From the sequence record MZ189261.1: a DNA stretch of 64,000 nt; one strand, written 5' to 3'. Made by a program: the position numbers and the translations under genes. The notes beneath the pieces were generated by a model. The model was not told the origin of the DNA. It made no database searches and saw only the letters and a list, made by a program, of their open reading frames with translations. The stretch is from Escherichia phage S143_2. Position 1 is the first letter of the stretch. The number at the start of each line of letters is the position of its first letter. Below, one piece after another: positions 1-64,000 of this stretch.

Positions 1-2214
1 TTATTTGGCCGCTTCCACGGCCTTCATGAATTTAACGATTTGAGCGACCTGTTCTTTAGAAAGAGTACCACGTCGTCCCATGTATTCTGACACAATATGA
101 TAATTGGTTTCAAATTCAATAACCATTTTATCATCATTATCGTAAGCATTATCTTTAAGCTTATCGAAAATTTTAGCACACAATTCTAACTTCCTGTTCA
201 GGTCTCTGTTATCAGCACCTGCGAATCGATTCCATCCCCAACGATTATTTACTGTTGAAAGTTTTGCAAAATCTTTACTGATTTCTTTGTTCTTAGAGCT
301 AAAATACTTACTAAGGAAGTTAAGCTCTTCATTACGAGTAATATGATTCAAATAAGGCTGTGCTCTACGACTTGGTGATACATACTCATCATAATCCACT
401 TTATCAATTAGCGTAATATAGTCATTAATTGATTTTTCGAACAAGCATTCTACTTCACCAAGTTTACGAACTTTCTTAGCAATCTGTGGACGGACTACAG
501 TGAACTCTTTAATACCTGACAAATCAGCAATACGAGTCAAGAAACTAGAATCATAGTTCAACCAACCTTTATCTGCGTCAAGACATTCAGCGTTAGAACG
601 ATTACGAATTACAACATAACCTTGAATCTCATCAGCTTTACCTGCTGGAATAAAGAGATCTTCTGATACCCAAACATCGTTTTCATTCTTAAAGAACCGA
701 TGAGCACTTGGGGATTTAGGACGAGGCCCATTAGAACGAGTCTTGACTTCAATCCATGGCTTAACGATTTGTAAAAGCTCTGAAGTCTTGTACATGTTAA
801 TGTTGTCGCCATCAAAGATAACTTTAAGACGTTCCAGAAGTTTCATTGCATCTTCGTCTGTAGGGTCAACGAATAGTACGCTTTTACCAAAACCGCGTGG
901 AACTTTACCGTTTAATTTAACCTCGTCTTTAGACATTTCAATTGAATTAAGAGCTCGCATTAATGGAACGCGTCCCTTAACGTCGTCAATAACAATTTCA
1001 ACGTTTTTAATGTTAATGCCAATCAGACTGTTAATTGAAATGGTTGATGATGAGCTACCACTTTCACGAATACGACGAAGACGAGGGTCTTCAATGATAT
1101 CGTATACGACGCCAAGATTACACCACTCAGGCCCCATTTTAAAACGTTTGTACAACTCGGAATAAGTTAGTTGTTCTTTAGAGTATTTCAGTGATTCAAT
1201 ATTAGACCCAGCCTTTTCCATGTATTTACGAGCGGTATAGCCAAGAGAATCAATTTCACGGAACACATGACGTGGGTATTTACAATCAATCCATTTCTTA
1301 GAATCTTCAGCGAACAATTTAGCATCGATTTCTGCAACGCGTTTATGGATATTTGCTACTGTACGTTTATCAAATGACAATGCTTCACGAGACGGGGCTA
1401 CATCTAGTTCACCCATAGGGAATTTAATATAAGCTGTAGTGCATCGCGTCATCATCCATGTTTGTTCTTTAATAACACTTCCGATTGGATATACAATACC
1501 ACCATAAACAGCCATGATATTACCACGTTCACCCCATGGAGCTTCCTTGGCTAAATAAACATCATCGAATTCCGGGAAGTATTTGATATCTTTAACACCA
1601 CGAACTTCTGCAATGTCACCTAGAGGACGCATAACATAAGCAATTTCGGATGCGAACTTTTCAAAATCTTCTGGGTTAACAGGCACAACTACTTCAACGC
1701 CGGTCCGGTCATCAGGACCCATCTTATCTACGAAGGTTGGCTTAATTTGTGGGCCTGTGTCATCTTGGTAGATTACGTAACCACGAACTTCACCATTGTG
1801 ATAAGACGTAAGGTTAAACGTATCAGTATATGCTAATGGAGCTTTAGAGCCGAGCCCGAATCCACCAATGAAATCGTTACTCGATGTTTTAGTTGAAGCA
1901 AAATATGAGTTATAGATTCCTGGCTCTTCATCATTACCTCGAATGGTGAAATCACTCATACCCGGACCAAAGTCTCGAACTACAAAACGTGGGTCTAAAC
2001 GACCTGGAGCCTGAACAATAAACTTATCAGTGCAACCATTAAGAATTTGTCCATCAATACAGTTTGTGATTAATTCACGTACACAAGCCAATTCTTTGTT
2101 TGTATAAAGGTCATTAGACAAAATCTTATAAACTTTGCTATTGCCTTGAATAGTAAATGCTGTGCTCTTACCGCCTGAACCAATAATCGTTTCTTTAGCC
2201 GTTTCAATAATCAT
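1..2214 (-). CDS. rIIA: rIIA protein (complete, 737 aa)
   Basis: N-terminal GHKL-like ATPase motif (ELITNCIDG), length and position match T4 rIIA; stop codon at window position 1-3. Confidence 0.85.
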   Translation of the reverse strand: MIIETAKETIIGSGGKSTAFTIQGNSKVYKILSNDLYTNKELACVRELITNCIDGQILNGCTDKFIVQAPGRLDPRFVVRDFGPGMSDFTIRGNDEEPGIYNSYFASTKTSSNDFIGGFGLGSKAPLAYTDTFNLTSYHNGEVRGYVIYQDDTGPQIKPTFVDKMGPDDRTGVEVVVPVNPEDFEKFASEIAYVMRPLGDIAEVRGVKDIKYFPEFDDVYLAKEAPWGERGNIMAVYGGIVYPIGSVIKEQTWMMTRCTTAYIKFPMGELDVAPSREALSFDKRTVANIHKRVAEIDAKLFAEDSKKWIDCKYPRHVFREIDSLGYTARKYMEKAGSNIESLKYSKEQLTYSELYKRFKMGPEWCNLGVVYDIIEDPRLRRIRESGSSSSTISINSLIGINIKNVEIVIDDVKGRVPLMRALNSIEMSKDEVKLNGKVPRGFGKSVLFVDPTDEDAMKLLERLKVIFDGDNINMYKTSELLQIVKPWIEVKTRSNGPRPKSPSAHRFFKNENDVWVSEDLFIPAGKADEIQGYVVIRNRSNAECLDADKGWLNYDSSFLTRIADLSGIKEFTVVRPQIAKKVRKLGEVECLFEKSINDYITLIDKVDYDEYVSPSRRAQPYLNHITRNEELNFLSKYFSSKNKEISKDFAKLSTVNNRWGWNRFAGADNRDLNRKLELCAKIFDKLKDNAYDNDDKMVIEFETNYHIVSEYMGRRGTLSKEQVAQIVKFMKAVEAAK

Positions 2215-2226
2215 ATTTTTCTCTCA

Positions 2227-2427
2227 TCACAAGTTACGTTTAAAAATTTCTGCCACTTCAAGAAGTTCTTCTTTAGTAGCTGTATCGGTTTGTATTTTAT
2301 ATCGAATTTCTTTAAAGCGTTCTTTAAAGGCTTCAGCTGATTCGATATCAAAAAATCTTTGGATAAGCCGGAATTCCCGGAGCACAGCTTTATCAAAAAG
2401 TTCCAAGTCCACGTTATATGTTCTCAT
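2227..2427 (-). CDS. small protein downstream-adjacent to rIIA (rIIA.1-like)
   Basis: 66-aa ORF with GAAGAG SD; position equivalent to T4 rIIA.1. Confidence 0.5.
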   Translation of the reverse strand: MRTYNVDLELFDKAVLREFRLIQRFFDIESAEAFKERFKEIRYKIQTDTATKEELLEVAEIFKRNL

Positions 2428-2519
2428 AATATTCTCTTCAGTAGATTCCTAGGGCACTATTACTAAAGACCATATAATCTATCATCTTATGTGTAATAGT
2501 GCCTCAGGCTATTCAGGAT

Positions 2520-3620
2520 TTATGCTGTGAAGATTTTATCCCACATCGCAACAACTGCATCTCGGTTATACTTCTTCCATACTGCTTCAGCACGTTTAAC
2601 TCGAGCTTCGTATGTATCAGTGAATTCTAATACAGCTTTTGTGTAAAGCGCAACTACTTCTTTCTTAGGAGTAGAGGAATCAATTTCTACACGCACAGTA
2701 TCTGGGTCGTATTCAAATGTCGCATGAGGATAATCCTTAAAAACTAACTGGATTACAGGGACACCTTTAGAGATGGCTTCAATAGAACTATTCTCTACTG
2801 TACCTGTGTCAGGACAAGTATTAATAAGTGCTTTAGCTGTTTTAAGACGTTCCATGATTTCACTGTGTGGAGCATCAATAATAACAGGATATTTAGCTGG
2901 TGGTGCCCATTTGCTTGGACAGTATCCTACACCATTTTCGCCTAGTGCTTTAATTGCTTCAAGAGCAACATCAGTGCGACGCATTTTAGTGTCATAACGT
3001 TGTGCACTAATAATCAGATCAGTCGCCGGAAGAACTTCAGGTTTCTCATTCAAACAAATAACCGGATAATCTTCGGCTTCAAACAACGGATTTGCTCGCC
3101 AATAATCATAATCAATTTTGTCAGTCAGACCTGAAGTCATATAACAATATTTGCGTTCAAATTCACGGAAGGCTTTAGTAGGAGCATAACTCTTACCACC
3201 ATTCTTATGAATTTGAATAGTCTGGTCCCAAATTTGAACAATGCCACGAGATACTGGTTCAAATGGTGTTGCCATAAAATTCTTATGAACTTTAGAGAGA
3301 CCTGCGTCTTTAATTGCCTGAACGGTTAGTTTAGTCGGTTCCATAGTAACAACAAAATCGTATTCATGGATGCCGGCTAGTTCAACAATCTTACGAGCCA
3401 TAGTATAACTCATACCTAGACTGAATTTAGTCAGATGACCAACAGGATGATGTGTAACTTTCCAGTCACCAAACGTGTCATTATCAAAGCCGATATAATC
3501 AATATCAGCACCGATGGACACAAGATATTTCAACACATTTAAATGTACTGCTTCAAGGCCACCTTGTACACGGTCAGGATTAAATGGGACTGCGCGAGAT
3601 GGGATAAACATAACTTTCAT
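2520..3620 (-). CDS. GT-B fold glycosyltransferase (GT4-like), candidate DNA glycosyl/arabinosyltransferase
   Basis: N-terminal MKVMFIPS...GG Rossmann start and C-terminal E-x7-E motif (ENSSIEAISKGVPVI); sits between rIIA.1 and gene 39. Confidence 0.6.
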   Translation of the reverse strand: MKVMFIPSRAVPFNPDRVQGGLEAVHLNVLKYLVSIGADIDYIGFDNDTFGDWKVTHHPVGHLTKFSLGMSYTMARKIVELAGIHEYDFVVTMEPTKLTVQAIKDAGLSKVHKNFMATPFEPVSRGIVQIWDQTIQIHKNGGKSYAPTKAFREFERKYCYMTSGLTDKIDYDYWRANPLFEAEDYPVICLNEKPEVLPATDLIISAQRYDTKMRRTDVALEAIKALGENGVGYCPSKWAPPAKYPVIIDAPHSEIMERLKTAKALINTCPDTGTVENSSIEAISKGVPVIQLVFKDYPHATFEYDPDTVRVEIDSSTPKKEVVALYTKAVLEFTDTYEARVKRAEAVWKKYNRDAVVAMWDKIFTA

Positions 3621-3629
3621 AATTAAGCC

Positions 3630-3663
3630 TTATTAAAATTAAAATGAAGCTCCCGAAGGAGCT
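3630..3663 (-). terminator. UUCG-tetraloop hairpin plus U-rich tail after gene 39
   Basis: minus-sense aagctcc-ttcg-ggagctt followed by cattttaatttt. Confidence 0.5.
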
Positions 3664-5480
3664 TAGGACATCCATTCTTTACGAAGTTCAGAATCATCAC
3701 CCAACAACATTTCAAAGAGTTCTTTCCAATTTTCAGGAAGTTTAACTACGTCGTACACAGGGTTCTGAATCATTTCACGATATTCTGACTTTTCAAGGGA
3801 GCCCAATCCCTTGATGTATCGAATACTATGCTTAGGCAGTGTATCTTTAGCTTCTTCATACTCAGCTACAGTATAAAACCATTTTTGAGTTTTGCCAATT
3901 TGTGCAATAATTACAGGCGTTTTAACAAAGCGAATACGTCCTTGTTCAAACAATTCAGGCCAATTACTAAAGAAAGCAAGCAAAGCCGGATAAATACTTC
4001 CAAGACCGTCATGATCGGCATCGGTCATAATTGCAATATTACGATAGTTCGTATTCTCTGCCTTTTCACCAAGAATAAGACCTGTGATAGCACAGATATC
4101 AAAGAGCTCTTTGTTCTTCATCATATCAGCATATGACATACCCCAGCTATTCATCACCTTACCACGTAATGGGAATCCGCCGTGTAGTTCACGGTCACGA
4201 ACATCAATGAGATAACCAATTGCCGAATCACCTTCTGTTAAAAACAATGTCGTATCTGCATCTTTACCACATTGGTTAGCTTTAATATGCTTATGAACCT
4301 TAGCTTTAGTTGCCTTTTTAGCTGCTTTAGTTTCTGCAGCCTTTTCTGCTGCCAATTTACGAGCTAATGCTGCTTCAACAATAGGCATAATCAAAGCTTC
4401 ATTTTTAAGAAGTGCCTGAGCAATTTTCTTAGCATCTAATTGGATATGATTACGAATATCACCATACGTTGACGTTAAACGTTCTTTAGTCTGAGAATCA
4501 AAACGCATGTTGCTCATGTCTCTAATAAACATCAACATTGTGAGACATTCTTTAACACGAGCTTTAGTGACTTCAATACCCTTATATTTCTTTTTAATGC
4601 CGGGCAAAAGATGTTCGCAGATATCATCCATTACACATTCAACATGATGACCACCATTTTTAGTATGAATGTTATTCACATAAGTTAAATGACGGAAGCC
4701 GTCTGGTGATGTTGTGAATGCTATAGAGACTTTATCATTTTCTTGAATGATGTTATCTTCACCAAATTGTTTAGCAAATCGTTTAAAATTACCATCAACC
4801 TTTTTACCATTAAATGTGAACTTGATATCAGGATAAACGACTGCCAATGTTTGAAGTCGGTCTAAAGTAATATCTAAATAAATTTGAGATAAATTATGCT
4901 CTTCAAATGAAGAGAAATCAGGAGTGAAGATTACTTTAGTGCCTTTACCTTTAGATTTCTTAGAAGACCATGATTTGTTTTCCATTCCGTTTGAACAGTT
5001 AACAGTGATTTCATTTTCGCCATCTGACGTGATGCCTGTAAACAACGTAGAGAAGATATTAGTTAAACTACTCCCGACGCCGTTCATACCACCAGTCTTA
5101 CGTTCAGAGTCATCGCCAAAGTTACCGCCAGCCTTTGGAATAGTCCAGGCTGCTACAGGCCCAGGAATTTGTTCACCTGTTTGATCGGTAACTAAACCTT
5201 GAGGAATACCACGTCCGTTATCTTCCACCGAAACTTGATTATTTTTAATTTGCACATCGATTTTATTTGCAAACTTAAATGATGTACGAATAGCTTCATC
5301 AACCGAGTTGTCAATAATCTCATCGATTAATTTAACCAGACCGGGAACATATTCAACTTGTTGATATTTACCAAACAAAAAACGCTCGTGGGCTTCTTTA
5401 GCCGAAGATCCAATATACATACCACTACGTTTCTTAATATGTTCTACATCTGATAATACCTTAATTTCATTTTTAATCAT
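3663..5480 (-). CDS. 39: DNA topoisomerase II large (ATPase) subunit, fused gp39+gp60 form
   Basis: 605 aa, MIKNEIKVLSDVEHIKKRSGMYIGS start, GyrB-like; length matches the unsplit 39/60 form. Confidence 0.9.
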   Translation of the reverse strand: MIKNEIKVLSDVEHIKKRSGMYIGSSAKEAHERFLFGKYQQVEYVPGLVKLIDEIIDNSVDEAIRTSFKFANKIDVQIKNNQVSVEDNGRGIPQGLVTDQTGEQIPGPVAAWTIPKAGGNFGDDSERKTGGMNGVGSSLTNIFSTLFTGITSDGENEITVNCSNGMENKSWSSKKSKGKGTKVIFTPDFSSFEEHNLSQIYLDITLDRLQTLAVVYPDIKFTFNGKKVDGNFKRFAKQFGEDNIIQENDKVSIAFTTSPDGFRHLTYVNNIHTKNGGHHVECVMDDICEHLLPGIKKKYKGIEVTKARVKECLTMLMFIRDMSNMRFDSQTKERLTSTYGDIRNHIQLDAKKIAQALLKNEALIMPIVEAALARKLAAEKAAETKAAKKATKAKVHKHIKANQCGKDADTTLFLTEGDSAIGYLIDVRDRELHGGFPLRGKVMNSWGMSYADMMKNKELFDICAITGLILGEKAENTNYRNIAIMTDADHDGLGSIYPALLAFFSNWPELFEQGRIRFVKTPVIIAQIGKTQKWFYTVAEYEEAKDTLPKHSIRYIKGLGSLEKSEYREMIQNPVYDVVKLPENWKELFEMLLGDDSELRKEWMS

Positions 5481-5502
5481 GTTGTCTCCTCGTTATGAAG
5501 GT

Positions 5503-5529
5503 ATTCTATCATCCGAAATCTAAAGCAAA
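5503..5529 (-). promoter_or_regulatory. MotA-box middle promoter candidate for gene 39
   Basis: minus-sense TTTGCTTTA, 12 nt, TAGAAT, then GAGGAGA SD and ATG. Confidence 0.5.
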
Positions 5530-5546
5530 AAGGGCCGAAGCCCTTA
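5520..5546 (-). terminator. UUCG-tetraloop hairpin
   Basis: minus-sense aagggc-ttcg-gccctt followed by tttgcttt. Confidence 0.45.
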
Positions 5547-5969
5547 TTTAAATTTAATTTTCTGAAGTGCATCAATTGCAGCCAAACGCCCTTGTTCACT
5601 TTTAACTGTAATGACCACATCGCCTGATACGATCACCGAACCATCAACAAATTCTATAGAGCCTTTTTTGAAATCGACAGCTGTATCTGGTTCCGGAACT
5701 TCTTCAAAGAATTTAAATTCTGCACCATAAAGCAGAATATCACCTTGCATACTATGAATAGTTCGGCCATAATCGCCTACGGCTTCTACAGCAATCACCG
5801 AAACGCCGTAACCAATCATCTCTTCCACAATAAAATCTTTGGACAATAAAGTAGTATGCAGATTAGTATTAAGACGTTTACCAGTCGTATTAAGAATTCT
5901 CAAGAAATTATCTTCCTGTCCTTTGATAATACGATATTTCTTACCAACTTCAAAACCTTTAAAAGCCAT
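5544..5969 (-). CDS. hypothetical protein (141 aa)
   Basis: ORF track; compact spacing. Confidence 0.5.
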   Translation of the reverse strand: MAFKGFEVGKKYRIIKGQEDNFLRILNTTGKRLNTNLHTTLLSKDFIVEEMIGYGVSVIAVEAVGDYGRTIHSMQGDILLYGAEFKFFEEVPEPDTAVDFKKGSIEFVDGSVIVSGDVVITVKSEQGRLAAIDALQKIKFK

Positions 5970-5971
5970 AA

Positions 5972-6151
5972 TTAACCCTTCTTAAGTAAGTCGTAAAAAC
6001 CACCGTTCACATGTTTAGGAGCAGAAACCCGACGAGTAGACAGACGATGACATTCAGGGCAAACATCGTTTTCTCGTTCAGAAATTCTTTTAATTTTTTC
6101 ATATTCATGGCCACAATCTTCAGATTGACATTTATAGTCGTATAATGGCAT
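5972..6151 (-). CDS. small zinc-ribbon protein, FmdB-like (59 aa, below ORF-track cutoff)
   Basis: hand translation MPLYDYKCQSEDCGHEYEK...CPECH; CxxC...CxxC pattern; ATG 2 nt after upstream stop. Confidence 0.45.
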   Translation of the reverse strand: MPLYDYKCQSEDCGHEYEKIKRISERENDVCPECHRLSTRRVSAPKHVNGGFYDLLKKG

Positions 6152-6153
6152 TA

Positions 6154-6564
6154 TTATTCCTTAAAATGTGTTTTCAACATTTGATACAAAGACCATGCCT
6201 GGTCGTTATTTTCGATAGTAATCGTCATCACCGGAAATTCAGACAATTCACCAAGTTCACCAGAATCTTGCTCTTCAGACGCTTGATACGGATTTTCAAC
6301 TTCGTCAAAGAACTCTGCTTCATTCGTGGAGAGCCAGATAAAGTTTTCATCAAGGATATCACCGCCTGTTGCGTATCCAACCGTGCCAGTAGATGTTAAA
6401 ATTTTAGTAGGACGTCCGAGATGGTCAACATCTAAAATTTTAAAAGGTTCCATGCCAAGACGTCGTGCATAAATCCCATTATCAGTGTGGTCTTTAATAA
6501 ACTCTTCTTGGGCACGTTTATCTATAAATTGGTACCATGAGTTAACGCGGAATTTATTAGCCAT
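6154..6564 (-). CDS. hypothetical protein
   Basis: ORF track; start moved to ATG (MANKFRV) behind GGAAGGAAA SD. Confidence 0.5.
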
Positions 6565-6791
6565 TAGTAAGTTTCCTTCCAATAAGTTGTACCATTTTCA
6601 GTGATTTCACGGAAGATACCATAGATAGGCATTTCATCGCCGAGTTTTTCGTAAACGTAAACCACTTCGGTGTAGCATAAAAATTCGGTCCAGTTTTTCT
6701 GTACAACAACTAAATCAGGATTAAACAGAACATCTTCAAACTCATCGATGTTTGAATCAGTAGTTACGTTTTTAATGATTTGACGTTTCAT
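6564..6791 (-). CDS. hypothetical protein
   Basis: ORF track 6564..6836 trimmed to ATG (MKRQIIK) after AAGAGGAGAA SD; upstream part is a promoter element. Confidence 0.45.
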
Positions 6792-6810
6792 AATATTCTC
6801 CTCTTGTTTT

Positions 6811-6850
6811 GATAGGTCTATAGTATCATAGACCATAGTTGTTGTACATC
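6811..6850 (-). promoter_or_regulatory. early promoter with stem-loop (variant -35)
   Basis: gataggtctatagtatcatagacc inverted repeat around -10 TACTAT; -35-like TGTACA. Confidence 0.4.
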
Positions 6851-7373
6851 ATTTTAGCAAAATAAAATCAACTTGTTCTGCCAATGAACGTCTAAACATT
6901 AATTGACAACTTCCGAGGATGAAATCAGGTGCTTCATAGACCGCGATGTAGTATCCTTTAGCTTTCAAGAGTTCAACATCCACCTGGTCATCAAACCATG
7001 CATAAACCGCGTCAACACTTTCAAATCCAAAATAGAACCCTTGAGCCCAATCTTCACTCAATTCAAATGTGTGATCAATTCTATAGTATCTTAAGATATT
7101 TTGTTCAAGGAGTTTGTCTTCATTTACTGTAGGACGATTAGGGACATTATAGTTGTCGCCATGATGGTAGAAGTTACCTGAGAGTATTCCATGCTTATCA
7201 AGGAACTCCCATGTTTCTTCAGAGTTGTCGGTGCCCGACCAGCCGTATGGCGAGCGAGGTTCTTTATTCCAAGAGGTTTCCCAAATTCTGACGGCTTTAC
7301 CGTCTTCGATAGCAATTCCTGGTAATGATTCACGTTGAGTACAAAAACTACGTTCTACGCGGTAAACTAACAT
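6849..7373 (-). CDS. hypothetical protein (174 aa)
   Basis: ORF track. Confidence 0.55.
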   Translation of the reverse strand: MLVYRVERSFCTQRESLPGIAIEDGKAVRIWETSWNKEPRSPYGWSGTDNSEETWEFLDKHGILSGNFYHHGDNYNVPNRPTVNEDKLLEQNILRYYRIDHTFELSEDWAQGFYFGFESVDAVYAWFDDQVDVELLKAKGYYIAVYEAPDFILGSCQLMFRRSLAEQVDFILLK

Positions 7374-7377
7374 ATTA

Positions 7378-7428
7378 TTCTCCTCTGGTTGATATGGTTA
7401 TAATATCAAAACCGGAGGAGAAGTAAAC
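7378..7428 (-). promoter_or_regulatory. early promoter with stem-loop enclosing -10
   Basis: minus-sense GTTTAC, 17 nt, TATTAT; arms ttctcctccggttttg / caaccagaggagaa, second arm carries the SD. Confidence 0.55.
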
Positions 7429-7432
7429 AACT

Positions 7433-7852
7433 TTATGCAAAAGATGCTGGACAATATTTTTTGATTTGGAACTCAGGAACTACCATGAACTGTCCAGCGA
7501 AAACGATGTTATAAAGCTTAACACCATCTTCTACCCATTGGTCCGAAATAAAACCAGCAACTTGCTTAGTTTTCCACGGTGTTCCATCAGTTGCCGCAGC
7601 AATAGTGAATTCATGGTCTTTTACAACTAAAACAGACCTGCACAGTTTCCATTTGAACACACGTTCTTCTGGCTCAATGAATTGGCTTTTAACATAACCA
7701 ATGTTACCATCAACGTCACGAACTTTAACTTCGTTACGTCCAAAAACCGGATCACTCACAGAAAGAACTTCAACCAACTTCCCGGCAACTTTAGAGCGAG
7801 AAGCAACAGATACATATACGTAATCACCTGTAGAGAGATTTACAATATTCAT
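7433..7852 (-). CDS. KOW-like small protein, MotB-like paralog 1
   Basis: shares SRSK(A/V)AG(K/R)LVEV and GFISDQWVEDG.KLYNIVF blocks with next ORF; lies upstream of dexA as motB does in T4. Confidence 0.5.
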   Translation of the reverse strand: MNIVNLSTGDYVYVSVASRSKVAGKLVEVLSVSDPVFGRNEVKVRDVDGNIGYVKSQFIEPEERVFKWKLCRSVLVVKDHEFTIAAATDGTPWKTKQVAGFISDQWVEDGVKLYNIVFAGQFMVVPEFQIKKYCPASFA

Positions 7853-7861
7853 AATAATTCC

Positions 7862-8392
7862 TTAAGCTTTACGAGGAGACACATAGCGAGTGATTTCAGA
7901 TTCTTTAACAACTCGGAAGTCACCTAAGAATACGATATTGTATAACTTTTCGCCATCTTCAACCCATTGGTCACTAATGAAGCCACACATGGTATCAGTT
8001 GTGCTTGGATAACCGTATTCGTCGATGTAATCAAATTCTTTATCGGTTATAAATTCAACGCCTTTGCAAAGGGCCCATTTGAACTGTACATTAGGCTCAG
8101 TGGATTCACATACGTATCCATCACATGATTCAACTTCTTCAACAGAAGAAAAGTGTGCAGGTGCAACTTCTTCGCTTGAAGCAAATTGGACTCGTATATG
8201 TTTTTCCAGGAATTTAGGACTTACGTAAGCATACTGGGCATCTTGTCCGCCAAAACTGGGCATGATTCGAACTTTAACTTCTTTAACACGTCCCATGCCG
8301 TTAGTACGAAGCCCTGCGACTTCAACCAGACGACCTGCAGCTTTAGAACGAGAAGCAGGAGATACACGAAGGATTTCACCAATAGTAATCAT
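7862..8392 (-). CDS. KOW-like small protein, MotB-like paralog 2
   Basis: paralog of 7433..7852; ORF track start (TTG) trimmed to ATG (MITIGEILRV). Confidence 0.5.
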   Translation of the reverse strand: MITIGEILRVSPASRSKAAGRLVEVAGLRTNGMGRVKEVKVRIMPSFGGQDAQYAYVSPKFLEKHIRVQFASSEEVAPAHFSSVEEVESCDGYVCESTEPNVQFKWALCKGVEFITDKEFDYIDEYGYPSTTDTMCGFISDQWVEDGEKLYNIVFLGDFRVVKESEITRYVSPRKA

Positions 8393-8422
8393 ATTTTTTC
8401 TCTCTTTGTTTAAGTTGAATTC

Positions 8423-8452
8423 ATTATACTCCAACCATCCTTGGTTGTAAAC
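8423..8452 (-). promoter_or_regulatory. early promoter cassette class A
   Basis: minus-sense GTTTAC, 18 nt with caaccaaggatggttg hairpin, TATAAT; same cassette at 49593 and 50613. Confidence 0.55.
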
Positions 8453-8457
8453 TGGTT

Positions 8458-9135
8458 TTATCGCTGTTTTACACTTAACGGATCAGGATTCTCAGGGACA
8501 TCTTCAAGGCCAAGCGCATAACGCTGGGCATATTTTAACATCAAAATATCTTTAGCACAATCATGAATACTATCATGGGCAACGAATCCTTTTAGCGTAC
8601 CCATTGGTAATGGACACATACTTAATCCTCGTGTCAACGAGTAAGCTTCGATTGCCGTACGAATATCGCGTTGAGCCCAGAATTTAACCGGTTCTAATTT
8701 ATCAGTATCAATCTCTGGTTCAGGAACACCTTCATCACGATAGAGGTCACGAATCAAATCAACCAAGATCGGGAAGTCAAAGCTCATACCACGGCACCAC
8801 ATCTGTGATTTCCATTGGTCAACTTTATTAGCTCGACAATAATCTAAAAAGATTTTAATGCCTTCAAGCGTAGTGACATCGTCTTCAGACGGAGCCAAGT
8901 TTTTACGTGCTTCAGCCGATTGTTCTTTCCACCATTTCATAGTGGATTTAGCGAAAACTCGCTTCCCTTTCTGAGAAGCTAAATTAAATTTAATTCGCTT
9001 ACCTCGTTGAACAAGTTCTTCAAATGATTCAACAACTTCAGGGTCGGAATTATATGCAATAACCGCAAGGTCAATAACAGCCGCTTTTGATGTATTGCCG
9101 AATGTTTCAAAATCTATAATAACATCAGTGCTCAT
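8458..9135 (-). CDS. dexA: exonuclease A (DnaQ-like 3'-5' exonuclease)
   Basis: IIDFETFG exo motif, 225 aa, synteny with dda. Confidence 0.8.
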   Translation of the reverse strand: MSTDVIIDFETFGNTSKAAVIDLAVIAYNSDPEVVESFEELVQRGKRIKFNLASQKGKRVFAKSTMKWWKEQSAEARKNLAPSEDDVTTLEGIKIFLDYCRANKVDQWKSQMWCRGMSFDFPILVDLIRDLYRDEGVPEPEIDTDKLEPVKFWAQRDIRTAIEAYSLTRGLSMCPLPMGTLKGFVAHDSIHDCAKDILMLKYAQRYALGLEDVPENPDPLSVKQR

Positions 9136-9144
9136 AATTTTCTC

Positions 9145-10458
9145 TCAAATAAAATGGACGTCAAACCGACCACGAGTTGTGCCGACATACAATAACTGTT
9201 TAGCTAATTCTGAATCAGCGTAATGGATACACGGTGTATAAACAAAGGCCGTGTCAACAGACATACCCTGGGCCTTATGGAAGGTTGATACTGGTAGTGC
9301 CTTCACCTTAGTGAACATACGTTTAGCATCCCAGAATTCGCTCCATGGAGCTTTACCACCTTTATTCCAAAATTTGTATGTTTCTGCGGTCTTAGCCAAA
9401 AACAAATTGAACTTATAAAGCTCTTCTTCAGAAGAAATAACCTTTATATCTTCGCGGATGTATTCTTCATCATCCCCGTATGTTTCTACTGTAAGATTCC
9501 AGTATCGTATCATATATTCGCCTGAAACACCACGTGCTTTAACAAATGTAGACGTTTCTACAGCATCTCGAATACGAACGAATTGGCCGTTATTGAAAAG
9601 CATTTCGGTCATATTTTTACCATCTAGCTTATATGTCTTAGTAAATGGCTCTTGTAGAACAATGACTTCGTCTTTAATAAATGGTTTTTCTGTTTCAAGA
9701 AGTTTTCGGCGAATAATTGAATTTAACTTGTCCACCGACTTATTTGTGAATGCCATCATTCGATTTTCGAAAAGGTCTTCAGGAGTTTTAACGACGTTAA
9801 AATAGTTCATCATATACGATTTAAGGTCTGTATATCCATGAACACCGTGCCCATCAACTACTTTATCATAAATCCATTTCCCATTACGAATATCAGTCGC
9901 AACATCAATAATTGGTGCATTGCTACGTTTAACTTCTGTAAGGTTGCATTGCACGAAGTCTTTGTGGGTGAAGAAAGGACTTAGATACGCAGTTGATTCG
10001 CCTGGGTCTACCGGACGAATCTGGCAACGGTCGCCGATTCCAATTACTGTACACCATTTAGGGATACTAGCTAACATTATTTTAAACAGAGAACGGTCGC
10101 ACATTGACGCTTCATCAAATAACAGTACACGACACAAGGCTAAGTCTGGAACCTTTTTCTGTTCAAACAATACGTTTTCTTCGTATGTAGTTGGGTTGAT
10201 TTTAAGAATGCTATGAATAGTCGATGCTTCTTGACCAGCAAGTTTACTTAGAACCTTTTTAGCGGCATGTGTAGGGGCTGCTAAAATAATACCTGATTCT
10301 CCAGAAGAAATAAGGGCTTCAACGATGAATCTAGTAAGGGTTGTTTTACCTGTACCAGCAGGCCCATTAATAGTTACGTGATGTTTCTTTTCTTTAATAG
10401 CGTTCATAACAACGTTGAAGGCGTTTTTCTGGCCTTCAGTCAAATCATCAAATGTCAT
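9145..10458 (-). CDS. dda: Dda DNA helicase (SF1B)
   Basis: Walker A GPAGTGKTT, 437 aa, MTFDDLTEGQKNAF start typical of T4 Dda. Confidence 0.9.
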   Translation of the reverse strand: MTFDDLTEGQKNAFNVVMNAIKEKKHHVTINGPAGTGKTTLTRFIVEALISSGESGIILAAPTHAAKKVLSKLAGQEASTIHSILKINPTTYEENVLFEQKKVPDLALCRVLLFDEASMCDRSLFKIMLASIPKWCTVIGIGDRCQIRPVDPGESTAYLSPFFTHKDFVQCNLTEVKRSNAPIIDVATDIRNGKWIYDKVVDGHGVHGYTDLKSYMMNYFNVVKTPEDLFENRMMAFTNKSVDKLNSIIRRKLLETEKPFIKDEVIVLQEPFTKTYKLDGKNMTEMLFNNGQFVRIRDAVETSTFVKARGVSGEYMIRYWNLTVETYGDDEEYIREDIKVISSEEELYKFNLFLAKTAETYKFWNKGGKAPWSEFWDAKRMFTKVKALPVSTFHKAQGMSVDTAFVYTPCIHYADSELAKQLLYVGTTRGRFDVHFI

Positions 10459-10766
10459 CGTAAAGTCCCTGCAATTGGAATACTAACAATACGGCCTGTG
10501 TCCAGGATTCGTTGATACAATTTTTGCGTCTCCGCATCTAGTTTAACGTGTTTCATTTCAAGCTTATTAAACCAGAACTTACGCGGAGTTTCAACCATTC
10601 TTAGAACTCCCATTTTTAAATCTGTTTTATACTGTGTTTTCAAAGTATCGAAAACTTTATCTGCAATATCCTTTCTAAAAAATACTGCAGGACGATGCTC
10701 ATCAAGTGGAACCGGGACAGTAAATCCTTCCATATCTCGATAAACTATTGCATATACATAAACCAT
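10455..10766 (-). CDS. hypothetical protein (dda.1 position)
   Basis: ORF track; start overlaps dda stop. Confidence 0.5.
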   Translation of the reverse strand: MVYVYAIVYRDMEGFTVPVPLDEHRPAVFFRKDIADKVFDTLKTQYKTDLKMGVLRMVETPRKFWFNKLEMKHVKLDAETQKLYQRILDTGRIVSIPIAGTLR

Positions 10767-10768
10767 AA

Positions 10769-11515
10769 TTAACCTTTAATCAGTTGGAATAATGATGCGC
10801 TAAGTGGTAAGCCACGTTTCAATTTTAATTTACCAATGAAACCAATCTTTTCAAAACGTTGCAGACCTTGGATAACTTTATCATATGTATCGAAAAGCGA
10901 TTCAGCGTCAGTTAATTTAGTTTTAGTTTTCCAGTCAGAGCCTTTAAGAAGAACGTTGAGTTTAGTAAGTTCATGGCCTTCTGCTTGATGTGAGCCATTA
11001 ATGCGTGCTTTCAAAGCAACAATTCTAAGTTTAGATTCGTTAGATAAAGGTTGATTTTTCATCATGTTCGCCATATGCTTAACACGATTTTCACGTTTTG
11101 CTCGGATTTTTAAAATAGTACCATAAACCTTTTTAATTTGGGCCCATTTCTTCTCATCGAGATTAAGTTTCTCTACTTTACGGGCAGAAGGATTAGCAAT
11201 ACGTCTTGCAACAGCGTCACGTTTCTCAATAAGTTCTTCTAATGTTAAATCAGAACGAGCCGTGTTATATTTTTTCTTAACCGGGATAACATTACCTTTA
11301 ATGTAGCCGATATCGTTATTAAAACGTTCTAAGGATAATTTCTCACCTTCAACAGAGTTATTGAAAGATTCACCTGAGTAAGCGCAGACCTTTTGATCAA
11401 GAATGTTTTTAAGGTAATTAAAGTCTAAGTTAAAATCCTTAGAGCGTCTCTTCGCAGAAGCTCTGGTGTGGTCAAGACGACGATTGATTTTGTTAATTTT
11501 ATTATTTGATAACAT
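10769..11515 (-). CDS. hypothetical basic protein (Srd position); degenerate HNH-like motif
   Basis: 248 aa, CAYSGESF...NDIGYIKGNVIPV; synteny only. Confidence 0.45.
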   Translation of the reverse strand: MLSNNKINKINRRLDHTRASAKRRSKDFNLDFNYLKNILDQKVCAYSGESFNNSVEGEKLSLERFNNDIGYIKGNVIPVKKKYNTARSDLTLEELIEKRDAVARRIANPSARKVEKLNLDEKKWAQIKKVYGTILKIRAKRENRVKHMANMMKNQPLSNESKLRIVALKARINGSHQAEGHELTKLNVLLKGSDWKTKTKLTDAESLFDTYDKVIQGLQRFEKIGFIGKLKLKRGLPLSASLFQLIKG

Positions 11516-11555
11516 AATATTTTCCTCTGTCTTACGGACGTTAGGCCATTTAGCT

Positions 11556-11593
11556 GATAGGTCTATAATATCATGCCCTCAGGTAGTGTACAC
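11556..11593 (-). promoter_or_regulatory. early promoter element (variant -35 GTGTAC)
   Basis: gataggtctataata core, 17 nt, GTGTAC. Confidence 0.4.
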
Positions 11594-11666
11594 TCTTTTT
11601 CATAAAATGCTTTAATTTTTTATGTGTTATAATGGTTCTGAGTTCCATCCGGTTATTCCAATCCAG

Positions 11667-12275
11667 TCAGTAACCAACAATAGACAGATTCCAGATTGTA
11701 TAACGTCCATCTTGAATAATAGAATCTACACGCAGTGTAGTCCCTATAGGGAGCATAAATTCACATTCGTCAGATATAAGTCTAGCATTAGACCGTCTTG
11801 TCGCTTCAGGGAAAGCTCCATTGAACTCACAAGATGGCGCAGCCAGAATCATATTAAGCATATGTTCACGGAAGTTGAAAGCAAATGGTGCATCTTTGAT
11901 GCAGAACATATTAAATGTTCCGTAAAAATTATACGAAGCAAAGTTACGTGCTACACCGAACACTGGGCTGAAGCTCATTACTCTGTCAAATTTAATAATA
12001 CTACCAATGCCTTTATCATCGAGTGTGGCCATAGTTTTCTTAGAGATTCCACGATACATTGTCTCAGGAACAGAAGACGTCCAATTTCTACGAACGATTG
12101 AACTTAACTCCTGTTGAATACAGTCTGGCTTGTTTTCCATACATTGCCACAGTACACTTTGTTCAATGTCGCTGAATTGACTATCAATTTCGTACTGCAA
12201 TACATCTTGATATTCGGGGTTTTGAGCACGACGAACCATTTCTTCAATTTCACACTCGTTATACGGCATAAACAT
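11667..12275 (-). CDS. modA: ADP-ribosyltransferase, ModA/ModB-like
   Basis: R-S-E type motifs (MYRG, ECEF), 202 aa, position after the Srd-like gene. Confidence 0.6.
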   Translation of the reverse strand: MFMPYNECEIEEMVRRAQNPEYQDVLQYEIDSQFSDIEQSVLWQCMENKPDCIQQELSSIVRRNWTSSVPETMYRGISKKTMATLDDKGIGSIIKFDRVMSFSPVFGVARNFASYNFYGTFNMFCIKDAPFAFNFREHMLNMILAAPSCEFNGAFPEATRRSNARLISDECEFMLPIGTTLRVDSIIQDGRYTIWNLSIVGY

Positions 12276-12282
12276 TTAGGTT

Positions 12283-12333
12283 TCTCCTGTGGTTGATAAA
12301 AGTATAATATCATCGTCAGTAGAGTTTGTACAC
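12283..12333 (-). promoter_or_regulatory. early promoter element proximal to the ModA-like gene
   Basis: minus-sense TGTACA, 17 nt, TATTAT, then GGAGAA SD. Confidence 0.4.
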
Positions 12334-12424
12334 TAAAAATTCAACATTTTCAAATGAATGATTTTGTTAGGTATTCGCGTTCTTGAAGTTCAGATTGACA
12401 TGTCATGATAGACCTCCATTTAAA

Positions 12425-12462
12425 GATAAGCCTATCATAACACGAGAGGAGGGAATGTAAAC
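12425..12462 (-). promoter_or_regulatory. early promoter
   Basis: minus-sense GTTTAC, 17 nt, TATGAT, then GATAGGCTTATC. Confidence 0.45.
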
Positions 12463-12626
12463 TACTTTTTAAGCTTTCCTACTAAAGGTCCATCAGGACC
12501 TGGTTGTTCTAACATGAATAATGATGCTTTAAAAAGCAATGTCAACCCTTTCACCATTCGATACCATGTCTCAAAGTCTTTTTCCTTGATTTCTAGTAAG
12601 AATTTCTCTTTAAATTTCTCTTTCAT
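12462..12626 (-). CDS. small ORF (54 aa, below cutoff)
   Basis: ATGA start/stop overlap with upstream gene; hand translation MKEKFKEKFLLEIK... Confidence 0.3.
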   Translation of the reverse strand: MKEKFKEKFLLEIKEKDFETWYRMVKGLTLLFKASLFMLEQPGPDGPLVGKLKK

Positions 12627-12811
12627 TTCCAAGGACTCCATGGTGGAGGGTCGTCATAATAAGAGGCAAGGTCTTTCAGGGCTTCGACAGGTAAACTAAA
12701 GCCGTGACGTTGTATAATACTATCTAGTTCATCAACAAGTTCACTACGATGCACTTTAGGAGCCTCAACTTCGGGCTCATCAAACATACTCATCAAGTCC
12801 ATATTATTCAC
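12623..12811 (-). CDS. hypothetical acidic small protein
   Basis: ORF track. Confidence 0.45.
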   Translation of the reverse strand: MNNMDLMSMFDEPEVEAPKVHRSELVDELDSIIQRHGFSLPVEALKDLASYYDDPPPWSPWK

Positions 12812-13268
12812 CGAGATAAAAACTAGCAGGTTCAGAGAATGTTTCTAGCGCTACACCTTTTGTCTTAAAAAATTTCCAAATAGCTCGTTGCAAATGGACT
12901 AAATCTGCTAATGATGTAATAAAGTATTTTTTGGCAAAATACTTATGGTCTCGCTTTTCAAACAAGTCTAAACGCTTTTCAGGATTCACATAAACTGCAT
13001 TTTCCGTAGATTCATAACCTAAGTCCTTTATGCCTTCTTCAAGACTAAACGGAGAATTTTTAGAACGAGTAATAGCTCCAACTCGCTCTACACGAATTTT
13101 GTAACCTTTAGGAATCTGCAATTTGCAGAATTCTTCTACGATATATTGCGGATTATTTAGACTTTTGTTAATTAGAATAGCTATTTCTAGTGGAGTCTTA
13201 TCTTCCACTGGTATATGTTTAAATGACTTGGCTTCAAGCAAATACATTTTAAATAGCATAGCATCCAT
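12804..13268 (-). CDS. hypothetical protein (154 aa)
   Basis: ORF track. Confidence 0.55.
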   Translation of the reverse strand: MDAMLFKMYLLEAKSFKHIPVEDKTPLEIAILINKSLNNPQYIVEEFCKLQIPKGYKIRVERVGAITRSKNSPFSLEEGIKDLGYESTENAVYVNPEKRLDLFEKRDHKYFAKKYFITSLADLVHLQRAIWKFFKTKGVALETFSEPASFYLGE

Positions 13269-13447
13269 TATAATTTCCTCGATGGTTCACCCATATAAAG
13301 TTTTACAATACGTTCGCCTTCATCTTCGACGAGCTTTTCTTCATGTTTCTGGAATTCTTTAGCCATATTCTCTTCAAGAACATCCAGCCAATCTTCTGGA
13401 CCGACACCATCGTCCCAGCTTTTAAACCATTTAACTATCTTGTTCAT
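13268..13447 (-). CDS. small ORF (59 aa, below cutoff)
   Basis: ATGA overlap with upstream stop, TAATG overlap with downstream start. Confidence 0.35.
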   Translation of the reverse strand: MNKIVKWFKSWDDGVGPEDWLDVLEENMAKEFQKHEEKLVEDEGERIVKLYMGEPSRKL

Positions 13448-13630
13448 TCGCAGCTCCCTGAGCTTGAATCACAATCAGAATAACTTGACCCAGAATCACC
13501 AGACCAAGACGATACGTATGAATGATTATAACTTGAAGAGCTTGAAGCAGACTTTGGACGAATAACTTCTTCCATCATGCCGTCACCAATGTATTCCCAA
13601 GCCTTTTCACGTGTATCAGGAATAGGCATC
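13444..13630 (-). CDS. small Ser-rich acidic protein (start uncertain)
   Basis: ORF track 13444..13755 trimmed to internal ATG; overlaps next gene in another frame. Confidence 0.3.
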
Positions 13631-13645
13631 ATACCTTCGCCTGGT

Positions 13646-13873
13646 TTAACAGCAAACAACTTCTTCAGCATCGTAAGCATTAATTGTTCCTCGAACAAAA
13701 CGAACACCACCATCATCCCAACGGATTTCGGCATTAAATTTGACGTCTTCACCATCCATCATGAATGAGTGTACGACTACGTCGTCATAATATCCAAGAC
13801 CATATTTCAACGAAACTTCTTGAGCAATCAAAGCACCTAATGTGTTATTAGGTTTAATCCAACGATTTAACAT
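13646..13873 (-). CDS. hypothetical protein (75 aa)
   Basis: ORF track 13646..13942 trimmed to ATG behind GAGGAGAA SD. Confidence 0.4.
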   Translation of the reverse strand: MLNRWIKPNNTLGALIAQEVSLKYGLGYYDDVVVHSFMMDGEDVKFNAEIRWDDGGVRFVRGTINAYDAEEVVCC

Positions 13874-13879
13874 ATTGTT

Positions 13880-13930
13880 CTCCTCTTGAGTAAGTAATAA
13901 TATCTTAACACAGTTTTTAGTGGTTGTAAA
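13880..13930 (-). promoter_or_regulatory. early promoter
   Basis: minus-sense GTTTAC, 17 nt, TAAGAT, then GAGGAGAA SD. Confidence 0.45.
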
Positions 13931-13937
13931 CTGTAGA

Positions 13938-13966
13938 AACAAAAAAAGGAATCCCGAAGGATTCCT
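13938..13966 (-). terminator. UUCG-tetraloop terminator after soc
   Basis: minus-sense aggaatcc-ttcg-ggattcct followed by T7. Confidence 0.6.
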
Positions 13967-13974
13967 TAAATTAT

Positions 13975-14211
13975 TTAACCACTTACTGGTGTAGGGGTAA
14001 ACATTGCAGCGTTCTTAGTTTTCCAAGTTGCTGCATCAGAAACGACATCAGAATAAGCTGCCTTTTCTGATGGAAAGATTTGGTAATGAGAATCTGCAAT
14101 CCGATGTTCGTTTGAATAAATCTCAAACGGTACAGAAACTTCCATACCTTTAACTTCTTTGCCTTCACCTGCAGGATGCGTAAAGGTTTTGATATTAACG
14201 TAACCACCCAT
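13975..14211 (-). CDS. soc: small outer capsid protein Soc
   Basis: 78 aa, GYVNIKTF...HYQIFPSEKAAYS matches Soc. Confidence 0.8.
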   Translation of the reverse strand: MGGYVNIKTFTHPAGEGKEVKGMEVSVPFEIYSNEHRIADSHYQIFPSEKAAYSDVVSDAATWKTKNAAMFTPTPVSG

Positions 14212-14242
14212 AATTAACTCCTTTGTTGTTTAATTACAGGTG

Positions 14243-14250
14243 TATTTATA
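14243..14250 (-). promoter_or_regulatory. late promoter TATAAATA upstream of soc
   Basis: exact TATAAATA on minus strand about 30 nt before soc ATG. Confidence 0.55.
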
Positions 14251-14256
14251 ACTTAA

Positions 14257-14778
14257 TCAGTAACCATTATCCTGGCGTTCAAAGTTGTGTTGGTTTTTCA
14301 AGTAGTAAAGTTTAAAGATTTCTTCAGCAGAAAGACCCAGACCTTGGAACATGTTCAGAACGAAGTGCAGAATATCAATCATCTCAAATTTAATTTCAAG
14401 CTGGTCTTCAGGAGACAGTTCATCGATACGACGATTACGATATTCAGCATGTTGTGCTTTCCACGGCTTCCATACACTGCTGGCGGCTTTTTCACCATTG
14501 CTCATACCACCAAGTGAAGTCAGCAGTTCACGGAATTCATCATCAATATAATCTTTCTGATTACGCAGCCAATCAACAACGTCGCCTGCAGTGGCCAATT
14601 CATCAGGATGTTTGTTATGTTCAGGCTTGTCATTTGCCAAACGAACCTGTAAAGATTTCTGCATATCAAGCATTACCTGAAGTGGGTCTTTATCTTCGTG
14701 AATCAGAGCATTAAAATAAGCTTCTTCTGCTTTATCAACACCAGAAATAAGTTGTGAACATTCGTTAAAGTGTGCCAT
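14257..14778 (-). CDS. 56: dCTP pyrophosphatase (dCTPase) gp56
   Basis: MAHFNEC start, MazG-like, conserved LANDKPEH / ETAGDVVDW blocks; start set to ATG behind GGAAA SD. Confidence 0.85.
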   Translation of the reverse strand: MAHFNECSQLISGVDKAEEAYFNALIHEDKDPLQVMLDMQKSLQVRLANDKPEHNKHPDELATAGDVVDWLRNQKDYIDDEFRELLTSLGGMSNGEKAASSVWKPWKAQHAEYRNRRIDELSPEDQLEIKFEMIDILHFVLNMFQGLGLSAEEIFKLYYLKNQHNFERQDNGY

Positions 14779-14866
14779 TATTTTTCCTTTCAATTCAGTA
14801 TAAGAGAGTTAATTCTAACATTAATTTTATAAAGCGTAATAAATAATAGGTAACTAAGGAGATATT

Positions 14867-15064
14867 ATGTTTAAACTTCCATCGTTAATCAATGCTATTA
14901 AAGGCAATAAAAAGAAAACTGCTATCGCCGCAATAGTTGTAGGTGGCATTATTTCATGGAACTTCGGTATCGCACCATTATTAGTTGCTAATGGTATTAT
15001 AGTTCCTTCTGTTCCATTGGATACTGTAGTTGATTTAGCCTTTGCTATTATAGGGCTTGTTTAA
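14867..15064 (+). CDS. small hydrophobic membrane protein (only convincing plus-strand gene)
   Basis: AAGGAG SD 7 nt before ATG; two hydrophobic segments; fills the gap between genes 56 and 61. Confidence 0.5.
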   Translation: MFKLPSLINAIKGNKKKTAIAAIVVGGIISWNFGIAPLLVANGIIVPSVPLDTVVDLAFAIIGLV

Positions 15065-16083
15065 ATCTTCGAATAACGAGATAATCTCATTTTAGCATGC
15101 AACCCACTTGAAATATTCTGTTTCATATATTCTAAAATTTCTTGTGGTGTTGCATTTTCTTTCATTACCATATCATTCACATCCTTTGAACTCCATGGAG
15201 CTCGGTCCCAGAACATGACACGTTCGCCTGCATCAACTAATCGCTTCATGCGAGCTATAGTATCCGGATGCCTAGGTTCATTATCCATTACCCATACCCG
15301 ACGTTCTTTAAATGGTACCACATCTAAATCTATTGAGCCGCCTGTAATAGCGATTGCATTGGGTATGAATAAACTATCAATAGGGCCTTCCATTACCCAG
15401 ACGTCTCCTTCCTTAACACGTTCAACACCATAAATTTTTGTTGCAGACTCGAACGCTTTAATAGTGATATATTTCTGAGGAGCATCTTTACGAAGTGCAC
15501 GTCCTTGGAATGACTCAGCCTTCCCGTCTTTATTAAAAATAGGAATCACTAAACGTGGTTCGGGAATCTCTTTCTTATACGTACCAGGTTGAATCTTGTT
15601 GACCAATTTAGGCCATTCTAATGTGAACCATAATCTGTTCCACGATTCTTTAGGAATACACCGAGACTTAACATATTTCACAATAGGATGCTCTTCGGGC
15701 AGCTTGTCCAGACGAGAACAAGACGGCAAAGAATTTATAGTCTTTTTCTCCGGTTCTGGTTTATGTTCAGGAACCTTTTCAATCTTTGGTTCCATTCTAG
15801 CTTTTTCTTTACGAACTTCCATTAGATATTCGCGATAAAGCTCTTCATCATACTCTTTTAAGTATCCGGAAATTGTATTGTGGTATTGGCAATTATAACA
15901 ATGTACATTACCAGGAGTACCGCCATAATACCATCCGCGAGCTTTCATTGCATCTGTCTGGGAGTCGCCACAAACTGGACATCGAAATGTTAATTTAAAT
16001 GTGCTTGAATTATTGATTTGTCTAAAACGAGGTAGGTGAGAAAACGCGCGATAAGCAAATTCATTATCTATCCATTCAGCCAT
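15061..16083 (-). CDS. 61: DNA primase gp61
   Basis: zinc ribbon CPVCGDS...HCYNC, Toprim motifs (VMEGPIDSLF, VMDNEPRHPD), 340 aa. Confidence 0.9.
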   Translation of the reverse strand: MAEWIDNEFAYRAFSHLPRFRQINNSSTFKLTFRCPVCGDSQTDAMKARGWYYGGTPGNVHCYNCQYHNTISGYLKEYDEELYREYLMEVRKEKARMEPKIEKVPEHKPEPEKKTINSLPSCSRLDKLPEEHPIVKYVKSRCIPKESWNRLWFTLEWPKLVNKIQPGTYKKEIPEPRLVIPIFNKDGKAESFQGRALRKDAPQKYITIKAFESATKIYGVERVKEGDVWVMEGPIDSLFIPNAIAITGGSIDLDVVPFKERRVWVMDNEPRHPDTIARMKRLVDAGERVMFWDRAPWSSKDVNDMVMKENATPQEILEYMKQNISSGLHAKMRLSRYSKI

Positions 16084-16122
16084 AGTATTCTCCAGAGGCC
16101 TTAAATTAATAAGGCCATCTTA

Positions 16123-16590
16123 TCACAACTTATTAATATTTACTTTAATTCGCTTTCTTTTCTTGGAAGGAATTTGTTCTGGACCTTTATTTACTACTGC
16201 ACCTGTAGTTGTTCCTGATGCAATAGCTTGAGGGCTGCCACCTGAATCACCAGCAACCATATCCTCAAATAAAGGGAGTTCTTTAAATATTTCTTTCTGC
16301 TGTTCTTCCGTAATGTTATAGCGTGAAGCTACAGCACTCCAGGCAGACATCATTGAGGCCATTCCATTAAGACCTGGAACAGTGCTCATCATTCGCTTCA
16401 TTGAACGAACTGAAGCATGAAAAGGTGTATAAGCCGCTTTCTCTTCAGGAGTGGAAGGACGTTTAAGAACACTTCCACGTTCATCGATGATTTTGGCTTC
16501 GTATGCTTTCCATTCGGTAAAAGGTTTTTGCATTAGTCGAATAAACTTATATGCGTAAACAGAATCTATTGCAGTGTTAATAATACCCAT
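16123..16590 (-). CDS. hypothetical protein with basic C-terminal tail
   Basis: ORF track trimmed to ATG (MGIINT) behind AGGAGG SD. Confidence 0.5.
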   Translation of the reverse strand: MGIINTAIDSVYAYKFIRLMQKPFTEWKAYEAKIIDERGSVLKRPSTPEEKAAYTPFHASVRSMKRMMSTVPGLNGMASMMSAWSAVASRYNITEEQQKEIFKELPLFEDMVAGDSGGSPQAIASGTTTGAVVNKGPEQIPSKKRKRIKVNINKL

Positions 16591-16609
16591 AGGTACCTCC
16601 TGAGTATAT

Positions 16610-16807
16610 TTAATCAATTACAAAGATTGCTTTGTCACCATTTATATCCGTGACTTCATATGTAGTGCCTTCATACTGTGGAATATTCCAAATTACACCA
16701 TCATTAGCTTTTACGCTAATATGGCATTGGTGTTTTGAAACAACTTCGTAATCTTCAAAACTTGTAAAAACACTAATTTTAGAACCAGTGCAAATTGCAG
16801 TAGTCAT
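16610..16807 (-). CDS. hypothetical protein (65 aa)
   Basis: ORF track. Confidence 0.45.
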   Translation of the reverse strand: MTTAICTGSKISVFTSFEDYEVVSKHQCHISVKANDGVIWNIPQYEGTTYEVTDINGDKAIFVID

Positions 16808-16808
16808 T

Positions 16809-17468
16809 TTAACCTCGATTCATAAATGCATTAAATATTTGGTCATCAACAGAAATTTCTAATTCAGCTTCAATTGTTTCAGCCTTTTCTTCAGGTGGTA
16901 ATTCGTATCCACACACTACAATTTTTTCATCGATATCAAAATATACAGAAGCAATACGATTAATGTTATTTTCAGTTAAGTCTAAATCAACATCAACATC
17001 TTTTTGACCTTCACTTAAAGGATAACTAATACGGGTTATTTTATTATCTTTAACAAAGAGTCCACCAACATACTCTGTACTACGTTTGAAGTTTACACGT
17101 TTCCGAATTGAAAGATATGATGCATCTTTACCGTGAGCTCGGCTCATAGGACATAATGAATAGCTAGAATAAGAGATGTCAAATCCTACACCTTCAATAT
17201 GAGCCAACGTGTCATGATTAAACCAATTATAATCATATGCCAAATCCATTATATTGTAATATGTGAAAGGCACCGGATTAACATCATACGTTGTACCTTT
17301 AAAATCTGCCCAGGCAATGATTTCGTTATCTTTAACAATTACAAAAATTACACCAATATGATATCCGTTATTATTTTCGTTCGGCGTTATATTATAACAT
17401 TGTGCATTAGGAAATTTACCATATTTAAATGGCGCATTTTTGTGCATATAATAAATCATATTATTCAC
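16809..17468 (-). CDS. hypothetical protein (219 aa)
   Basis: ORF track. Confidence 0.55.
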   Translation of the reverse strand: MNNMIYYMHKNAPFKYGKFPNAQCYNITPNENNNGYHIGVIFVIVKDNEIIAWADFKGTTYDVNPVPFTYYNIMDLAYDYNWFNHDTLAHIEGVGFDISYSSYSLCPMSRAHGKDASYLSIRKRVNFKRSTEYVGGLFVKDNKITRISYPLSEGQKDVDVDLDLTENNINRIASVYFDIDEKIVVCGYELPPEEKAETIEAELEISVDDQIFNAFMNRG

Positions 17469-17754
17469 CTGTGATTTCGGTTACGATATCTTTGTTATCG
17501 AAATTAGGGTCACAATACAAAACATAATTGTACTGCATGATACCGCCAGACTTAAGTTGTTCAACAACTTTATTAACCATATTAGGACGGTCTCGTTTAG
17601 TGATGTTCATGATATCAGAGAAGATTTGTTGTTCAACATCTTCTTGATTTGCAGTCATTGACCACTCACAGAGGTCTTTATCATAACCTGCCGTAACTGG
17701 AGCTGGTGCACATGATACTGCGAGTAAGATTGCTGCCAATGATAACCTTTTCAT
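17461..17754 (-). CDS. sp: periplasmic protein with signal peptide, Spackle (Sp)-like
   Basis: 97 aa, N-terminal signal sequence; size and Cys pattern fit T4 Sp. Confidence 0.5.
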   Translation of the reverse strand: MKRLSLAAILLAVSCAPAPVTAGYDKDLCEWSMTANQEDVEQQIFSDIMNITKRDRPNMVNKVVEQLKSGGIMQYNYVLYCDPNFDNKDIVTEITGE

Positions 17755-17774
17755 TTTAACTCCTTAGTTGATTT

Positions 17775-17813
17775 GATAGGACTACTATACTATAGTCCAT
17801 CTATAATGTAAAC
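17775..17813 (-). promoter_or_regulatory. early promoter with stem-loop
   Basis: minus-sense GTTTAC, 18 nt, TATAGT; ggacta...tagtcc hairpin around -10. Confidence 0.5.
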
Positions 17814-17817
17814 AAGT

Positions 17818-18066
17818 TTATTCTTTTTCGCGAATAATAATTACTTGTTGAGGCTGTAGAGCAGATTTCTTTTCGGCAACGATAGACCAAATTAAAGTTC
17901 CAATCCAACCAACCATCGTCCAGTTAAAGAGTAAAGATACGAAGAAGATTGCTGTTGTGCTTTTTGTGCCACGAATAAGTGCGATTACCCAAGGCAACAT
18001 GTAAATGATGATTGAACCAATACCTGCGATTAAAACTGCTACTGAACTAGCTACGAATAATTCCAT
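17818..18066 (-). CDS. imm: superinfection immunity (Imm)-like membrane protein
   Basis: two TM segments, IALIRG...WT.VGW motif typical of the Imm family. Confidence 0.55.
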   Translation of the reverse strand: MELFVASSVAVLIAGIGSIIIYMLPWVIALIRGTKSTTAIFFVSLLFNWTMVGWIGTLIWSIVAEKKSALQPQQVIIIREKE

Positions 18067-18080
18067 GTTAATTTCCTCTT

Positions 18081-18124
18081 GATTTGTTATGTTTATAGTA
18101 TCTTGGTTTAACTTTAGTGTAAAC
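18081..18124 (-). promoter_or_regulatory. early promoter
   Basis: minus-sense GTTTAC, 18 nt, TACTAT, GAGGAA SD. Confidence 0.5.
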
Positions 18125-18127
18125 CAA

Positions 18128-18496
18128 TTAATTAAATTTGTTTAAACGTTCAATACACTGGATGTAGTTATTCGCGATTTGTTTCTGGGTAGGCTCTTTA
18201 CCAGTTGTTTCAACATAGCGAATGAATGCGATTTCAGTAGCCTGTAAGCAATGTTCTTTAACGCGCTGTTCTTTTGACATAGCTACAGTATCAGAATCAC
18301 GATAACGTTGAGCATGAGCATCAGCTTGAATCATTCGATTACCTACAGTAACCGGGTCTTCCACTTCAACTTTAGGTTGTTCATACTGTTTAACATTCGG
18401 ATTGTAAATCAGTTGGCCGACGTTATTAGGAATAAAGCCATGGGCACCACATCCTGTTAATCCAAATACCATTGCTAAAGCGATTAATTTTTTCAT
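18128..18496 (-). CDS. putative lipoprotein (122 aa)
   Basis: signal peptide with LTGC lipobox. Confidence 0.55.
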   Translation of the reverse strand: MKKLIALAMVFGLTGCGAHGFIPNNVGQLIYNPNVKQYEQPKVEVEDPVTVGNRMIQADAHAQRYRDSDTVAMSKEQRVKEHCLQATEIAFIRYVETTGKEPTQKQIANNYIQCIERLNKFN

Positions 18497-18502
18497 TTCA
18501 AT

Positions 18503-18554
18503 TTCCTCTGTAGTTGATAGAAAGATAGTAACACAGTATGTGGTGCTTGTAAAC
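18503..18554 (-). promoter_or_regulatory. early promoter
   Basis: minus-sense GTTTAC, 18 nt, TACTAT, GAGGAA SD. Confidence 0.5.
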
Positions 18555-18556
18555 AG

Positions 18557-18769
18557 CTATTTTAAACTTTTGCGAAATTTGCGTTTTTCTTGACGAATCT
18601 GTCGTTTAGTCGGACGTACAGCAAATTTAACGAAGTCCACTTTGCCGTGTGGAAACTTTTCAGATGCTTCACAGTCCATCATTAGTTCCCATCCTTCCAG
18701 AATAAGAGCTTTCCATTGTGTAGTTGATGCAAATTCGTATGTTGATGGTTTAAACACAGTTGAATACAT
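18557..18769 (-). CDS. small protein with basic C-terminal RPTKRQIR tail
   Basis: trimmed to ATG (MYSTVF); C-terminal motif shared with 46987..47157. Confidence 0.45.
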   Translation of the reverse strand: MYSTVFKPSTYEFASTTQWKALILEGWELMMDCEASEKFPHGKVDFVKFAVRPTKRQIRQEKRKFRKSLK

Positions 18770-18770
18770 A

Positions 18771-18962
18771 TTATCCTCTGAAATCAGCTTCAAAAACTTT
18801 CTCGTCATTAACAAATGCTTTAACTAATGCTTTGTTCACTTCAGCAAGTTGTACCGCAACCCACTCGATTTCTTCACGGTCACCTGATAACATGATATCT
18901 TTAGTGAACGTATTATCATTTTTAAACCAGCCAATAAAAGTAACTTTAGTTAATTTGCTCAT
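18771..18962 (-). CDS. dmd: Dmd-like antitoxin (discriminator of mRNA degradation)
   Basis: 63 aa, FIGWFKNDNTFTK...AEVNKALVKAF...FRG pattern; start trimmed to ATG (MSKLTK). Confidence 0.6.
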   Translation of the reverse strand: MSKLTKVTFIGWFKNDNTFTKDIMLSGDREEIEWVAVQLAEVNKALVKAFVNDEKVFEADFRG

Positions 18963-19276
18963 ATTTCCTCGCAAAATGCCCATTCAGCGTGATAAACTGT
19001 AGCACCTTTAGTATTATTCATTTGAACTACATCTACCGGAGAAATTACTCGATAGAGACGTGGTTCACCTCCATAAGAGCGTGCTGCTCGTCCTGCATAA
19101 ATCTTTGCTAAACCGATATCTTCGGTAAAGAATACACGATCCAAGTTTTTCTTACGTCCTGTTTCAGACAGAACTCCTGTTTCTTCAGGAGGACAAAGCA
19201 TGTTTTCGATGTTAGCTGAACTACTTGAACCGTGATAAAAAATCTTAAATTCTGCTTTACAATCGATGGTTTTCAT
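18959..19276 (-). CDS. hypothetical protein (105 aa)
   Basis: ORF track. Confidence 0.5.
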   Translation of the reverse strand: MKTIDCKAEFKIFYHGSSSSANIENMLCPPEETGVLSETGRKKNLDRVFFTEDIGLAKIYAGRAARSYGGEPRLYRVISPVDVVQMNNTKGATVYHAEWAFCEEI

Positions 19277-19280
19277 TTTG

Positions 19281-19331
19281 TTCTCCAGTAGTTGATAGGT
19301 CTATAATAACACAACTACTGGAGAAGTAAAC
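19281..19331 (-). promoter_or_regulatory. early promoter with perfect stem-loop enclosing -10
   Basis: minus-sense GTTTAC, 17 nt, TATTATAGACCTATC; arms ttctccagtagttg / caactactggagaa. Confidence 0.6.
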
Positions 19332-19706
19332 TTAAAAACGTAATTTAGATATATCTGCGTTGATTTCGTTTTGGTTTGCGTCGTATGCAATTAAACGAAC
19401 CGCTTTAGATGGGTCATTCAATGCATAGAAATGATGGAACATTGCTCGAACGATATCACCATTTACGAGTTCTACCTGGATAGGAGAACCTTTTTCGAGT
19501 TGGAAATGTTCATAAGCTTTGATGGTTCGTAGATAATCAAGTTTTTGATTTCCAGCTCCAACTATTTGTACGATACGTTTGCCTGTGTTTTCCATACGAG
19601 ATACAATAGTTTTAGGAGCAAGAATAACGTAGGTTGCCAGCGGAGAAACTACTTCAACAGTTGTGTTTTCGGTGATTGCAGTAAAAATTGCTTGAGACAT
19701 ATTCAT
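19332..19706 (-). CDS. hypothetical protein (124 aa)
   Basis: ORF track. Confidence 0.5.
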   Translation of the reverse strand: MNMSQAIFTAITENTTVEVVSPLATYVILAPKTIVSRMENTGKRIVQIVGAGNQKLDYLRTIKAYEHFQLEKGSPIQVELVNGDIVRAMFHHFYALNDPSKAVRLIAYDANQNEINADISKLRF

Positions 19707-19735
19707 AATGTTTTCCTCTTGGTTGGTGTAAGTTC

Positions 19736-19765
19736 ATCATATCATGCCTAGAGGAAGATGTAAAC
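19736..19765 (-). promoter_or_regulatory. early promoter
   Basis: minus-sense GTTTAC, 18 nt, TATGAT. Confidence 0.45.
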
Positions 19766-19767
19766 CC

Positions 19768-19794
19768 CGAAAGGAGACCGAAGTCTCCTTTTTA
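19768..19794. terminator. hairpin ggagac-cgaa-gtctcc after gene 41
   Basis: perfect 7-bp stem with tetraloop; T-run on plus side, weaker U-tract on minus. Confidence 0.4.
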
Positions 19795-21237
19795 TTAAAA
19801 TTTTAACTCATTGGCTAAGCTATCTAGGTCAGCCCGTGTTGTTTTGGCTTTACCTACGCGTTCCGTACGATTCACCTCTGCCTGACGCATCTGAGCACCT
19901 GCGTTTTCATTTACCGTGTTAGGTGTGTTCATTCCTTCTTGCTCAATCTCAATCCATTTCTGGTTGCCTTTACGTACACCCATCAGGAATTTATTCCATT
20001 TATTCTTATCACCATATCGTGATTTGATTTGTTTGATAAGTTGTTGTTCAGCTTGTGCAAGTTCTTCGGTTTCAATTACAGCCAACATGAAATCTGCCGT
20101 TGCCGGTAAACCTGCTGATTCTGCAATATCGCTCATGTTCATATCCGAAGCATCCCATGCTGCACGTCCTACTTGAGCTGCAGTCCATAGAACTGTTTCA
20201 GATTCTACTGCTAATGCACGAAGTTCTTCTGCGATAGCTTTAACTAATGTGTAGCTATTTTCAGTATAAACTCTGATACGACAAGACCCACAAATACCTA
20301 AGTAATCAACCATGATTACGGATGGCACAAAGTTCTTCTTAAGTTTTAACTCATTAAGCAATGCACGAAATGTATTAGCATTAGCTCCACCAGTAGGATA
20401 CTGTTTAACTACTAAACGTCCTAATGTGGATTTTGAACGCCATTTTTCCATCTTGGCTTTATATTCAGCATAAGATACGTTGCCATCATCGATATCATCG
20501 AGCGATACGTCAAGCATGTTTGCATCTATACGCTTAGCACAAACTTCTTCAGCCATTTCCATGGAAATATAAAGAACATTATGACCTGTTTGAAGATAAT
20601 CTGCAGCAAGTGAACAAAGGCCTAAAGATTTACCAACGTTAACACCGGCCATTAAAACATTCAGTGTACCGGTTTCAGCACCACCTTTAGTGATTTTATT
20701 CAAAATGTTTAATTTGAACGGGACCTTACGTGCTTTGTTCAGATAAGAAAGCCAGCGTGCTTCGTAGTCTTCCATCCAGTCATGTCCAACATAACTATCA
20801 AACGAAATTGAAAGTGCTTGACGCATAATATCAGGAATAGCTCCTACGTCAGGCATTTTCTTGTTACGTTGTTCTGGAGGTAATTCAGCATTAGACTGAA
20901 TCTCAATGATTTTGGATGTAGCATTATACATCGCTTTTTGCTGGACATATTTCTCAGTTTCTTTAACCAACCATTCGTGGTCTTCAGGAGTATCAGCCAA
21001 TTTTTCAATTAGGTCTGAAGTTCCTTTATATTCGACTTCAGTTAAAGAACTGTTATCTAAAGCCACCTTTAACGCATTGATAGACGGCATTGCATTATAT
21101 TCGTTAACGTGGCTCTTTATAATTTTAAAGACATTTTTTGCCGGTCCACGCTCAAAATACTCAGAATCCATATAAGGCCAGACCTTAGAAAAATAAGCCT
21201 GGTCGTATACTAGATGAGACAAAATAATTTCTACCAC
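19795..21237 (-). CDS. 41: replicative DNA helicase gp41 (DnaB-like)
   Basis: 480 aa, Walker A GVNVGKS, DnaB-family architecture. Confidence 0.9.
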   Translation of the reverse strand: MVEIILSHLVYDQAYFSKVWPYMDSEYFERGPAKNVFKIIKSHVNEYNAMPSINALKVALDNSSLTEVEYKGTSDLIEKLADTPEDHEWLVKETEKYVQQKAMYNATSKIIEIQSNAELPPEQRNKKMPDVGAIPDIMRQALSISFDSYVGHDWMEDYEARWLSYLNKARKVPFKLNILNKITKGGAETGTLNVLMAGVNVGKSLGLCSLAADYLQTGHNVLYISMEMAEEVCAKRIDANMLDVSLDDIDDGNVSYAEYKAKMEKWRSKSTLGRLVVKQYPTGGANANTFRALLNELKLKKNFVPSVIMVDYLGICGSCRIRVYTENSYTLVKAIAEELRALAVESETVLWTAAQVGRAAWDASDMNMSDIAESAGLPATADFMLAVIETEELAQAEQQLIKQIKSRYGDKNKWNKFLMGVRKGNQKWIEIEQEGMNTPNTVNENAGAQMRQAEVNRTERVGKAKTTRADLDSLANELKF

Positions 21238-21246
21238 GATAACTCC

Positions 21247-21588
21247 TTAAAAGAATTTAAATTTTTTCTTGGTCCGTTCATTAAAAGCTTGTTGTACTTG
21301 CATTGTAACACATTTTTCAACATGTGGTGCAAGTTCTGCTTTTCTGTCTTGGTCAAGAACTGCAAAGTCCATTACGATTTTACCATCAACCCAGTCTAGT
21401 TTTGTAATATAGACTATATGATGAGAACCATCTTCAAGTGTAATCAGAATCTCTTGAATGACATTTTCCATTGCTGAACGGATAATTTTAAGAGATTCAT
21501 TAAACACTCGTTCTTTGCGAATGTCTTCCCCTTCCGAAGAAGGGGATTCATCAACGATTTCTAGATTTAAATCATCAAGATTATTCAT
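21247..21588 (-). CDS. small protein at gp40 position
   Basis: ORF track; start probably at ATG overlapping the uvsX stop. Confidence 0.4.
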   Translation of the reverse strand: MNNLDDLNLEIVDESPSSEGEDIRKERVFNESLKIIRSAMENVIQEILITLEDGSHHIVYITKLDWVDGKIVMDFAVLDQDRKAELAPHVEKCVTMQVQQAFNERTKKKFKFF

Positions 21589-22753
21589 CGAAATCTTCCA
21601 TTTCGTCAAGGTCGTTTTCTATATCTGCTGCAGACGGAGCATCAGAAGTTTTAACCGGAACTTTAGTTGTTGCTTTGCAATTAATAAGGTCGTTAACAGC
21701 GTCATCAACTTCTTTAATAGAAGAGATAGCACCTAGTTTATATTTAGTTTCAATTGCATCTCGGAAAGGTTTGTGTTTAAACAAAGGTCCCCAGAATTCT
21801 ACACAATCAGTAGCTTTAGCACGCCACGATTTCTCTTCACGAATCATTTCGCCTGTTTCTTCGTCAAGGAATTCACGAGCATACCAACCGGCTTTAGGCT
21901 TAACCACAAAACCGATTTCAGTTGCCATTTCTAACAAGCCACTGAATGGGTCAATACCACCATCGAAATTAACCGTGATTGGGAAAGTAGATTTCTCTTT
22001 AACTGTACGAGATTTTTCTGCTTTCAACGTGAAATCATAACCGGTCAATTCTGTACCTTCTTTAACCTGACGTTTAGAGATAAAGAATACAGTGTTAGCA
22101 GAATAAAGAATACCTGTACCACCACCCATAATCTCTTTAGGATATAGTCCGCCGATTTCCATTGCTGTATGGTTGATTGCAACACATGGAATATCTTTAA
22201 TAGTCAGATAAGGAGTCACAATGCGGAACAGAGATTTAAGTGCCTTAGCACGAGACATATCACCTACAACTTTCTCGTTCAACGCATCTTCGGTTTCTTT
22301 CTTAGATGCAGTATTACCGATTGAATCGATAAAGATAATAACTTTATCACCACGTTCAATCGCGTCAAGCTGATTAGTCATATCAACTTTAAGTTGTTCG
22401 ACAGATTGAATCGGAGTATGAACTACACGGTCTAAATCAACACCCATTGAACGAAAATAAGATTCTGAAGCACCAAATTCTGAATCATAGAACAAACAAA
22501 TTGCATCTTTATATTTCTTCATATATGCTGCAACCATGGTCAGCCCAAACAACGTTTTAAAGTGTTTAGAAGGAGCAGCAAAAATAGTTAAGCCTGATTG
22601 CAACCCGGCATTCAGTGCACCACCTAATGCAATATTCAACATCGGAATACGAGTAGGGACTTCATCGCGATTATTAAACAACTTAGACTTAGTCAAGTCT
22701 GCAGTCATTTTAGAAGTAGAAGCTTTAATCAGACGAGATTTTAAATCAGACAT
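21581..22753 (-). CDS. uvsX: UvsX recombinase (RecA-like)
   Basis: 390 aa, RecA-fold P-loop region, acidic C-terminus. Confidence 0.9.
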   Translation of the reverse strand: MSDLKSRLIKASTSKMTADLTKSKLFNNRDEVPTRIPMLNIALGGALNAGLQSGLTIFAAPSKHFKTLFGLTMVAAYMKKYKDAICLFYDSEFGASESYFRSMGVDLDRVVHTPIQSVEQLKVDMTNQLDAIERGDKVIIFIDSIGNTASKKETEDALNEKVVGDMSRAKALKSLFRIVTPYLTIKDIPCVAINHTAMEIGGLYPKEIMGGGTGILYSANTVFFISKRQVKEGTELTGYDFTLKAEKSRTVKEKSTFPITVNFDGGIDPFSGLLEMATEIGFVVKPKAGWYAREFLDEETGEMIREEKSWRAKATDCVEFWGPLFKHKPFRDAIETKYKLGAISSIKEVDDAVNDLINCKATTKVPVKTSDAPSAADIENDLDEMEDFDE

Positions 22754-22806
22754 TGTATTTTTCCATAGGCATCATTATATTTTACTCATGTTTAAAAGAT
22801 AAGACG

Positions 22807-22834
22807 ATTATATACTAAGGGTTATACAGCATTT
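22807..22834 (-). promoter_or_regulatory. possible MotA-box middle promoter upstream of uvsX
   Basis: minus-sense TGCTGTA, 12 nt, TATAAT. Confidence 0.3.
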
Positions 22835-22853
22835 AAAAACTTTAAACAGGCTC

Positions 22854-23402
22854 TTAACGAGCCCATTTGATAATTTCTGTAATCAAATTATTACGTTCGC
22901 TTGCATTAAATCCTATAACTTTGTTAGCACCATCATGATTAAGTAATTGATACGTTTGGATTTTGTTATGAATTGCAAACTCTTCAAAATATGAAATGAC
23001 TGTATTAAAACCAAATGAAGACAAAGTAATAAGGTCGTCTTCAAAACTTTCAGTCATTTCGTTACGTGTTAAAATAATTGTGAACACATCATGGTTTTGG
23101 CAAAGACGAACATAATCCTGTTCATAAACGTCAAGAACCGAGTCCACATCTTGTCGAATACGTCCATAAACCCAGTTACTAATATATCCACGGTCTAACA
23201 GATAAATCTTAGTAGGGTCTAAATAATTCAACATCGTTTCGAAACAGCCAACTTCATTTCGAGACTTAACATCGAAACGTCCATCAACTGTTCGTTTAGG
23301 GAAATCAATCTTTACATATCTTTCACTAATTTCCATTATGTCATTAATGAAAGTTGTTTTACCAGCATTATCCGGGCCATCTACTAAAATAATTTTAGCC
23401 AT
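22854..23402 (-). CDS. P-loop nucleotide kinase, thymidylate-kinase-like
   Basis: Walker A DGPDNAGKTT and LLDRGYIS (DRY-like); 182 aa; at the bgt position. Confidence 0.5.
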   Translation of the reverse strand: MAKIILVDGPDNAGKTTFINDIMEISERYVKIDFPKRTVDGRFDVKSRNEVGCFETMLNYLDPTKIYLLDRGYISNWVYGRIRQDVDSVLDVYEQDYVRLCQNHDVFTIILTRNEMTESFEDDLITLSSFGFNTVISYFEEFAIHNKIQTYQLLNHDGANKVIGFNASERNNLITEIIKWAR

Positions 23403-23403
23403 T

Positions 23404-24303
23404 TTATTCCTCGATTACGACATCTTCATATTTAGGTATATTATACGGTGAAGAAATTAAAGCATTAAAGTAGATGAACTCACCAAGACCTGGATGGAAT
23501 ACTTCTTCAGGATTTTCGAAATATTGAATCTTCGGACGTCCTTTAAGAATTTGATAGTACTCAGTTTTAGTTGGTTTAAAAATTCGAATCAACGCTTCTT
23601 CAGGATACTTATTTCTGTCGAAGCTATTATTTGGATCGGTTATATAAAGCGGTTGGCCTAATTGAATTGCACATTCAACCACTTGTTCAAAACGATAGCA
23701 CGGGTCACTAATTCGAAATGGATGAAAAATACCATCTAGATGAATAGGAGCCAAATCACCTACAAGACGCTGCATGATGGAAGGACGTATAACTTTCTGC
23801 GTTACGATAATCTTATTACCATCTGCACCTGCGTTAACCAGCACTTCTTTTTGACGTTCATTCAACACAGTAGTTTGAAGTGAACGATTAACCGACAACA
23901 TATCAGTTTTTAAGAATTCGTCAATATAAAAACGTGGTTTATTAGGGTCTGCAGTGATATTGAAATTGAATTCCACATCAAAAGCGCCGTCATATCCGGT
24001 GATATCTGTGATTAGAAAATCACAATCATAATAAGCAATTAATGAATCAACCACAAATTCATTTTCAGACCAGAAATATTTACGAGTGTTATACGCGTTA
24101 TCTTTATACCATAATGGAACAAACTTAAATTCTGGGAAAAGACGTTCACATTCTTTAATATCAGATGCATTACGTGGATATGTAATCACATCACCAGGAT
24201 TAGCACGGTGCAAATGAAGTTGGAAGTTGCCATCCTTAAGGATAGCGTACTGTCCAGTTTCATAAGACCGCATACTCAAGATAGGTACGCGGAAAATAGC
24301 CAT
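23404..24303 (-). CDS. hypothetical protein (299 aa) at the bgt position
   Basis: start overlaps stop of gene 42 (TAATG); no motif recognised. Confidence 0.5.
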   Translation of the reverse strand: MAIFRVPILSMRSYETGQYAILKDGNFQLHLHRANPGDVITYPRNASDIKECERLFPEFKFVPLWYKDNAYNTRKYFWSENEFVVDSLIAYYDCDFLITDITGYDGAFDVEFNFNITADPNKPRFYIDEFLKTDMLSVNRSLQTTVLNERQKEVLVNAGADGNKIIVTQKVIRPSIMQRLVGDLAPIHLDGIFHPFRISDPCYRFEQVVECAIQLGQPLYITDPNNSFDRNKYPEEALIRIFKPTKTEYYQILKGRPKIQYFENPEEVFHPGLGEFIYFNALISSPYNIPKYEDVVIEE

Positions 24304-25019
24304 TAGTCAAGGAATCCTTTAACATAATCAAAATCACGTTCAAACACATGGGCACTTACCATGGTATGAGTATAATCACCAACTTCTACACCGCATTCGT
24401 TAGCGATATAATGAAGTAATTTTCCTTGGAGATAAAAATCCAACTGCATAACAACAGCACAGTTCTGAGAACGCATATGACAGTGGGTATAAAGCTTACC
24501 ATCACGAATATAATAAGTTACTGAGTCAGTACATGGATATTCAAGCGTTTCGTCTGAATCAAGCAAAGCCTGATCAGAACTTTCTAGAATTTGGAACACA
24601 ACTCTTCGAGAGTTAGGCTTCTCTTTAAGTTCTTTTAGAAGAGCTGGTAATTGGGCCGCAATGCGAGGACCATAGAAAGTGTTGAAGTTCGCCGGCAAAA
24701 CATCTGATTTTGGTTTAGAAATAAATTTAGCGACATTAGGATATGCCTTAAACGCTTCTTCTGCGTTGGTACCACCAGAAATCATAAACTTCCAGAAGTC
24801 TTCGGCATATTCATAAGAGATGCGGTTAATACGTGGGTCAGTCATTTTGAATGATGACGGAGTGTCAACAACTACTGTCATAGACCCAATTTCATTACAA
24901 CGTCCAATACGAGAATCAGTTACGAATTCCGGGTTTTCTAAAATTTCACGATTGACTGCTTTAAATGCGGTTTGAAAATCTGCGGCTTTGATATATTTCA
25001 TTGTGTTATGTTTTCCCAT
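24303..25019 (-). CDS. 42: dCMP hydroxymethylase-like (thymidylate synthase family)
   Basis: 238 aa; EYPCTDSVTYYIRD...MRSQN resembles the catalytic-Cys region of T4 gp42; synteny. Confidence 0.65.
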   Translation of the reverse strand: MGKHNTMKYIKAADFQTAFKAVNREILENPEFVTDSRIGRCNEIGSMTVVVDTPSSFKMTDPRINRISYEYAEDFWKFMISGGTNAEEAFKAYPNVAKFISKPKSDVLPANFNTFYGPRIAAQLPALLKELKEKPNSRRVVFQILESSDQALLDSDETLEYPCTDSVTYYIRDGKLYTHCHMRSQNCAVVMQLDFYLQGKLLHYIANECGVEVGDYTHTMVSAHVFERDFDYVKGFLD

Positions 25020-25038
25020 GTTTACCTCAATACAATTT

Positions 25039-25064
25039 ATTATATACTCAATTCGTAAAGCTTA
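25039..25064 (-). promoter_or_regulatory. possible MotA-box middle promoter upstream of gene 42
   Basis: minus-sense AGCTTTA, 11 nt, TATAAT, GAGGT SD. Confidence 0.3.
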
Positions 25065-25200
25065 TTTGAATTTCTTGACAATGTTGATATAACGTAAAGC
25101 TTCAGCATCGATACTTCCAAGAACACTATGAAGAAATGCATCAGCGTAGTATTCCAATTAAACAGGTTCTTTAATCACTTTAGCCGCTTTAGTTTCAAAC

Positions 25201-25221
25201 AGGCCCATCAGGGCCTTTTTA
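25201..25221 (+). terminator. plus-strand hairpin plus T5
   Basis: aggccc-atca-gggcct followed by ttttt on plus strand. Confidence 0.3.
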
Positions 25222-25297
25222 AGAATTTGTTCGATGCTGTTAATTTTCATAGCCAAAATCTCTTCGTTAAGTTGGTGGTTAAAAGTTTTTCTAGAAA

Positions 25298-26458
25298 TCA
25301 TTCTGGGTACCTCAAAGCGTCGTCAGAGTTAGTTATATCAATAATAGATATAGAATTTTCTGATAACCCATTTTTAGATAACTGACGTTTATAATATCTT
25401 TCACAATATGTACACGTCGTCCCGCAGATTTCATTAGCACAATCGAAATCCGGATGTTTGAACCACCTTTTTTCTAAAAAGCCATCTAACAAAGAGGTTT
25501 CAATATTTACCGTATGTGAAAACTCGGTCTCATTTTCAAGAGTGAAAATGGTCTCTAAAGGCTTCCACAATTCCAACAAATTACCTTCAAATTTTTCAGA
25601 AGCATAAGCTTCAAGAACTTTCAAAATGTAGTCTGTGCTACCTGTACGTCCTGAAACTTTGAATTGAGTGATACCGATATCATTATAAAGTTTCAAATCT
25701 TGAGGACGAACAAAACGAGTTCTCAACCAGTTAAATGGGTCTGTATCACGAGCTTTAATACAGTGCTGCATTGGATATCCATTTAAGGATTTGGCATCAT
25801 CTACTGTAACATCGGTGCTATGGAAAATATAGCAAGAGTCACGATAGCTACAATGTGTTGTATACCCTTTACCAGCATTAGAGCAGAATTCATTTACGAG
25901 AACTTCAAATATTATATTGTTCTTATTACAAAACTCTGCTGCACGCTTCAGGAAAGAAACTGAACGGTTCTTATGAATTCCACAGCAGACCTTTTTGATA
26001 TTATATTGGTCATGCAAGTATTTGATTTGAGTTACAGCATCGACATGTAGAATTGTTGAAACTTCAATCTCAATGTCTTTATTGACTTCACGAACAATTT
26101 CCATAACAACAGGGTTAGCGATAGTAATACGCCATACGCCTATTGACCAAAGATACTGAACATAATCCTGAATAGCTTTCTTCTTCCACTCAACTAGTTC
26201 TCTTTTTGAACCAGGATTTATCGTGTTGAGTGTATAGTTAAAGCAAATACCTAATTCGTTACAACGTTTAACGTAATCTTCTAACATCTTTTTGTCAACG
26301 TCGGGAAGCCTAAAATCAGGTCTGGCTGCTACAAAAGCCATTTCTCTTGTAGAGCCGTATACTTCGTTTATCAAGCTATTAGGATAAGTTTTATTGAGCT
26401 CTACGATTTTATCAAGAAGAGCTAAATCAAAATTCGTTCCGATTTTAAAGGTATTCAT
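25298..26458 (-). CDS. U32-like protein with C-terminal CX3CX2C cysteine cluster
   Basis: 386 aa; EVLVNEFC...C...C resembles U32 core; C-terminal CANEICGTTCTYC. Confidence 0.5.
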   Translation of the reverse strand: MNTFKIGTNFDLALLDKIVELNKTYPNSLINEVYGSTREMAFVAARPDFRLPDVDKKMLEDYVKRCNELGICFNYTLNTINPGSKRELVEWKKKAIQDYVQYLWSIGVWRITIANPVVMEIVREVNKDIEIEVSTILHVDAVTQIKYLHDQYNIKKVCCGIHKNRSVSFLKRAAEFCNKNNIIFEVLVNEFCSNAGKGYTTHCSYRDSCYIFHSTDVTVDDAKSLNGYPMQHCIKARDTDPFNWLRTRFVRPQDLKLYNDIGITQFKVSGRTGSTDYILKVLEAYASEKFEGNLLELWKPLETIFTLENETEFSHTVNIETSLLDGFLEKRWFKHPDFDCANEICGTTCTYCERYYKRQLSKNGLSENSISIIDITNSDDALRYPE

Positions 26459-26513
26459 TTTTGCATCTCGCGTTAATTGTTGCGATGGTTTTTTGCAGGT
26501 CTTACTTAAATTA

Positions 26514-26900
26514 TTATAGATTCGGTTTATATGATTTAAATGTTTCGAATTCGCCTTTATTCATAAGAGCTTTGAATTCGTCAGGACGCATAGCTTTGTC
26601 GTCGATAATCCAATCATATACTGGTTTATGTGTTAGCAAATTATGGTACTTCAATCCAATGTTTGCCAAGTTCTGAATCAGACTTGGGAGAATGTCAATT
26701 GCTATACGACCAGGACCGACTGACTTCATACCGCGAGCAGTGTAAAGCGTTATGGTATGCCCTGCATCATACAGGGCATTAATGGCAGACACCATTTCGA
26801 CGTCTGGTTTGAAGTTCACGTAATCACGATTGTTATTCCACTCTGTTATACAATCATCGACATCAAAACAAAGATTAAGCATGTTTTTTACACGGTGCAT
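26514..26900 (-). CDS. HAD-superfamily phosphatase-like protein
   Basis: FDVDDCIT near N-terminus, TLYTARG, WIIDDKA; start overlaps upstream stop. Confidence 0.45.
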   Translation of the reverse strand: MHRVKNMLNLCFDVDDCITEWNNNRDYVNFKPDVEMVSAINALYDAGHTITLYTARGMKSVGPGRIAIDILPSLIQNLANIGLKYHNLLTHKPVYDWIIDDKAMRPDEFKALMNKGEFETFKSYKPNL

Positions 26901-28585
26901 TAGATTCGTTCCCATTGATGAGTGATATCGCCACCGATTGGACGATAAGAAACACCAGTTTCTTTATCAGTTAGTACCCATTTACCAGGATTTTTTGTAA
27001 TCAGAGTAGCCGTTACAGGTTCTGCTACATCATAACTAATAGTGCCGTCCTGAAGTACACGGCCCATGTTACGTAATTGCTTAGTCAGAAGTTCCATACC
27101 TTTATAATATGCGGCTACCGCTTTAAGTGGATTATTCTTGAAATAACCACCTAATGCAATCCAGATAATTGCCACTGCCAAATGATGATACTCGTTAAAC
27201 GAACTCATCTTTCCATATTTGTAAACTAATGGATTGATGTTAATAGTCACATTACAAGTTGTTTCATCAATAGTAAACTGACCCCAGGTCGGATTAGCGT
27301 TGAATTCATCATAACCTGAAACAGCGTAAAGCACTTTAGCTTCATCATACAATTTTGGCCCGTAAATCTTGGTTTCACCAAAATATCCACGAGGGTCAAT
27401 AAACTTGACTTCGCCGTTATCAGTAATCATAGTATTACTGAAGTTCGGGTCACCATGAATAACAGAGTACTGTCCCTGAGAACGGTTATGATAACGAATA
27501 AGGTGTTCTAAAGCTTGTTTCAGCATTGGCTTCAGACGCCCAATCTTAGTGTAGTTCACATGTGTGATTTTACCAAATGAATCAATCAATGGTTGAATAC
27601 TTTCACAACGATCAATAACTTTCGTATAGAACTCTTTAGTGAAATCACGACGAACAGTTTCAGGACTTACAAAATAAGTGTCTGTGCTGAATTTCAGTGC
27701 GTCTAAAATTGCATCAACAATTTGTGGACGAGCAAGACTTGATTTGGATTTAATATATTCAAATGCCGGCTTACCTTTAATGCGTTCCATTTCAAAGTTA
27801 TTTTCATTAACAGAAACTAACTGAGGAACTGAATCTGATTTCACTTTAAGATACCATGAAATCTCATCTTTCTGAAGAGCTCGGCCCTGTTCGGTTAATG
27901 CGAATTTAGTTACAGTTTCTTCACCAATTTCAACTGCATTAAAACTACGATTAAGTTCACGAACTTCATGAGCTTTTTCAAGTTTAGGCATATCACCTAA
28001 ATCAATTAGATTCATAAGCTCTGATTTATTGAATGCGCTGCCGTAAAGGAATTCTACGAAATCGCGTCCTTTGCAGTATTCATGAATTTCCTCATCAGTA
28101 GAACCCATATAGAATTCCCAGTCTTTGAACTGATAAATTCCTACAACATTACCACCTGTTGAACCTACGTTAGTGATATTTTCACCGTCGAAATTATATC
28201 GACATTCGTCGCCCTTAACATAGATTGCGTTAACATTCCAAGACCATGAACCAAAATCAGGAATAATATCACACCAGTTAACAATTACATTATGGCCGTC
28301 TAAATCTTTGTGTAATTTAGCAAGAGCATAAGCGGAACCATACGCTTCATCAACTGTACGAATAGTCACATTGAACCCTTCTTGCTCACAATAAGCTCGA
28401 ACAGTTTCAGCAAATTTTGAATGAACTACTACAATAATTTCATCTGCGCCAAGGTCAGAATAAATTGTATACAAATTGCTCAGAATAGTGTCTTGTTTAT
28501 AGTTAACAAGCACCTTAGGAATATGATGCGTTATTGGATACAAACGAGTTGCCAGTCCAGCACCAAGAATAACAGCTTTTTTCAT
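26900..28585 (-). CDS. bifunctional sugar-1-phosphate nucleotidyltransferase (N) / sugar kinase (C)
   Basis: N-terminal MKKAVILGAGLATRLYPIT...PK NTase signature; C-terminal HGDPNFSN...IDPRG Brenner motif; 561 aa. Confidence 0.7.
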   Translation of the reverse strand: MKKAVILGAGLATRLYPITHHIPKVLVNYKQDTILSNLYTIYSDLGADEIIVVVHSKFAETVRAYCEQEGFNVTIRTVDEAYGSAYALAKLHKDLDGHNVIVNWCDIIPDFGSWSWNVNAIYVKGDECRYNFDGENITNVGSTGGNVVGIYQFKDWEFYMGSTDEEIHEYCKGRDFVEFLYGSAFNKSELMNLIDLGDMPKLEKAHEVRELNRSFNAVEIGEETVTKFALTEQGRALQKDEISWYLKVKSDSVPQLVSVNENNFEMERIKGKPAFEYIKSKSSLARPQIVDAILDALKFSTDTYFVSPETVRRDFTKEFYTKVIDRCESIQPLIDSFGKITHVNYTKIGRLKPMLKQALEHLIRYHNRSQGQYSVIHGDPNFSNTMITDNGEVKFIDPRGYFGETKIYGPKLYDEAKVLYAVSGYDEFNANPTWGQFTIDETTCNVTININPLVYKYGKMSSFNEYHHLAVAIIWIALGGYFKNNPLKAVAAYYKGMELLTKQLRNMGRVLQDGTISYDVAEPVTATLITKNPGKWVLTDKETGVSYRPIGGDITHQWERI

Positions 28586-28626
28586 GTTGTGGTCCTCATT
28601 GGTAAGTAGGAGTATTGTACACTATT

Positions 28627-28770
28627 CTAGTTAAAGCATTCATACTTTGCTTGTAGTCCAATCATAATCCATCCGGTTATAAGAGTCGGAATCATTACTG
28701 GAGCCGTTAAGCTCCAGTAGATAGTCATGACAAGCATCAATAGTAAAAGTCCTATTGTTATTGCTTTCAT
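28627..28770 (-). CDS. small hydrophobic protein (47 aa, below cutoff)
   Basis: ATGA overlap with upstream stop; hand translation MKAITIGLLLLMLVMTIYW... Confidence 0.3.
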   Translation of the reverse strand: MKAITIGLLLLMLVMTIYWSLTAPVMIPTLITGWIMIGLQAKYECFN

Positions 28771-29402
28771 TGTTCGCCTCGTAACATGGCACCTAGTGCA
28801 CCGCCAGGGTGGAACTTAAGGAAGTCATTAGAGGTAAATCCACGTTCAGACGAAAGGTTGATAGCAAACGTATCGATAAGCGCTAACAACAATGTAGTGG
28901 ACATAGTCGGAGCCAGAGAATTCTCATCAACCTCTACTGCGATGCCTGTACAGAAAGAGTAATCAAAAAGGGCTTCATTTTCTTGTGGAATGTCTGGGTT
29001 ACAATGCAACAGAATCTGTTTGACGTTCGGACGAATCATTTTAAGATGCTTAGCCACGCCTATCATTTCTTCAGTTTTACCAGAACGACTAATATGAATC
29101 AACACATCATTAGGCGCAATGAATCCTGCATCACCGTGAGAATAATGCCCGGTGTTCAAGTACATACTCGGGATACCAAGTGAAGCAAATGTCTCAGAAG
29201 CTTTAGTTGCAATATTAGCATTCTTACCCACACCTGTAATAATTACACGACTTTCATAATTACTAAGTCCAGGGCGTCGAAGAGTTTCTAGAATAGCATT
29301 ATAACGAGCAGGGTTTTGACTAATTACTTTGGCCATAGCGGCCAAAGAAGAAGCTTGTTTTATGATTGCGTCAATAGCGATAGTAATAGGAGTAGTTTTC
29401 AT
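28767..29402 (-). CDS. SIS-domain sugar-phosphate isomerase, KdsD-like arabinose-5-phosphate isomerase
   Basis: VIITGVGKN, HGDAG, APTMSTT, FHPGGALG motifs line up with the KdsD SIS domain; 211 aa. Confidence 0.7.
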   Translation of the reverse strand: MKTTPITIAIDAIIKQASSLAAMAKVISQNPARYNAILETLRRPGLSNYESRVIITGVGKNANIATKASETFASLGIPSMYLNTGHYSHGDAGFIAPNDVLIHISRSGKTEEMIGVAKHLKMIRPNVKQILLHCNPDIPQENEALFDYSFCTGIAVEVDENSLAPTMSTTLLLALIDTFAINLSSERGFTSNDFLKFHPGGALGAMLRGEQ

Positions 29403-29442
29403 ATTTCTCTCATTTAATTAGTTTACCGTCCATGTCATTATA

Positions 29443-32154
29443 TCAAAAATCGAACATATCGAACAGAGATGCTTTCTTCTCGTAATCGAGTTTCGCTGCT
29501 GATGTGAATCCTTCAAGTGGTTTAATAAATGTCTTCTCAAGGAGAACAGTGTAGTCCATCCAATGAAGTACATCGTCTTTAATTAAATCTGTGATTTCAG
29601 TGCCAGAAGGCCATGCGATACATTTATCACCGAATGGGTTTCCTTCACGTAAAGGCAGAACATATACTTTTTCACCTTCTACAACTTGCGGTGCATCGAT
29701 ATTACCTTTGATAGCCCGGTTATACGTCAGAATTCCACGAATATGGAATGGGCATTTGGGACCAGGGAATCCACCTACATCATATTTAGCAATGTTATTC
29801 GCAGAAGATACCGACGCGATGCTAATATAATTCAATTGACGGAATTCTTTTTCAAACTCTTTAAAATATTCTTGTAATGATTCTTCACCTTCTTGAAGCA
29901 TACGACGAATACATTCTTTAAGAGCTTTCTGTACTGCTTTAGGAGTCGAAGATTTCTGAGTCTCTAGACCCATGATTTTGAGTTTAGGCTCAGCGTAACG
30001 AGTACCTTCCATATCCCACACGTTTAATGCATAACGTTTCTTACCAGTCCAGAATCCACCAATACCTTTAGAACCGAGTGGAGGCCCAGCGATAGCTTCT
30101 CGGTCCATGAACATTAAGTGTTGTTTATTGTTCATGTATTCACACATTTCACGGAAACCTCTATCAATAGCTGGTTCCATACGTTCACGTGCAAACTTAT
30201 CTAAGAAGTCTACCCAATGGTTGGTATCACGGAATTTAGATTCACCAACCTTATCGATAATTTTATCAGCAGATACGTAAATAGAGTCTGTATCACCATA
30301 AAGAACGAAAGCTTCACCTTCCGTACCACAAACTTCATTCAGATATTCATTAACTTTACGTTCAATCCACTGTAAAGCCATTTGTCCGAATGTTGTGATT
30401 GCAGTAGCATTACGCAAATCATAATAACGGAACCAAACGTTGCCAAGTGCACCATAAAGTGAGTTGATAAGCAATTTACGGTTAATTTGGGCAGTCATAC
30501 CTGCAACTTCAGTACGTTGAGCTCTAAACAACATTTCATTAAGAGATTTAGCAGACAACTTTTTAATCTTTTCTTTAATCTCATCGCTGAAGTCGAAACG
30601 ATAATCAACATCTAATGGTTCGTCAACAGAAAGATTAGGATTATGCAATGCCTCTTTAATTATTTCACCATTACGTTGAGCTGCAAGCATGTAACCTTTA
30701 TGTTCTTTACGTTGATTAAAGACCTTAGTGATTTCAGTTGGAACTACACCATCACGGTCTTTATAATACATCATGCCGTTAGGAGAACAACTGTACACAT
30801 CAGAAGGACGTTCAGCAACAGCGTTAATATAATCATGCAATGGAGCTACTTTAAACGTTCCTGCTATTGTTTCTGGGCTAATATTCACTTGGCGAATAAT
30901 ACTTGGATACAGAGATGTAAGGTCGAAACTCATTACATATTTGTATCGATTTGGAATAGGTTCCTTAACAAAAGCGCCAGGATAAGGTTGAACCGGGTGA
31001 GAACGACCTTGTGGAATCACCTTGTTCTGCTCTTTAAGGCTATTAAAAATAATAGCATCCCATGTTTTAATTGGACTAAACACAGATTGAATCTGTATCT
31101 TAGCATAATAACCCATGTCCAAACTCAAGTTGATGAACTGACGCTTAGCATCAATTTGCAATACACGATACACGTCGATAATGTTATAAGAAATATATCG
31201 TTGGTGATTGCTTTCACGAAGCTTAGAAATAGGGCCGTCATATTTCAGTTTACCAACGTTCAATTCAAATTCTGAAATGTAATCCAGAGAATACGACGGT
31301 TGATTGGTAAAAGAGAATTTTTTGTAAAGGTCAATGTAATCAAGAACAGATATACCGAACAATGTAATGATTTCACGAGAACCATACATGTTTTCGATAA
31401 CTTTAACACGAGTTTTACGATGCGGTGATAAACGTTTCGCAGTAGATTCGCCAAAAATATTCTTGATTCGGTTATACACATACGGAATATCAAATGACTC
31501 AACGTTCCATCCAGTCAAAATGACAGGAGTTTTCTGTTGCCAGAAGTTGAGATATTCCATCAACAATTCTTTTTCGTTATCGAACGGCATATAAATGATT
31601 TTATCGATAATTTCGGATGGAACTTCATCACCGCCCTGTTCTTGAAGCTTAGCAGCGATTTCAATAGACCATTCTTCCACATTACCGTATGGAGAATTCA
31701 ATAGATCAAATACGTAGAACCTGTCGTCAATTGAGTCATAATGGGTGATAGCATCAATCGGATGTTTTGCTTGTGACGGCTCAGGGAACCCATCGGGAGA
31801 TGTTACTTCGATGTCGAAGTTAGCCACACGAATTTTTGTATGGTCGTATTTGATTTCATAGTTATAAGTGTCAGACAAATACGCCAATTTGAAATCGTCC
31901 ATGCCAAGTGCTTCAAGACCGATATCTTCCATGCGTTTAATCCATTGGGAGGCATCACGCATATTGGCGAACAACTTACGAGTACACGGCTTACCGTAGA
32001 TATCGAAATATTTCGTAGCCTGACTTTCCGGACAATGAGCAAACAGTGATGGTTTATATTCTACTTCACGAGTACGTTCACGGCCATTAGAATCGATGTA
32101 ACGTTCAAAAATTGAATCACCAATCTGTTCAACCGTTAAGTAAAATTCTTTCAT
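29443..32154 (-). CDS. 43: DNA polymerase gp43 (family B)
   Basis: 903 aa, exo motifs (FDIE), pol motifs (SLYPS, YGDTDS), MKEFYLT start. Confidence 0.95.
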   Translation of the reverse strand: MKEFYLTVEQIGDSIFERYIDSNGRERTREVEYKPSLFAHCPESQATKYFDIYGKPCTRKLFANMRDASQWIKRMEDIGLEALGMDDFKLAYLSDTYNYEIKYDHTKIRVANFDIEVTSPDGFPEPSQAKHPIDAITHYDSIDDRFYVFDLLNSPYGNVEEWSIEIAAKLQEQGGDEVPSEIIDKIIYMPFDNEKELLMEYLNFWQQKTPVILTGWNVESFDIPYVYNRIKNIFGESTAKRLSPHRKTRVKVIENMYGSREIITLFGISVLDYIDLYKKFSFTNQPSYSLDYISEFELNVGKLKYDGPISKLRESNHQRYISYNIIDVYRVLQIDAKRQFINLSLDMGYYAKIQIQSVFSPIKTWDAIIFNSLKEQNKVIPQGRSHPVQPYPGAFVKEPIPNRYKYVMSFDLTSLYPSIIRQVNISPETIAGTFKVAPLHDYINAVAERPSDVYSCSPNGMMYYKDRDGVVPTEITKVFNQRKEHKGYMLAAQRNGEIIKEALHNPNLSVDEPLDVDYRFDFSDEIKEKIKKLSAKSLNEMLFRAQRTEVAGMTAQINRKLLINSLYGALGNVWFRYYDLRNATAITTFGQMALQWIERKVNEYLNEVCGTEGEAFVLYGDTDSIYVSADKIIDKVGESKFRDTNHWVDFLDKFARERMEPAIDRGFREMCEYMNNKQHLMFMDREAIAGPPLGSKGIGGFWTGKKRYALNVWDMEGTRYAEPKLKIMGLETQKSSTPKAVQKALKECIRRMLQEGEESLQEYFKEFEKEFRQLNYISIASVSSANNIAKYDVGGFPGPKCPFHIRGILTYNRAIKGNIDAPQVVEGEKVYVLPLREGNPFGDKCIAWPSGTEITDLIKDDVLHWMDYTVLLEKTFIKPLEGFTSAAKLDYEKKASLFDMFDF

Positions 32155-32214
32155 TTAATTTCCTTTAGACGAGTTATTGTCTTTTGTTTGTTGATGAACT
32201 TATTATACTCCAAA

Positions 32215-32230
32215 TGGGACCGAAGTCCCA
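32215..32230 (-). terminator. UUCG-tetraloop hairpin after regA
   Basis: minus-sense tgggac-ttcg-gtccca, followed by a TATAAT for gene 43. Confidence 0.4.
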
Positions 32231-32235
32231 TTGCT

Positions 32236-32604
32236 TTAATTACCAATTGTATATTTTGCTTTCAAAGTCCAGTCATCTTTCTGTTTAAAAGAGATAACAC
32301 GGAAGTTATTAGTCAGGCTAAATAGATCTTCACGAGCAGAGTCTTCAATAACAATCAATCCCCAGTCTTCAAGCAACTGGGCAATCGAATCACGTCGCTG
32401 ATAGTCTTCACCATCAATATCAACCTGACGCCCGTCCATACGCAGCATTTCTTTAAAGTGGACGATATAGTACTTACCTTGCTTTTGGAGGATATGACAA
32501 GACTGGTAAAGGACTTTATCCTTGTTATTAGCGATGCCCATACGGGTCAAAGTCTCTTTGACTTTCAGAAAATCTTCAGGGTTCTTCAATTTAATTTCAA
32601 TCAT
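32236..32604 (-). CDS. regA: translational repressor RegA
   Basis: MIEIKLKNPEDFLKVKETLTRMGIANNKDKVLYQSCHILQK matches RegA. Confidence 0.85.
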   Translation of the reverse strand: MIEIKLKNPEDFLKVKETLTRMGIANNKDKVLYQSCHILQKQGKYYIVHFKEMLRMDGRQVDIDGEDYQRRDSIAQLLEDWGLIVIEDSAREDLFSLTNNFRVISFKQKDDWTLKAKYTIGN

Positions 32605-32606
32605 TT

Positions 32607-33170
32607 TTACCATTCCAATGCTAATTTTTTAAATTGTTTTTGTTCTTTCACATTTTTTGTAACTTCTTTGAGAAACTCATCAGTGACCATGGCCTTCAGT
32701 TCTTTAAGGACTATTGGCAACTTGTTATTTTTTTCAAGGAGCCTCTTATACTCGGTAGCATCATTCATGTTGATTGTGTAATGTTTCATCAACAGTTTGA
32801 TAACTAGTAACTCTGAAGTGTCTTCGACTAGTTTAGCCCATTTAGAGAATCGACGTCCACGCGGAATTGCAGCCATCATATAGTTGAAGTGCGCTTCATC
32901 ACTTAATTCAGAACCGACTAAGTTCATCATGTAAACGGCTGGCATACATTCTGGGAACTGGGATAATGAGTTCTCAACCATAAATTTTGAGTAGTCGACC
33001 TGAGCAATTGACATAGATTTCTTTTCATTAATAGCATTAATGATTTTAAAGAATTCATTCTCAGGTTTTTCTTTAAACATATCAGCACATTTTTGAATCG
33101 CATCGGCGTCATTAGACTTCCATGCAATTTGGTGCTCGTTAAGCCGGACGTCATCATCGAATAAGTTCAT
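32607..33170 (-). CDS. 62: clamp loader small subunit gp62
   Basis: 187 aa, between regA and gp44. Confidence 0.8.
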
Positions 33171-33171
33171 A

Positions 33172-34134
33172 TTATTTCCAAGTCAGTTCGCAGGTCAGTT
33201 GAAGAAGCATATACATAACATGTAATTCAATATTACTTGCTAATCCATGAAACTTATTGTTTTCGCCTGCAATTTCATAAAGCGAAATAATACTTTTACC
33301 AGGTGCAACTTGGTCATAACATTCTGAAACTAATTTATCGATGAACCATGAATAATCTGCGGCATATTTTGGAGCTAATGCACGAAGCTGTTTGATATCT
33401 TTGTTCTTCATTGCTTCGATAACATCAGAGACTGTGCCACGGTCATTAGTTACGATAGACAGAATACCTGCATCAAGAACACCTTTAGACGAGTACTGGT
33501 CTAATTGTCCAATTGTACGACGAAAGTCCGGGAAGTTCTTTTTAACCAGAGCTGCAACAACTTTCATATCAGCGATTTCGATATTTTCGTTCTTACAGAT
33601 TTCAACCATACGATGAATCATTTTCTTCATCATCGAGATTTTATCTTCTTCGGTTGGACGTCCGAATTCGATAACTCGACAACGACTACGTAATGGTTCA
33701 ATAATTCCATCGATGTTGTTAGCAGTAATAATAATAGAACAGTTACTAGAGAATTCTTCCATAAACGTACGAAGGTGACGTTGTGATTCGGCGAGGCCAC
33801 TACGGTCAAATTCATCAATAACAATAACTTTAGGCTTGCCTTCCATTGAGACTGAACGAGCGAATGCAGTTAACGGACCACGCACAAAATCAATCTTACA
33901 ATCAGAACCGTTGACGAACATCATTTCGGCATTGATATCATTACATAATGCTTTTGCTACGGTTGTTTTACCTGTACCAGGAGAAGGAGAGTGCAAAATA
34001 ATATGAGGAAGTTTTCCTTTAGATACTAAAGACTTGAATGTTTCATGGTCATACGCAGGCAGAATACATTCGTCAATGGAAGAAGGACGATATTTCTGTT
34101 CTAGAATGTGTTCTTTGGAATTGATAGTAATCAT
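33172..34134 (-). CDS. 44: clamp loader large subunit gp44 (AAA+)
   Basis: Walker [10 protein letters not shown], Walker B IVIDEFD, 320 aa. Confidence 0.9.
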
Positions 34135-34209
34135 GTAATTTTCCTCATTATCATTAAACTGGAGGATTTCTCCTCCATAATCGTATCACAATAAACGTAA
34201 AGCTTTGAC

Positions 34210-34896
34210 TTAGAAGTCGTGAGTAGAATCGGCTTCCATCGCAATAACATAACTTACTTGAGAGCTTTCAAACTTGGCTGCAACTTTATCACCAGCTCCC
34301 CACAACATTACTTTATAGTTACCTGGCTGGATTTTCATATTAGCCATATTGATTACGAAGTTAAAGTTGTTAGAACCATCATAATCGGTAAGAGTCAAAG
34401 AATACTTAGGACGAGTTAGTCCAGAATCTTCAACTTTATTATAGCCGTTGATAACAATTTTACCATCTTTATTTGTAATAGCAATTGTATCAATCTGAAG
34501 ACCACGTGAAACTCGAAGCAATTGTTGAAGGTCTTCAGCTTTAATTTCAGTAATCACAGAAGCCACTGGGAATTGAATTGGCTTATTAGGAAAAACAATG
34601 GTGCTCTTGTCAGCGGCAGGCCAATAAACCGTGGAACGTGTATCTGCAATTTTAATATTGCCATCGGTGTGCATTGAAATTTCAGCATCATCAGACACTA
34701 GACTCAAAATGCTTAAGAAGCTATTCAAATCATAAAGTGCTACGTCAAAATCAATTTCATCAGAGATATTTGCTTCCGCATAAGTGGTGCCATTAACTGC
34801 ACGAGTCATAATAAATTTACCTTGACTCAGCAGAATGCCTGAGTTAATAGAGGCAAAGTTTTTCAGAATAGCGATAGTATCTTTAGACAGTTTCAT
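34210..34896 (-). CDS. 45: sliding clamp gp45
   Basis: start at ATG (MKLSKDT); 228 aa; C-terminal ALEADSTHDF. Confidence 0.9.
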   Translation of the reverse strand: MKLSKDTIAILKNFASINSGILLSQGKFIMTRAVNGTTYAEANISDEIDFDVALYDLNSFLSILSLVSDDAEISMHTDGNIKIADTRSTVYWPAADKSTIVFPNKPIQFPVASVITEIKAEDLQQLLRVSRGLQIDTIAITNKDGKIVINGYNKVEDSGLTRPKYSLTLTDYDGSNNFNFVINMANMKIQPGNYKVMLWGAGDKVAAKFESSQVSYVIAMEADSTHDF

Positions 34897-34938
34897 TTTA
34901 TTTCCTTTCAAGACAATTCAAAGTTTATAACAAATTTA

Positions 34939-35355
34939 TTATGCAGCAACCATCTGCTTTTTAATAGCTTCAGGCAGTGATTCAATATATTCTGGAATTT
35001 TAGAAGCAACAATTTCGCCAGCTGCAATTAGTTGTTCGTCGGCATCAACACAGTAGAAATCTTCCAGACGCTCAGAACCGTCTTTATCAAGAACGATTTT
35101 TCCGCCAGCTTCAATAGAATCTTTATAGTGCTTACGCATCAGATGAATCCACATATCAGATACATCGTTATCAATAAAACCATAAATCATAAAACGAGTT
35201 TCTTGTGGCAAAGATTGGAGTTTTTTAGCACTTGCGTCATCACAATGCAGGACCCATGCTTTACGAACACGATTATGGTTATGTGGGTTAGCGTCAGTAC
35301 GGATAGAAGTAACTTTCAGATCAGCAGCAGTGAAACCTTTAGCAGTAGTAAACAT
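34939..35355 (-). CDS. rpbA: RNA polymerase binding protein RpbA-like
   Basis: 138 aa, position downstream of gene 45. Confidence 0.45.
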   Translation of the reverse strand: MFTTAKGFTAADLKVTSIRTDANPHNHNRVRKAWVLHCDDASAKKLQSLPQETRFMIYGFIDNDVSDMWIHLMRKHYKDSIEAGGKIVLDKDGSERLEDFYCVDADEQLIAAGEIVASKIPEYIESLPEAIKKQMVAA

Positions 35356-35367
35356 ATTATTTCTCTC

Positions 35368-35568
35368 TTATTCGTAGAAGTCGGTAACTGTCCATGCGGA
35401 ATTGCGATTAGACATTATTTTATTATACTCATCTTTAAAAGCAGATTTGAGCATTTGTTCAGTAACAATATGTTCTTCACCTGAAAACGTATTGGTCAAA
35501 ACATATTTTTTAATTTCAGGGACAACAAGAAGATGTTGTCCGGTTGAATACTCCATGTTGTTCTCCAT
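35368..35568 (-). CDS. hypothetical protein (66 aa)
   Basis: ORF track. Confidence 0.45.
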   Translation of the reverse strand: MENNMEYSTGQHLLVVPEIKKYVLTNTFSGEEHIVTEQMLKSAFKDEYNKIMSNRNSAWTVTDFYE

Positions 35569-35610
35569 TTAATTTGATGTGGTCATTATAACCACATCGT
35601 GTTAAAGCGT

Positions 35611-37299
35611 TTATGAAACAGTCATTACCGTAAATCGTCCAACTTTGCTCATCTGAAGATGTTGTCCATAACGTTGAGGGTCATGGTCTCGATGAGAGAT
35701 AATGAACACATTAGTATTTTGTAAACTTCCAAGAATGGTATCTATAGCCTTAACAGCCTCAGAATCGACAGCACCATCAAAAACCTCATCAAGAATCAGA
35801 GTGTTGATTTTAACACCAGAGACCTTTTCAGCAATATCTCGCCATGTAAACAACAATGCGATATCGATACGTGCCTTTTCACCTTGACTAAATGAAGCAT
35901 AACTAAAATCTTCACGACCACGTGATTTTATAGATTCATTGAATTCTTCGTCAATAGAAAACACGTAATCAGCTTCCATGATTTTAAGATAATAGTTAAT
36001 CTGCTTGTTGAACAGAGGCACATATTTTTTAATGATAGCACCTTTAATACCAGAATCTTTTAACATATCTGTGATAATACCACGATGGTATTTTTCAAGA
36101 ACGATATCAGATTTTGTTTTAATGATTTTATCAAGTTCTTTTTGAAGCAAAGCTATCTCATCAGCATGGTCGATAAATTCCGCCGAGGCTTGTTCTATTG
36201 CAGCTTTAACTTTCTTAGCTTTATCAATAGTGGCAATCATTGCTTGTTTTTTGGTACGAATATCAGATGCAAGGTCCTGTTTAGTCTTAACATTAGCTCT
36301 ATATTCGTCCACTAGGACACTCAGATTATCTCTGTGGCAGGTAAGTTGCTCGAATGAGTGATTACATTCATGAAGCTTATCGGTAATCTTAGAGACAATA
36401 GGATCACCCTGGTGCAACTGTGATGCACAAGTAGGACATGTACCACCATCATGATACATCTTAATAACTTTGTTATATGAGTCAATTTTAGATTTAATCA
36501 AGAATGCTTCTTGTCCGATCTTGTTGAACGCCTCAGTAGGGTCTTCGTCAAGAACGATATTAAGTAGACGCTCGTTAGCTTCTTCGATTTCTGCTTTTAA
36601 TGAACGAGCTTCTTTGGCTAGGTCGTCATACATATTCTGTAGACGCGCTACATTATCACCAGATAATTTCTTTTGACGTTCGATATTCTCGTTATAAATC
36701 TTAATTTGTTGGATAATACCATCTTTCTTGGCATCGAGAACTTGTCCCTGGGAATTAAGTTCTCGAACTTGAGACTTATTGATTTTATCCATTTCAGCGA
36801 GTGTGCCGACTTCTAAAAGGTCTTCGACAAGTTTTCTACGAGCAGGGGTGCTAAGAGCCATGAAAGGGGTATACCCTGCCGTCCCAAGCACAACGATTTG
36901 TTTAAAAGACGCGTATGACATTCCGATGCTACGTTCAAATTCTTCTTGGAAGTCACGACTGCTGGCAGATTCATCAAGACGAACACCGTCAACGGAGATT
37001 TCGAAAATATTGGGCTTTTGGCCACGTTTAATGAAGTATTTTTTACCATCGAATTCCATCCAAAGCTCAACTAAGAGCTCTTTCTTGTTCGTGCTATTAA
37101 TGATTTGCCCTTTCTTAACATCACGAAATGGTTTACCGAAAAGTCCGAAAGTAATGGCTTCTAACATCGTAGATTTACCACCACCATTTTTACCGGTGAT
37201 TAATGTCTTTTGGACTTTATCTAATTGGATATCAATAGGATTCCCACCTACCGACATGATGTTTTGATAACGAACACGATTTAATTTAAATGATTTCAT
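35611..37299 (-). CDS. 46: recombination endonuclease subunit gp46 (SbcC/Rad50-like)
   Basis: Walker A GKNGGGKST, coiled coil with CPTC hook, 562 aa. Confidence 0.9.
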   Translation of the reverse strand: MKSFKLNRVRYQNIMSVGGNPIDIQLDKVQKTLITGKNGGGKSTMLEAITFGLFGKPFRDVKKGQIINSTNKKELLVELWMEFDGKKYFIKRGQKPNIFEISVDGVRLDESASSRDFQEEFERSIGMSYASFKQIVVLGTAGYTPFMALSTPARRKLVEDLLEVGTLAEMDKINKSQVRELNSQGQVLDAKKDGIIQQIKIYNENIERQKKLSGDNVARLQNMYDDLAKEARSLKAEIEEANERLLNIVLDEDPTEAFNKIGQEAFLIKSKIDSYNKVIKMYHDGGTCPTCASQLHQGDPIVSKITDKLHECNHSFEQLTCHRDNLSVLVDEYRANVKTKQDLASDIRTKKQAMIATIDKAKKVKAAIEQASAEFIDHADEIALLQKELDKIIKTKSDIVLEKYHRGIITDMLKDSGIKGAIIKKYVPLFNKQINYYLKIMEADYVFSIDEEFNESIKSRGREDFSYASFSQGEKARIDIALLFTWRDIAEKVSGVKINTLILDEVFDGAVDSEAVKAIDTILGSLQNTNVFIISHRDHDPQRYGQHLQMSKVGRFTVMTVS

Positions 37300-37550
37300 A
37301 TGTATTCTCTTCGAATGAAGTCCTCTACATATTTTAACATGTCATCCCTATCAGCAAAATATTCATCTAGTTCTGCATACATAACAACACCTGGTGCGTA
37401 CTCACAGGTAACATACATTGTTCCAAAGAAACGAGGAGTTGATTCCTCGTAATTCTCAGTCCATTCAACGATACCAATATAACCGTCACCAATACTAAAT
37501 TCATGACGATGGATTTCATAATCAGTCTTCGTCATTATACGCGTCCTCAA
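37296..37550 (-). CDS. hypothetical protein (84 aa)
   Basis: ORF track. Confidence 0.5.
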   Translation of the reverse strand: MRTRIMTKTDYEIHRHEFSIGDGYIGIVEWTENYEESTPRFFGTMYVTCEYAPGVVMYAELDEYFADRDDMLKYVEDFIRREYI

Positions 37551-37779
37551 TACATGCTTCAGCCATTTTAAGAATAGAGCCAGGAGTATCGTTGTCCATT
37601 ATATTAAAGCTAAATTCGATAGCCCAGTCGGTGCAGACATGAACTGCTTTAACTTCATTGCCTTCAATGCGTAATGGCTCAATCCAATACTTGATAGTGT
37701 TCTCGAATCCATCATCATCTTTAATGTCCATTTCAACTTCAAGCCTGAGTCCAGCATTGTTAAATTCATCTAAAGTCAT
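37522..37779 (-). CDS. hypothetical protein (85 aa)
   Basis: ORF track. Confidence 0.5.
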   Translation of the reverse strand: MTLDEFNNAGLRLEVEMDIKDDDGFENTIKYWIEPLRIEGNEVKAVHVCTDWAIEFSFNIMDNDTPGSILKMAEACIEDAYNDED

Positions 37780-38795
37780 TGTGTTGCCTCAATATAAAGT
37801 TCGTTGGAATATTTGACCAGCGCTTCTCTGTCTTCGTCTGAGATATCTGGAATCGCGTCAATATATTCTTTAATGATATCTTGAAGTGATTTAATCTCGA
37901 TTTCCTGGTCGTCATCAGATTCAACACTGTTATCAACTTTAGAAACCATACGAAGAGAGTGAACTACTTTTTCAAGTTCAGATTCAAACTTAGTCAACTC
38001 TGAATCAATTTCTGATACTATAACACGTAAGGCTAGATTAGTATAATCAGAATAATTGATTTTGCCTTTAAACGGATAAGTGATTCGTCGATGCCATGTT
38101 GTTTCATTAGGAATAAATTCCATACGTTCAACATCAGTGTCAAATACCCAGAATCCGCGCGGGTCGTTCTCATCGCCTGCAGTAAGGGTCCATGGTGTCC
38201 CAATATATTTGACGTTAGCAGCTTCAGAGATTGTGTGGAAGTGGCCGGACCAGACTTGTTTATAGGTCTTTAAGAAATCAGGTTCAAGCCCATGAGACTT
38301 CATTCCTTTATAGAAATAAAAGCCATTCAGTTCCCAGTGCCCAACACAATAAGCGGCAGAAGAAGTCTTGATGTGCTCTAAGATTTCACCTGTATTTTCT
38401 TCACACATCCATGGAACGATATCAATCAGACATCCGTCAAAATCTACAGTAGTTGGATGCTCGTAAATAGTAAAGTTTTCAAATTGAGTTAACAATTCAG
38501 AAACAGTGTTAGGTGTTATTGTATTCTTAAACGCCATGTCATGATTTCCTATCGTGACATGAACGTGAATGCCTGCTTTAGAAATCATATCAACGATTTC
38601 ACGATTGAATTCCATTGTACGATGTGTTATTGCTTTACGGACGTCAAACCAATCACCGTACTGAATCCAAGTTTTAATCCCGTGTTTCTTAGAGTATTCA
38701 ATTGCTTGACGAATACCATCACGTTGAATATCTTGAACCCATGGGTCATCTTGTTTGACTCCGATATGGAAGTCGCCTAAGTGCAAAATTTTCAT
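37776..38795 (-). CDS. 47: recombination endonuclease subunit gp47 (SbcD/Mre11-like)
   Basis: MKILHLGDFHIG phosphoesterase motif I, GNHD, 339 aa. Confidence 0.9.
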   Translation of the reverse strand: MKILHLGDFHIGVKQDDPWVQDIQRDGIRQAIEYSKKHGIKTWIQYGDWFDVRKAITHRTMEFNREIVDMISKAGIHVHVTIGNHDMAFKNTITPNTVSELLTQFENFTIYEHPTTVDFDGCLIDIVPWMCEENTGEILEHIKTSSAAYCVGHWELNGFYFYKGMKSHGLEPDFLKTYKQVWSGHFHTISEAANVKYIGTPWTLTAGDENDPRGFWVFDTDVERMEFIPNETTWHRRITYPFKGKINYSDYTNLALRVIVSEIDSELTKFESELEKVVHSLRMVSKVDNSVESDDDQEIEIKSLQDIIKEYIDAIPDISDEDREALVKYSNELYIEATQ

Positions 38796-38841
38796 ATTAT
38801 TTCCTCATTAGTTAATTCATTCTATCATCCGTTTATAAAGC

Positions 38842-38872
38842 AAAAAAAAAAAAAGGAACTCCGAAGAGTTCC
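38842..38872 (-). terminator. strong intrinsic terminator (UUCG hairpin plus U13)
   Basis: minus-sense ggaactc-ttcg-gagttcc followed by 13 T. Confidence 0.7.
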
Positions 38873-39045
38873 TATCCACATAGTACACCGTACAGAGGCT
38901 CATTTGAACTTTTAAATCGAATGGGCTTGTATGTAATAGTTCCTTCGGCTTTAGCTTTATCATAAGACTCTTTAAAACGTCTCATTCTTTCTGCTTTGCC
39001 TTTACGGATTTTATCGAAATTTTCAGAGGTCAGGTCGTTCGTCAT
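38872..39045 (-). CDS. small ORF (57 aa, below cutoff)
   Basis: GAGAGGTGA SD before ATG; ends at the terminator hairpin. Confidence 0.35.
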   Translation of the reverse strand: MTNDLTSENFDKIRKGKAERMRRFKESYDKAKAEGTITYKPIRFKSSNEPLYGVLCG

Positions 39046-39087
39046 GCATAATCACCTCTCAGAAAATACCTAAATCGATTTCTCTCA

Positions 39088-39306
39088 TCATTTCCACCAT
39101 TTCTTAACTTGAAATGAATCAACCCATACGAGTTGTTTTGGGTCTGCCTTTACAATAGGTGGACAAATTTCTGTAATAGAACCGTCGTGATATTCCTTTT
39201 CAGAGATTTTAACACAAAGAGGACCTCCCAATTTAAGGGTGAACCCTGCGTTCAGCTTCAGACGTTTAAACTTTGTTTGAACTAGCGCCATTAATGATGT
39301 CCTCAA
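39088..39306 (-). CDS. hypothetical protein
   Basis: ORF track. Confidence 0.4.
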   Translation of the reverse strand: MRTSLMALVQTKFKRLKLNAGFTLKLGGPLCVKISEKEYHDGSITEICPPIVKADPKQLVWVDSFQVKKWWK

Positions 39307-39589
39307 TAGCCTGACGAGTAGTAACCCACTGGATTTTAATTAACTTGTCATTATATGGTTGTCGTAGAATATCCCGAGATTTCTTAATAGCATATTCGTA
39401 AGCTTCGAAGTTGTTTTGAATTGCTGCTTCTTGAGCATGAGCATAAAGACGGTTTAGTTCAAAACGATTCTTTTTAAGAATCTTTTCGGATTTTTTACGT
39501 GCTTCAGCTTCATTTTTCTTTTGGATTTCTTGTAGCATTTTAGCTACTGCATCTTCTGCTTCTTTATTTTCAATAATCTCGGTAGTCAT
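39266..39589 (-). CDS. hypothetical protein (107 aa)
   Basis: ORF track. Confidence 0.45.
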   Translation of the reverse strand: MTTEIIENKEAEDAVAKMLQEIQKKNEAEARKKSEKILKKNRFELNRLYAHAQEAAIQNNFEAYEYAIKKSRDILRQPYNDKLIKIQWVTTRQAIEDIINGASSNKV

Positions 39590-39590
39590 A

Positions 39591-39806
39591 TTATCTCATT
39601 AAATTAAAATAAAAACGTCCATCCTCTTCAATACAGAACTCATACTCAACCGGAGTCCCATTTATTGAAAATGACACGTCATGTGGGTTCAAAGGGTCGA
39701 TGTCAAAATTAATTTTAAATTCACGACCCAACAGTTTTACCAAATAAGGGATTGCTTCGTCAAAAGGTTCTTCTAAGTAGTTAGAGATGTCAATTGTCAT
39801 CCTCAT
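39591..39806 (-). CDS. hypothetical protein (start uncertain)
   Basis: ORF track 39591..39884 trimmed because it overlaps the gp55 end. Confidence 0.35.
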
Positions 39807-40347
39807 ATAAAAAATCCAAACTAGGCGAATCGCTAACAACTTCCTTCTTTTCAGCCCCAGGAGCTTTATAAGCGGATTCTTCATAATGCGTCATTTTATC
39901 GTAGATGTCTTGAATAAACGTTTCATCTACCAACGCTACCATATCATCGTCATGACTGTCGTAGACATTATGAACGAAGTAACTATATTTCTTTGCAACT
40001 TCCTTACGTTCTTTTTTGATACGTTGGACAAAAGCATTAAAACAAGCTCGAGTTATGTATGCATGTGGGTTATTGTACTTAGTTTCGTCGAAATTATGAA
40101 GTCCCTTAATAGAGGCTTCAATCCCATCTGCAATCATCTCCTGCTTCCAAGACTGGGTATATCCTGAAAAGTTGAAACGTTTGGACAGGCCTTCGGCGAT
40201 AAGCATAATTGCTAAACCGATGGTATCATTCTGACGAATAATTTTGTTTGGGTCTTTATTATTTAAGAGCTCCTTTTTCCACTCGATTATAGCGGCGAGA
40301 AGCTCTTTATTATTCACATAGTTATTTTTAGGTTTTTGTTCAGTCAT
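39790..40347 (-). CDS. 55: late-transcription sigma factor gp55
   Basis: 185 aa, sigma region-2-like block [24 protein letters not shown]. Confidence 0.9.
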
Positions 40348-40368
40348 AAGTACCTCTTAGCTCAATTC

Positions 40369-40412
40369 ATAGGTCTATTATATCATAATATTTAGAGACC
40401 TATCTTAAAGCA
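40369..40412 (-). promoter_or_regulatory. promoter region upstream of gene 55 with MotA-like box and palindrome
   Basis: minus-sense TGCTTTA then aggtct...agacct inverted repeat enclosing TATTAT/TATAAT. Confidence 0.35.
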
Positions 40413-40419
40413 CGAGATA

Positions 40420-40689
40420 CTATCGGAGCAAACAATAAGCCTGAAACACTTTTTCCATTAAACGTTTGAACTCATGGATATCGATATAAAGCTCAGTAAG
40501 ACCGGCATTATAAAGAAAATCTAAAAAGTTCTCATGTGTTTCGTTATAGTCGCCTTCGTTTAATTGAGATACATGAGTTTCCCAAAAACCAACACCTTTA
40601 ACGAATGGAAAATACGTGACTTTCATGTATTCGTCAACATAAAATTCGCCCAGCTTTTCTTCAGTTATACTGATTCGAGTTAATTTCAT
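40420..40689 (-). CDS. hypothetical protein (89 aa)
   Basis: ORF track. Confidence 0.45.
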   Translation of the reverse strand: MKLTRISITEEKLGEFYVDEYMKVTYFPFVKGVGFWETHVSQLNEGDYNETHENFLDFLYNAGLTELYIDIHEFKRLMEKVFQAYCLLR

Positions 40690-40913
40690 TCTAGTTCCTT
40701 TGCTGCTTCAAGAGCAGCATCCAGCGAATCAAATTGGTCAACGAAATCAATATTCAACGCATCGTCAACCGTAGCATATAACCACCATTGTTTGAATTCG
40801 TATTCTAGAATAAATCCAGGACCTTCAATCTGAGGAAGACCTAGACTATTTGTACCAACTTCGTAACCAGCTAGACGCAGGTCATTAATCAAAGTTTCTG
40901 TTAATACGCTCAT
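40686..40913 (-). CDS. hypothetical acidic protein (75 aa)
   Basis: ORF track. Confidence 0.45.
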   Translation of the reverse strand: MSVLTETLINDLRLAGYEVGTNSLGLPQIEGPGFILEYEFKQWWLYATVDDALNIDFVDQFDSLDAALEAAKELE

Positions 40914-40937
40914 TTTACCGCCTTAACAATTTTAAGG

Positions 40938-41243
40938 TCAACGAATTTTTTTCTTACGTTGATTTTTCATACGACGGATAGTCTTTTCAGAGATTTCATG
41001 TTTCTGATAAGCTTTAGATTCAACACCAAATGCAGCAACGTCAAATTCAGAAAGAATATATTGTACTAGAATTTCACGAATAGAATTACGTCCAATTTTC
41101 TGGTCGTGTTTTTGCATGATTTCATAAAGACGGAATTCCCACGCGTCAAGAACTTGAGGAGTAACAATATTGCCGGATTCCAGAAGAGCAACAACTTTAT
41201 CGAAAGCGAAAGAATTAACTACGTTTTTGATTTTAGTAGACAT
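40938..41243 (-). CDS. hypothetical protein
   Basis: ORF track trimmed to ATG behind GAGGAAA SD. Confidence 0.45.
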   Translation of the reverse strand: MSTKIKNVVNSFAFDKVVALLESGNIVTPQVLDAWEFRLYEIMQKHDQKIGRNSIREILVQYILSEFDVAAFGVESKAYQKHEISEKTIRRMKNQRKKKIR

Positions 41244-41274
41244 ATTATTTTCCTCGGTTATTTTATTATCCAAC

Positions 41275-41296
41275 GAGAGAATTATACTCATCTCTC
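41275..41296 (-). promoter_or_regulatory. stem-loop enclosing a TATAAT
   Basis: gagaga-attatactca-tctctc hairpin; minus-sense loop reads TGAGTATAAT. Confidence 0.35.
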
Positions 41297-41309
41297 AAGA
41301 GTTTGTATA

Positions 41310-41549
41310 TTATTTTTTAAGCATGAAAAGTAAGTAATTTGTATCACGTGGAGTAATATCAACACCCATATCAAAGATGCCTTTATAGATTGGGTATTTG
41401 TTTTCGGTTGTATCGAAGCTGAAACTATTTCCATCACAACTAACAGTAATAGCATCTGTTAAAATGTCATACTCAATCCTAACAATTGAATCCCCAATTT
41501 TAACGTCGAGGTGTTTTTTGAATTTGATAAAATCTAATTCTTGGGCCAT
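41310..41549 (-). CDS. hypothetical protein (79 aa)
   Basis: ORF track. Confidence 0.45.
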   Translation of the reverse strand: MAQELDFIKFKKHLDVKIGDSIVRIEYDILTDAITVSCDGNSFSFDTTENKYPIYKGIFDMGVDITPRDTNYLLFMLKK

Positions 41550-41612
41550 GATATTTTACTCATTTTAAGACGATAGGAAGATAATAACATGTCTTCCTAT
41601 CGTTGTACATTA

Positions 41613-41825
41613 TTAACCGAACTTTTTAGCGCCTTTCCAGCCTTCGTACATAACTGCACAAGTCAATAGTACAGCGTGCTGGCATTCTTTGTATTTGTAA
41701 ACCCAGAACCAGCGTAAGAAGTCTTCATCCTCAACGCCGTTGAGTTTCATATTGGCAAAGAATTCTGCACGTTCTTCACGAAGCTTTTGCGATAACATAG
41801 ATTCAGGATTCATTTTGTGTTCCAC
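41613..41825 (-). CDS. hypothetical protein (70 aa)
   Basis: ORF track. Confidence 0.45.
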   Translation of the reverse strand: MEHKMNPESMLSQKLREERAEFFANMKLNGVEDEDFLRWFWVYKYKECQHAVLLTCAVMYEGWKGAKKFG

Positions 41826-41951
41826 GCCCCATTTTCATCGATGAACTTAATCCAGTCATTTACAGACCATTTAGTTGTATCACCCTTTGGATTAACATTT
41901 AAAGTGTATAATCCCTGCTTAAAAAGCATTCGTTTGATATTCATAATTTCC

Positions 41952-42245
41952 TCAACTGTAACGATAACATTCGTTAGCTTTACGTTTGGCTTCAGTATGA
42001 GAAGTATTATAATCATACTCTTCTTTACTGTAAACATCTTTTTTCAACTTACGAACTTCTTTGCGGAGTTGTCGATTCATTTCGTTCTTGACTTCAGAAT
42101 CAACGCCTTTCATACGTTTCCATTTATCTGAGCGGAAGATGTTTTCAACCATGTCTTTGTGGCTAACACCGTCAGGAGCTTTACGCTTACCAAAATAGTC
42201 ATAATCACGAACTTTCAAATCTTTACGACGATATGTTTTACCCAT
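41952..42245 (-). CDS. hypothetical basic protein
   Basis: ORF track trimmed to ATG behind GAGGT SD. Confidence 0.45.
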   Translation of the reverse strand: MGKTYRRKDLKVRDYDYFGKRKAPDGVSHKDMVENIFRSDKWKRMKGVDSEVKNEMNRQLRKEVRKLKKDVYSKEEYDYNTSHTEAKRKANECYRYS

Positions 42246-42252
42246 AAGTACC

Positions 42253-42501
42253 TCAGAGGTTGATCGATACAACGCGTTTGATAAAATTCACTTCACTTAC
42301 TGAAAGGTCTTTAAGACCGATTGATTCTAAACGCTGAGTAAGCGTCAACATCGGGATATAATCCCAATGAGTTTTATTTGCTTGATAAGTACGAACGCCA
42401 TTAGCAATTTCAACATGCAAATCGGAAATGGTAATGAATACCGGATGCTCGTCATTAACTTTAAGGGTTAGAACAACCTTCTTTGAATCTAAACTAATCA
42501 T
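42253..42501 (-). CDS. hypothetical protein (82 aa)
   Basis: ORF track. Confidence 0.45.
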   Translation of the reverse strand: MISLDSKKVVLTLKVNDEHPVFITISDLHVEIANGVRTYQANKTHWDYIPMLTLTQRLESIGLKDLSVSEVNFIKRVVSINL

Positions 42502-42680
42502 GGCTTAATTTCCTTCGCAATTGAACAGAAGATACTACGGTCACAAAGCATTTCACCAATTTCTGGATATTTGATTGAACGGTACCAAACATCCAGGCTT
42601 GAAATTCTGGTTATCCGTACTGCATTACCATTGACAGAATAATACCGGTCAACCTTAATTTCTTTATCTTCAATTGTCAT
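42498..42680 (-). CDS. hypothetical protein (about 60 aa)
   Basis: ORF track 42498..42842 trimmed to ATG (MTIEDKEIKV); upstream part holds a promoter. Confidence 0.4.
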   Translation of the reverse strand: MTIEDKEIKVDRYYSVNGNAVRITRISSLDVWYRSIKYPEIGEMLCDRSIFCSIAKEIKP

Positions 42681-42694
42681 TTTGTTTTCCTCTA

Positions 42695-42737
42695 TAGCAG
42701 ATGGTTTAATCTTAACATATCTATCGAGGATGTAAAC
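42695..42737 (-). promoter_or_regulatory. early promoter
   Basis: minus-sense GTTTAC, 17 nt, TAAGAT, then GGAAA SD. Confidence 0.45.
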
Positions 42738-42811
42738 TGTTTTATGAAAAATATTTTTGATTTGAGAGGGGCACAAGGAGATAGTGAAGTGAAGATTCCA
42801 ATGGTTTATAT

Positions 42812-42848
42812 TAGAAATGAGATAAAGAAGACCAGGCGGCACCTGGTC
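42812..42848 (-). terminator. hairpin after the nrdH-like gene
   Basis: gaccagg-cggca-cctggtc, then U-rich on minus strand. Confidence 0.4.
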
Positions 42849-43170
42849 AATCTTCTATGATATCAGAGTCGTATCCTAATGAAATCAAGGACTTTTTAAA
42901 CTCTGCAATATTCTTTTGTTTCTTATCATTTAAAAATATGACAGGATAACGAATATTAAGTGAAGTGAATCCTGCACGTTTAGCAAGAGATACGATTAAA
43001 GGACGGTCGTATTCAATCTTACCATTATTAGTGAGGACTTTATAAAATGTATAAGGAGCATTGAGCTCCTTTAAAAGTTTTGTAACAGCATAACATCCTG
43101 GACAACGTCCTACTTCTTCAGGGATGCCATAGATTTCAATCTTGTTCTTTAAGTTCGAGTTTTGTTCCAC
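42847..43170 (-). CDS. glutaredoxin-like (NrdH-type) redoxin
   Basis: CPGC active-site motif; probable GTG start, overlaps upstream ORF. Confidence 0.5.
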   Translation of the reverse strand: MEQNSNLKNKIEIYGIPEEVGRCPGCYAVTKLLKELNAPYTFYKVLTNNGKIEYDRPLIVSLAKRAGFTSLNIRYPVIFLNDKKQKNIAEFKKSLISLGYDSDIIED

Positions 43171-43453
43171 GAGAAATAATTCCTTGGTAAGCCCAATAAG
43201 GAGGATTAACAGAATCCTCACCAGAGTTTTCTTCAGGAAAATAAACCTGGATAACGAAGCCGGATTCATCAAATGTAAAATAAACTGTAGGCAGTTCACC
43301 TAACAATTCGACACGAGCATTAATTTCTTCGAGATCTCGTTCACGTCCAGCCCAAAAACTAGGATTTAGATTACATTCGTAAAAATAATAGTCATTACCG
43401 AACATATCAAACCCCTTCCAACTCTCTACCACGTACCGCTCAAAACTAATCAT
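43136..43453 (-). CDS. hypothetical protein (105 aa)
   Basis: ORF track. Confidence 0.45.
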   Translation of the reverse strand: MISFERYVVESWKGFDMFGNDYYFYECNLNPSFWAGRERDLEEINARVELLGELPTVYFTFDESGFVIQVYFPEENSGEDSVNPPYWAYQGIISRGTKLELKEQD

Positions 43454-43455
43454 AA

Positions 43456-43671
43456 TTAAGCCTTTTTATCAAGAACAGAATTCAGTTTGTTAGTAATTTT
43501 GTCCAGACGCTCATTGAACTCACTAGAAGATAAACCCTTTTCTGGAGAAATTAAACTAATCACGAAAAATACACCAGTAAAAGGAATAAGAAAAATAGCT
43601 CCAACTGCCATAAACAAAAAGAACGTTACAGTTGTAAGAAAATCAGCTAAACCTTTACGAAATTTGTACAT
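43456..43671 (-). CDS. small membrane protein (71 aa)
   Basis: ORF track; hydrophobic core. Confidence 0.45.
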   Translation of the reverse strand: MYKFRKGLADFLTTVTFFLFMAVGAIFLIPFTGVFFVISLISPEKGLSSSEFNERLDKITNKLNSVLDKKA

Positions 43672-43781
43672 ATTTACCCTTAATTAACTAAGCATTGATA
43701 ATCATTAAACTATATTGCGAATAAAATTCTGGACCAAAACGAAAAATCATATCATTTATAGTATCCATAATGTAATTCAAT

Positions 43782-44252
43782 TTAATCATGTTTCCACACC
43801 CCATCGGTATTTGACCAAAGTCGCTGATTATCTGATCCTCGCCACAGCTTTTTAGTCGGAAGATTTTTCTCATACTTCCCATCAATAATAACATCAACAT
43901 ATTTAAGCATTTCTAGTTGTTTAATATCTTCAAACTTATATCCTGTCCACAACCAAATGCTTTTATTGGGATAAAGATTTTTTACTGTTTGAGCAATGCG
44001 ATGAATAACATCTCGGTTATCAGGATAGAGAGGGTCTCCTCCGGTTATAGTTAATCCTTCTATATAATCATTATTCAAACATTCAATCAATTGTTCTAGT
44101 GTTTCACCAGTGAATGGAATACCATTTCTAGCATTCCATGTTGATTTATTATAACACCCTTCGCATTTATGCAAACAACCCGTAACGAAAAGAACGACCC
44201 TGCAACCAGGGCCATTCACAAAATCGCAAGGATAAAATCTATCATAATTCAT
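43782..44252 (-). CDS. nrdG: anaerobic ribonucleotide reductase activating protein NrdG (radical SAM)
   Basis: CLHKCEGC (CX3CX2C), 156 aa, adjacent to nrdD. Confidence 0.9.
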   Translation of the reverse strand: MNYDRFYPCDFVNGPGCRVVLFVTGCLHKCEGCYNKSTWNARNGIPFTGETLEQLIECLNNDYIEGLTITGGDPLYPDNRDVIHRIAQTVKNLYPNKSIWLWTGYKFEDIKQLEMLKYVDVIIDGKYEKNLPTKKLWRGSDNQRLWSNTDGVWKHD

Positions 44253-46066
44253 TGGTGTTTAACCCTATGCATGATTTCTTTATTTTTGCCGAGATTAAAT
44301 CCGCGTTCGTTCGGATTTCCCAAATAACCACAAGTTCTTCTTATTGTGTTCATCTTTTTAGGGTCAGTTTCTCCGCAAACTGAACAAACAAATCCGTTTT
44401 CAGTAGGAGTCATTTCATGGGTACTTCCACATGTAAAACATTTATCTACTGGCATATTAACACCAAAATAATCTAAATGTTGTGCGGCATAATCCCATAC
44501 AGCCTCAAGACCTTTTAAGTTATTTTTCATATCAGGAAGTTCAACATAAGAAATGTGTCCGCCAGTCGCAATGAAATGATATGGGGCTTCGCGAGAAATC
44601 TTTTCAAACGGAGTGATATTTTCTTCTACTGAAACATGGAAACTATTAGTGTACCAGCCTTTATCAGTAACATCCTTTACACTTCCATATTTTTCAGTAT
44701 CAAGTTTACAGAAGCGATAACAAAGGTTTTCAGCAGGTGTAGAATACAAACTAAAAGCAAAACCGGTTCTTTCAGTCCACTGTTTAAGATGAGCATTCAT
44801 TTTAGTTAAAATTTCTTGTCCAATATCACGACCGACAAGAATATTCAATTCGTGAATACCAATGTATCCTAGGGACACTGAACTTCTACCGTTTTTAAAT
44901 AACTCAATTATATCGTCATCAGGTTTAAGACGAACCCCGAATGCACCTTCTTGGTAAAGAATAGGAGCAACAGTCGCTTTAACTCCTTTTAAGGAACTAA
45001 TTCTACACATCAAAGCTTCAAAACACAAATCCATTCGTTCATTGAACAATTCGGCAAATTTCTGTTCATTGAATTGTGTTCCAATATAAGAATCTAACGC
45101 AATGCGAGGAAGATTCAGTGTTACAACACCAAGATTATTGCGTCCATCAAGAATTTCATTACCAGTCGAATCTTTCCATACACTCAAGAAACTACGGCAA
45201 CCCATTGGAGAAACTGGAACTGAAGAACCAGTAATAGCTTTATTATTCTTAACCGAAATAATGTCAGGATACATTCTTTTGCTTGCACATTCTAACGCAA
45301 GTTGTTTAATATCATAGTTCGGATCATCTTTATAAAGATTAACACCTTCTTCAACGAACATAACAAGCTTAGGGAAAATAGGAGTTATTCCATCACGACC
45401 AAGGCCTTTAATGCGGTTTTTAAGAATTGCTTTCTGAATCATTCGTTCAGTCCAGTCGGTTCCTGTACCAAATGTAATTGTTACAAAAGGAGTCTGTCCG
45501 TTTGAACTAAAGAGAGTATTTACTTCATATTCATAAGCTTGGAATGCATCGTATACGTCTTTTTCTGTTTTAGATTGAGCATAATTCAACGCATCAGCGA
45601 TTTGCCATTTTTCTGCATCTTCAACATGTTTAGCGTATGTGCGTTTAACATAAGGAGAAAGAACTTTATCGACATTCGCAAATGTAGTTCCGCCATATTG
45701 GTGTGAAGCAACTTGTGCGGTAATTTGTGCCATAATTGCAGTAGCAACGCCAATAGATTTAGGCGTTTCAATTTGAGCATTGCCTAATTTAAATCCATTC
45801 TCAAGCATCCCCTTTAAATCGACTAAACAGCAATTAGTAAATGGAAGAGCAGGAGAATAATCAATATCATGCATGTGAATGATTCCGCTTTCATGCGCAT
45901 TCATAATAAAAGACGGGACCATATTTTTGGCAATGTGCTTAGACACAATACCAGCCATAAGGTCCCGTTGAGTTGGAAAAACACGAGAATCTTTATTAGC
46001 ATTCTCGTTTAAAAGGTCTTTATTAGTTTTATGAATTAATCCTTCAATTTCTTTTTCAATTTTCAT
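44249..46066 (-). CDS. nrdD: anaerobic ribonucleoside-triphosphate reductase NrdD (class III), uninterrupted
   Basis: 605 aa, C-terminal glycyl-radical motif RTCGYLG, Zn site CFTCGSTHE...CSVCG. Confidence 0.95.
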   Translation of the reverse strand: MKIEKEIEGLIHKTNKDLLNENANKDSRVFPTQRDLMAGIVSKHIAKNMVPSFIMNAHESGIIHMHDIDYSPALPFTNCCLVDLKGMLENGFKLGNAQIETPKSIGVATAIMAQITAQVASHQYGGTTFANVDKVLSPYVKRTYAKHVEDAEKWQIADALNYAQSKTEKDVYDAFQAYEYEVNTLFSSNGQTPFVTITFGTGTDWTERMIQKAILKNRIKGLGRDGITPIFPKLVMFVEEGVNLYKDDPNYDIKQLALECASKRMYPDIISVKNNKAITGSSVPVSPMGCRSFLSVWKDSTGNEILDGRNNLGVVTLNLPRIALDSYIGTQFNEQKFAELFNERMDLCFEALMCRISSLKGVKATVAPILYQEGAFGVRLKPDDDIIELFKNGRSSVSLGYIGIHELNILVGRDIGQEILTKMNAHLKQWTERTGFAFSLYSTPAENLCYRFCKLDTEKYGSVKDVTDKGWYTNSFHVSVEENITPFEKISREAPYHFIATGGHISYVELPDMKNNLKGLEAVWDYAAQHLDYFGVNMPVDKCFTCGSTHEMTPTENGFVCSVCGETDPKKMNTIRRTCGYLGNPNERGFNLGKNKEIMHRVKHQ

Positions 46067-46536
46067 TTTAAACTCTTTCTAAGCTGCTTTTTGAATGAAG
46101 CTATTAATTGTGTTTTAGTATCTGATTCATTATATTCAAATCCTCTTTGAAGCATCTCGGTCATCATTTCCTCTTTACCTAGTCTTGAGAACTCTTTAGT
46201 TTTGTCTGGAACAAAATTAGGATGGATATTATTATCAGAATAATCTTGTTTCAAATAAGCGAGAAGAGCTTCAAGCCATTCTAGGTAGTCGACATCACGG
46301 CCTTTAAGACCAGAACGGTTGAACTTATGCTTCATTTGACCTTCTGCTGCGTTGCACAGATTACAGAGTAATCCACGAACTCTACCGGCTTTTGGCCCGT
46401 TTAATTCATGGTCGTGGTCAAGATGGTTACCTTGAACATCAGGGTCTAATTCACGGTGGCAAATAGGACACTTACCGTTCTGTGCATCATAAAATTTTTG
46501 TTTTTCTTCTTTATATTTTGCGCCTGATAATAACAT
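46063..46536 (-). CDS. 49: endonuclease VII (Holliday junction resolvase) gp49
   Basis: 157 aa, CPICHREL...HLDHDHELNGPKAGRVRGLLCNLCN zinc/HNH-like core. Confidence 0.9.
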   Translation of the reverse strand: MLLSGAKYKEEKQKFYDAQNGKCPICHRELDPDVQGNHLDHDHELNGPKAGRVRGLLCNLCNAAEGQMKHKFNRSGLKGRDVDYLEWLEALLAYLKQDYSDNNIHPNFVPDKTKEFSRLGKEEMMTEMLQRGFEYNESDTKTQLIASFKKQLRKSLK

Positions 46537-46571
46537 GATAAACCCTTACCTTAAATAGATAAGGGTATTTA

Positions 46572-46985
46572 TTAACTTAAACGTCTTTCTAAATATTCAA
46601 TGTATTCTGCGGCTGCTTGCATCAGGTTACCTTCATAGCCGTCGTTATTTTCTTGTCCGGCTAATTTAGCTAAAGCATAAGAAATACGTTCACCTTCGAA
46701 TTCGCCAAGTCCACCATCACAAACTACTTGGTCAATTTCTTCGAGTTCATCTATTGAATGGGATTCCCAGAAGCACCAAAGAGAAGTATCACGGTCATAG
46801 ATGCAAAGTTTCTCACCTGTGTTCAACATCACTTCGATAATGCCATGGTCGCCATAACCATCTTCGGTAGTAGTACCAATTACCTTGATGATCGTATCTT
46901 TCTTTAATTCAGGAAACTTGACTTGTAGTTCTTCATCTTCTTTAACAATCTTGAACCATTTACCGCGAGTTTCAGAAATATTCAT
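46572..46985 (-). CDS. hypothetical protein (start uncertain)
   Basis: ORF track 46572..47123 trimmed to ATG (MNISETRG). Confidence 0.4.
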   Translation of the reverse strand: MNISETRGKWFKIVKEDEELQVKFPELKKDTIIKVIGTTTEDGYGDHGIIEVMLNTGEKLCIYDRDTSLWCFWESHSIDELEEIDQVVCDGGLGEFEGERISYALAKLAGQENNDGYEGNLMQAAAEYIEYLERRLS

Positions 46986-46986
46986 A

Positions 46987-47157
46987 TCAATATTCTCTAT
47001 AAAAGTTACGATGAGAACGTTTAGCTTTGCGAAGCTGACGTTTAGTAGGACGAACTGTAAATGGTTGTCCAGAGAAAAAATTCGGATCGGTTTTAATAAG
47101 CAAATACCAATCATGTTTGCCATTTTTTAATAAACGGTACAATAATTTAACTTGCAT
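46987..47157 (-). CDS. small protein with basic C-terminal RPTKRQLR tail
   Basis: trimmed to ATG behind GGGAAGAG SD; motif shared with 18557..18769. Confidence 0.4.
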   Translation of the reverse strand: MQVKLLYRLLKNGKHDWYLLIKTDPNFFSGQPFTVRPTKRQLRKAKRSHRNFYREY

Positions 47158-47285
47158 AATAATCTCTTCCCATTTCCATATCAATTAATTCATTTATTGA
47201 AGGTTCATCATAACACGTTTCTTCGTCGTTGTAAACTGTTTCAACGTCTGGCTCGACAGTCTCCCAACGAGCAGAATACCACGGT

Positions 47286-47642
47286 TTAACCCCGGAGTTT
47301 ATTGAGCTCTTCATAATCAATCCAGGATTCTAGCCCTGACGGTAGGTCACATTCAATGTTCCACAGAAGCTCTTCAATGGCTTGCAGGCGATTATATTCT
47401 TCAACGGTAATGGTAACCATTGGTGCAACCGGTTCTGCCTTTTTAACCATCATATCGTTCATCAGGACGTAAAGGTCATCACGAACGACAGTGTCGTTCC
47501 AACCCCATGATTTGGCTTCGTAAGCTAATGATGAAGGGAGCACATTTAAAACTTCAATAATAGTTGGAGCATCAGGACCAAGTTCATTGGCACAAACTTC
47601 GTATACATCTTGGAAATCTTTAAGATTTAATGAATATGTCAT
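47286..47642 (-). CDS. hypothetical protein (118 aa)
   Basis: ORF track. Confidence 0.5.
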   Translation of the reverse strand: MTYSLNLKDFQDVYEVCANELGPDAPTIIEVLNVLPSSLAYEAKSWGWNDTVVRDDLYVLMNDMMVKKAEPVAPMVTITVEEYNRLQAIEELLWNIECDLPSGLESWIDYEELNKLRG

Positions 47643-47902
47643 TTAAAATATTCTCGCAGTTGGTCAAATCCACCAATGTGACTTCCATCAGGAGCAAACA
47701 CTTGAGGCATAGTCAATCCGACTTGTGATTCACGTCCAAGCTTAACCAGAAGCTCAGCAATTTTCTCATCATCGAACACACCTTTTTCTGGCATAACATT
47801 AATGAATTCAAATGGCTGTTTCTTAACAGTCAGCAATCGTTTCGCATTATCACAATAAATGCATTTATGAATAGTAGAGTCGTACCCGTACACTTTAAAC
47901 AT
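47639..47902 (-). CDS. nrdC: thioredoxin NrdC
   Basis: MFKVYGYDS..HKC.YCDNAKRLL thioredoxin active site; 87 aa after trimming. Confidence 0.85.
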   Translation of the reverse strand: MFKVYGYDSTIHKCIYCDNAKRLLTVKKQPFEFINVMPEKGVFDDEKIAELLVKLGRESQVGLTMPQVFAPDGSHIGGFDQLREYFK

Positions 47903-48308
47903 TATTTTTCCTTTCATCGATTAAATATGCAATGCCAAATACAATACATGTAATAAAACCTGTGATACAGATAGAAACCAACAACACTGTACCAAAGAAC
48001 CAAATAAGGTTATCTTTAGTAGTTTGTTTGATATCCATCTCACGAATTTCTATAGCTATCGTATCACCTTTATTCAGAAGCGTATAAAACGATGGCGATA
48101 CACGCCTGTCAAAAACTCGTCCTTGCTCATCTTTATAGACTGCAATAAATTCTAATTTAGAATATTTTCCTGTAGATTGGCCTGAGATTAATTCCACTAC
48201 CTCCACAGGAATTACTTTAGTTTCCATGTAAGTATTCTGGCTGTTCCAAATGAACGGAACGATGGCAAAAACTAAAGCTGCAATAAAACAACGAAGGCTG
48301 TATCTCAT
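47895..48308 (-). CDS. membrane protein (137 aa)
   Basis: two hydrophobic segments. Confidence 0.5.
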   Translation of the reverse strand: MRYSLRCFIAALVFAIVPFIWNSQNTYMETKVIPVEVVELISGQSTGKYSKLEFIAVYKDEQGRVFDRRVSPSFYTLLNKGDTIAIEIREMDIKQTTKDNLIWFFGTVLLVSICITGFITCIVFGIAYLIDERKNNV

Positions 48309-48613
48309 TATAATGTTCTCTCAAATTTGTGGAAGCATTTACGGCATTTCAATTTCAAGTTATCGGTGGTCCAGTTAACCAGTTGGACTTGGATAGTTCC
48401 ACATTCCGGACATGGATGTTTTGCTGCCGATTTGGCAGCATTTTCACGTCGTTCAACCATTTTCATTATTTCGTTCCATGCCGGAGGAACGAACTCTTCT
48501 TCACCGTGGATTTTATCTCGCTGAACAAATTCAATCTTTGAACTATCGTCAATAAACTTAACCAAGCCATGATTAGTGCTCATATCAATATCCTCTAAAA
48601 GACGTAGTTTCAT
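48308..48613 (-). CDS. zinc-ribbon protein (101 aa)
   Basis: CPEC...CRKC. Confidence 0.5.
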   Translation of the reverse strand: MKLRLLEDIDMSTNHGLVKFIDDSSKIEFVQRDKIHGEEEFVPPAWNEIMKMVERRENAAKSAAKHPCPECGTIQVQLVNWTTDNLKLKCRKCFHKFERTL

Positions 48614-49563
48614 TATAACACCTCAATGGCATTTCGTAAGCCATCCGCTTTCGCATTCAGAGCTTTTAACGATTTAGTTTGTTCTGCAATCTGGGCTTCG
48701 ACTTCTTTCAGACGAGATTTGAGATATTCGCGTTCTTCTCTTAAGTTATCAACTTTTTCTGCTTTAGGCTCTTTAATAGGCTTAGGTTTATACGTATTAG
48801 GGTTCTTCAGCTTAATTTGAATACGAGAACTGAATAACATTGAACCATTATCTTCAGTTTCGCTGAACATTTCAACAACATCCATAGTCTGTAACATCAT
48901 ACGAAGTTTATAAGACAGCGAACGAACGGTTTTGTTGCGCTTATTAATTTCTTCGGCTTTCATGGTACCGAGATTACGTGAGTAGTAATAAGGAACCTGG
49001 ATATCAATTGACAATGATGCGTTACCATTACCAGTTGGTTTGAATACTGCAGTAACCCAATCTTTAACATGAACTTTATTTGTACGACCATCACCGCCTG
49101 TGAATAATTTACGTGAATGTTTAAAAAGCATATTCACTTGGTTATTGAATTCACAAGCAAATTTATCAGCAAATTTAGTTTCAGGAATGGTAGATAACCA
49201 ATCAGCCAAATGAGTCTTTTTAACATCGTTAATAATAGTAAATTCAACTAAATCAGTTTTAGATGTCACAGATTTAATAAAGCTCGGCTTCATAAAGTTT
49301 TTAATGTTATCACGAGCTACAGTAGAAGATAATAAACGAGAACGTTTGAACCATTGAAGCAGTGTCCCTAATGAATGAGAATACGCATTCTGAGTATCTT
49401 TACAGATATGATTTTCTTGGCCTGTGTATGTACCAAAATCGCGAAGAATACCACTTACTACAACTCGGTGTGGAACATCAAATCCTAATGAACCAGAAGC
49501 ACGTTGGGCATGAACGTTAGCGATAAGACCTGCAAAATAATCAATGTAATGTGAACGTGTCAT
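48613..49563 (-). CDS. hypothetical protein with C-terminal coiled coil (316 aa)
   Basis: heptad-rich C-terminal about 60 aa; first of three similarly built genes. Confidence 0.55.
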   Translation of the reverse strand: MTRSHYIDYFAGLIANVHAQRASGSLGFDVPHRVVVSGILRDFGTYTGQENHICKDTQNAYSHSLGTLLQWFKRSRLLSSTVARDNIKNFMKPSFIKSVTSKTDLVEFTIINDVKKTHLADWLSTIPETKFADKFACEFNNQVNMLFKHSRKLFTGGDGRTNKVHVKDWVTAVFKPTGNGNASLSIDIQVPYYYSRNLGTMKAEEINKRNKTVRSLSYKLRMMLQTMDVVEMFSETEDNGSMLFSSRIQIKLKNPNTYKPKPIKEPKAEKVDNLREEREYLKSRLKEVEAQIAEQTKSLKALNAKADGLRNAIEVL

Positions 49564-49592
49564 AATATTTTCCTCTCGTTAAGATAGAAAGA

Positions 49593-49621
49593 TTATACTC
49601 CAACCATCCTTGGTTGTAAAC
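49593..49621 (-). promoter_or_regulatory. early promoter cassette class A
   Basis: minus-sense GTTTAC, 17 nt with caaccaaggatggttg hairpin, TATAAT. Confidence 0.55.
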
Positions 49622-49625
49622 TGAT

Positions 49626-50585
49626 TTATGATTTTAATGCATTCATTGCGTTAAAAAGTTTAGAGTACTGCAACTGGAGCTTGGTAACTACTTGTTGAGC
49701 ATCACGAAGCTTAGCTTGTGCTTTGTCAAGTTCAACAGACAGTTGGTCCACAGTGGCTTTAATTTGATTATAATAGTAATCTTCGGCCGGAAGAAGGTCA
49801 TTAGAAACATTTAGTTTTACTGCAGACAGTTTGCACACATTTGGCAAACCTTTAAACATTGATTTACCCGAAGTAGAATAAGCACTTAGGACTTCGGCCT
49901 GTTCAATTGGGGTCCCAGTAAGCGATGCTTCAAACAATGCATTTTCCTTTTTAAGATTTTGATAGTATTCAGAGTCTTTGTGCCACCATGGCGCAGGAAC
50001 CTTTTTACCAATAGATACACGAGCCTGGATAGCGATATGGCCCTTATTCTTGATAGGGTCGATAATATTAAGCTCACGAGAATAAATTGCTTTAATCTGG
50101 TGAATATTATCACCTAACACTTCCAACGCTCGGTGGAATACACGAGCAACGTTATCATTCTTAGGTTTATACGTAAGAGTGAACTCGTTCTCACTGATAA
50201 CCATGATTTCCAACTTATCGTAAGTATATTTCAAATGTTTCATGTTAATTGCTTGAGGACGAATACGAGAAGCAATGGCCATCAGATTGTTAAGGTTATT
50301 CCGGAACTGCTTAGCGAAATATTGTCCTTCACCACCAATACAAAAATTACGAAGTTTCTGTTTGGCTAATAAACGGCTGAACTCACCATTTTTAATGAAC
50401 TCTTTAACGGGTGTGTTAGTAACGCATTCAAATTGAGTAAACTTACGAGAAGTAATCCCATAATACGAACAGATTTCCTCAATCTCTTCAGGAGTCTTTA
50501 CAGGCATACGGATAGGATTAGGACCTGGGGTATATGCGTTCGAGGTAAATTCTTTGATAAGTTCTCTACGTGTAATAAAAGCCAT
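49626..50585 (-). CDS. hypothetical protein with C-terminal coiled coil (319 aa)
   Basis: ORF track. Confidence 0.55.
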   Translation of the reverse strand: MAFITRRELIKEFTSNAYTPGPNPIRMPVKTPEEIEEICSYYGITSRKFTQFECVTNTPVKEFIKNGEFSRLLAKQKLRNFCIGGEGQYFAKQFRNNLNNLMAIASRIRPQAINMKHLKYTYDKLEIMVISENEFTLTYKPKNDNVARVFHRALEVLGDNIHQIKAIYSRELNIIDPIKNKGHIAIQARVSIGKKVPAPWWHKDSEYYQNLKKENALFEASLTGTPIEQAEVLSAYSTSGKSMFKGLPNVCKLSAVKLNVSNDLLPAEDYYYNQIKATVDQLSVELDKAQAKLRDAQQVVTKLQLQYSKLFNAMNALKS

Positions 50586-50612
50586 TTTATATTCCTCATG
50601 TTGAAAAATTTA

Positions 50613-50641
50613 TTATACTCCAACCATCCTTGGTTGTACAT
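50613..50641 (-). promoter_or_regulatory. early promoter cassette class A (variant -35)
   Basis: same ctccaaccatccttggttg core, TATAAT, -35 TGTACA. Confidence 0.5.
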
Positions 50642-51636
50642 CATTCCTTAAGAAGTTTTACTACCTGAATAAGATTAGCTCGTTCTGTTTTATTTTTACC
50701 GTTTAAGCCTGCTAATCGTGAGATTTCATCGTCAGTCTGTTGAATAGTTACATTAAGTTCGTTAATCAAAGCTTCAAAGTATTTGATTTGCTCAGCATGT
50801 TTTGATTCAAATTTCTGAACTGGAATAACGTCTTGGTTTAGTTCATCAATAAGGTCTTTAAGAGCATCTTCTTGGTTGATATCATATTCAACTTCTTTTA
50901 TTTCTTCAACGAGCTCGTCTTTATATCTAACGTCTTTTAGTCCTGGTGCTGGTCCTGAAATCTCTTCTTTAAGAGTACAAACATATCCAATACGATATCC
51001 AATGCCGTCTCGCTTGATATCAACTTCGTCAATAAATCCACAATGTTTAAGACCAGAGCCGATTAAGTCAAAATATCCTTGACGTCGTCCTTCAAACGTT
51101 ACACGAACTACTAAGACAGTTTTACCTGCAACCTTTTGAAGCTCACATTTATAAAAGTCTGTTGAACCTGAATAACGTGGATGAGTTTTAAAGTTCATCT
51201 GACGATCTAGGCCCATTTGTAAGCGTGCTGATACGGCCATAAAACGTGTTTGGTTCTCGTTAAGATGAGCAACAATCCATTTCAAAGGCATTTTACACTG
51301 TTCACGACCGAACAAATCAGTATATCCTAGATTACGCAGAATGTTGTTAGAGTTAATCATCGACAGAACGTTAAGTTTATTCAGCGCGCTGAAGATTCCA
51401 TCGGCCATTGATTTTCCGTAACCTTTACACGCTTTAATAAGCGCTCGCGGTAGATTAGTATAGATTTCAGACGGCATATGAAAATCAAATTTACTAGTCA
51501 GTAATTGATGAACTTGGATAGCAATTTGCTCATAATTAAGCGCTCTGCGATCATTATGGTCTTTAAACCACACTTTAATCTGTGAAGCACATAAACCGTT
51601 AATTTCATGTTTTACCGCATCAGATGTAATGCTCAT
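50641..51636 (-). CDS. hypothetical protein with C-terminal coiled coil (331 aa)
   Basis: ORF track. Confidence 0.55.
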   Translation of the reverse strand: MSITSDAVKHEINGLCASQIKVWFKDHNDRRALNYEQIAIQVHQLLTSKFDFHMPSEIYTNLPRALIKACKGYGKSMADGIFSALNKLNVLSMINSNNILRNLGYTDLFGREQCKMPLKWIVAHLNENQTRFMAVSARLQMGLDRQMNFKTHPRYSGSTDFYKCELQKVAGKTVLVVRVTFEGRRQGYFDLIGSGLKHCGFIDEVDIKRDGIGYRIGYVCTLKEEISGPAPGLKDVRYKDELVEEIKEVEYDINQEDALKDLIDELNQDVIPVQKFESKHAEQIKYFEALINELNVTIQQTDDEISRLAGLNGKNKTERANLIQVVKLLKE

Positions 51637-51698
51637 AACTATTTCCTCAGATTGAATTGGAACTCAAAACCATTATAACCCTTCCTTGGGTAAAGCGT

Positions 51699-52226
51699 TT
51701 ATGCGTGAACCGTCTTTAAACGTTCTTCAAATTTCCGAAGAGTACTAATACGTTCTGCTTTCTGTTTTGTATAGTTTGCAATACGTTCTGAAGTGAGAGC
51801 GTATCGTTCGTTTACTGTTTCTTTCATGAAGTCAGGGATTTCACGAGAAGCTTTAATTTCATCAAACTTATCGAGTACTGCCTGGTCTTCAGCGATTAAA
51901 TTTTCGTACATCTCGATATCTTTCTTGATAAACTCGATATCTTCCTGGGTTACTTTGGATAAACGAGATGCTTTATCCTTTTTGTACTGCTCGTTAGTTT
52001 CACGAGACCAGAATAATGTACGTTTTTTGTTAGTGTTTTTGTAGACTTCCACAATTCCAACTGAATCGATGATAGCAATCCAATTCCAGCGAGATTTGAA
52101 AATCTGACCTCCGTCCACGGTAATCTCGTTACCATAAGCAACGTCATTAAAGAACTTGCTTTGTGCTTCAGATTTAAATTTACCGTCGTTATAATTTACC
52201 AGGTTGAAAATATCTTTAGCGTTCAT
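51699..52226 (-). CDS. hypothetical protein (175 aa)
   Basis: ORF track. Confidence 0.5.
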   Translation of the reverse strand: MNAKDIFNLVNYNDGKFKSEAQSKFFNDVAYGNEITVDGGQIFKSRWNWIAIIDSVGIVEVYKNTNKKRTLFWSRETNEQYKKDKASRLSKVTQEDIEFIKKDIEMYENLIAEDQAVLDKFDEIKASREIPDFMKETVNERYALTSERIANYTKQKAERISTLRKFEERLKTVHA

Positions 52227-52244
52227 GTTTTACCTCCAGTAGTT

Positions 52245-52282
52245 GATAGGTCTATAATAACATAACCATAGACCTTGTAAAC
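52245..52282 (-). promoter_or_regulatory. early promoter with stem-loop
   Basis: minus-sense GTTTAC, 17 nt, TATTATAGACCTATC; aggtcta...tagacct arms. Confidence 0.55.
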
Positions 52283-52284
52283 AA

Positions 52285-52572
52285 CTAAAAGAAACTTTTT
52301 TCGGTATTTTTTCCACTGAACCAAACAGACTTCGGGATTTTTTGTAATTTTTCAGATTTAAGTTTCTCTTCCTGTTCTTTCTTATATACACTCTTGTCGT
52401 ACTGGAGCATCTCTATGGCATTCTTTTGCAAATGATCTAAGGTAATTAAGGCTTTAGTTTTTCCTTTCAAGGAAGAGTCCTGGCGAACTTCCTCGCTATA
52501 TTGCATCGTAGAACTAACCATACGATGTGCATACAGTTCGACTGCGGCTTTGATTTTTTGCATAAAATCCAT
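52285..52572 (-). CDS. hypothetical protein (95 aa)
   Basis: ORF track. Confidence 0.45.
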   Translation of the reverse strand: MDFMQKIKAAVELYAHRMVSSTMQYSEEVRQDSSLKGKTKALITLDHLQKNAIEMLQYDKSVYKKEQEEKLKSEKLQKIPKSVWFSGKNTEKSFF

Positions 52573-52710
52573 AACATATCCTCTTTGATTTGTACATCAT
52601 TATTTTTAAATATTTCTATGCCCTCAGTAAGTTCCTAGTGTCCTTCTTTGAGGTAAGCCATATGATTATTCATCTTTATGGCTTTTGTTACCTCAGGACT
52701 TCCTGTAAGC

Positions 52711-53712
52711 TTATTTCAGTAAAGTTACTTCAGAGATTTCCTCCCAACCATCTTTATCAGTTGAAATAAAATCTGCCACATAAAGAGCCGTACGTAATGA
52801 TACATTGCGAAGACGAGATACGTTAGCCTTCATCCAGGACAATGCTTTGTACGTTTCAGCATCAGTCAGACCACGTTTCTGCATCATGTCAGTAGATAAT
52901 ATTACATCTTCAACTCGAACCATAATCTCTTCATTAGAGTGTACTCCAAGATCGAGATATACTGAACGAGATACTAAAGCTTGAAGGTGAGGAGCAAGTT
53001 TCGAACCACGTTCTAACTCTTTATCAATATCAACGTTTGTAATGAAAACGATAGTACCTTCAAACTCAAATTCTTTATCAATACCCTTATCATCGAGATA
53101 AGATGACGCAGTGCTCCAACAAACTTTGCGTTTATCACCGGTATCTAATGCTGCTTTAAGAAGGTTCAAGATGTCCATATCCGAGAATACGTCAACGTCG
53201 TCGATTAAGAGAACGCTGTCTGCATCACGGTTGAGCCAAAGTTGTTCGTAAAGGCCAATACCAGAGATTTTACCATTAATACTTTTGTATTTGATGAAAC
53301 CATTATCATTAGCATTATTAAGTGCTTTATCCAGAGAATACGTCTTACCAATACCTGCTGCACCTGAAATAATGAGTGAACGAATTTTGCCATCGATAAT
53401 ACCATTCGTCATCATGTTCATTACTTTAAAGCGTTTGTTGATACGAGTTTTCATATCTTCAGTGCTTTCAACAACTGCAACTGGTGACGTCTCAACTCCT
53501 TCCATTACGATGTCTGATTTGAAGACCCATACTCCACGTTCAGAACCGTCAATCATAACGAAAATTTTACCATCACCTAAGTGGGAACATTCAGGATTAA
53601 GCTTTGCCGGGAACCAGGTCTTTGTGGCAACATAAGAACCAGAGATTTCGTTATTACGATAGATACCTTTTTTGATTTGAACGTTGAACATTTTATTCTC
53701 CAATTTACTCAT
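52711..53712 (-). CDS. P-loop ATPase (AAA-like) with N-terminal unknown domain
   Basis: Walker A GAAGIGKT, Walker B VLLIDDVD, 333 aa. Confidence 0.6.
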   Translation of the reverse strand: MSKLENKMFNVQIKKGIYRNNEISGSYVATKTWFPAKLNPECSHLGDGKIFVMIDGSERGVWVFKSDIVMEGVETSPVAVVESTEDMKTRINKRFKVMNMMTNGIIDGKIRSLIISGAAGIGKTYSLDKALNNANDNGFIKYKSINGKISGIGLYEQLWLNRDADSVLLIDDVDVFSDMDILNLLKAALDTGDKRKVCWSTASSYLDDKGIDKEFEFEGTIVFITNVDIDKELERGSKLAPHLQALVSRSVYLDLGVHSNEEIMVRVEDVILSTDMMQKRGLTDAETYKALSWMKANVSRLRNVSLRTALYVADFISTDKDGWEEISEVTLLK

Positions 53713-53720
53713 TTCGTTTC

Positions 53721-53758
53721 GATAGGTCTATAATAACATGTTTAAAGCAAAAGTAAAC
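53721..53758 (-). promoter_or_regulatory. early promoter
   Basis: minus-sense GTTTAC, 17 nt, TATTATAGACCTATC. Confidence 0.55.
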
Positions 53759-53760
53759 AA

Positions 53761-53979
53761 TTATTTGCGACGAGATTTTTTGGTAAGAGGTTGAAAGAAC
53801 ACTGCTTTACCGGCTGGGGTTAAGGTGACTCGTAATGCATTACCGATTCCTAAGGATGCTTTAACTAGACCTTTAGCTTTCAGTTCACCGAATGCTTGAC
53901 GTTGGTCTGCGTCACGAGTGTTAACCATAAGACCTTTATCACCTGCTTCACGAATCATTTCTAACATTTTGGTTTTCAT
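53761..53979 (-). CDS. small basic protein, possible DNA-binding
   Basis: ORF track 53761..54036 trimmed to ATG (MKTKMLEMI) behind GAGGAGAA SD. Confidence 0.45.
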   Translation of the reverse strand: MKTKMLEMIREAGDKGLMVNTRDADQRQAFGELKAKGLVKASLGIGNALRVTLTPAGKAVFFQPLTKKSRRK

Positions 53980-53998
53980 TTTGTTCTCCTCTTGTTTT

Positions 53999-54036
53999 GA
54001 TAGGTCTATAGTATCATATCCTAAAAGCATGTACAC
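53999..54036 (-). promoter_or_regulatory. early promoter (variant -35 GTGTAC)
   Basis: minus-sense GTGTAC, 18 nt, TACTATAGACCTATC. Confidence 0.45.
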
Positions 54037-54054
54037 TACTTTTTAAAAATATTT

Positions 54055-54083
54055 TAACCCCCTAAAGGGACCCGAAGGTCCCC
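54055..54083 (-). terminator. UUCG-tetraloop hairpin
   Basis: minus-sense gggacc-ttcg-ggtccc. Confidence 0.45.
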
Positions 54084-54087
54084 ACAT

Positions 54088-54369
54088 TTACTTATCGCAC
54101 TTAGCAACATAATTAGGCATATCACAGAATACGGAGCGAGTAACTACTCGGCCCTTTGACCATGCTTCAGTTGCTTGTCCGGCCGTGCTATTAATATAGC
54201 TTGATCTAATGTTCTCAATACCCTGAGAATGTGATGCATTTACCGAACCATTAGAAGGCCCAGAAGACTGGTTACCACCAGCTCCTGCACTACCACCAGC
54301 AGCACCCGTGGTAGCACCAACAGAGAATGCCATCATTACTGCGAATAAACCAATTACTAATTTTTTCAT
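54088..54369 (-). CDS. secreted Gly/Ser-rich small protein
   Basis: signal peptide MKKLVIGLFAVMMAFSVGA; exact late promoter just upstream. Confidence 0.5.
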   Translation of the reverse strand: MKKLVIGLFAVMMAFSVGATTGAAGGSAGAGGNQSSGPSNGSVNASHSQGIENIRSSYINSTAGQATEAWSKGRVVTRSVFCDMPNYVAKCDK

Positions 54370-54400
54370 ATTTACCTCAAGTTAATGGTTATTTATCTAC

Positions 54401-55390
54401 TTATTTATAGTAAGAATTATGATTTTCGAGATAGACTTGTTCAAGGAAGTCATCCCAGAAACTCATATCTACTTTTTGTTGCATACCGTTCTTGGCAGCT
54501 TGTTCTGACGCATGTTCAACTTGGTCAACGATATCTTCTAGGAATTCTTGTACAGTTTTAAAAGTATGTTTACCAAGCTTAACATCGAGAATAAATGGAG
54601 CATCCTGAAGTGGGTAAACCAGGTCGCCTGTTTTGTAAATTTCCAATAATTGAAGTCCACCACGGCATGCATGACTCAATGCTTTCCAGTCAATACCTTC
54701 GTTAGCTTCTGCTTTACGAGCACGTTCGCCATAGTTCTCTTCTAGTTTAACAAGGATGGCATTGAACTCTTTATTGGTTAACGTGTCTTGGAATTTACGG
54801 TCTAACAGATTATAGAATGTTTGCTTACCTGTTTTCTCGTTTTCGGTTTCAACCCATGAAGCAAATTCACCTACAGGCAGAACATTCTTCATATGTGATA
54901 AACGAATTACTGCACCATTATCAAAGTATTGTCCCCATTCATTAGAACGTTTAAGGGCTTGACGAAGAACAGCCAGTCGAGAACCCTTGACACCGTATTT
55001 AGAAGCTTGCTTACGGACATACCCTAAATAAGATTTCATGTTAGTGGTATAGAAACGAGACCTGTTATCTTGAATATACTTCCATACATCAGGCAAATCA
55101 GATTTAACTACTAGACTTGGTGGAGTGTGAAGCATATCTAATGCGACGGTTTCACCATCCGCAGCTAGTTTAAAGAAATATTTGAGACTATACAACTCAT
55201 GGTCCACGTCGTCTTTTGTGTTCTTAGAAGATGTGTTATTCGTGTTCTTGCTCATATGTTCTTTAACGTTACCGGTCAAAATATCACGAGCATGAGGGAC
55301 ATAAATTTCTTTAAAATCGACGTCAGATTCAGGAGTAGACGTTCCATAAAGGTGGCTACCAAAGTAGCCTTTCATAATTGTTTTCATCAT
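54401..55390 (-). CDS. nucleotidyltransferase-fold protein (Pol-beta superfamily)
   Basis: GS-x9-SDVD signature (YFGSHLYGTSTPESDVDF), 329 aa. Confidence 0.55.
   Translation of the reverse strand: MMKTIMKGYFGSHLYGTSTPESDVDFKEIYVPHARDILTGNVKEHMSKNTNNTSSKNTKDDVDHELYSLKYFFKLAADGETVALDMLHTPPSLVVKSDLPDVWKYIQDNRSRFYTTNMKSYLGYVRKQASKYGVKGSRLAVLRQALKRSNEWGQYFDNGAVIRLSHMKNVLPVGEFASWVETENEKTGKQTFYNLLDRKFQDTLTNKEFNAILVKLEENYGERARKAEANEGIDWKALSHACRGGLQLLEIYKTGDLVYPLQDAPFILDVKLGKHTFKTVQEFLEDIVDQVEHASEQAAKNGMQQKVDMSFWDDFLEQVYLENHNSYYK
54402..54409 (-). promoter_or_regulatory. late promoter TATAAATA
   Basis: exact TATAAATA on minus strand about 30 nt before ATG of 54088..54369. Confidence 0.5.
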
Positions 55391-55860
55391 TTAGCCTTAT
55401 ATTCAAGAGTAGGACAGACTTTTTCTTTACGAGCTTTAAGGTATTCACCTATTAATGATTTCTTACGTTCAATAGGCCCAAGTCCATTTTTAATTCGTTC
55501 TTGGTTTTGCGCAATGAGCTCAATTTCTTTATAATATTTTCTGTCGTTATATTTGTCTAACAGCCAAGACGGACCAATTATCAATCCGGCAGAAATAAAA
55601 GCCATGACTGCTACCATTAAAATGCCTACACCAATTGAGGCCGGAACTAATGTCCATAGACTGCTAAAAACAAAGAATTTAGTTAAAATTTCCTGGCCAA
55701 TGATTGTGACTGCTGCTAAAATCGCAAATACAATAATTGAAACAGCCAATACAGGGATTAACGTTTTCCAAAAATAAGCACACAACGTTTTCGGACGATT
55801 CCATGTACTATTGAACGCGGCATAAATTTTAAAGTGCCAAGAGTTTTCATTGATAATCAT
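55387..55860 (-). CDS. membrane protein (157 aa)
   Basis: two long hydrophobic segments. Confidence 0.5.
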   Translation of the reverse strand: MIINENSWHFKIYAAFNSTWNRPKTLCAYFWKTLIPVLAVSIIVFAILAAVTIIGQEILTKFFVFSSLWTLVPASIGVGILMVAVMAFISAGLIIGPSWLLDKYNDRKYYKEIELIAQNQERIKNGLGPIERKKSLIGEYLKARKEKVCPTLEYKAK

Positions 55861-55869
55861 AATAATTCC

Positions 55870-56400
55870 TTATTTCAAAGTTGGGATAATGGAATCGAGA
55901 TAAGCTTTAAGAGCTACAGCTTCGTCTTTGGTAAATGTAGTAACATGTGAACGTAAATCATCATTTTGGCGAATAGTTACGACATCACCATCTTCATAAG
56001 AATTCATGACTGCCAAAGTCGTGGTATAGTTTGGAGCTATTGGATTAATAATGTAAGCACCACGACTGATACCCCATTTAAGTTTAGCCTTTTCAGGTGG
56101 TTCGGATTCCAAGAATTCTTTCACCTTAGCAACGAATGTTTTCCAGTTATCGATAGAAAGGCATTTGTCTTCAGTTTCGATATTAGCACCGTTATAAAGC
56201 CCATGATAAAAACGAGCCTGAAGGTCTCCACCAATATTAATTGCCGATGCATGACCAGGCGGATTGAGTTTCAAAATCTCGTCTAGTTCCATAGGACAAA
56301 TAGTAATACCATCATCTTCCTGAGTCAGAACGTATACATTACCACGTTTTTCGATAGTCAAATCACCGAACAGTTCGGTTGTTTCAATTACAGTTTTCAT
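55870..56400 (-). CDS. hypothetical protein
   Basis: ORF track trimmed to ATG (MKTVIETT). Confidence 0.5.
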   Translation of the reverse strand: MKTVIETTELFGDLTIEKRGNVYVLTQEDDGITICPMELDEILKLNPPGHASAINIGGDLQARFYHGLYNGANIETEDKCLSIDNWKTFVAKVKEFLESEPPEKAKLKWGISRGAYIINPIAPNYTTTLAVMNSYEDGDVVTIRQNDDLRSHVTTFTKDEAVALKAYLDSIIPTLK

Positions 56401-56401
56401 A

Positions 56402-56581
56402 TTATTCACCAATTAAAGTTTCAACAAAATTCACCAAATCATTCTGACGAGAATCAACTTGTTTTTCATAAAAGTCTCCACAGTCATTTACTGCATGATA
56501 AGCTACATCATTTAAATCTGAATCAGCTTCACGTAAGTCATGGATAAGGTCCATCAATTTATTAGCTTGTTCACGGGTCAT
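56402..56581 (-). CDS. small acidic ORF (59 aa, below cutoff)
   Basis: hand translation MTREQANKLMDLIHDLREAD...; tight spacing. Confidence 0.3.
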   Translation of the reverse strand: MTREQANKLMDLIHDLREADSDLNDVAYHAVNDCGDFYEKQVDSRQNDLVNFVETLIGE

Positions 56582-56707
56582 TTTACCATACTCGTTTCAA
56601 TAAGATTCACTATGCCGTTTACCATGTTATAAGTAAACATCGGATAATTGTATTGTACTACAACATAAGCGATAAGCAAAAGTTTCATTTTGTTCTCCGT
56701 TTGTTTT

Positions 56708-56746
56708 GATAGGACTACTATAACATAGTCCTACCAAGATGTAAAC
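56708..56746 (-). promoter_or_regulatory. early promoter with stem-loop
   Basis: minus-sense GTTTAC, 17 nt, -10 in ggacta...tagtcc hairpin, GGAGAA SD. Confidence 0.5.
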
Positions 56747-56982
56747 TACCGATTGTGTTTTAAATGTTGATAAAGTTCTTCAACTTGTTTAGGGTCCAAA
56801 ACAATTAGGTCATTTTCTTGGCGAAGATAAATCCATCCCTTATCCCCAGGACCATTTTTACAAAACATCACCGTCGTCATATCGTCATCTTCAGCGCTTT
56901 CAGGTAAAAGTTCAAGTACACCGTCTTCAGATTTTCCAGTATAATCGTAAAGCATAATATCCTCACATAATCTCGTTAACAT
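56746..56982 (-). CDS. hypothetical protein (78 aa)
   Basis: ORF track. Confidence 0.45.
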   Translation of the reverse strand: MLTRLCEDIMLYDYTGKSEDGVLELLPESAEDDDMTTVMFCKNGPGDKGWIYLRQENDLIVLDPKQVEELYQHLKHNR

Positions 56983-57142
56983 ACATTTGCAATTCGGAGT
57001 GGGCTTCGGCCATCTTTTTCATAGCTCTGTTAATGTCGATGTCTCCATCTTCGCAACCATGAGCATTTTCCCAATCAGATACCGCATTAGCGTACTCTTC
57101 AATCAAAAACATTAACTTAGAAATTTTTTCTTTACGTGACAT
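56963..57142 (-). CDS. hypothetical small protein
   Basis: ORF track 56963..57211 trimmed to ATG (MSRKEK) behind GAGGAGAA SD. Confidence 0.4.
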   Translation of the reverse strand: MSRKEKISKLMFLIEEYANAVSDWENAHGCEDGDIDINRAMKKMAEAHSELQMYVNEIM

Positions 57143-57146
57143 AACG

Positions 57147-57198
57147 TTCTCCTCTAGTAAGTAAGGACTACTATAACACAACCTGAGGAGAAGTAAAC
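57147..57198 (-). promoter_or_regulatory. early promoter with stem-loop
   Basis: minus-sense GTTTAC, 17 nt, TATAGT; arms ttctcctc / gaggagaa. Confidence 0.55.
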
Positions 57199-57243
57199 TG
57201 ATAGATGCCAAAAAGCCCCAACCATAAGGAAGGGGCTAGTAAA

Positions 57244-57546
57244 TTAGATAGATGTAGGCTCTAATTTTATTTTCATGAACTCGGCAAATTGTCTGGCAGT
57301 TTTTATGCCTTGTTCATGACATTCAAATGCATCATCACAGGGGCTATTTTTGTAATGCTTTGCCATATACTTATAGAATTTTTCAGAATTCTCTACATTT
57401 TGAATTTCAAACAAAGTATATACGTTTTTAATCCCTGATTCCATAAAGTTATCAAAATATGGGTCGGTGTACGCAGTACCAACGATAGGAGTTGTTGCTG
57501 CAAAAAACCCCAGCATCGCCATGACAGCTATCGCTCTTAAGGCCAT
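57244..57546 (-). CDS. rI: lysis-inhibition regulator RI-like (signal-anchored)
   Basis: 100 aa, MALRAIAVMAMLG signal, DPYFDNFMESGI and conserved Cys pair; position upstream of tk. Confidence 0.55.
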   Translation of the reverse strand: MALRAIAVMAMLGFFAATTPIVGTAYTDPYFDNFMESGIKNVYTLFEIQNVENSEKFYKYMAKHYKNSPCDDAFECHEQGIKTARQFAEFMKIKLEPTSI

Positions 57547-57558
57547 ATAGGCCTCCTG

Positions 57559-57771
57559 TTAATTTTGGCCAGTATTTATTTTTCGCCTTTGGACGGCCTT
57601 AACATCTGTGAGGTATTTTTCCAGCTTGCGCTTGCGTGTATAATCAGCTTTAGAACCAGTTTGACGGATATCCTCGTTTAAATGAGAAATAGAATGTCCT
57701 AATTCTCTTCGGATTTCATCCAATTGGGCTACAGTAAGATTACGAAGTTGTCTTTCGTTTAATTGCTGCAT
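57559..57771 (-). CDS. hypothetical basic protein (70 aa)
   Basis: ORF track. Confidence 0.45.
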
Positions 57772-57798
57772 ATATACCTCTTGGTTAGATATTAGTAT

Positions 57799-58380
57799 TT
57801 ATAACAACCCTGTCAAATCATTCCAATGCTTCCGGCATAATGACACATATCTATCAGTATCACCAATTTCAATTTGACTGCCATCTGTAATTGGAAGTCC
57901 GTCTTCCGTGACTCTAGCTACCATTGTGGCCTTTTTACCACAATGACAGACACCTTTAAGTTCAACAAGCTTATCGGCAATAGCCATTAATGCTTGAGAA
58001 CCTTCAAATAGATTACCTTTAAAATCTGTTCGTAGTCCATATGCCATTACCGGCACATTGTATACGTCAACAATACGACTAAGTTGATACACCTTTTCAG
58101 TAGTTAAGAATTGAGCTTCGTCAACAAATACACAATGAATATCCTTTTGTGCTGCAGCCCATTTATAGAATTCAAAGATATCCATGTCTTTTGTAATTAT
58201 ATTGGCGTCCTGACGAATACCAATACGAGAGACTATTTCACCTTTTGAATCGCGAGTATCAATAGCCGGTTTAAGAACTAATACACCCATGCCACGTTCT
58301 TTATAGTTATGAGCGGCAGTAAGTAATGAAGCAGACTTACCAGCGTTCATAGCGGCATATGTAAAAATTAAACTAGCCAT
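57799..58380 (-). CDS. tk: thymidine kinase
   Basis: Walker A AAMNAGKS, zinc-ribbon Cys pairs, 193 aa. Confidence 0.9.
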   Translation of the reverse strand: MASLIFTYAAMNAGKSASLLTAAHNYKERGMGVLVLKPAIDTRDSKGEIVSRIGIRQDANIITKDMDIFEFYKWAAAQKDIHCVFVDEAQFLTTEKVYQLSRIVDVYNVPVMAYGLRTDFKGNLFEGSQALMAIADKLVELKGVCHCGKKATMVARVTEDGLPITDGSQIEIGDTDRYVSLCRKHWNDLTGLL

Positions 58381-58570
58381 AAGAGTCCTTAGTTAAATTT
58401 TCTAAATATGTTTCTAAATCATTTTCAGCTTTATCGATAGATTTTACTAATTCGTAGTATGTTTCAGCATCTCCATAATCCGAAGCCAATTCAAAAGATA
58501 AATCTCGTTCTAAACTAATAATTTCGCTGATTAAAAATCGTATTTCATTCTTTTGTTCGCGAGTAATCAT
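58373..58570 (-). CDS. hypothetical protein (65 aa)
   Basis: ORF track. Confidence 0.4.
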   Translation of the reverse strand: MITREQKNEIRFLISEIISLERDLSFELASDYGDAETYYELVKSIDKAENDLETYLENLTKDSYG

Positions 58571-58773
58571 AAGGAATTTATATAATCAATAAGTTCTTGT
58601 TCTTTATCGTCGAAATCTTTACACAGTTCTTCGTATTCGTCGGTATTAAAAGGACCGCATTCATCGCAAACTTTTTCCAATTCACTATTTTTATCCATAA
58701 CTTCGTGAATAAGAGAAAATAGTATGTCTTTTTGTTCTTTACTTAAACTCATAACCATGTAACCTTTAAGCAA
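58567..58773 (-). CDS. hypothetical acidic Cys-containing protein
   Basis: ORF track; start may be internal ATG. Confidence 0.4.
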   Translation of the reverse strand: MLKGYMVMSLSKEQKDILFSLIHEVMDKNSELEKVCDECGPFNTDEYEELCKDFDDKEQELIDYINSL

Positions 58774-58976
58774 TATTCTTCTACATGTTGTTTACGACCT
58801 TTCTTATCAATAAAGGTATATTCAACGAATGTTCCGATGTAGTCTTTATCTACATCATGTGGACTATTAATTGGACATTTAGTACGACAAATGCGTTCCC
58901 ATTGACGAATAATTACTGCTTTATTTTTAGGATCAAACGGATGTGGGTAATGCACATTCATAATAATGGTTCCCAA
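58749..58976 (-). CDS. hypothetical protein (75 aa)
   Basis: ORF track. Confidence 0.4.
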   Translation of the reverse strand: MGTIIMNVHYPHPFDPKNKAVIIRQWERICRTKCPINSPHDVDKDYIGTFVEYTFIDKKGRKQHVEEYCLKVTWL

Positions 58977-59455
58977 TCAACAATCACAATTTCTAGTTTA
59001 GTGGAATATGTATCAAGAATTTCTTCAATGATATCCCAGTTTCCACCACCTATACCTGCACCAATTCTTGGCATATAAATTACAGGCTTTGTTATCTTAT
59101 TTTTTCCGAATTCATTTAATTCTATTATACAATTCGTTAAAGCATAGTACTCAAAATTAGGTCCCGGCTCAAACTGTGTATAAAGATTAAAGCAATAAGC
59201 TTTATGGGTCTTAAAATATTTTTCATAAACCGAATAAGTCCCGAGTTTAGACTCGTCTCCGAATTCGGTTTGAAGTTTATCGGCTTCTAGAATTTTTGGA
59301 TAAGCCTTTGCTAATTGTCCTGCCACACCGGCGCCCATTGTATGAAAACAATTACACCCATGAGCTATATTATTACCTTTAGAAAACAGGGCGACAATAT
59401 CGCCCTTGATATAGTTTTTAATCACTTGCTGCAAGTCCTCTAGTATAAGAGTCAA
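58958..59455 (-). CDS. macro-domain protein (ADP-ribose binding/hydrolase fold)
   Basis: HGCNCFHTMGAGVAG and IGAGIGGG glycine-rich loops, 165 aa. Confidence 0.55.
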   Translation of the reverse strand: MTLILEDLQQVIKNYIKGDIVALFSKGNNIAHGCNCFHTMGAGVAGQLAKAYPKILEADKLQTEFGDESKLGTYSVYEKYFKTHKAYCFNLYTQFEPGPNFEYYALTNCIIELNEFGKNKITKPVIYMPRIGAGIGGGNWDIIEEILDTYSTKLEIVIVDWEPLL

Positions 59456-59765
59456 CTAGACGGTCCACCATAGAATTGCATGCTGCCTTATCTTTAGGTT
59501 CCGCCACCGAGCATTCTAATATTTGCCATTTTTTATAGTATCTTTTAATTAAGGTAGACGCCTTGAACCTACTAGACGCCCCATCTTTTTCTCCGTCTTT
59601 ATACGCATATAACAATTTTTGTGAAAAATCTACTTTACACTCTTGACTTTTACCACAATAATCAGACGCCGTTCTGTTTGTATACTCCGTTACATCAGTA
59701 TATGTAGTATTAGCAAGAGCGCTAAATGAAACCAAGCCAACTATTAAAGCCAACATTTTGGTCAT
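59418..59765 (-). CDS. secreted protein (115 aa)
   Basis: signal peptide MTKMLALIVGLVSFSALA. Confidence 0.45.
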   Translation of the reverse strand: MTKMLALIVGLVSFSALANTTYTDVTEYTNRTASDYCGKSQECKVDFSQKLLYAYKDGEKDGASSRFKASTLIKRYYKKWQILECSVAEPKDKAACNSMVDRLVDSYTRGLAASD

Positions 59766-60304
59766 TCTTTTATTTCCAGTAGTTTATTTGATTTAAGGTA
59801 ATTAGCCTTTTCTAGGACTTCAGAAGCATATTTACTTCCAGCACTTGTCTTCCATCCCGCATTATATGAGGATATAGCTTTTCTTATATCCCCGTTATGT
59901 ATATTTAACCAATAAGAAAATTCGATATAAGCCCATCTGGCTGAATTAGACCGCTTAGATAGCATTTTCTTAATTTGGGCATCAGTCATATTATAACCAA
60001 GCTGGTTAATTCTTGCCCTCATTGTTGGTAGATAATTTTGGAACATTCCATACGCATGGTGACCTTTCTTATTTTTAAGATTAATACCGGCAGATGATTC
60101 CTGCCATAGTATTGCGGCCATTATGTATCCAAGTCCTTTCTTATGCATATTTTCATGCGTTTTAAATTTTCCATCCTTAGAAAACTGTTCCCCAAACTGA
60201 TAAGCATAATTCAAGTTATCGAGTTGGACATTACTAAAAGTATGCTCGGAGCTATGTGCTGATAACGAAAGAGCAAATAGACCAGCGAGTAGTGCTTTTC
60301 TCAT
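59762..60304 (-). CDS. soluble lytic transglycosylase-like protein with signal peptide
   Basis: SLT motifs WQESSAG and GMFQ; 180 aa. Confidence 0.6.
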   Translation of the reverse strand: MRKALLAGLFALSLSAHSSEHTFSNVQLDNLNYAYQFGEQFSKDGKFKTHENMHKKGLGYIMAAILWQESSAGINLKNKKGHHAYGMFQNYLPTMRARINQLGYNMTDAQIKKMLSKRSNSARWAYIEFSYWLNIHNGDIRKAISSYNAGWKTSAGSKYASEVLEKANYLKSNKLLEIKE

Positions 60305-60312
60305 GTTTACCT

Positions 60313-60771
60313 CTAGATTTTAATCACTGCTTTAGAAGCTTTTCCTGGTAGTCGTTTACTGTTAATAATAGCCATTCTGCATTGAAGAGTCTTCATTTTG
60401 AATGCTGGATTTTCGCGACAAACTGTAAGTCCTAACCAAAGATTTCCATCAGTTATTTCTAAACGGCCTGGACGATATTCGACACCTTCGACAAAATCTT
60501 CATCAACATCTGGACGTGCCGGCATTGATAAAAATTCTGCAACTTCTTTAACATGATTTTTTACTTTACGAAATAATTCAAAAACGTAGTTCTCATCTAT
60601 TTCTCTCTGGATAGCACGATCTAAGAGATGTTGAGAATACTTGATATGAAAGCCTGGTAGTCCAAGAGACTTTGCAGCATCTTTTATACCGGCATTTATT
60701 TTGCGGAACTCCGTTTCAAAGATTCGACGGAGTTTATTACGGCGGATAAAAACGTCAGAATTGATAGTCAT
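60313..60771 (-). CDS. regB: endoribonuclease RegB
   Basis: 152 aa, MTINSDVFIRRNKLRR start and HLLDRAIQREIDE block match RegB. Confidence 0.85.
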   Translation of the reverse strand: MTINSDVFIRRNKLRRIFETEFRKINAGIKDAAKSLGLPGFHIKYSQHLLDRAIQREIDENYVFELFRKVKNHVKEVAEFLSMPARPDVDEDFVEGVEYRPGRLEITDGNLWLGLTVCRENPAFKMKTLQCRMAIINSKRLPGKASKAVIKI

Positions 60772-60777
60772 TTTGAT

Positions 60778-60828
60778 TTCTCCTCTAGTTGACAGGTCTA
60801 TAGTAACACAACTAGAGGAGAAGTAAAC
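60778..60828 (-). promoter_or_regulatory. early promoter with perfect stem-loop
   Basis: minus-sense GTTTAC, 17 nt, TACTATAGACCTGTC; arms ttctcctctagttg / caactagaggagaa. Confidence 0.6.
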
Positions 60829-60832
60829 TACT

Positions 60833-61048
60833 TTATTGATAAAATGGAGTTAAAGCCCAAGATTCTTTAGATACCATATCGGCGAAATGCCTCATCTCTT
60901 CGATTTGGCGACGACGCTGGTCAGCATAGTCTTCTTCGCCTTCTTCCTTACAATCTTCAAGGTCTTCTTCAAGATACTTTAAGTATTCACTACAAATTTT
61001 GTTGACCTTTTCTTGAAAGTCCAATAACCCAGTAATAGTAGAAGCCAT
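60833..61048 (-). CDS. hypothetical acidic protein (71 aa)
   Basis: ORF track. Confidence 0.45.
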   Translation of the reverse strand: MASTITGLLDFQEKVNKICSEYLKYLEEDLEDCKEEGEEDYADQRRRQIEEMRHFADMVSKESWALTPFYQ

Positions 61049-61314
61049 TAGTATTTTTCCTCAGGTCGAAATACTGCACGACATGCCCACATGCTGGCTT
61101 CTTTTAGATGTTGCTTAGCATACTTAAGAGCCTGCACTGCATCCATATCTTCTTTGGTTTGTTGCTCTGATTCATTTTCTTTCAAGATATATGCTTCTTC
61201 AATCAGAGCATCAAACATCAATCCAAGACGGACTTCTGCGTCTTTAATAGCGTTCACTTTACTGATTTTATCATCGGTATGTGGCTTGTAGCCTTTGATG
61301 TCTTCAATCGACAT
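61048..61314 (-). CDS. hypothetical protein (start uncertain)
   Basis: ORF track 61048..61482 trimmed to ATG behind GAGGAA SD. Confidence 0.4.
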   Translation of the reverse strand: MSIEDIKGYKPHTDDKISKVNAIKDAEVRLGLMFDALIEEAYILKENESEQQTKEDMDAVQALKYAKQHLKEASMWACRAVFRPEEKY

Positions 61315-61528
61315 AAGGAATTTCCTCATCGGTGGCAAGGTCATATTCGACCAATTGGATAGGCTCATTAATACCATATCCGCGTACAGTGATATCGGTT
61401 GACGGATATTTTCCAGTAATATCACCCGTTCTAAATGCTTCAATGAATGATTGCTCGCCTGAGCAACTAAACCAGGCGGCAAAACATTTTAAAACATCTT
61501 CAGACCCTTCTATAATCAATTTAGCCAT
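61304..61528 (-). CDS. hypothetical protein (74 aa)
   Basis: ORF track; GAGAG SD. Confidence 0.4.
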   Translation of the reverse strand: MAKLIIEGSEDVLKCFAAWFSCSGEQSFIEAFRTGDITGKYPSTDITVRGYGINEPIQLVEYDLATDEEIPYVD

Positions 61529-61890
61529 TATAGACTCTCAGTAAAGGTACGAGCTATAACGTCGCGCTGCTGTTCTGGAGTCAGAGAGTTAAAGCGAACT
61601 GCATAACCGGATACACGGATGGTCAGCTGCGGATATTTTTCTGGATGCTTAACTGCATCTTCCAGAATTTCACGACGCAGAACGTTAACGTTCAGGTGTT
61701 GACCACCTTCAATTTTAACTTTAGGTTGATGTTCAATTTCAATTTCACGGGCATTCAAACCGTAGAAAATTTCCGGGTCTACAATAGCGTCTTCTTTAAA
61801 AGTCTTAGAGACGATAATCCGGGCTTGAGTACCGTCTTCAAAATAAATAGTGCCTTTATGTGCACCTTCAAGAATTTGATATGCTTTCAT
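61528..61890 (-). CDS. autonomous glycyl-radical cofactor (GrcA/YfiD-like)
   Basis: C-terminal glycyl-radical motif RVSGYAV; 120 aa. Confidence 0.65.
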
Positions 61891-61896
61891 ATAACC

Positions 61897-62205
61897 TCAA
61901 TTAGAAAATAAATTTATCCAAGATTTTTCTTTAATCAAAAATGGGTCGGAATTAAACGCCATTAAACTTTGAGTGATTAATCCCTTAAATGGCCCATCAA
62001 TAAATTCCATTTTGAAATGCGGAATACTAGTCATCAACCGTGCATTAGGAGCAGTACAAAGAACCTGCTGCCCTGCGAACGGACCTTTAGTCAAACGATA
62101 TCGTTTAGGTTTAAAATGGTAAATCTCATAATTTTCTACAAGAGCCCTTTTATTGCATACTGGGCTGTTATAACAATACTCAAAAACTTCAATAGTGGTC
62201 ATCAT
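61897..62205 (-). CDS. hypothetical protein
   Basis: ORF track trimmed to ATG overlapping upstream stop (ATGATGA). Confidence 0.4.
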   Translation of the reverse strand: MMTTIEVFEYCYNSPVCNKRALVENYEIYHFKPKRYRLTKGPFAGQQVLCTAPNARLMTSIPHFKMEFIDGPFKGLITQSLMAFNSDPFLIKEKSWINLFSN

Positions 62206-62741
62206 TGCATTCCAATCACAAAAAATTGAGGACGAGCAATACCGCCGATGCAATATTTGCTTTTGCAGCAGTGCTGTACTGATTTAATATGGACATTGTA
62301 AATCTTATCCATATCAGGAGCTTTAATAGGCTCGTCAATTATATACAGAATACGAGAAAGCGTTAATCCACGGAATTTAGAACCTTCATTACCAATAAAA
62401 CTACGGACAGAATCAGTAAATAAACGGAATCGAATATCATCGCTAGAATAACGAGAAAATTCTTTTTTAATGTTGCCAGCAGAAATTTTAGCATAAGCTG
62501 AAGTATTAGAAAGAACAATAACTGTTCCACCATCGAGCAGCCAATTAGCGGCAAAATTAGTTACTGCAGTTGATTTACCAGATTGTCTGCCACCATCTAA
62601 ACGAAGTGTACAGTACTGCTTGAGTACGTCTTCAAATGGTGGGGCATAACCGTTCTTACAAATTTCTTCTACTCTAGCATCAGAATGGTGTGTAAAAGCA
62701 TTCATCAGGGATAGATAAGGTCCAGTTAAAAATGTTCTCAT
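62202..62741 (-). CDS. small P-loop protein (179 aa)
   Basis: Walker A GGRQSGKST, Walker B-like ILYIIDEP. Confidence 0.5.
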   Translation of the reverse strand: MRTFLTGPYLSLMNAFTHHSDARVEEICKNGYAPPFEDVLKQYCTLRLDGGRQSGKSTAVTNFAANWLLDGGTVIVLSNTSAYAKISAGNIKKEFSRYSSDDIRFRLFTDSVRSFIGNEGSKFRGLTLSRILYIIDEPIKAPDMDKIYNVHIKSVQHCCKSKYCIGGIARPQFFVIGMQ

Positions 62742-62914
62742 TTAGTTTCTCTTAAGGTTGGGGCCATTCCGTGGCACATGTTAGGTCCTTCGACTCGCTA
62801 TGTAAACCCATTACCGCACTTGGGCTCGACCTTATTACAGGTTGGAAAAGGTACATCACTCAGAGGACTCGACGTTCATAAGGAGAGGTTGCGTTTCCCT
62901 TTATTAGGCAAGAA

Positions 62915-63244
62915 TTATACTCTAGGCTTTTGAGCTTGTTTGGTATTGGATTCCCATGCGGCTTTGGTAATTTTGTTAGCGGCATAACCAAAGGCACTAG
63001 ATAGAACACCTTTAGAGTTGAATACATCCAATCCAATAAGTACACCGGCTGTGTTAAATTTAGGAGCAAAGTACGCATTAGTTTTAGAAAGAGCTTTTTT
63101 CAATTCAGGGTCTTGAACCAAGCCATCAAAAACGCCTTTACTATTTACTTTATATGTTACTTTGGGATTTTTAGCTTCTTCGATAGCAGCTTTCTGTTCC
63201 GCAGATAATGTAACTTCAGTGATAAACTCTTGATATGTTTTCAT
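62915..63244 (-). CDS. ipII: internal protein, IPII-like
   Basis: N-terminal MKTYQEFITE capsid-targeting consensus, basic, 109 aa. Confidence 0.6.
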   Translation of the reverse strand: MKTYQEFITEVTLSAEQKAAIEEAKNPKVTYKVNSKGVFDGLVQDPELKKALSKTNAYFAPKFNTAGVLIGLDVFNSKGVLSSAFGYAANKITKAAWESNTKQAQKPRV

Positions 63245-63282
63245 ATGTTTCCTTTAAATGTAAATAGGCCTAAGTATCGGCC

Positions 63283-63861
63283 TTAATTACCACGGGCTGC
63301 ATTAGCAACGGCATAAGCGTACTGAACATTAGCGTCTTTAAACGTACCTTTAGAGGTATCTATTTCTGCCTTAAAGCCGCCTTTAGCCATAACATCGGCA
63401 AATTCTTTACGGAAGGCCATTGCATCAAGACCTTTCCATGATGATTTATGCTTGGCAAATTCAAGACCTGCGAAGTTGACAGCTTTAGCCAATTTATTAT
63501 CAATGACCCATTTACCGGCTTTAGGCACAAACTTCGGTCCTTTTTGTTTAGAGAACAGTTTTAAATTCCAGCGACGAAGATCACTGTCGGCTTTAACAAA
63601 AGCTGCGTCTAAGTTACTAGCAACAACATCTTCAATATGAGCAAATTTAAGTCCGTCAACTTCAATATTTAGATCGTTACGCCAGCGAAGTCCTTCCCAA
63701 GCGAAGGCTTTAAAATCAGAAGCCTTTGTGGCTAGATATCGTTCAATTGGAGCAGTTTTAGGGTCAAAGCCGTTTCCACCACGATAAGTCCACTCGTCCT
63801 TATTAATGCCTTGAGCTTTTCCTGCAAAGGCCTCGGCGATAAATTCTTTATACGTTTTCAT
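63283..63861 (-). CDS. ipIII: internal protein, IPIII-like
   Basis: N-terminal MKTYKEFIAEA capsid-targeting consensus, basic, 192 aa. Confidence 0.6.
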   Translation of the reverse strand: MKTYKEFIAEAFAGKAQGINKDEWTYRGGNGFDPKTAPIERYLATKASDFKAFAWEGLRWRNDLNIEVDGLKFAHIEDVVASNLDAAFVKADSDLRRWNLKLFSKQKGPKFVPKAGKWVIDNKLAKAVNFAGLEFAKHKSSWKGLDAMAFRKEFADVMAKGGFKAEIDTSKGTFKDANVQYAYAVANAARGN

Positions 63862-64000
63862 TTTTGTTCCTATTGTTTTAATTTATGTTATTCTTTAGGG
63901 AAGTTTTTAGAGTATGCGTCGTAAAGTTTATTGCCGATGCGACGGAAGACTTTAGCTGCAAAACGGTTTTCAGGGTTTTTAATCATGATTTGCATCATGT

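What the first reader, a model, noticed from the sequence alone, without database searches (positions are those of the whole stretch)
26900..28585. Fused nucleotidyltransferase/kinase with salvage-type architecture
One 561-aa polypeptide has an N-terminal sugar-1-P nucleotidyltransferase domain (GAGLATRLYPIT...PK) and a C-terminal aminoglycoside-phosphotransferase-like kinase (HGDPNFSN). The same domain order occurs in bifunctional sugar kinase/pyrophosphorylases that activate a free sugar in two steps. The nucleotide specificity would define the donor used by the phage glycosyltransferase.
Basis: inference. Interest (0 to 1): 0.6.

Follow-up and report, generated by a model that had tools for sequence, protein, structure and literature searches.

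The report
Known phage UDP-arabinose kinase/pyrophosphorylase fusion

Summary
The 561-aa ORF at 26900..28585 (minus strand) is real. It has an N-terminal sugar-1-phosphate nucleotidyltransferase domain and a C-terminal APH/choline-kinase-like kinase domain, and every catalytic residue is invariant across 46 homologs.

The window is the first 64 kb of a Mosigvirus (RB69-like T4 relative). The protein is 99.4-99.5% identical to RB69 ORF53_52c (gp52:53) and identical to a deposited Shigella phage phi25-307 protein.

The gene lies in the published arabinosyl-5-hydroxycytosine cluster: arabinose-5-P isomerase, this gene, an overlapping HAD phosphatase gene, a U32 protein, the 5-hydroxy-dCMP synthase and an arabinosyltransferase.

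Published work (Thomas 2018; Lee 2026, citing He 2026 on the HY126 homolog AfhE) assigns it D-arabinose-5-phosphate 1-kinase plus UDP-D-arabinofuranose pyrophosphorylase activity. The HAD phosphatase removes the 5-phosphate between the two steps.

Verdict: already known, low interest.

The most interesting by-product is next door. The U32-family protein is paired with a chorismate mutase in 48 related phage records, which suggests an unreported O2-independent, prephenate-dependent route to 5-hydroxycytosine.

The parts
26900..28585 (-). Gene for the 561-aa fused nucleotidyltransferase/kinase, the ortholog of RB69 ORF53_52c = gp52:53 (AfhE-type). Stop codon at 26900-26902.
   Evidence: ORF. It is 99.4-99.5% aa identical to RB69p053 and RB69p052; at DNA level the two differ by 37 mismatches and one 1-nt gap, at the frameshift known to be a sequencing error in the RB69 record (PMC6024577). 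The exact sequence is YP_010093095.1 of Shigella phage phi25-307.
27965..28585 (-). N-terminal domain (aa 1-207): sugar-1-phosphate nucleotidyltransferase fold, with GAGLATRLYPITHHIPK at aa 8-24, WCD at 104-106 and IDLGDxxK at 194-201.
   Evidence: Pfam PF00483 E 8.5e-10. A profile of the family against PDB gives HddC 6jq8 at 1.7e-13 and LicC at 2e-11. Foldseek finds IPCT-DIPPS (4mnd), MurU, RffH, RmlA, GalU and LicC at about 1e-8. G10, R14, K24, D106, D195, G197, D198 and K201 are invariant in 46 homologs.
27065..27964 (-). Kinase domain (aa 208-507): APH/choline-kinase-like (eukaryotic-like kinase) fold, with K227, E241, HGDPNFSN at 377-384 and IDPRG at 396-400.
26903..27064 (-). C-terminal extension of 54 aa, rich in beta strands, function unknown. 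More distant homologs cover only about 88-90% of the query and end within a few residues of the kinase domain in the four sequences read.
   Evidence: Secondary structure and lower pLDDT (80-89); coverage column; sequences of P0084, P0091, P0092.
28614..28638 (-). T4-type middle-promoter-like site (MotA box TGCTTTA, 12 nt, TACAAT). Its last base lies 28 nt upstream of the ATG.
   Evidence: The pattern occurs 16 times in the window against 1.96 expected, and no shuffle of 100 reached 16. Sequence read. Function is inferred, not shown.
26514..26915 (-). HAD-family phosphatase (RB69 gp51, AfhF-type). It starts either at 26915 (16-nt overlap with the fusion gene) or at 26900 (TAATG stop/start overlap, as annotated in RB69).
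   Evidence: NCBIfam TIGR01689 capsule-biosynthesis phosphatase, E 4.2e-13; 98% identical to RB69p051; found in 374 phage records against 373 for the fusion gene; role from PMC13326640.
28767..29402 (-). SIS-domain D-arabinose-5-phosphate isomerase (RB69 gp55), which supplies the kinase substrate from ribulose-5-P.
   Evidence: Pfam SIS E 1e-10; NCBIfam KpsF/GutQ 2e-32 and KdsD 7e-31; PHROG 5670. Present in 275 phage records, with Klebsiella not among the ten organism groups listed.
28627..28770 (-). 47-aa hydrophobic small ORF between the isomerase gene and the fusion gene; its start overlaps the isomerase stop codon.
   Evidence: Annotated as a CDS in Bas47 and as containing a transmembrane domain in Klebsiella phage KLB31.
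25298..26458 (-). Peptidase-U32-family protein (RB69 gp50), part of the cluster, function unestablished.
   Evidence: Pfam PF01136 E 6.3e-11. Present in 221 phage records, every one at least 80% identical. Listed as 'sugar or heterocycle reductase' in PMC13326640 Table 1.
25062..25301 (-). Homolog of RB69 gp49 (79 aa), interrupted in this window by an in-frame TAA at 25158-25160.
   Evidence: CAA (Gln48) in RB69 and Bas47, TAA here.
24303..25019 (-). Thymidylate-synthase homolog, the 5-hydroxy-dCMP synthase (RB69 gp48).
   Evidence: Pfam PF00303 E 2.3e-15; synteny with RB69 and Bas47; activity shown for RB69 gp48 in PMC13326640.
23404..24303 (-). Putative first DNA arabinosyltransferase (RB69 gp46:47), consumer of the NDP-arabinose.
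   Evidence: PHROG 3891 end to end; no Pfam hit; same position as RB69p046/047; assignment from PMC13326640.
22854..23402 (-). Thymidylate-kinase-like nucleotide kinase (RB69 gp45).
   Evidence: ORF; same size and position as the genes annotated thymidylate kinase in RB69 and Bas47; no significant Pfam hit.
2520..3620 (-). Putative second arabinosyltransferase (RB69 gp3 / ORF003c), the other consumer of the donor.
   Evidence: 363 of 366 residues identical to RB69p003, at the same coordinates; assignment from PMC6024577 and PMC13326640.

Best explanation
The gene encodes the Mosigvirus ortholog of RB69 gp52:53 (AfhE type), a bifunctional enzyme of the phage pathway that makes UDP-D-arabinofuranose for arabinosylating 5-hydroxycytosine in phage DNA.

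Proposed course:
1. The phage SIS isomerase, or host KdsD/GutQ, converts ribulose-5-P to D-arabinose-5-P.
2. The C-terminal APH-like kinase domain uses ATP to phosphorylate the anomeric C1-OH, giving arabinofuranose-1,5-bisphosphate.
3. The HAD phosphatase, whose gene overlaps this one, removes the 5-phosphate.
4. The N-terminal nucleotidyltransferase domain condenses arabinose-1-P with UTP to give UDP-D-Araf.
5. The phage GT-B arabinosyltransferases (genes at 23404..24303 and 2520..3620) transfer the sugar to 5-hydroxy-dC.

Shown here: the two folds, the intact catalytic residues, near-identity to the RB69 protein, gene order, and the obligate pairing with the phosphatase.

Taken from the literature: the substrates, the order of steps, and UDP as carrier.

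Inferred: that this 99%-identical protein behaves like the characterised HY126 enzyme, and that the gene is transcribed from a middle promoter.
For: - Orthology. The protein is 99.4-99.5% aa identical to RB69p053/p052. The only gap in the DNA alignment is at the documented RB69 frameshift error (PMC6024577). Gene order matches RB69 and Bas47. The exact protein is already deposited.
- Folds. Models have pLDDT 94.4 and 94.0. The N-domain matches sugar-1-P nucleotidyltransferases. The C-domain matches small-molecule kinases of the APH/choline-kinase fold, including the anomeric kinases maltokinase, 5-methylthioribose kinase and NahK.
- Catalytic residues of both domains are invariant across 46 homologs down to 28% identity.
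- Context. An arabinose-5-P isomerase lies upstream and an overlapping HAD phosphatase gene downstream.
- Co-occurrence. The phosphatase is in 374 phage records and the fusion gene in 373, with identical counts for Escherichia (176), Acinetobacter (57), Klebsiella (25) and Shigella (15).
- Fusions. Single chains of 890-955 aa carry HAD, SIS, nucleotidyltransferase and kinase in that order.
- Literature. [quoted passage not shown] The Shewanella phage Thanatos homolog is essential for propagation (PMC12838424).
Against: - This protein has not been assayed.
- The primary biochemical paper (He et al., Nat Chem Biol 2026) is not in the held library, so substrates and step order rest on the summary by Lee et al.
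- Table 1 of that same paper still lists the other order, with the phosphatase making free arabinose and the kinase then phosphorylating it.
- The HY126 sequence could not be retrieved, so identity to the assayed enzyme is unknown.
- The Thanatos homolog made no NDP-xylose from xylose-1-P with any of five NTPs, although that is a non-cognate substrate.
- Nucleotide specificity cannot be read from the sequence. The nearest solved relatives use UTP, dTTP, GTP or CTP.
Confidence: 0.8

Rival explanations
1. Salvage-like order, which is the first reader's model and also the order in Table 1 of Lee et al. The HAD phosphatase first makes free D-arabinose from arabinose-5-P, or arabinose is scavenged. 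The kinase domain then phosphorylates the free sugar at C1, and the N-domain makes the NDP-sugar.
Against: The text of the same paper, citing enzymology on HY126 AfhE and AfhF, gives arabinose-5-P as kinase substrate and the 1,5-bisphosphate as phosphatase substrate. A pathway that strips a phosphate only to add another spends ATP without gain. It also releases a free pentose that E. coli can divert; that last point is from my own knowledge. Sequence data alone cannot separate the two orders.
Confidence: 0.13
2. A LicC/LicA-type pair that activates a non-sugar alcohol, for example phosphocholine to CDP-choline or an inositol phosphate, rather than a sugar.
Against: With a family profile the best hit becomes the heptose-1-P guanylyltransferase HddC. 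The flanking genes are a pentose-phosphate isomerase, a sugar-phosphate-type phosphatase and glycosyltransferases, and no choline-related gene was detected among the flanking ORFs scanned. The DNA of RB69 carries arabinose.
Confidence: 0.02
3. The protein is itself the DNA glycosyltransferase, using its GT-A-like N-domain, as proposed for the Thanatos homolog TH1_060.
For: Databases tag the N-domain as GT-A superfamily (PMC6024577). The Thanatos authors kept it as a glycosyltransferase candidate.
Against: The N-domain carries the pyrophosphorylase signature GxGxRLxPxTxxxPK with invariant R14 and K24, and it matches nucleotidyltransferases, not transferases acting on acceptors. The Thanatos protein transferred no xylose to DNA or nucleotides. 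Separate transferases exist in the genome.
Confidence: 0.02

Closest known systems
RB69 ORF53_52c / gp52:53 and HY126 AfhE (bifunctional D-arabinose-5-P kinase / UDP-D-arabinose pyrophosphorylase)
   Same: Same length (561 aa), 99.4-99.5% identical to the RB69 protein, same neighbours in the same order, same two domains (PMC6024577, PMC13326640).
   Different: Nothing of substance: a few substitutions. Identity to the assayed HY126 protein could not be measured.
NDP-heptose pathway (GmhA isomerase, HldE or HddA kinase, GmhB phosphatase, HldE or HddC nucleotidyltransferase)
   Same: Same logic: a SIS isomerase makes an aldose phosphate, an anomeric kinase makes a bisphosphate, a HAD phosphatase removes the distal phosphate, and a nucleotidyltransferase activates the 1-phosphate. 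HddC is the best profile hit for the N-domain. Lee et al. report Foldseek similarity of RB69 gp51 and DLP3 gp81 to a heptose-1,7-bisphosphate 7-phosphatase; I did not compare the window's phosphatase with GmhB.
   Different: The kinase has the APH/choline-kinase fold, not the ribokinase (HldE) or GHMP (HddA) fold; those two fold assignments are from my own knowledge. The domain order is the reverse of HldE. The substrate is a pentose, and the product is used on DNA. The N-domain scores 22 bits against the NCBIfam HddC model, whose cut-off is 300.
AmgK/MurU MurNAc salvage and other anomeric sugar kinases of the APH fold (NahK, maltokinase, 5-methylthioribose kinase)
   Same: The same two folds do the same two chemistries: anomeric phosphorylation, then uridylyl transfer. 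5-methylthioribose kinase also acts on a 5-substituted pentofuranose.
   Different: Those enzymes take unphosphorylated sugars, need no phosphatase, and are separate proteins in the characterised Pseudomonas system (own knowledge). Here the substrate is reported to be a sugar 5-phosphate.
FKP-type bifunctional L-fucokinase/GDP-fucose pyrophosphorylase and eukaryotic arabinokinase/pyrophosphorylases
   Same: One chain with the pyrophosphorylase at the N-terminus and the kinase at the C-terminus; two-step activation of a sugar (own knowledge).
   Different: Their kinase is of the GHMP family and acts on the free sugar, and the carrier is GDP. The fold here is APH-like.

Membership tests
RB69 gp52:53 / AfhE family | Orthology to the described RB69 protein (sequence and position in the genome) | tested here: met
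   99.4-99.5% aa identity. Same flanking genes as RB69 and Bas47. The window begins at rIIA like the RB69 record, and the early genes occupy the same coordinates.
RB69 gp52:53 / AfhE family | N-terminal sugar-1-P nucleotidyltransferase domain with GxGxRLxPxTxxxPK and acidic metal/sugar-binding motifs | tested here: met
   Pfam PF00483 at 39.1 bits, above the cut-off of 21.2. G10, R14, K24, D106, D195 and D198 are invariant. Fold matches.
RB69 gp52:53 / AfhE family | C-terminal APH/choline-kinase-like domain with the ATP-binding Lys-Glu pair, HGDxxxxN and the Mg-binding Asp | tested here: met
RB69 gp52:53 / AfhE family | Linked HAD phosphatase, arabinose-5-P isomerase, 5-hydroxy-dCMP synthase and arabinosyltransferase genes | tested here: met
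   co-occurrence counts.
RB69 gp52:53 / AfhE family | Arabinose-5-P 1-kinase and UDP-arabinose pyrophosphorylase activities | not testable with these tools
   Reported for HY126 AfhE, as summarised in PMC13326640. The primary paper is not held.
RB69 gp52:53 / AfhE family | Sequence similarity to the assayed HY126 AfhE itself | not tested
   HY126 exists in the taxonomy, but its record could not be addressed by name with the search tools.
Free-sugar salvage kinase/pyrophosphorylases (FKP type) | Pyrophosphorylase-then-kinase order on one chain | tested here: met
   Domain order. The order in FKP is from my own knowledge.
Free-sugar salvage kinase/pyrophosphorylases (FKP type) | GHMP-family sugar kinase domain | tested here: not met
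   All of the top 50-60 fold matches listed have the APH, choline-kinase or protein-kinase fold.
Free-sugar salvage kinase/pyrophosphorylases (FKP type) | Self-sufficient two-step pathway from an unphosphorylated sugar, with no phosphatase or isomerase partner | tested here: not met
   Contextual test. The HAD phosphatase gene overlaps this gene and co-occurs with it in 374 versus 373 records. An isomerase lies upstream. All four activities are fused in distant relatives.
NDP-heptose pathway enzymes (HldE / HddA / HddC) | Equivalog-level match to HddC or HldE models | tested here: not met
   The NCBIfam HddC model scores 22.1 bits against a cut-off of 300. The kinase fold is different.
LicC/LicA phosphocholine activation | Fold resemblance of both domains | tested here: met
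LicC/LicA phosphocholine activation | Choline, teichoic-acid or LOS gene context | tested here: not met
   The neighbours are pentose-phosphate and DNA-modification genes.

The most novel reading that the evidence does not exclude
Activation of D-arabinofuranose through a 1,5-bisphosphate, carried out by this nucleotidyltransferase/kinase plus a HAD phosphatase, may not be confined to DNA modification in T4-like phages. It may be a module used across the virus world.

Two observations point that way:
- Relatives at 31-35% identity occur as single HAD-SIS-nucleotidyltransferase-kinase polypeptides on contigs with giant-virus hallmarks: a MutS-HNH protein, an RNA polymerase Rpb2 subunit and a 1553-aa family-B DNA polymerase. 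One also comes from a eukaryote transcriptome.
- A 350-kb phage-like contig carries the module next to a thymidylate-synthase homolog and a T4 endonuclease-IV-like gene.

In giant viruses the product could feed capsid or fibril glycans rather than DNA.
Probability: 0.4. Interest if true: 0.45.

Novelty: already known. Interest (0 to 1): 0.15.

Why it matters
The enzyme supplies the sugar donor for arabinosylating phage cytosines. Published work links that modification to blocking many restriction enzymes and to evasion of, or sensitivity to, other bacterial defence systems. Knowing the gene therefore helps predict which therapeutic or engineered phages carry hard-to-cut DNA. It also offers a short enzymatic route to UDP-D-arabinofuranose.

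For this scan the value is mainly negative. The gene was described in 2018 and its function was assigned in 2026, so the finding adds nothing new apart from correcting common mis-annotations. Deposited records call this gene 'GlmU' or 'bifunctional protein', and call the neighbouring HAD phosphatase 'phosphoheptose isomerase' or 'polynucleotide kinase'.

Tried and rejected
- **Primary paper.** The biochemical paper (He et al., doi 10.1038/s41589-026-02150-z) is not held. Searches for AfhE/AfhF and HY126 found only the citing paper. No supplements are held for PMC13326640. The Mahler et al. 2025 paper is not held either.
- **Solved structure.** No solved structure of this protein or a close relative exists by sequence. 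The best PDB hit is LicC at 2.1e-5, over the N-domain only.
- **Whole-protein fold search.** The search with the full-length model was swamped by N-domain hits, so the C-terminal part was modelled and searched separately.
- **Nucleotide specificity.** I considered reading it from the N-domain and rejected the idea. The nearest relatives use four different nucleotides at similar scores.
- **Phosphate-binding residues.** I considered asking whether the invariant basic residues R213, R326, R399, K417 and K488 line a 5-phosphate pocket.
- **Glycosyltransferases and nucleotide kinase.** Pfam gives nothing significant for the two putative arabinosyltransferases or the thymidylate-kinase-like ORF. 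Their assignment rests on synteny and the literature.
- **U32 side lead.** There is no PDB sequence hit. Alignment to E. coli UbiU, UbiV, TrhP and RlhA is only 17-22% identical, and the cysteine pattern does not line up cleanly. RB69 gp49 shows no detectable similarity to chorismate mutase.
Full report
**Observation**

One search lists a single ORF at 26900..28585 on the minus strand (ATG start, 561 aa).
- GAGLATRLYPITHHIPK at aa 8-24.
- HGDPNFSN at aa 377-384.

A GAGGA ribosome-binding site lies at 28593-28597. A T4-type middle-promoter-like site (TGCTTTA, 12 nt, TACAAT) lies at 28614-28638, its last base 28 nt upstream of the ATG. That pattern occurs 16 times in the window against 1.96 expected.

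The ORF is clearly a gene:
- Pfam NTP_transferase is above its curated cut-off.
- PHROG 4098 matches end to end.
- 373 phage records encode a homolog.
- The AlphaFold2 model built from 46 homologs has mean pLDDT 94.4.

**What the window is**

The 6.5 kb around the gene is 98-99% identical to many Mosigvirus genomes (RB69-like relatives of T4).

The window starts at rIIA, as the RB69 record does, and the early genes sit at the same coordinates.

The gene is 97.7% identical in DNA to RB69 ORF053c plus ORF052c. The single 1-nt gap is the site that Thomas et al. 2018 showed to be a sequencing error splitting one 561-residue protein (PMC6024577). At protein level the two parts are 99.5% and 99.4% identical.

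The exact protein is already deposited, for example as YP_010093095.1, 'bifunctional protein', of Shigella phage phi25-307. In phage Bas47 it is annotated 'putative enzyme involved in UDP-arabinose biosynthesis'.

**Anatomy of the protein**

- **N-terminal domain, residues 1-207.** This is a sugar-1-phosphate nucleotidyltransferase fold. Foldseek finds MurU, RffH/RmlA, GalU, HddC and LicC at about 1e-8. A profile of the family finds HddC at 1.7e-13 and LicC at 2e-11. All NCBIfam matches are far below equivalog cut-offs, so it is a family of its own within that superfamily.
- **Conserved residues.** Across 46 homologs down to 28% identity the following are invariant: G10, R14, K24, D106, D195, G197, D198 and K201 in the first domain; K227, E241, G378, D379, N384 and D397 in the second. 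H377 is present in 45 of 46.
- **C-terminal extension, residues 508-561.** This is a small beta-rich tail of lower confidence. Distant homologs cover only about 88-90% of the query and end soon after the kinase domain.

**Surroundings**

All genes of the cluster are on the minus strand. In order of transcription they are:
- DNA polymerase (29443..32154).
- SIS arabinose-5-P isomerase (28767..29402; KpsF/GutQ 2e-32).
- A 47-aa hydrophobic ORF (28627..28770).
- The fusion gene.
- A HAD phosphatase whose start overlaps the fusion gene's stop (26514..26915, or ..26900 as annotated in RB69).
- A U32-family protein (25298..26458).
- The gp49 homolog (25062..25301).
- The thymidylate-synthase homolog (24303..25019).
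- A putative arabinosyltransferase (23404..24303).
- A thymidylate-kinase-like gene (22854..23402).

The second putative arabinosyltransferase (RB69 gp3) is at 2520..3620 and is 99% identical to the RB69 protein.

Across the phage collection the fusion gene and the phosphatase are inseparable: 373 and 374 records, with identical counts for Escherichia, Acinetobacter, Klebsiella and Shigella. The isomerase is in only 275 records, and Klebsiella phages are not among the ten groups listed for it. That fits arabinose-5-P being a normal host metabolite of the Kdo pathway (own knowledge).

**How it most likely works**

Lee et al. 2026 (PMC13326640) report four relevant things:
- RB69 DNA carries beta-D-Araf-(1-3)-alpha-D-Araf linked by an ether to 5-hydroxy-dC.
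- The thymidylate-synthase homolog makes 5-hydroxy-dCMP.
- UDP-Araf is a competent donor for the DLP3 transferases.
- He et al. [quoted passage not shown] The HAD enzyme AfhF removes the 5-phosphate from the 1,5-bisphosphate between the two steps.

My results fit that scheme but cannot prove the order of steps:
- There are two intact active sites.
- The phosphatase is an obligate partner whose gene overlaps this one.
- An isomerase lies upstream.
- Distant relatives fuse HAD, SIS, nucleotidyltransferase and kinase on one chain.

The logic copies the NDP-heptose pathway: isomerase, anomeric kinase, distal phosphatase, nucleotidyltransferase. It is built with a different kinase fold.

The rival order has the phosphatase acting first and the kinase then working on free arabinose. 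I give it about 0.13.

A choline-type substrate, or a role as the glycosyltransferase itself (suggested for the Thanatos homolog), are unlikely given the signature motifs and the context.

**Comparison and novelty**

The protein is a member of the RB69 gp52:53/AfhE family by every feature I could test. Only the enzyme activity and the direct comparison with HY126 remain untested.

- It works like the heptose pathway but is not a member of it.
- It shares folds with AmgK/MurU-type salvage enzymes and with LicA/LicC, but not their substrate logic or context.
- It shares domain order but not kinase fold with FKP-type salvage enzymes.

The finding is therefore a correct reading of a known enzyme with one wrong inference. 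Novelty: already known. Interest: low.

**By-products**

1. *The neighbouring U32 protein.*
   - It is present in 221 phage records and is always at least 80% identical, even where the fusion enzyme has drifted to 42-54%.
   - No Acinetobacter phage appears among the listed host groups, although 57 of them carry the rest of the pathway.
   - About 40 Escherichia phages also appear to lack it, so the link to host lifestyle is imperfect.
   - In 48 records from Klebsiella, Yersinia, Serratia (including LC53), Enterobacter, Edwardsiella and others there is a match to a chorismate mutase gene. That gene was verified in Klebsiella phage KLB31 (PF01817, E 1.3e-9). In KLB31 it lies directly between the U32 gene and the thymidylate-synthase homolog, and in almost all listed records it abuts that homolog.
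   - U32 enzymes TrhP, RlhA and UbiU/V are O2-independent hydroxylases that depend on prephenate, the product of chorismate mutase. RlhA makes 5-hydroxycytidine in rRNA (PMC6599085, PMC5727448, PMC10990095).
   - The known phage hydroxylase needs O2 and a flavin.
   - A second, anaerobic route to 5-hydroxycytosine is thus a concrete, testable idea. I found it in none of the held papers. Lee et al. call the protein a 'sugar or heterocycle reductase'.
2. *The gp49 homolog.* In this window the ORF occupying the chorismate-mutase slot carries an in-frame TAA where RB69 and Bas47 have CAA.
3. *Fusions and a jumbo-phage-like contig.* The four-domain fusions lie in giant-virus-like contexts. A 350-kb phage-like contig carries the same module next to a thymidylate-synthase homolog and an endonuclease-IV-like gene.

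Noticed in passing
window 25298..26458 (-); also L006 4983-6394: The U32-family protein of the cluster is at least 80% identical in all 221 phage records that have it, far more conserved than the adjacent sugar enzymes. No Acinetobacter phage is among the listed host groups. In 48 related phage records there is a match to a chorismate mutase gene; in KLB31 that gene (PF01817) sits directly between the U32 gene and the thymidylate-synthase homolog. Cellular U32 enzymes (TrhP, RlhA, UbiU/V) are prephenate-dependent, O2-independent hydroxylases, and RlhA makes 5-hydroxycytidine. This suggests an anaerobic route to 5-hydroxycytosine alongside the O2/flavin-dependent synthase. None of the held papers makes this link.
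   Followed up: partly
window 25062..25301 (-), stop at 25158-25160: The 79-aa ORF between the U32 gene and the thymidylate-synthase homolog (RB69 gp49) is cut by an in-frame TAA here, where RB69 and Bas47 have CAA (Gln48). It could be a natural nonsense variant, a pseudogene or a sequencing error. The RB69 version shows no detectable similarity to chorismate mutase, although it occupies the slot that gene has in other genera.
   Followed up: partly
L002 8001-10781 (P0084); L011 8001-10862 (P0089); proteins P0088, P0091, P0092: Distant homologs (31-35% identity) are four-domain HAD-SIS-nucleotidyltransferase-kinase polypeptides of 890-955 aa. They lie on contigs with giant-virus hallmarks: a MutS-HNH protein, RNA polymerase Rpb2 and Rpb10 subunits, and a 1553-aa family-B DNA polymerase. 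One comes from a eukaryote transcriptome. Other variants of 777-790 aa are longer at the C-terminus, and a source describes two of them as cupin-superfamily proteins.
   Followed up: partly
L012 5135-11689 (350-kb metagenome contig): A jumbo-phage-like contig carries, in order, a SIS isomerase, a GT2 glycosyltransferase, a 519-aa nucleotidyltransferase/kinase, a HAD hydrolase, a thymidylate-synthase homolog and a T4 endonuclease-IV-like gene, with a dCMP deaminase nearby. That is the same module outside the T4-like phages, with a different type of transferase.
   Followed up: no
window 28614..28638 (-), 27308..27333 (-), 23440..23464 (-) and 13 other sites: The T4 middle-promoter pattern TGCTTYA-N11-13-TANNNT occurs 16 times in the window against 1.96 expected. 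One copy lies just upstream of the fusion gene, one inside it, and one inside the transferase gene upstream of the thymidylate-kinase-like gene.
   Followed up: partly
window 28627..28770 (-): A 47-aa strongly hydrophobic ORF lies between the isomerase gene and the fusion gene, and its start overlaps the isomerase stop codon. It is annotated as a CDS in Bas47 and, in a Kanagawavirus, as containing a transmembrane domain. Its function is unknown.
   Followed up: no
window 26903..27064 (-), aa 508-561 of the fusion protein: A beta-rich C-terminal tail of 54 residues (pLDDT 80-89). More distant homologs cover only about 88-90% of the query and end soon after the kinase domain. It may serve oligomerisation or partner binding, but nothing is known.
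   Followed up: no
phage collection: The arabinose-5-P isomerase is in only 275 records against 373 for the fusion gene. Klebsiella phages are not among the ten groups listed for it, and about 40 Escherichia phages lack it. Those phages presumably draw arabinose-5-P from the host Kdo pathway. Public annotations of the module are inconsistent: the fusion gene is called 'GlmU' or 'bifunctional protein', and the HAD phosphatase 'phosphoheptose isomerase' or 'polynucleotide kinase'.
   Followed up: partly

What the first reader, a model, noticed from the sequence alone, without database searches (positions are those of the whole stretch)
48613..51636. Three consecutive 316-331-aa proteins with a shared build (globular N-domain plus C-terminal coiled coil)
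Three adjacent genes of similar length each end in a heptad-rich, Lys/Glu/Gln-rich segment of about 60 aa. Primary sequences differ, so they may be diverged paralogs or swapped variants. Each is preceded by an early promoter, two by the class A cassette. This is the T4 nrdC.x hypervariable neighbourhood.
Basis: inference. Interest (0 to 1): 0.45.

Follow-up and report, generated by a model that had tools for sequence, protein, structure and literature searches.

The report
Three phage accessory genes, coiled-coil tails
Three neighbouring genes of an RB69-type T4-like coliphage are its versions of T4 nrdC.3, nrdC.5 and nrdC.6: dispensable proteins of one shared build, each ending in a coiled-coil helix, in a region where three nearby T4/T6 genes are known anti-defence genes; the middle gene is present or absent between phages at a repeated promoter cassette.

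Summary
Three minus-strand genes of 316, 319 and 331 aa lie at 48613-51636. In each, the strongest heptad periodicity in the protein is in the C-terminal 42-59 residues.

They are not new genes. They are the Mosigvirus (RB69-type) alleles of T4 nrdC.3, nrdC.5 (Pfam DUF7235) and nrdC.6, and over 130 sequenced phages carry near-identical copies.

- **Paralogy.** Profile comparison links the NrdC.3/4 and NrdC.5 families (hhalign 87.5%, E 3.5e-6). NrdC.6 is linked only weakly, though in the same alignment register and above every control. Low-confidence AlphaFold models of the first and third protein show the same order of elements: helical N-domain, alpha/beta core, disordered linker, terminal helix.
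- **Promoters.** Two genes sit behind an identical 27-nt promoter-hairpin cassette. The third has a short-spacer variant that looks like a MotA-type middle promoter, not an early one.
- **Gain and loss.** The two cassette copies flank the nrdC.5-type gene exactly. In 21 of 155 related phage records that gene is precisely absent, with one cassette left at the junction.
- **Function.** This is inferred, not shown. T4 NrdC.5 overcomes the Dsr1 defence, and nearby T-even genes block OLD (T6 Gp49.2) and Septu (T4 NrdC.1). Counter-defence is therefore the best guess.

Verdict: new members of a known, poorly characterised kind; modest interest.

The parts
48613..49563 (-). w316: 316-aa protein, the Mosigvirus allele of T4 NrdC.3 (family PF26897 as precomputed for its close homologues)
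   Evidence: ORF. 57% identity to T4 NrdC.3 over the full length, E 2.5e-120. phrog_1435 at E 1.8e-104. PF26897 on all 33 homologues. Its stop overlaps the start of the nrdC.2 homologue at 48613.
48616..48741 (-). Codes the C-terminal amphipathic helix of w316 (aa 275-316)
   Evidence: Heptad score maximum, shuffle fraction 0.002. Unbroken register. AF2 helix 275-315 with pLDDT 75-85, following a disordered linker at 255-273. It is the most conserved segment between alleles, 74-83% identity.
49592..49618 (-). Promoter-hairpin cassette, copy 1 (TACAACCAAGGATGGTTGGAGTATAAT), in front of w316. With the two preceding bases (to 49620) it reads TTTACA, 17 nt, TATAAT. The spacer holds the hairpin CAACC-AAGGAT-GGTTG.
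   Evidence: 11 of 12 sigma-70 consensus match. Sequence read. Three exact copies in the window against 0 expected. Hairpin scan.
49626..50585 (-). w319: 319-aa protein, member of the NrdC.5 family (Pfam DUF7235)
   Evidence: DUF7235 at E 5.1e-123, 410.8 bits against a cut-off of 30. T4 NrdC.5 hits the same model at E 5.3e-126. 24% identity to T4 NrdC.5 over 308 aa. hhalign between the w319 group and the T4 NrdC.5 group gives 97%. Present in 132 phage records, all RB69-type.
49629..49784 (-). Codes the C-terminal amphipathic helix of w319 (aa 268-319)
   Evidence: Heptad maximum, shuffle fraction 0.002. Seven unbroken heptads with no Pro or Gly. No structure model was made for this protein.
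50612..50638 (-). Promoter-hairpin cassette, copy 2, in front of w319 (-35 reads TGTACA, extending to 50640). Together with copy 1 it flanks w319 as a 1020-bp direct repeat.
   Evidence: repeat family D2. Natural genomes that lack w319 keep exactly one cassette at the junction.
50641..51636 (-). w331: 331-aa protein, the Mosigvirus allele of NrdC.6 (family PF26899 as precomputed)
   Evidence: ORF. 33% identity to the 295-aa T-even NrdC.6 over the full length, E 3e-32, at the same position after nrdC.8. phrog_2257 at E 7e-127. Only 6 clusters among 1.84 billion representative proteins.
50644..50820 (-). Codes the C-terminal helical tail of w331 (aa 273-331)
   Evidence: Heptad maximum, shuffle fraction 0.014. 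The register is continuous but weak at GLNGKNK. AF2 gives helices 273-294, 302-309 and 316-330 at pLDDT around 50. The tail is 52-58% identical to T-even and Gaprivervirus NrdC.6, against 18-22% for the N-terminal and beta parts.
51672..51697 (-). Variant hairpin-promoter in front of w331: CGCTTTA, then CCC-AAGGAA-GGG, then TATAAT. It looks like a MotA-box middle promoter and starts directly after the nrdC.8 stop codon.
   Evidence: Read. The sigma-70 scan does not list it. Hairpin scan. The same element follows nrdC.8 in T4, where it precedes nrdC.7, and in phage VR5, where it precedes nrdC.6. The MotA-box reading is my inference from the published consensus (TGCTTtA, 11-13 nt, TAnnnT; a TGCTT Mot box is quoted in PMC4122927).

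Best explanation
The three genes are the RB69-type (Mosigvirus) alleles of T4 nrdC.3, nrdC.5 and nrdC.6. T4 carries a fourth gene, nrdC.4, which is missing here. They are non-essential, separately promoted, pre-late genes in the hyperplastic stretch between nrdC and nrdC.8.

The proteins are most likely very old paralogs that keep one architecture:
- a helical N-terminal domain of about 75-95 aa;
- an alpha/beta core introduced by a conserved helix (motif F..F.NN...LMA..SRI);
- a Pro/Lys-rich disordered linker;
- a 42-59-aa amphipathic heptad helix that ends in L-x-[NQ]-[AV]-[ILMV]-x-x-L-K.

The conserved parts are the motif helices and the tail. I infer that these provide a constant function, most simply coiled-coil self-association. 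I infer that the fast-diverging, mosaic N-terminal and beta parts provide specificity.

By analogy with T4 NrdC.5, which lets T4 grow on cells carrying the SIR2-type Dsr1 defence, and with nearby T-even genes (T6 Gp49.2 against OLD, T4 NrdC.1 against Septu), the most likely job is counter-defence: each protein binds and neutralises a different host immunity protein early in infection.

Each gene is a module bounded by hairpin-containing promoter cassettes of the PeSL type. Recombination between cassette copies adds or removes modules.

Shown here: gene identity and family membership, heptad tails, the cassette repeats, and the precise presence/absence of the middle gene. Inferred: common ancestry of all three, oligomerisation, and anti-defence function.
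For: Identity:
- BLASTP and synteny with T4 and eight other loci.
- Pfam DUF7235 for w319 and for T4 NrdC.5.
- PF26897 and PF26899 precomputed on the homologues.

Paralogy:
- hhalign NrdC.3 vs NrdC.4: 97%.
- Merged NrdC.3/4 vs NrdC.5 families: 87.5%, E 3.5e-6, score 49.3 over 134 columns.
- NrdC.5 vs NrdC.6 scores 25.1, and NrdC.3/4 vs NrdC.6 scores 22.1.
- All three pairwise alignments put the same motif in the same register: A135 = B90 = C121.
- Controls score lower: 13.6-18.2 for reversed sequences, and at most 19.7 in 51 comparisons with 17 unrelated neighbouring gene families.

Shared build:
- The AF2 secondary-structure order is the same for w316 and w331.
- Heptad tails are present in all three.
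- Foldseek of both models against BFVD returns, after the orthologues, only proteins of 231-374 aa from other T4-like phages at 13-15% identity.
- One of these is a 302-aa Acinetobacter phage 133 protein that lies between gene 49 and the nrdC.11 homologue. It has the same motif and a heptad tail.

Conserved tail, variable rest, and mosaic NrdC.3 alleles.

Cassettes and module gain or loss. The PeSL model is described in PMC2839356 and PMC4122927.

Dispensability:
- T4 nrdC.3-.6 are scored non-essential in the HIDEN-SEQ supplement.
- nrdC.1-6 were lost spontaneously during genome reduction (PMC9825161).
- Natural deletions exist.

Anti-defence context:
- NrdC.5 against Dsr1 (PMC9391042).
- T6 Gp49.2 against OLD (PMC13096335).
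- NrdC.1 against Septu (bioRxiv 10.1101/2025.11.20.689424).
Against: - The three window proteins show no pairwise BLAST similarity.
- The links to NrdC.6 are individually insignificant (E 0.015 and 0.043; hhalign probability 1-3%).
- Tail-only HMMs built without one family do not recover that family. The shared terminal motif could therefore be convergent coiled-coil composition, and I defined it after seeing the sequences.
- Both AF2 models are of low confidence (mean pLDDT 58.6 and 47.3; pTM 0.33 and 0.31). Fold-level statements and Foldseek hits (TM 0.2-0.34) are correspondingly soft.
- No model was made for w319.
- w319 is only 24% identical to T4 NrdC.5, so the Dsr1 phenotype cannot simply be transferred to it.
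- No phenotype of any kind is published for NrdC.3, NrdC.4 or NrdC.6.
- Pfam keeps the three as separate families.
Confidence: 0.6

Rival explanations
1. The three proteins are evolutionarily unrelated accessory proteins that happen to lie side by side. Each independently carries a C-terminal coiled coil, which is a common and easily evolved element. The shared build is convergence plus similar gene length.
For: No pairwise BLAST similarity. Leave-one-family-out tail HMMs fail. The hhalign links to the NrdC.6 family have probabilities of only 1-3%. Pfam and PHROGs keep three separate families. The structure models are of low confidence.
Against: The NrdC.3/4 and NrdC.5 families are linked at E 3.5e-6 over 134 columns. 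The three weak or strong alignments all agree in register on the same motif. All real scores exceed all 57 control comparisons. The order of secondary-structure elements is the same in two independent models. Foldseek cross-hits are confined to T4-like phages.
Confidence: 0.2
2. The proteins are paralogs but not anti-defence factors. They act in host take-over or phage physiology, for example as modulators of a host or phage enzyme or of transcription, or as scaffolds binding a phage component. The NrdC.5-Dsr1 effect would then be indirect, for example through changed levels of the Dsr1 trigger.
For: No mechanism is known for NrdC.5; only a plating rescue was shown. No domain, PADLOC, NCBIfam or PDB match points to any activity. 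The strongly conserved tail and motif helices suggest a constant partner, which could be a phage or a core host protein.
Against: The genes are dispensable in laboratory hosts and variably present among close relatives. They diverge very fast between genera, at 18-24% identity, while the neighbouring nrdC.8 and nrdC.10 stay at 78-83%. They also lie among proven anti-defence genes. This pattern is typical of arms-race genes rather than of housekeeping take-over functions.
Confidence: 0.25
3. The heptad tail is not an oligomerisation coiled coil. It is a docking helix for one common partner shared by all paralogs, so the family acts as adaptors that bring different N-domains to the same site.
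For: The tail is the best-conserved segment in every family. All families end in a similar motif, L-x-[NQ]-[AV]-[ILMV]-x-x-L-K. The w331 tail is broken at Gly/Asn-rich positions and AF2 models it as three helices rather than one.
Against: The a/d positions are canonical Leu/Ile/Val over 6-7 heptads in two of the three proteins, as in self-associating coiled coils. The similarity of tails between families is not statistically detectable. Nothing identifies a partner.
Confidence: 0.15

Closest known systems
T4 NrdC.5 (Pfam DUF7235), the early gene that lets T4 overcome the Dsr1 SIR2 defence of E. coli ECOR17 (Srikant, Guegler and Laub 2022, PMC9391042)
   Same: w319 belongs to the same Pfam family (410.8 bits against a cut-off of 30; T4 NrdC.5 scores 420.6 bits). 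It has the same position in the gene order, similar length, the same heptad tail and the same dispensability.
   Different: Only 24% identity over 308 aa. The N-terminal 60 residues and the beta region are 17-19% identical. Whether it acts on Dsr1 or on another target has not been tested. In the window it is flanked by two identical cassettes and is absent from 21 of 155 related records.
T4 NrdC.3 and NrdC.4 (uncharacterised; NrdC.3 family PF26897)
   Same: w316 is the NrdC.3 allele: 57% identity to T4 and 76% to RB10-type phages, full length, directly upstream of nrdC.2. NrdC.4 is a detectable paralog of NrdC.3 (hhalign 97%).
   Different: nrdC.4 is absent from this phage and from RB69-type phages in general. 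NrdC.3 alleles are mosaics: the RB10-type N-terminus is 89% identical to T4 while its core is 77-91% identical to the window allele.
NrdC.6 of T-even, Dhakavirus and Gaprivervirus phages (uncharacterised; PF26899)
   Same: w331 occupies the same position after nrdC.8. It has the same conserved block (LS.IN...ILRN ... NQ.R..A..ARL..G.D.QM.FKT) and the same tail.
   Different: 33% identity. It carries an extra acidic insert of about 30 aa before the tail. In T4, nrdC.7 lies between nrdC.8 and nrdC.6, whereas here the nrdC.7 homologue sits next to nrdC. The T4 reference copy has a frameshifted tail.
PeSL cassettes (promoter-early stem-loops) of T4-type phages (Arbiol et al. 2010, PMC2839356; Comeau et al. 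2014, PMC4122927)
   Same: Repeated intergenic elements that combine a sigma-70-like early promoter (TTTACA, 17 nt, TATAAT, matching the TTTACW-N17-TAYWAT consensus given for the PST/T4 pair) with a hairpin. They are located in a hyperplastic region and flank accessory genes that differ between close relatives. Recombination between copies explains the precise loss of w319.
   Different: Here the hairpin lies inside the promoter spacer and has a conserved AAGGA(T) loop with covarying stems. It lacks the G-tract/C-tract stem described for RB49/phi1. Terminator activity and mini-circles were not tested.
DSAD1, the phage inhibitor of the DSR2 SIR2 defence (PMC10973363 and PMC10981675, seen)
   Same: A functional analogy only: a small or medium phage protein that neutralises a defence-associated sirtuin. 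This is what NrdC.5 does genetically for Dsr1.
   Different: No sequence or fold relationship was found or tested here. DSAD1 is described in those papers as acting directly on DSR2, whereas direct binding by NrdC.5 has not been shown.

Membership tests
NrdC.5 family (Pfam PF23882, DUF7235) | Score above the Pfam gathering threshold over the whole model | tested here: met
   w319 scores 410.8 bits against a cut-off of 30 and covers model positions 1-307 of 307. T4 NrdC.5 and the phage VR5 homologue hit the same model.
NrdC.5 family (Pfam PF23882, DUF7235) | Ability to overcome the Dsr1 defence (the only published phenotype, known for the T4 protein) | not testable with these tools
   The phenotype is from PMC9391042. 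w319 is 24% identical, so transfer of the function is an inference.
NrdC.3 family (PF26897) | Full-length homology to T4 NrdC.3, at the position directly upstream of nrdC.2 | tested here: met
   57% identity over 316 columns, E 2.5e-120. Its stop overlaps the start of the nrdC.2 homologue. PF26897 is precomputed on all 33 homologues. The local Pfam copy lacks this model, so there was no direct hmmscan test.
NrdC.6 family (PF26899) | Full-length homology to NrdC.6, at the position downstream of nrdC.8 | tested here: met
   E 3e-32 to the 295-aa T-even NrdC.6 over residues 27-330. Alignment A1 has 47 invariant columns. PF26899 is precomputed on the homologues.
One NrdC.3/4/5/6 superfamily (proposed here, not a curated family) | Significant profile-profile similarity between the families | tested here: inconclusive
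   NrdC.3/4 vs NrdC.5: 87.5%, E 3.5e-6. NrdC.6 vs the others: E 0.015 and 0.043, in a consistent register and above all 57 controls, but with probabilities of 1-3%.
One NrdC.3/4/5/6 superfamily (proposed here, not a curated family) | The same core fold | tested here: inconclusive
   The order of secondary-structure elements is the same in the AF2 models of w316 and w331, but pLDDT is 58.6 and 47.3. There is no model of w319. Foldseek cross-hits to other T4-like phage proteins have TM scores of 0.2-0.34.
Coiled-coil proteins | Heptad repeat with hydrophobic a/d positions over at least 4 heptads, free of Pro | tested here: met
   There are 6, 7 and about 8 heptads. The third protein is interrupted by Gly/Asn-rich positions.
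Coiled-coil proteins | Actual oligomerisation through the helix | not testable with these tools
   Only monomer AF2 was available. The helix is modelled as free-standing after a disordered linker.
PeSL regulatory cassettes | Repeated intergenic motif holding a sigma-70-like early promoter | tested here: met
   TTTACA or TGTACA, 17 nt, TATAAT. There are 3 exact 27-nt copies in the window against 0 expected. The element before w331 does not meet this feature because its spacer is too short.
PeSL regulatory cassettes | Stem-loop within the motif | tested here: met
   CAACC-AAGGAT-GGTTG in the window. Stems covary in T4, VR5, SP18 and F2 (CCAC/GTGG, CATCC/GGATG, TCC/GGA, ACCC/GGGT).
PeSL regulatory cassettes | Insertions or deletions between close relatives are bounded by the motif | tested here: met
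   21 of 155 records match a synthetic junction of w331, one cassette and w316 at 100% coverage in one piece. The gene map of phage F2 confirms this.
PeSL regulatory cassettes | Terminator activity and formation of mini-circles | not testable with these tools
   These are experimental features described in PMC2839356.

The most novel reading that the evidence does not exclude
NrdC.3, NrdC.4, NrdC.5 and NrdC.6, together with 231-374-aa proteins of Acinetobacter, Aeromonas, Serratia, Erwinia and Enterobacter T4-like phages (several of them near 300 aa), would form one ancient superfamily of modular counter-defence proteins. A conserved scaffold (motif helices plus a C-terminal coiled coil, possibly allowing mixed oligomers of paralogs) would present rapidly evolving, recombining recognition domains. 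Each paralog would disarm a different host immune protein, with Dsr1 being the first known target. The genes would be traded between phages as promoter-flanked cassettes, somewhat like an integron array of anti-immunity genes.
Probability: 0.25. Interest if true: 0.65.

Novelty: new member of a known kind. Interest (0 to 1): 0.35.

Why it matters
- The stretch between gene 49 and nrdC.5 in T-even phages is emerging as an anti-defence island, with published activities against OLD, Septu and Dsr1. Most of its larger genes still have no function.
- If nrdC.3, .4, .5 and .6 are one paralog family with a constant scaffold and variable recognition parts, the single known phenotype gives a concrete hypothesis for three or four more genes per phage. 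It would also help explain host-range differences among therapeutic T4-like phages.
- The clean presence/absence polymorphism of the nrdC.5-type gene at an identical 27-nt cassette is a ready natural experiment. There are 21 records without the gene and about 132 with it.
- For this window itself the result is ordinary. The genes are near-identical to those of many sequenced RB69-type phages.

Tried and rejected
- **Word-indexed protein search:** the three searches returned only close relatives (33, 19 and 4 clusters).
- **IMG/VR scans:** these gave only 7-8 loci.
- **tblastn in the phage collection:** at relaxed E-values it did not reach beyond Tequatrovirus, Mosigvirus, Dhakavirus and Gaprivervirus.
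- **Exhaustive HMMER search with the NrdC.6-type profile:** it found 6 clusters in 1.84 billion proteins and no bridge to the other families.
- **Solved structures:** the PDB sequence search gave nothing below E 0.03. Foldseek against the PDB gave no hit at E <= 0.001. Repeated H-NOX and lambda gpU matches at E 0.02-0.1 were dismissed as noise from a poor model.
- **Other libraries:** NCBIfam and PADLOC gave nothing. Pfam side hits (PHL, Mer2, zf-C4H2, CENP-F) are all below threshold and come from the coiled-coil region.
- **A contaminated early result:** a first hhalign score of 99.4% between the NrdC.3 and NrdC.5 groups was an artefact of P0033, a natural NrdC.5-NrdC.3 fusion present in both alignments. 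I removed it and repeated the comparison.
- **An unresolved accession:** I guessed that BFVD entries E5EYP0 and E5EYP1 came from phage SP18. The SP18 map does not fit, since its NrdC.4 is 329 aa and its NrdC.5 is split. Their source remains unidentified.
- **GenBank 'thioredoxin' labels:** I rejected these labels on the three genes. None of the three has any thioredoxin match. My reading, not tested, is that the label carries over from the nrdC.x gene names.

Full report
**What is there**

The window is a T4-like coliphage of the RB69 type. The 4.3 kb around the finding is 99.1% identical to Shigella phage SSE1 and 97-98% identical to many Escherichia phages. The finding lies between nrdD, gene 49 (endonuclease VII) and nrdC on one side, and homologues of nrdC.8, nrdC.9 and nrdC.10 on the other.

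The ORF list shows three consecutive minus-strand genes at exactly the stated coordinates: 48613-49563 (316 aa, 'w316'), 49626-50585 (319 aa, 'w319') and 50641-51636 (331 aa, 'w331'). Each has a GAGG ribosome-binding site. Each matches a PHROG of unknown function over its full length, at E 1e-97 to 1e-127.

**Which genes they are**

Comparison with T4 and with eight other loci gives a simple positional and sequence correspondence.

- **w316 is the NrdC.3 allele.** It is 57% identical to T4 and 76% identical to RB10-type phages.
- **w319 is the NrdC.5 counterpart.** It is only 24% identical to T4 NrdC.5 over 308 aa. However, both score above 400 bits on Pfam DUF7235, whose cut-off is 30.
- **w331 is the NrdC.6 counterpart.** It is 33% identical to the 295-aa T-even protein, at E 3e-32.

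T4 has a fourth gene of this kind, nrdC.4, between nrdC.5 and nrdC.3. It is absent here and from RB69-type phages generally.

The families are narrow:
- w319-type genes occur in 132 phage records, all RB69-like.
- NrdC.3 occurs in 653 records as three allele classes.
- An exhaustive HMMER scan of 1.84 billion representative proteins found only six clusters for the NrdC.6 type.

**The C-terminal helix**

I used a simple 28-residue heptad score: hydrophobic a/d positions minus the rest, with a Pro/Gly penalty. Its whole-protein maximum lies in the C-terminal tail of all three proteins. Only 0.2%, 0.2% and 1.4% of 500 shuffles reach the observed value. Two neighbouring proteins used as controls are not significant.

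The registers are unbroken over residues 275-316 of w316 and 268-319 of w319. The register is continuous but weakened at a Gly/Asn-rich stretch in residues 273-331 of w331.

AlphaFold2 models the w316 tail as one free-standing helix (275-315, pLDDT 75-85) after a disordered Pro/Lys-rich linker. It models the w331 tail as three helices at low confidence.

The helix is 42-59 residues rather than a uniform 60. The Lys/Glu/Gln enrichment is marginal for w319.

**Are they paralogs?**

The three window proteins have no pairwise BLAST similarity. Profiles built from the loci and database homologues give a graded picture.

| Comparison | hhalign result |
|---|---|
| NrdC.3 vs NrdC.4 | 97% |
| w319 group vs T4 NrdC.5 group | 97% |
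| Merged NrdC.3/4 vs merged NrdC.5 | 87.5%, E 3.5e-6, score 49.3 over 134 columns |
| NrdC.5 vs NrdC.6 | score 25.1, E 0.015 |
| NrdC.3/4 vs NrdC.6 | score 22.1, E 0.043 |

The last two are weak on their own. However, all three alignments place the same motif in the same register:
- FACEFNNQVNMLFKHSRKL in w316
- FAKQFRNNLNNLMAIASRI in w319
- IVAHLNENQTRFMAVSARL in w331

A second colinear motif lies upstream: SRLLS..IKNF, SRLLAKQKLRNF and LSMINSNNILRNL.

Controls score lower. Reversed alignments give 13.6-18.2. Fifty-one comparisons with 17 unrelated gene families from the same loci give at most 19.7.

An early 99.4% link between NrdC.3 and NrdC.5 was an artefact. It came from P0033, a natural NrdC.5-NrdC.3 fusion protein present in both alignments. 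I removed it and repeated the comparison.

Tail-only HMMs built without one family do not find that family. The shared ending L-x-[NQ]-[AV]-[ILMV]-x-x-L-K is therefore only suggestive.

**Structure**

Only two AF2 jobs were available. Both models are of low confidence: w316 has mean pLDDT 58.6, and w331 has 47.3.

Their secondary-structure order is nevertheless the same:
- four or five N-terminal helices;
- a long helix carrying the shared motif (about 120-155);
- two or three strands, then a helix, then two strands;
- a disordered linker;
- the terminal helix or helices.

Foldseek against BFVD returns the orthologues first. After those it returns only proteins of 231-374 aa from other T4-like phages, at 13-15% identity, with E down to 9e-6 and TM scores of 0.2-0.34. 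The phages are Erwinia Cronus, Serratia PS2 and CBH8, Enterobacter IME523, Acinetobacter 133 and Acj61, and Aeromonas PX29.

The Acinetobacter phage 133 hit is a 302-aa protein (Acj133p108) encoded between gene 49 and the nrdC.11 homologue. It has an ELNYLIASFARV motif and a heptad tail.

No solved structure is related by sequence or by Foldseek.

My reading is as follows. A shared build is supported. Common ancestry is likely for the NrdC.3/4 and NrdC.5 families, and plausible but unproven for NrdC.6.

**Pattern of conservation**

Within each family the tail and the motif region are the best-conserved parts. The N-terminal helices, the beta region and the linker diverge fastest.

| Family | Conserved parts (identity) | Variable parts (identity) |
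|---|---|---|
| NrdC.6 | tail 52-58%, motif block 40-53% | 18-22% |
| NrdC.5 | tail and motif region 38-39% | 17-23% |

NrdC.3 alleles are mosaics. The RB10-type allele has an N-terminal 70 residues 89% identical to T4, but a core 77-91% identical to the window allele. The flanking nrdC.8 and nrdC.10 stay at 83% and 78% identity between this phage and T4.

**Promoter cassettes and module turnover**

An identical 27-nt element, TACAACCAAGGATGGTTGGAGTATAAT, precedes w316 and w319. It occurs a third time at 8423-8449. None is expected by chance.

With the two preceding bases it reads TTTACA (or TGTACA), 17 nt, TATAAT. This fits the consensus given for T4/PST PeSL cassettes. Its spacer holds a hairpin, CAACC-AAGGAT-GGTTG.

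The element before w331 is a shorter relative. The CGCTTTA comes directly after the nrdC.8 stop codon, followed by CCC-AAGGAA-GGG and TATAAT. There are only 11-12 nt between a TTTAC(C)-type -35 hexamer and the -10, but 13 nt between GCTTTA and the -10. I read this as a MotA-box middle promoter rather than an early one, which is an inference. The same element follows nrdC.8 in T4 and in phage VR5.

Across phages the loop AAGGA(T/C/A) is kept while the stems covary: CCAC/GTGG, CATCC/GGATG, TCC/GGA, ACCC/GGGT and TTATACC/GGTATAA. In the 64-kb window this hairpin-plus-TATAAT pattern occurs four times, and three of those are in front of the three genes. Shuffles give a mean of 0.6 and a maximum of 3.

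The two exact copies flank w319 at a spacing of 1020 bp. I built the junction expected from recombination between them: the w331 3' end, one cassette, then the w316 5' end. Twenty-one of 155 matching phage records contain it as a single 100%-coverage match. The gene map of phage F2 shows the 331-aa gene directly followed by the 316-aa gene. The rest agree with the 132 records that carry w319.

Other natural rearrangements in the array are a nrdC.5-to-nrdC.3 deletion in phage ACG-C40 and the P0033 fusion. This is the behaviour described for PeSL-bounded modules.

**Function**

Nothing in Pfam, NCBIfam, PADLOC or the PDB suggests an activity.

Published evidence:
- T4 nrdC.5 expressed from a plasmid restores growth of a T4 deletion clone on cells carrying the SIR2-type Dsr1 defence of ECOR17 (PMC9391042).
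- Two neighbouring T-even genes inhibit other defences: T6 Gp49.2 against OLD (PMC13096335) and T4 NrdC.1 against Septu (bioRxiv 10.1101/2025.11.20.689424).
- T4 nrdC.3-.6 are all scored non-essential in that study's supplement.
- nrdC.1-6 were lost spontaneously during T4 genome reduction (PMC9825161).

I found no paper on NrdC.3, NrdC.4 or NrdC.6 function.

The best-supported mechanism is therefore counter-defence. In this view, early or middle proteins bind and neutralise host immunity proteins through their variable parts, assembled through a conserved coiled coil. For w319 this rests on family membership at 24% identity. For w316 and w331 it rests on paralogy, genomic context and evolutionary behaviour only.

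**Verdict**

The genes are ordinary members of known, uncharacterised T4-type families and are near-identical to those of many sequenced phages.

This analysis adds four things:
- the exact correspondence to nrdC.3, nrdC.5 and nrdC.6;
- evidence that these families, plus nrdC.4, are remote paralogs with a conserved scaffold;
- the published anti-Dsr1 link;
- a clean demonstration that the middle gene is a cassette-bounded presence/absence module.

Noticed in passing
L001 10067-10894 (T4 reference NC_000866, nrdC.6), compared with L003, L004, L007 and L009: The T4 reference NrdC.6 (275 aa) diverges from all other T-even copies (295 aa) in its last 20 or so residues, as if frameshifted, and so lacks the conserved coiled-coil tail. 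The T4 annotation used by the HIDEN-SEQ study lists nrdC.6 as 891 nt, which is the full length. The reference may therefore carry a strain-specific mutation or a sequencing error.
   Followed up: partly
P0033 (299 aa; seen on 3 contigs, the longest 167 kb); L017 5805-6213 (phage ACG-C40): Natural deletions within the array. P0033 joins T4-type NrdC.5 residues 146-272 to NrdC.3 residues 141-316. ACG-C40 keeps only the first 71 codons of nrdC.5 and the last 70 or so codons of nrdC.3. P0033 contaminated two of my alignments until I removed it.
   Followed up: yes
window 8423-8449 (minus strand), upstream of the ORF at 7862-8434: A third exact copy of the 27-nt promoter-hairpin cassette lies 40 kb away. 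It sits between a 225-aa gene and an unrelated ORF whose longest reading (from TTG, 7862-8434) is 190 aa. The likely start is the internal ATG downstream of the cassette, giving about 176 aa. This copy is a potential partner for long-range recombination.
   Followed up: partly
window 52243-52301, 53719-53777, 53997-54055: A second family of repeated promoter-like intergenic elements (GTTTAC... TATTATAGACCTATCAA on the minus strand). It lies in front of the nrdC.8 and nrdC.10 homologues and the next gene upstream.
   Followed up: no
window 49592-49618, 50612-50638, 51672-51697; L001, L005, L018, L020 intergenic regions: The hairpin in these cassettes keeps the loop AAGGA(T/C/A) while its stem changes by compensatory substitutions between phages and between positions. 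In several copies a GGAG follows the hairpin, immediately before TATAAT. A role in the upstream transcript, such as 3'-end stability, termination or RegB-type processing, is possible but untested.
   Followed up: partly
window 47895-48308 (minus strand, 137 aa): The gene next to nrdC is a homologue of the T4 membrane protein NrdC.7 (40% identity, E 2e-25). In T4, nrdC.7 lies between nrdC.8 and nrdC.6, and the position next to nrdC holds nrdC.1, the reported anti-Septu gene. None of the eight window proteins I compared matches T4 NrdC.1.
   Followed up: partly
GenBank annotations under hits H8, H13, H20, H25 and others: Many phage records label these three genes, and up to seven genes of the nrdC.x stretch, as 'thioredoxin'. 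My reading, not tested, is that the label carries over from the gene names. None of the three has any thioredoxin-family match.
   Followed up: yes
L019 28264-29172 (Acinetobacter phage 133, Acj133p108, 302 aa): A protein in the syntenic interval between gene 49 and the nrdC.11 homologue was hit by the w331 model in BFVD (D9I642, E 1.4e-3). By eye it carries the shared motif helix (ELNYLIASFARV), a Pro-rich linker and a heptad C-terminal helix. HMM and hhalign scores against the three families are not significant.
   Followed up: partly
P0060 (129 aa) and P0061 (88 aa): Two short database proteins match only the NrdC.6 tail. Their N-terminal parts differ. They are probably fragments or frameshifted gene calls, but a tail-only or tail-swapped product was not excluded.
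   Followed up: no

What the first reader, a model, noticed from the sequence alone, without database searches (positions are those of the whole stretch)
49593..50641. Near-identical 30-nt promoter cassette repeated upstream of paralog-like genes
The string attatactccaaccatccttggttgta(a/c)a occurs at 8421-8452, 49591-49621 and 50611-50641, each giving minus-sense GTTTAC(or TGTACA), hairpin caaccaaggatggttg, TATAAT. A partial copy is at 13921-13930. The copies precede the MotB-like duplicate and two of the three coiled-coil genes. Identical short cassettes at gene boundaries are plausible substrates for homologous exchange that shuffles gene modules.
Basis: seen in the sequence. Interest (0 to 1): 0.5.

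Follow-up and report, generated by a model that had tools for sequence, protein, structure and literature searches.

The report
Repeated early-promoter cassette flanking optional phage genes
A 29-base strong early promoter with a small built-in hairpin is repeated three times in this T4-like (Mosigvirus) phage, and related phages have lost or gained the genes lying between neighbouring copies; this kind of gene shuffling has already been described for T4-type phages.

Summary
ATTATACTCCAACCATCCTTGGTTGTA(A/C)A occurs at 8423-8451, 49592-49620 and 50612-50640, where none is expected by chance. Read on the minus strand it is TTTACA/TGTACA, a 17-nt spacer holding CAACCA-agga-TGGTTG, then TATAAT. 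The window is a Mosigvirus (RB69/JS09-like T-even phage). The same sites in RB69 were already predicted as early promoters (Nolan 2006).

In 21 phage records nrdC.5, the 1020 bp between copies B and C, is missing and one hybrid cassette remains. Most Mosigviruses carry motB.1 between two cassettes. The window phage and about 18 records have one cassette and no motB.1, with two different crossover points inside the cassette. This is the PeSL-type modular shuffling of Arbiol 2010 and Comeau 2014, but without the upstream terminator that defines a PeSL.

The three nrdC.x genes are not detectable paralogs.

One point seems to be new. The hairpin in the spacer is kept across Tequatro-, Mosig-, Dhaka- and Jiaodavirus. 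Its AGGA loop never varies and its stem changes by compensating substitutions (93.6% paired against 67% in shuffles). Its function is unknown.

Interest is modest: a new variant of a known kind.

The parts
8423..8451 (-). Cassette copy A: -35 TTTACA (8451-8446), 17-nt spacer with palindrome CAACCAaggaTGGTTG (8447-8432), -10 TATAAT (8428-8423). It lies between the dexA stop and motB.
   Evidence: The homologous RB69 site was predicted as early promoter Pe:8947.
8393..8422 (-). Leader and Shine-Dalgarno of motB (gaattcaacttaaacaaagagagaaaaaat). In two-cassette genomes this leader belongs to the second, motB-proximal cassette, so copy A in the window is a recombinant.
7862..8392 (-). motB (176 aa), the first of two tandem MotB-family genes, expressed from copy A
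   Evidence: (Pfam motB, 2.2e-35)
49592..49620 (-). Cassette copy B: TTTACA, 17 nt, TATAAT; palindrome at 49616-49601; upstream of nrdC.3
   Evidence: 11 of 12 sigma-70 match. RB69 Pe:51019. Annotated 'promoter' in phage NBG1.
48613..49563 (-). nrdC.3 homologue (316 aa, phrog_1435), downstream of copy B
49626..50585 (-). nrdC.5 homologue (319 aa, DUF7235). This optional gene lies between copies C and B and is absent from 21 related records.
50612..50640 (-). Cassette copy C: TGTACA, 17 nt, TATAAT; palindrome at 50636-50621; upstream of nrdC.5, 1020 bp from copy B
   Evidence: 10 of 12. RB69 Pe:52042.
50641..51636 (-). nrdC.6 homologue (331 aa, phrog_2257). Its stop codon abuts copy C.
51672..51697 (-). 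Degenerate relative of the cassette upstream of nrdC.6: GCTTT-ACCC-aaggaa-GGGT-TATAAT. It keeps the AGGA-loop hairpin next to a -10, but the spacer is too short for a -35/-10 promoter.
   Evidence: The homologous T4, RB10 and JS10 site reads TACCAaggaTGGTA-TAAT.
13921..13933 (-). Partial copy CAGTTTACAACCA (-35 half only) belonging to a different early promoter (-10 TAAGAT). A UUCG-loop terminator lies just upstream at 13948-13965, giving the classical terminator-plus-promoter (PeSL) layout.

Best explanation
The repeat is a portable early-promoter cassette of a T-even (Mosigvirus) phage. It is a near-consensus host sigma-70 promoter (TTTACA/TGTACA, 17 nt, TATAAT) placed directly after the stop codon of the preceding gene and followed by a short leader, a Shine-Dalgarno sequence and an ATG. 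Each downstream gene (motB, nrdC.3, nrdC.5) therefore has its own immediate-early transcription start.

Because the 26-32 nt core is identical between copies, two nearby copies in direct orientation can recombine, either through the phage's own homologous recombination or through replication slippage. This excises or inserts the gene between them and leaves one hybrid but intact promoter, so the next gene stays expressed.

What is shown: the repeat itself, its promoter-like anatomy, and junctions in related genomes that are exactly one hybrid cassette.

What is inferred: promoter activity, the recombination pathway, and the direction of each event (loss or gain).

The palindrome in the spacer is evolutionarily maintained, but what it contributes is unknown.
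For: Repeat and anatomy.

Genome identity: Mosigvirus, 98.8-99.9% identical to phage SSE1 in this region.

Prior promoter predictions at the same RB69 sites: Pe:8947, Pe:8387, Pe:51019 and Pe:52042 (PMC1524935 Additional file 3). The NBG1 record annotates the same 29-mer as a promoter.

nrdC.5 indel:
- G2469, p000v and AV109 span 627-631 bp where the window spans 1651 bp, a difference of about 1020 bp, which equals the spacing of copies B and C.
- The junction sequence is nrdC.6-stop, TGTACA, core, then the nrdC.3 leader.
- 21 records carry this junction.

motB.1 indel:
- Two-cassette genomes are RB69, WFK and L017.
- One-cassette genomes are the window, PNJ-9, AV114 and phi25-307, with two distinct recombinant junctions.
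- About 18 records have the one-cassette junction.
- All four combinations of the two indels exist.

Exchange between distant copies: the nrdC.3 leader in L012, L033 and G2469 begins GAAT.., like the motB leader, instead of CTTT...

Precedent: PeSL-mediated shuffling and mini-circles in RB49/phi1, PST/T4 and nt-1/KVP40.
Against: - No transcript 5' ends are available for these sites, so promoter activity is consensus-based. The motif lacks the TGn extended -10 typical of T4 early promoters.
- The identical core is only 26-32 nt. Arbiol 2010 describes the phage recombination system as needing only small patches of homology under 50 bp. Events at a core this short are probably infrequent, and could equally be slippage.
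- Other indels between the window and RB69 in the same 50 kb are not bounded by this cassette. These are the 503-bp deletion inside modB, ORF087c, a 191-bp segment between soc and gene 56, and a 312-bp small ORF. Three of them were examined and show only about 7 nt of microhomology; the junction between soc and gene 56 was printed but not analysed.
- Each presence/absence state could have arisen once and then spread by ordinary recombination in the flanking homology. The number of independent events is therefore at least 2 for motB.1 but unknown for nrdC.5.
- The direction of each event, deletion or insertion, cannot be told.
Confidence: 0.8

Rival explanations
1. The conserved core is mainly a structured element, and the promoter is secondary or co-encoded. 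The element would be a hairpin with an invariant AGGA loop, formed in read-through early RNA or in DNA. It could act as an RNA processing or stability signal, a ribosome or S1 contact, a RegB/S1 target (GGAGUAUAAU follows the stem), or a protein-binding dyad. This does not exclude the promoter and recombination reading.
For: - 16 distinct variants from four genera keep the helix: 93.6% of cells are paired against 67.2% in shuffles (0 of 500 shuffles reach this). Three of 5 pairs change on both sides, and one pair occurs as CG, UA, AU and GC. Slid controls reach at most 36.5%.
- T4 has its own version, GTTTACTTT(G/A)CCACAaggaTGTGGTATAAT, at two unlinked loci: upstream of rIIA.1 and of nrdC.4. 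It is present twice per genome in most of the Tequatrovirus records sampled. Klebsiella Jiaodavirus carries the same 26 nt between motB and cef, with a different -10.
- The hairpin survives where the -35 is lost: upstream of T4 nrdC.3, upstream of Mosigvirus nrdC.6, and at T4 nrdC.7/8.
- GGAGUAUAAUN matches the RegB/S1 consensus GGAGRAYARAA at about 9 of 11 positions.
Against: - Durand 2006 tested all 30 intergenic GGAU motifs in T4 and found only those of 55.2 and motB.2 cut. The loop GGAU is therefore probably not a RegB site.
- There is no Rfam match.
- The hairpin is weak (-6.9 kcal/mol), and the longer contexts fold no better than shuffles.
- The closing pair is broken (A.C) in 5 of 16 variants.
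- Wobble evidence for the strand is mixed: U.G favours the sense strand in 1-2 variants, while A.C in the sense strand would be G.U in the antisense strand.
- Compensatory changes in short quasi-palindromes can arise without selection, by template-switch mutation. This is known from T4 rII work and is cited here from my own knowledge.
Confidence: 0.3
2. The copies resemble each other only because selection keeps each one a strong promoter, or because of common descent. On this view the indels next to them arose by unrelated mechanisms and the cassette plays no part in recombination.
For: Other indels in the region use about 7 nt of microhomology unrelated to the cassette. Promoters sit at most gene boundaries in this compact genome, so some coincidence is expected.
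Against: - The spacer, which promoter function does not constrain, is identical between copies.
- Deletion junctions are exactly one hybrid cassette, and the missing length equals the repeat spacing of 1020 bp.
- Two different crossover points lie inside the cassette at the motB.1 site.
- Both adjacent direct cassette pairs show the polymorphism.
Confidence: 0.07
3. The cassette is the attachment site of a dedicated site-specific recombination system. A recombinase would recognise the hairpin and move gene cassettes in the manner of an integron.
For: A conserved dyad-symmetric core with an invariant loop. Arbiol 2010 speculated that PeSL stem-loops might be bound by a specific protein.
Against: - Crossovers occur at different positions, in the -35 in phi25-307 and in or after GGAGTATAAT in the window. 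This fits homology-driven exchange rather than a fixed cleavage site.
- No recombinase gene is linked to the copies.
- The stem sequence differs between copies that evidently still recombine.
Confidence: 0.04

Closest known systems
PeSL (promoter-early stem-loop) cassettes of T4-type phages (Arbiol et al. 2010, PMC2839356; Comeau et al. 2014, PMC4122927)
   Same: - A strong sigma-70-type early promoter with leader, Shine-Dalgarno and ATG, repeated in the variable regions of the genome.
- Neighbouring copies flank optional genes that differ between close relatives.
- Crossovers map between the -35 and the ATG.
- The T4/PST consensus TTTACW-N17-TAYWAT fits.
- The nrdC region is the same hyperplastic region discussed for PST/T4.
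   Different: - In a PeSL the stem-loop lies upstream of the promoter and works as a transcription terminator.
- Here no terminator precedes the three copies.
- The only hairpin sits inside the 17-nt spacer, has no U-tract, and carries an invariant AGGA loop.
- Mini-circles were not tested here.
T4-type early promoters as predicted in RB69 (Nolan et al. 2006, PMC1524935: Pe:8947, Pe:8387, Pe:51019, Pe:52042)
   Same: These are the same sites in a sister genome, and they fit the GTTTAC / TATAAT early consensus.
   Different: That study listed coordinates only. It did not note that these promoters are near-identical copies, that they contain a conserved hairpin, or that they bound indels. These copies also lack the TGn extended -10 of the T4 'UP/-35/TGn/-10' class (PMC2988021).
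T4 RNA hairpins that combine a promoter with a translation signal (genes e, soc, 49, I-TevI; review PMC3014915)
   Same: Promoter DNA doubles as one arm of an RNA structure that matters only in read-through transcripts. The gene 49 internal element in this window (about 46151) also shows a Shine-Dalgarno-like loop next to TATAAT.
   Different: Those hairpins sequester the downstream Shine-Dalgarno or AUG and involve late promoters. The hairpin here is self-contained within the spacer and does not pair with the downstream ribosome-binding site.
RegB/S1 endoribonuclease target sites (GGAGRAYARAA; Durand et al. 2006, PMC1702504)
   Same: GGAGUAUAAU(N) directly follows the stem. GGA is exposed in the loop, with the fourth base paired, which resembles the S1-independent substrate of Lebars 2001 as described in that paper.
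   Different: The loop motif is GGAU or GGAC, not GGAG. In T4 only 2 of 30 intergenic GGAU motifs are cut, and neither belongs to these elements. Positions 5 and 10 of the 11-mer deviate from the consensus.

Membership tests
PeSL (promoter-early stem-loop cassette) | Strong sigma-70-like early promoter (-35, 17 nt, -10) | tested here: met
   11 of 12 and 10 of 12 consensus matches with 17-nt spacers. This is a sequence test only, with no transcript data.
PeSL (promoter-early stem-loop cassette) | Stem-loop immediately upstream of the promoter that acts as a transcription terminator | tested here: not met
   No minus-strand terminator-like site lies next to any of the three copies. The -35 follows the upstream stop codon within 1-9 nt. 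The only hairpin is inside the spacer and has no T-run. The partial copy at 13921 does have an upstream terminator.
PeSL (promoter-early stem-loop cassette) | Shine-Dalgarno and start codon of the downstream gene at the 3' end of the element | tested here: met
   GAGAGG, TGAGGA or AGAGAGA followed by ATG, 26-30 nt after the -10
PeSL (promoter-early stem-loop cassette) | Copies flank genes that are present or absent between close relatives, with junctions inside the element | tested here: met
   nrdC.5 and motB.1
PeSL (promoter-early stem-loop cassette) | Formation of excised mini-circles during infection | not testable with these tools
   Needs inverse PCR or long-read sequencing of infected cells
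T4-type early promoter | GTTTAC-type -35, 17-nt spacer, TATAAT -10, A/T-rich upstream region, correct orientation before an early gene | tested here: met
   The RB69 orthologous sites were scored as early promoters by an HMM built from T4 early promoters. Copy C has TGTACA.
T4-type early promoter | Extended -10 (TGn), part of the 'UP/-35/TGn/-10' architecture (PMC2988021) | tested here: not met
   The sequence before the -10 is GAG, and the column 'TG_before_second' reads no. The T4-type variant of the cassette does have TGG-TATAAT.
T4-type early promoter | Transcription start mapped within the first minutes of infection | not testable with these tools
   No transcript data for Mosigvirus were found
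RegB/S1 cleavage site | [quoted passage not shown] | tested here: inconclusive
   GGAGUAUAAU(C/G/A) matches about 9 of 11 positions. The first G is in the outermost stem pair. Cleavage itself was not testable.
Rho-independent terminator | GC-rich stem followed by a U-tract | tested here: not met
   A 6-bp stem with 3 G-C pairs, followed by GAGUAUAAU. The terminator scan does not call it.
Any Rfam RNA family | Covariance-model match | tested here: not met
   No match at E <= 1 in 47-54 kb

The most novel reading that the evidence does not exclude
The hairpin in the promoter spacer could be a functional element in its own right, co-encoded with the promoter. It has a 4-7 bp stem that changes by compensating substitutions and an invariant AGGA loop. 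It is present at several unlinked early promoters in Tequatrovirus, Mosigvirus, Dhakavirus and Jiaodavirus, and it persists at sites that have lost the -35.

It might be an RNA signal that acts only in read-through early transcripts, in processing, stabilisation of the upstream 3' end, or capture of the ribosome or S1. Alternatively it might be a DNA dyad that stimulates exchange between copies.

If so, some T-even early promoters would be dual-coded: DNA promoter and structured signal in the same 29 nt.
Probability: 0.3. Interest if true: 0.6.

Novelty: new variant of a known kind. Interest (0 to 1): 0.35.

Why it matters
This locus shows concretely, at population scale, how T4-like phages gain and lose accessory early genes without disturbing their neighbours. 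Each optional gene carries its own promoter cassette, and recombination between cassettes removes or adds exactly one gene module.

That supports and extends the PeSL model to Mosigvirus. It also shows that the upstream terminator is not needed for the shuffling.

It is useful for annotating and engineering therapeutic T-even phages. nrdC.5 and motB.1 are naturally dispensable, and the cassette is a natural, self-contained insertion site.

The conserved AGGA-loop hairpin inside the spacer is a small, cheaply testable puzzle about what else early promoters encode.

Tried and rejected
- **Paralogy of the three ~320-aa genes.** blastp finds nothing. They fall in three different PHROGs, and only nrdC.5 has a Pfam family, DUF7235. 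Rejected at the sequence level; no structure comparison was run.
- **Hairpin as an intrinsic terminator, that is the 'SL' of a PeSL.** Rejected, because there is no U-tract and the scan does not call it.
- **A known RNA family.** No Rfam hit.
- **Loop GGAU as a RegB site.** Weakened by the published T4 survey. The Figure 3A list of cut sites could not be read, so the status of the T4 nrdC.3-upstream GGAG is unknown.
- **A mini-ORF or N-terminal extension starting at the ATG of 'TATAATG', with AAGGA as its Shine-Dalgarno.** The ATG is present in only some copies and the reading frames are not conserved. Rejected.
- **The search for related loci in IMG/VR with NrdC.3.** Only 4 loci came back, so the annotated phage collection was used instead.
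- **Looking for annotated T4 promoters.** Neither NC_000866 nor AF158101 carries promoter features. Miller 2003 is not held, there are no supplements for Comeau 2014, and no T4 or Mosigvirus start-site data set was found.
- **Wobble pairs as a clue to which strand folds.** The evidence is mixed and was not used.

Full report
**What is in the sequence**

The 29-mer ATTATACTCCAACCATCCTTGGTTGTA(A/C)A occurs at 8423-8451, 49592-49620 and 50612-50640. No further match exists within three mismatches, and none appeared in 100 shuffles. All genes here run on the minus strand. In that sense each copy reads TTTACA (TGTACA in the third copy), then ACCAAGGATGGTTGGAG (17 nt), then TATAAT. A leader of 26-30 nt, a Shine-Dalgarno sequence and an ATG follow.

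The consensus scan ranks 49620-49592 as the best sigma-70 match between 47.5 and 54 kb, at 11 of 12 positions. The copy at 50640-50612 scores 10 of 12. Neither has a TGn extended -10, and no terminator-like site lies beside them on the minus strand.

The spacer contains the palindrome CAACCA-AGGA-TGGTTG. As RNA it folds at -6.9 kcal/mol (z = -3.05), and it is part of the minimum-energy and centroid folds of every read-through context tested. The 76-106 nt contexts as a whole fold no better than shuffles.

The 'partial copy' is CAGTTTACAACCA at 13921-13933. It is the -35 half of a different promoter, which follows a UUCG-loop terminator.

**Which genome and which genes**

The region is 98.8-99.9% identical to Shigella phage SSE1, a Mosigvirus of the RB69/JS09 group of T-even phages. 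Using the RB69 annotation:
- Copy A lies between dexA (8458-9135) and motB (7862-8392). A second MotB-family gene follows at 7433-7852 (Pfam motB).
- Copy B precedes nrdC.3 (48613-49563).
- Copy C precedes the gene RB69 calls nrdC.5 (49626-50585).
- nrdC.6 (50641-51636) ends just before copy C.

The three nrdC.x proteins show no significant similarity to one another and belong to three different PHROGs. 'Paralog-like' is therefore not supported for them.

The four RB69 sites, that is the three copies plus a diverged one upstream of motB, were already listed as predicted early promoters Pe:8947, Pe:8387, Pe:51019 and Pe:52042 by Nolan et al. 2006. The NBG1 GenBank record annotates the same 29-mer as a promoter.

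**Test of the recombination idea**

Copies B and C are 1020 bp apart in direct orientation, with only nrdC.5 between them. In phages G2469, p000v and AV109 the matching stretch spans 627-631 bp instead of 1651 bp. The junction reads nrdC.6-stop, then ..GATGTACA-ACCAAGGATGGTTGGAG-TATAAT, then the nrdC.3 leader and ATGACACGT. This is one hybrid cassette with nrdC.5 gone. A junction-specific query finds this arrangement in 21 records.

At the other locus, RB69, WFK and a metagenomic contig (L017) carry dexA-[cagTTTACAACCAAGGATGGTTGGAGTATAAT + ctttctatc.. leader]-motB.1-(small ORF in RB69)-[TTTTACATCCAAGGATGGATGGAGTATAAT + gaattcaac.. leader]-motB. The one-cassette genomes fall into two types:
- The window phage, PNJ-9 and AV114 lack motB.1 and have a single cassette made of the first core and the second leader.
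- phi25-307 has the first flank joined to the second core.

The two types place the crossover at different positions inside the cassette. About 18 records have the one-cassette junction. All four combinations of the two indels occur. The nrdC.3 leader in some genomes starts GAAT.., like the motB leader, which suggests exchange between distant copies as well.

Not every indel uses the cassette. Between the window and RB69 there are several others: a 503-bp deletion that removes most of modB, the loss of ORF087c, a 191-bp difference between soc and gene 56, and a 312-bp extra ORF. The three whose junctions I examined show only about 7 nt of unrelated microhomology.

**Relation to what is known**

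This is the behaviour described for PeSLs (promoter-early stem-loops). These are strong early promoters with leader and Shine-Dalgarno, repeated in hyperplastic regions. They flank ORFs that differ between sister phages and recombine to give deletions and mini-circles (Arbiol 2010; Comeau 2014). Comeau et al. give TTTACW-N17-TAYWAT for T4/PST and show PeSLs near indels in the PST 43-51 kb region, which is the nrdC region.

The difference lies in the stem-loop. A PeSL has a stem-loop terminator just upstream of the promoter. The three copies here have none, and their only hairpin sits inside the spacer. I therefore do not file them as PeSLs in the strict sense. They work like PeSLs, and they are T-even early promoters by sequence.

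**The hairpin**

Variants collected from the fetched loci keep CA-AGGA-TG constant while the stem changes:
- CAACCA/TGGTTG: the main Mosigvirus form.
- CATCCA/TGGATG: upstream of Mosigvirus motB, and upstream of nrdC.4 in Dhakavirus JS10.
- CTTCCA/TGGAGG: two IMG/VR genomes.
- AGCCA/TGGCT: upstream of T4 nrdC.3. There is no -35, and the -10 reads TATAAAT.
- CCACA/TGTGG: upstream of T4 nrdC.4 and of T4 rIIA.1, and in Klebsiella phage JD18 between motB and cef.
- TACCA/TGGTA: downstream of nrdC.8 in T4, RB10 and JS10.
- ACCC/GGGT: the same site in Mosigvirus, window 51672-51697.

On 16 distinct variants the 5-bp helix is 93.6% paired, against 67.2% in column shuffles (0 of 500 shuffles reach it). 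Three pairs change on both sides, and one pair occurs as CG, UA, AU and GC. Sliding the partner by one to three columns gives at most 36.5% pairing.

The T4-type 33-mer is found in 668 records, with two places per genome in nearly all rows sampled, including 134 Klebsiella phages. The Mosigvirus-type is found in 209 records with 3-4 copies each, and in Dhakavirus with one diverged copy.

So the dyad symmetry is maintained across at least four genera and at non-orthologous sites. I cannot say why.
- RegB is a candidate only for the GGAG that follows the stem (GGAGUAUAAUN against GGAGRAYARAA). The loop GGAU is probably not cut, because only two of 30 intergenic GGAU motifs in T4 are, and neither belongs to these elements.
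- Template-switch correction of quasi-palindromes is well known in T4 (my own knowledge). It could produce compensating changes without selection.
- Wobble evidence on which strand folds is mixed.

**Verdict**

Two things are new here. One is the population-level documentation of two cassette-bounded optional genes in Mosigvirus. The other is the conserved AGGA-loop hairpin inside the spacer. I rate this a new variant of a known kind, of modest interest.

Noticed in passing
window minus strand, promoters at 60827, 19330 and 7427 (weaker at 42736 and 19764): A second family of early-type promoters, GTTTACT-tctcctNNagttg-tgt-TAYTAT-agacct.t-caactNNaggaga-..ATG. The spacer is the reverse complement of the downstream leader plus Shine-Dalgarno: 14 bp, -19 to -21.6 kcal/mol, with compensating differences between copies. 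Read-through transcripts would hide the ribosome-binding site, whereas transcripts started at the promoter itself lack the 5' arm. This logic is known for the late promoters of T4 e, soc, 49 and I-TevI, but the review I read does not list it for early promoters.
   Followed up: partly
window minus strand, promoters at 52281 and 6848: The spacer (AGGTCTATGG) pairs with the start-site region (ATAGACCT), so the -10 box sits in the loop of an 8-11 bp hairpin (-9.5 to -13.6 kcal/mol).
   Followed up: no
window about 12350-12406 (minus strand); RB69 12849-13353: Relative to RB69, the window phage lacks about 503 bp covering most of modB, the ADP-ribosyltransferase gene. What remains is an 18-codon remnant. 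The deletion ends lie in a short ACAAA(A)TC repeat, not in a promoter cassette.
   Followed up: partly
window 54090-54403 (minus strand): An extra ~100-aa ORF with a signal-peptide-like N-terminus (MKKLVIGLFAVMMAFSVGA..) lies between the nrdC.11 stop codon and its terminator. It is absent from RB69, and its boundaries share only ATAAGTA.
   Followed up: no
window about 46572; RB69 47771-47950: RB69ORF087c, a 180-bp ORF between gene 49 and pin, is absent from the window, although it is present in the close relative SSE1. The boundaries share ACGTTTA only.
   Followed up: partly
window about 46135-46151 (minus strand), inside gene 49: TTCAAA-gagga-TTTGAA-TATAATG is a hairpin with a Shine-Dalgarno-like loop next to a -10-like box and an ATG. 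It is conserved in T4, RB69, RB10 and ACG-C40 and probably corresponds to the known internal start of endonuclease VII.
   Followed up: no
window about 32202-32240 (minus strand), between gene 43 and regA: A UUCG-loop terminator (GGGACTTCGGTCCC) is followed directly by ATTTGGAGTATAAT. This shares the GGAGTATAAT half of the cassette but not the AGGA hairpin.
   Followed up: no
L052 (phage JS10) 1560-2010: Two identical copies of another promoter cassette (GTGTACATCTGCTTTAAACATGTTATTATAGACCTATCA) flank a small ORF between nrdC.11 and nrdC.10. This is the same 'gene between two promoters' layout, built from a different promoter family.
   Followed up: no
L053 (phage ACG-C40) 5805-6213: The first ~70 codons of nrdC.5 are followed by the last ~70 codons of nrdC.3, and nrdC.4 is missing. 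This deletion has its end-points inside coding sequence rather than in the cassettes.
   Followed up: no
T4 (L054 about 6650-8910) against RB69 (L004 850-3620): The order of motB, motB.1 and motB.2 differs between T4 (dexA, motB.2, motB.1, motB) and RB69 (dexA, motB.1, ORF012c, motB, a motB-like ORF, motB.2). nrdC.7 sits next to nrdC in Mosigvirus but between nrdC.6 and nrdC.8 in T4. Both regions therefore show module reshuffling between genera.
   Followed up: partly
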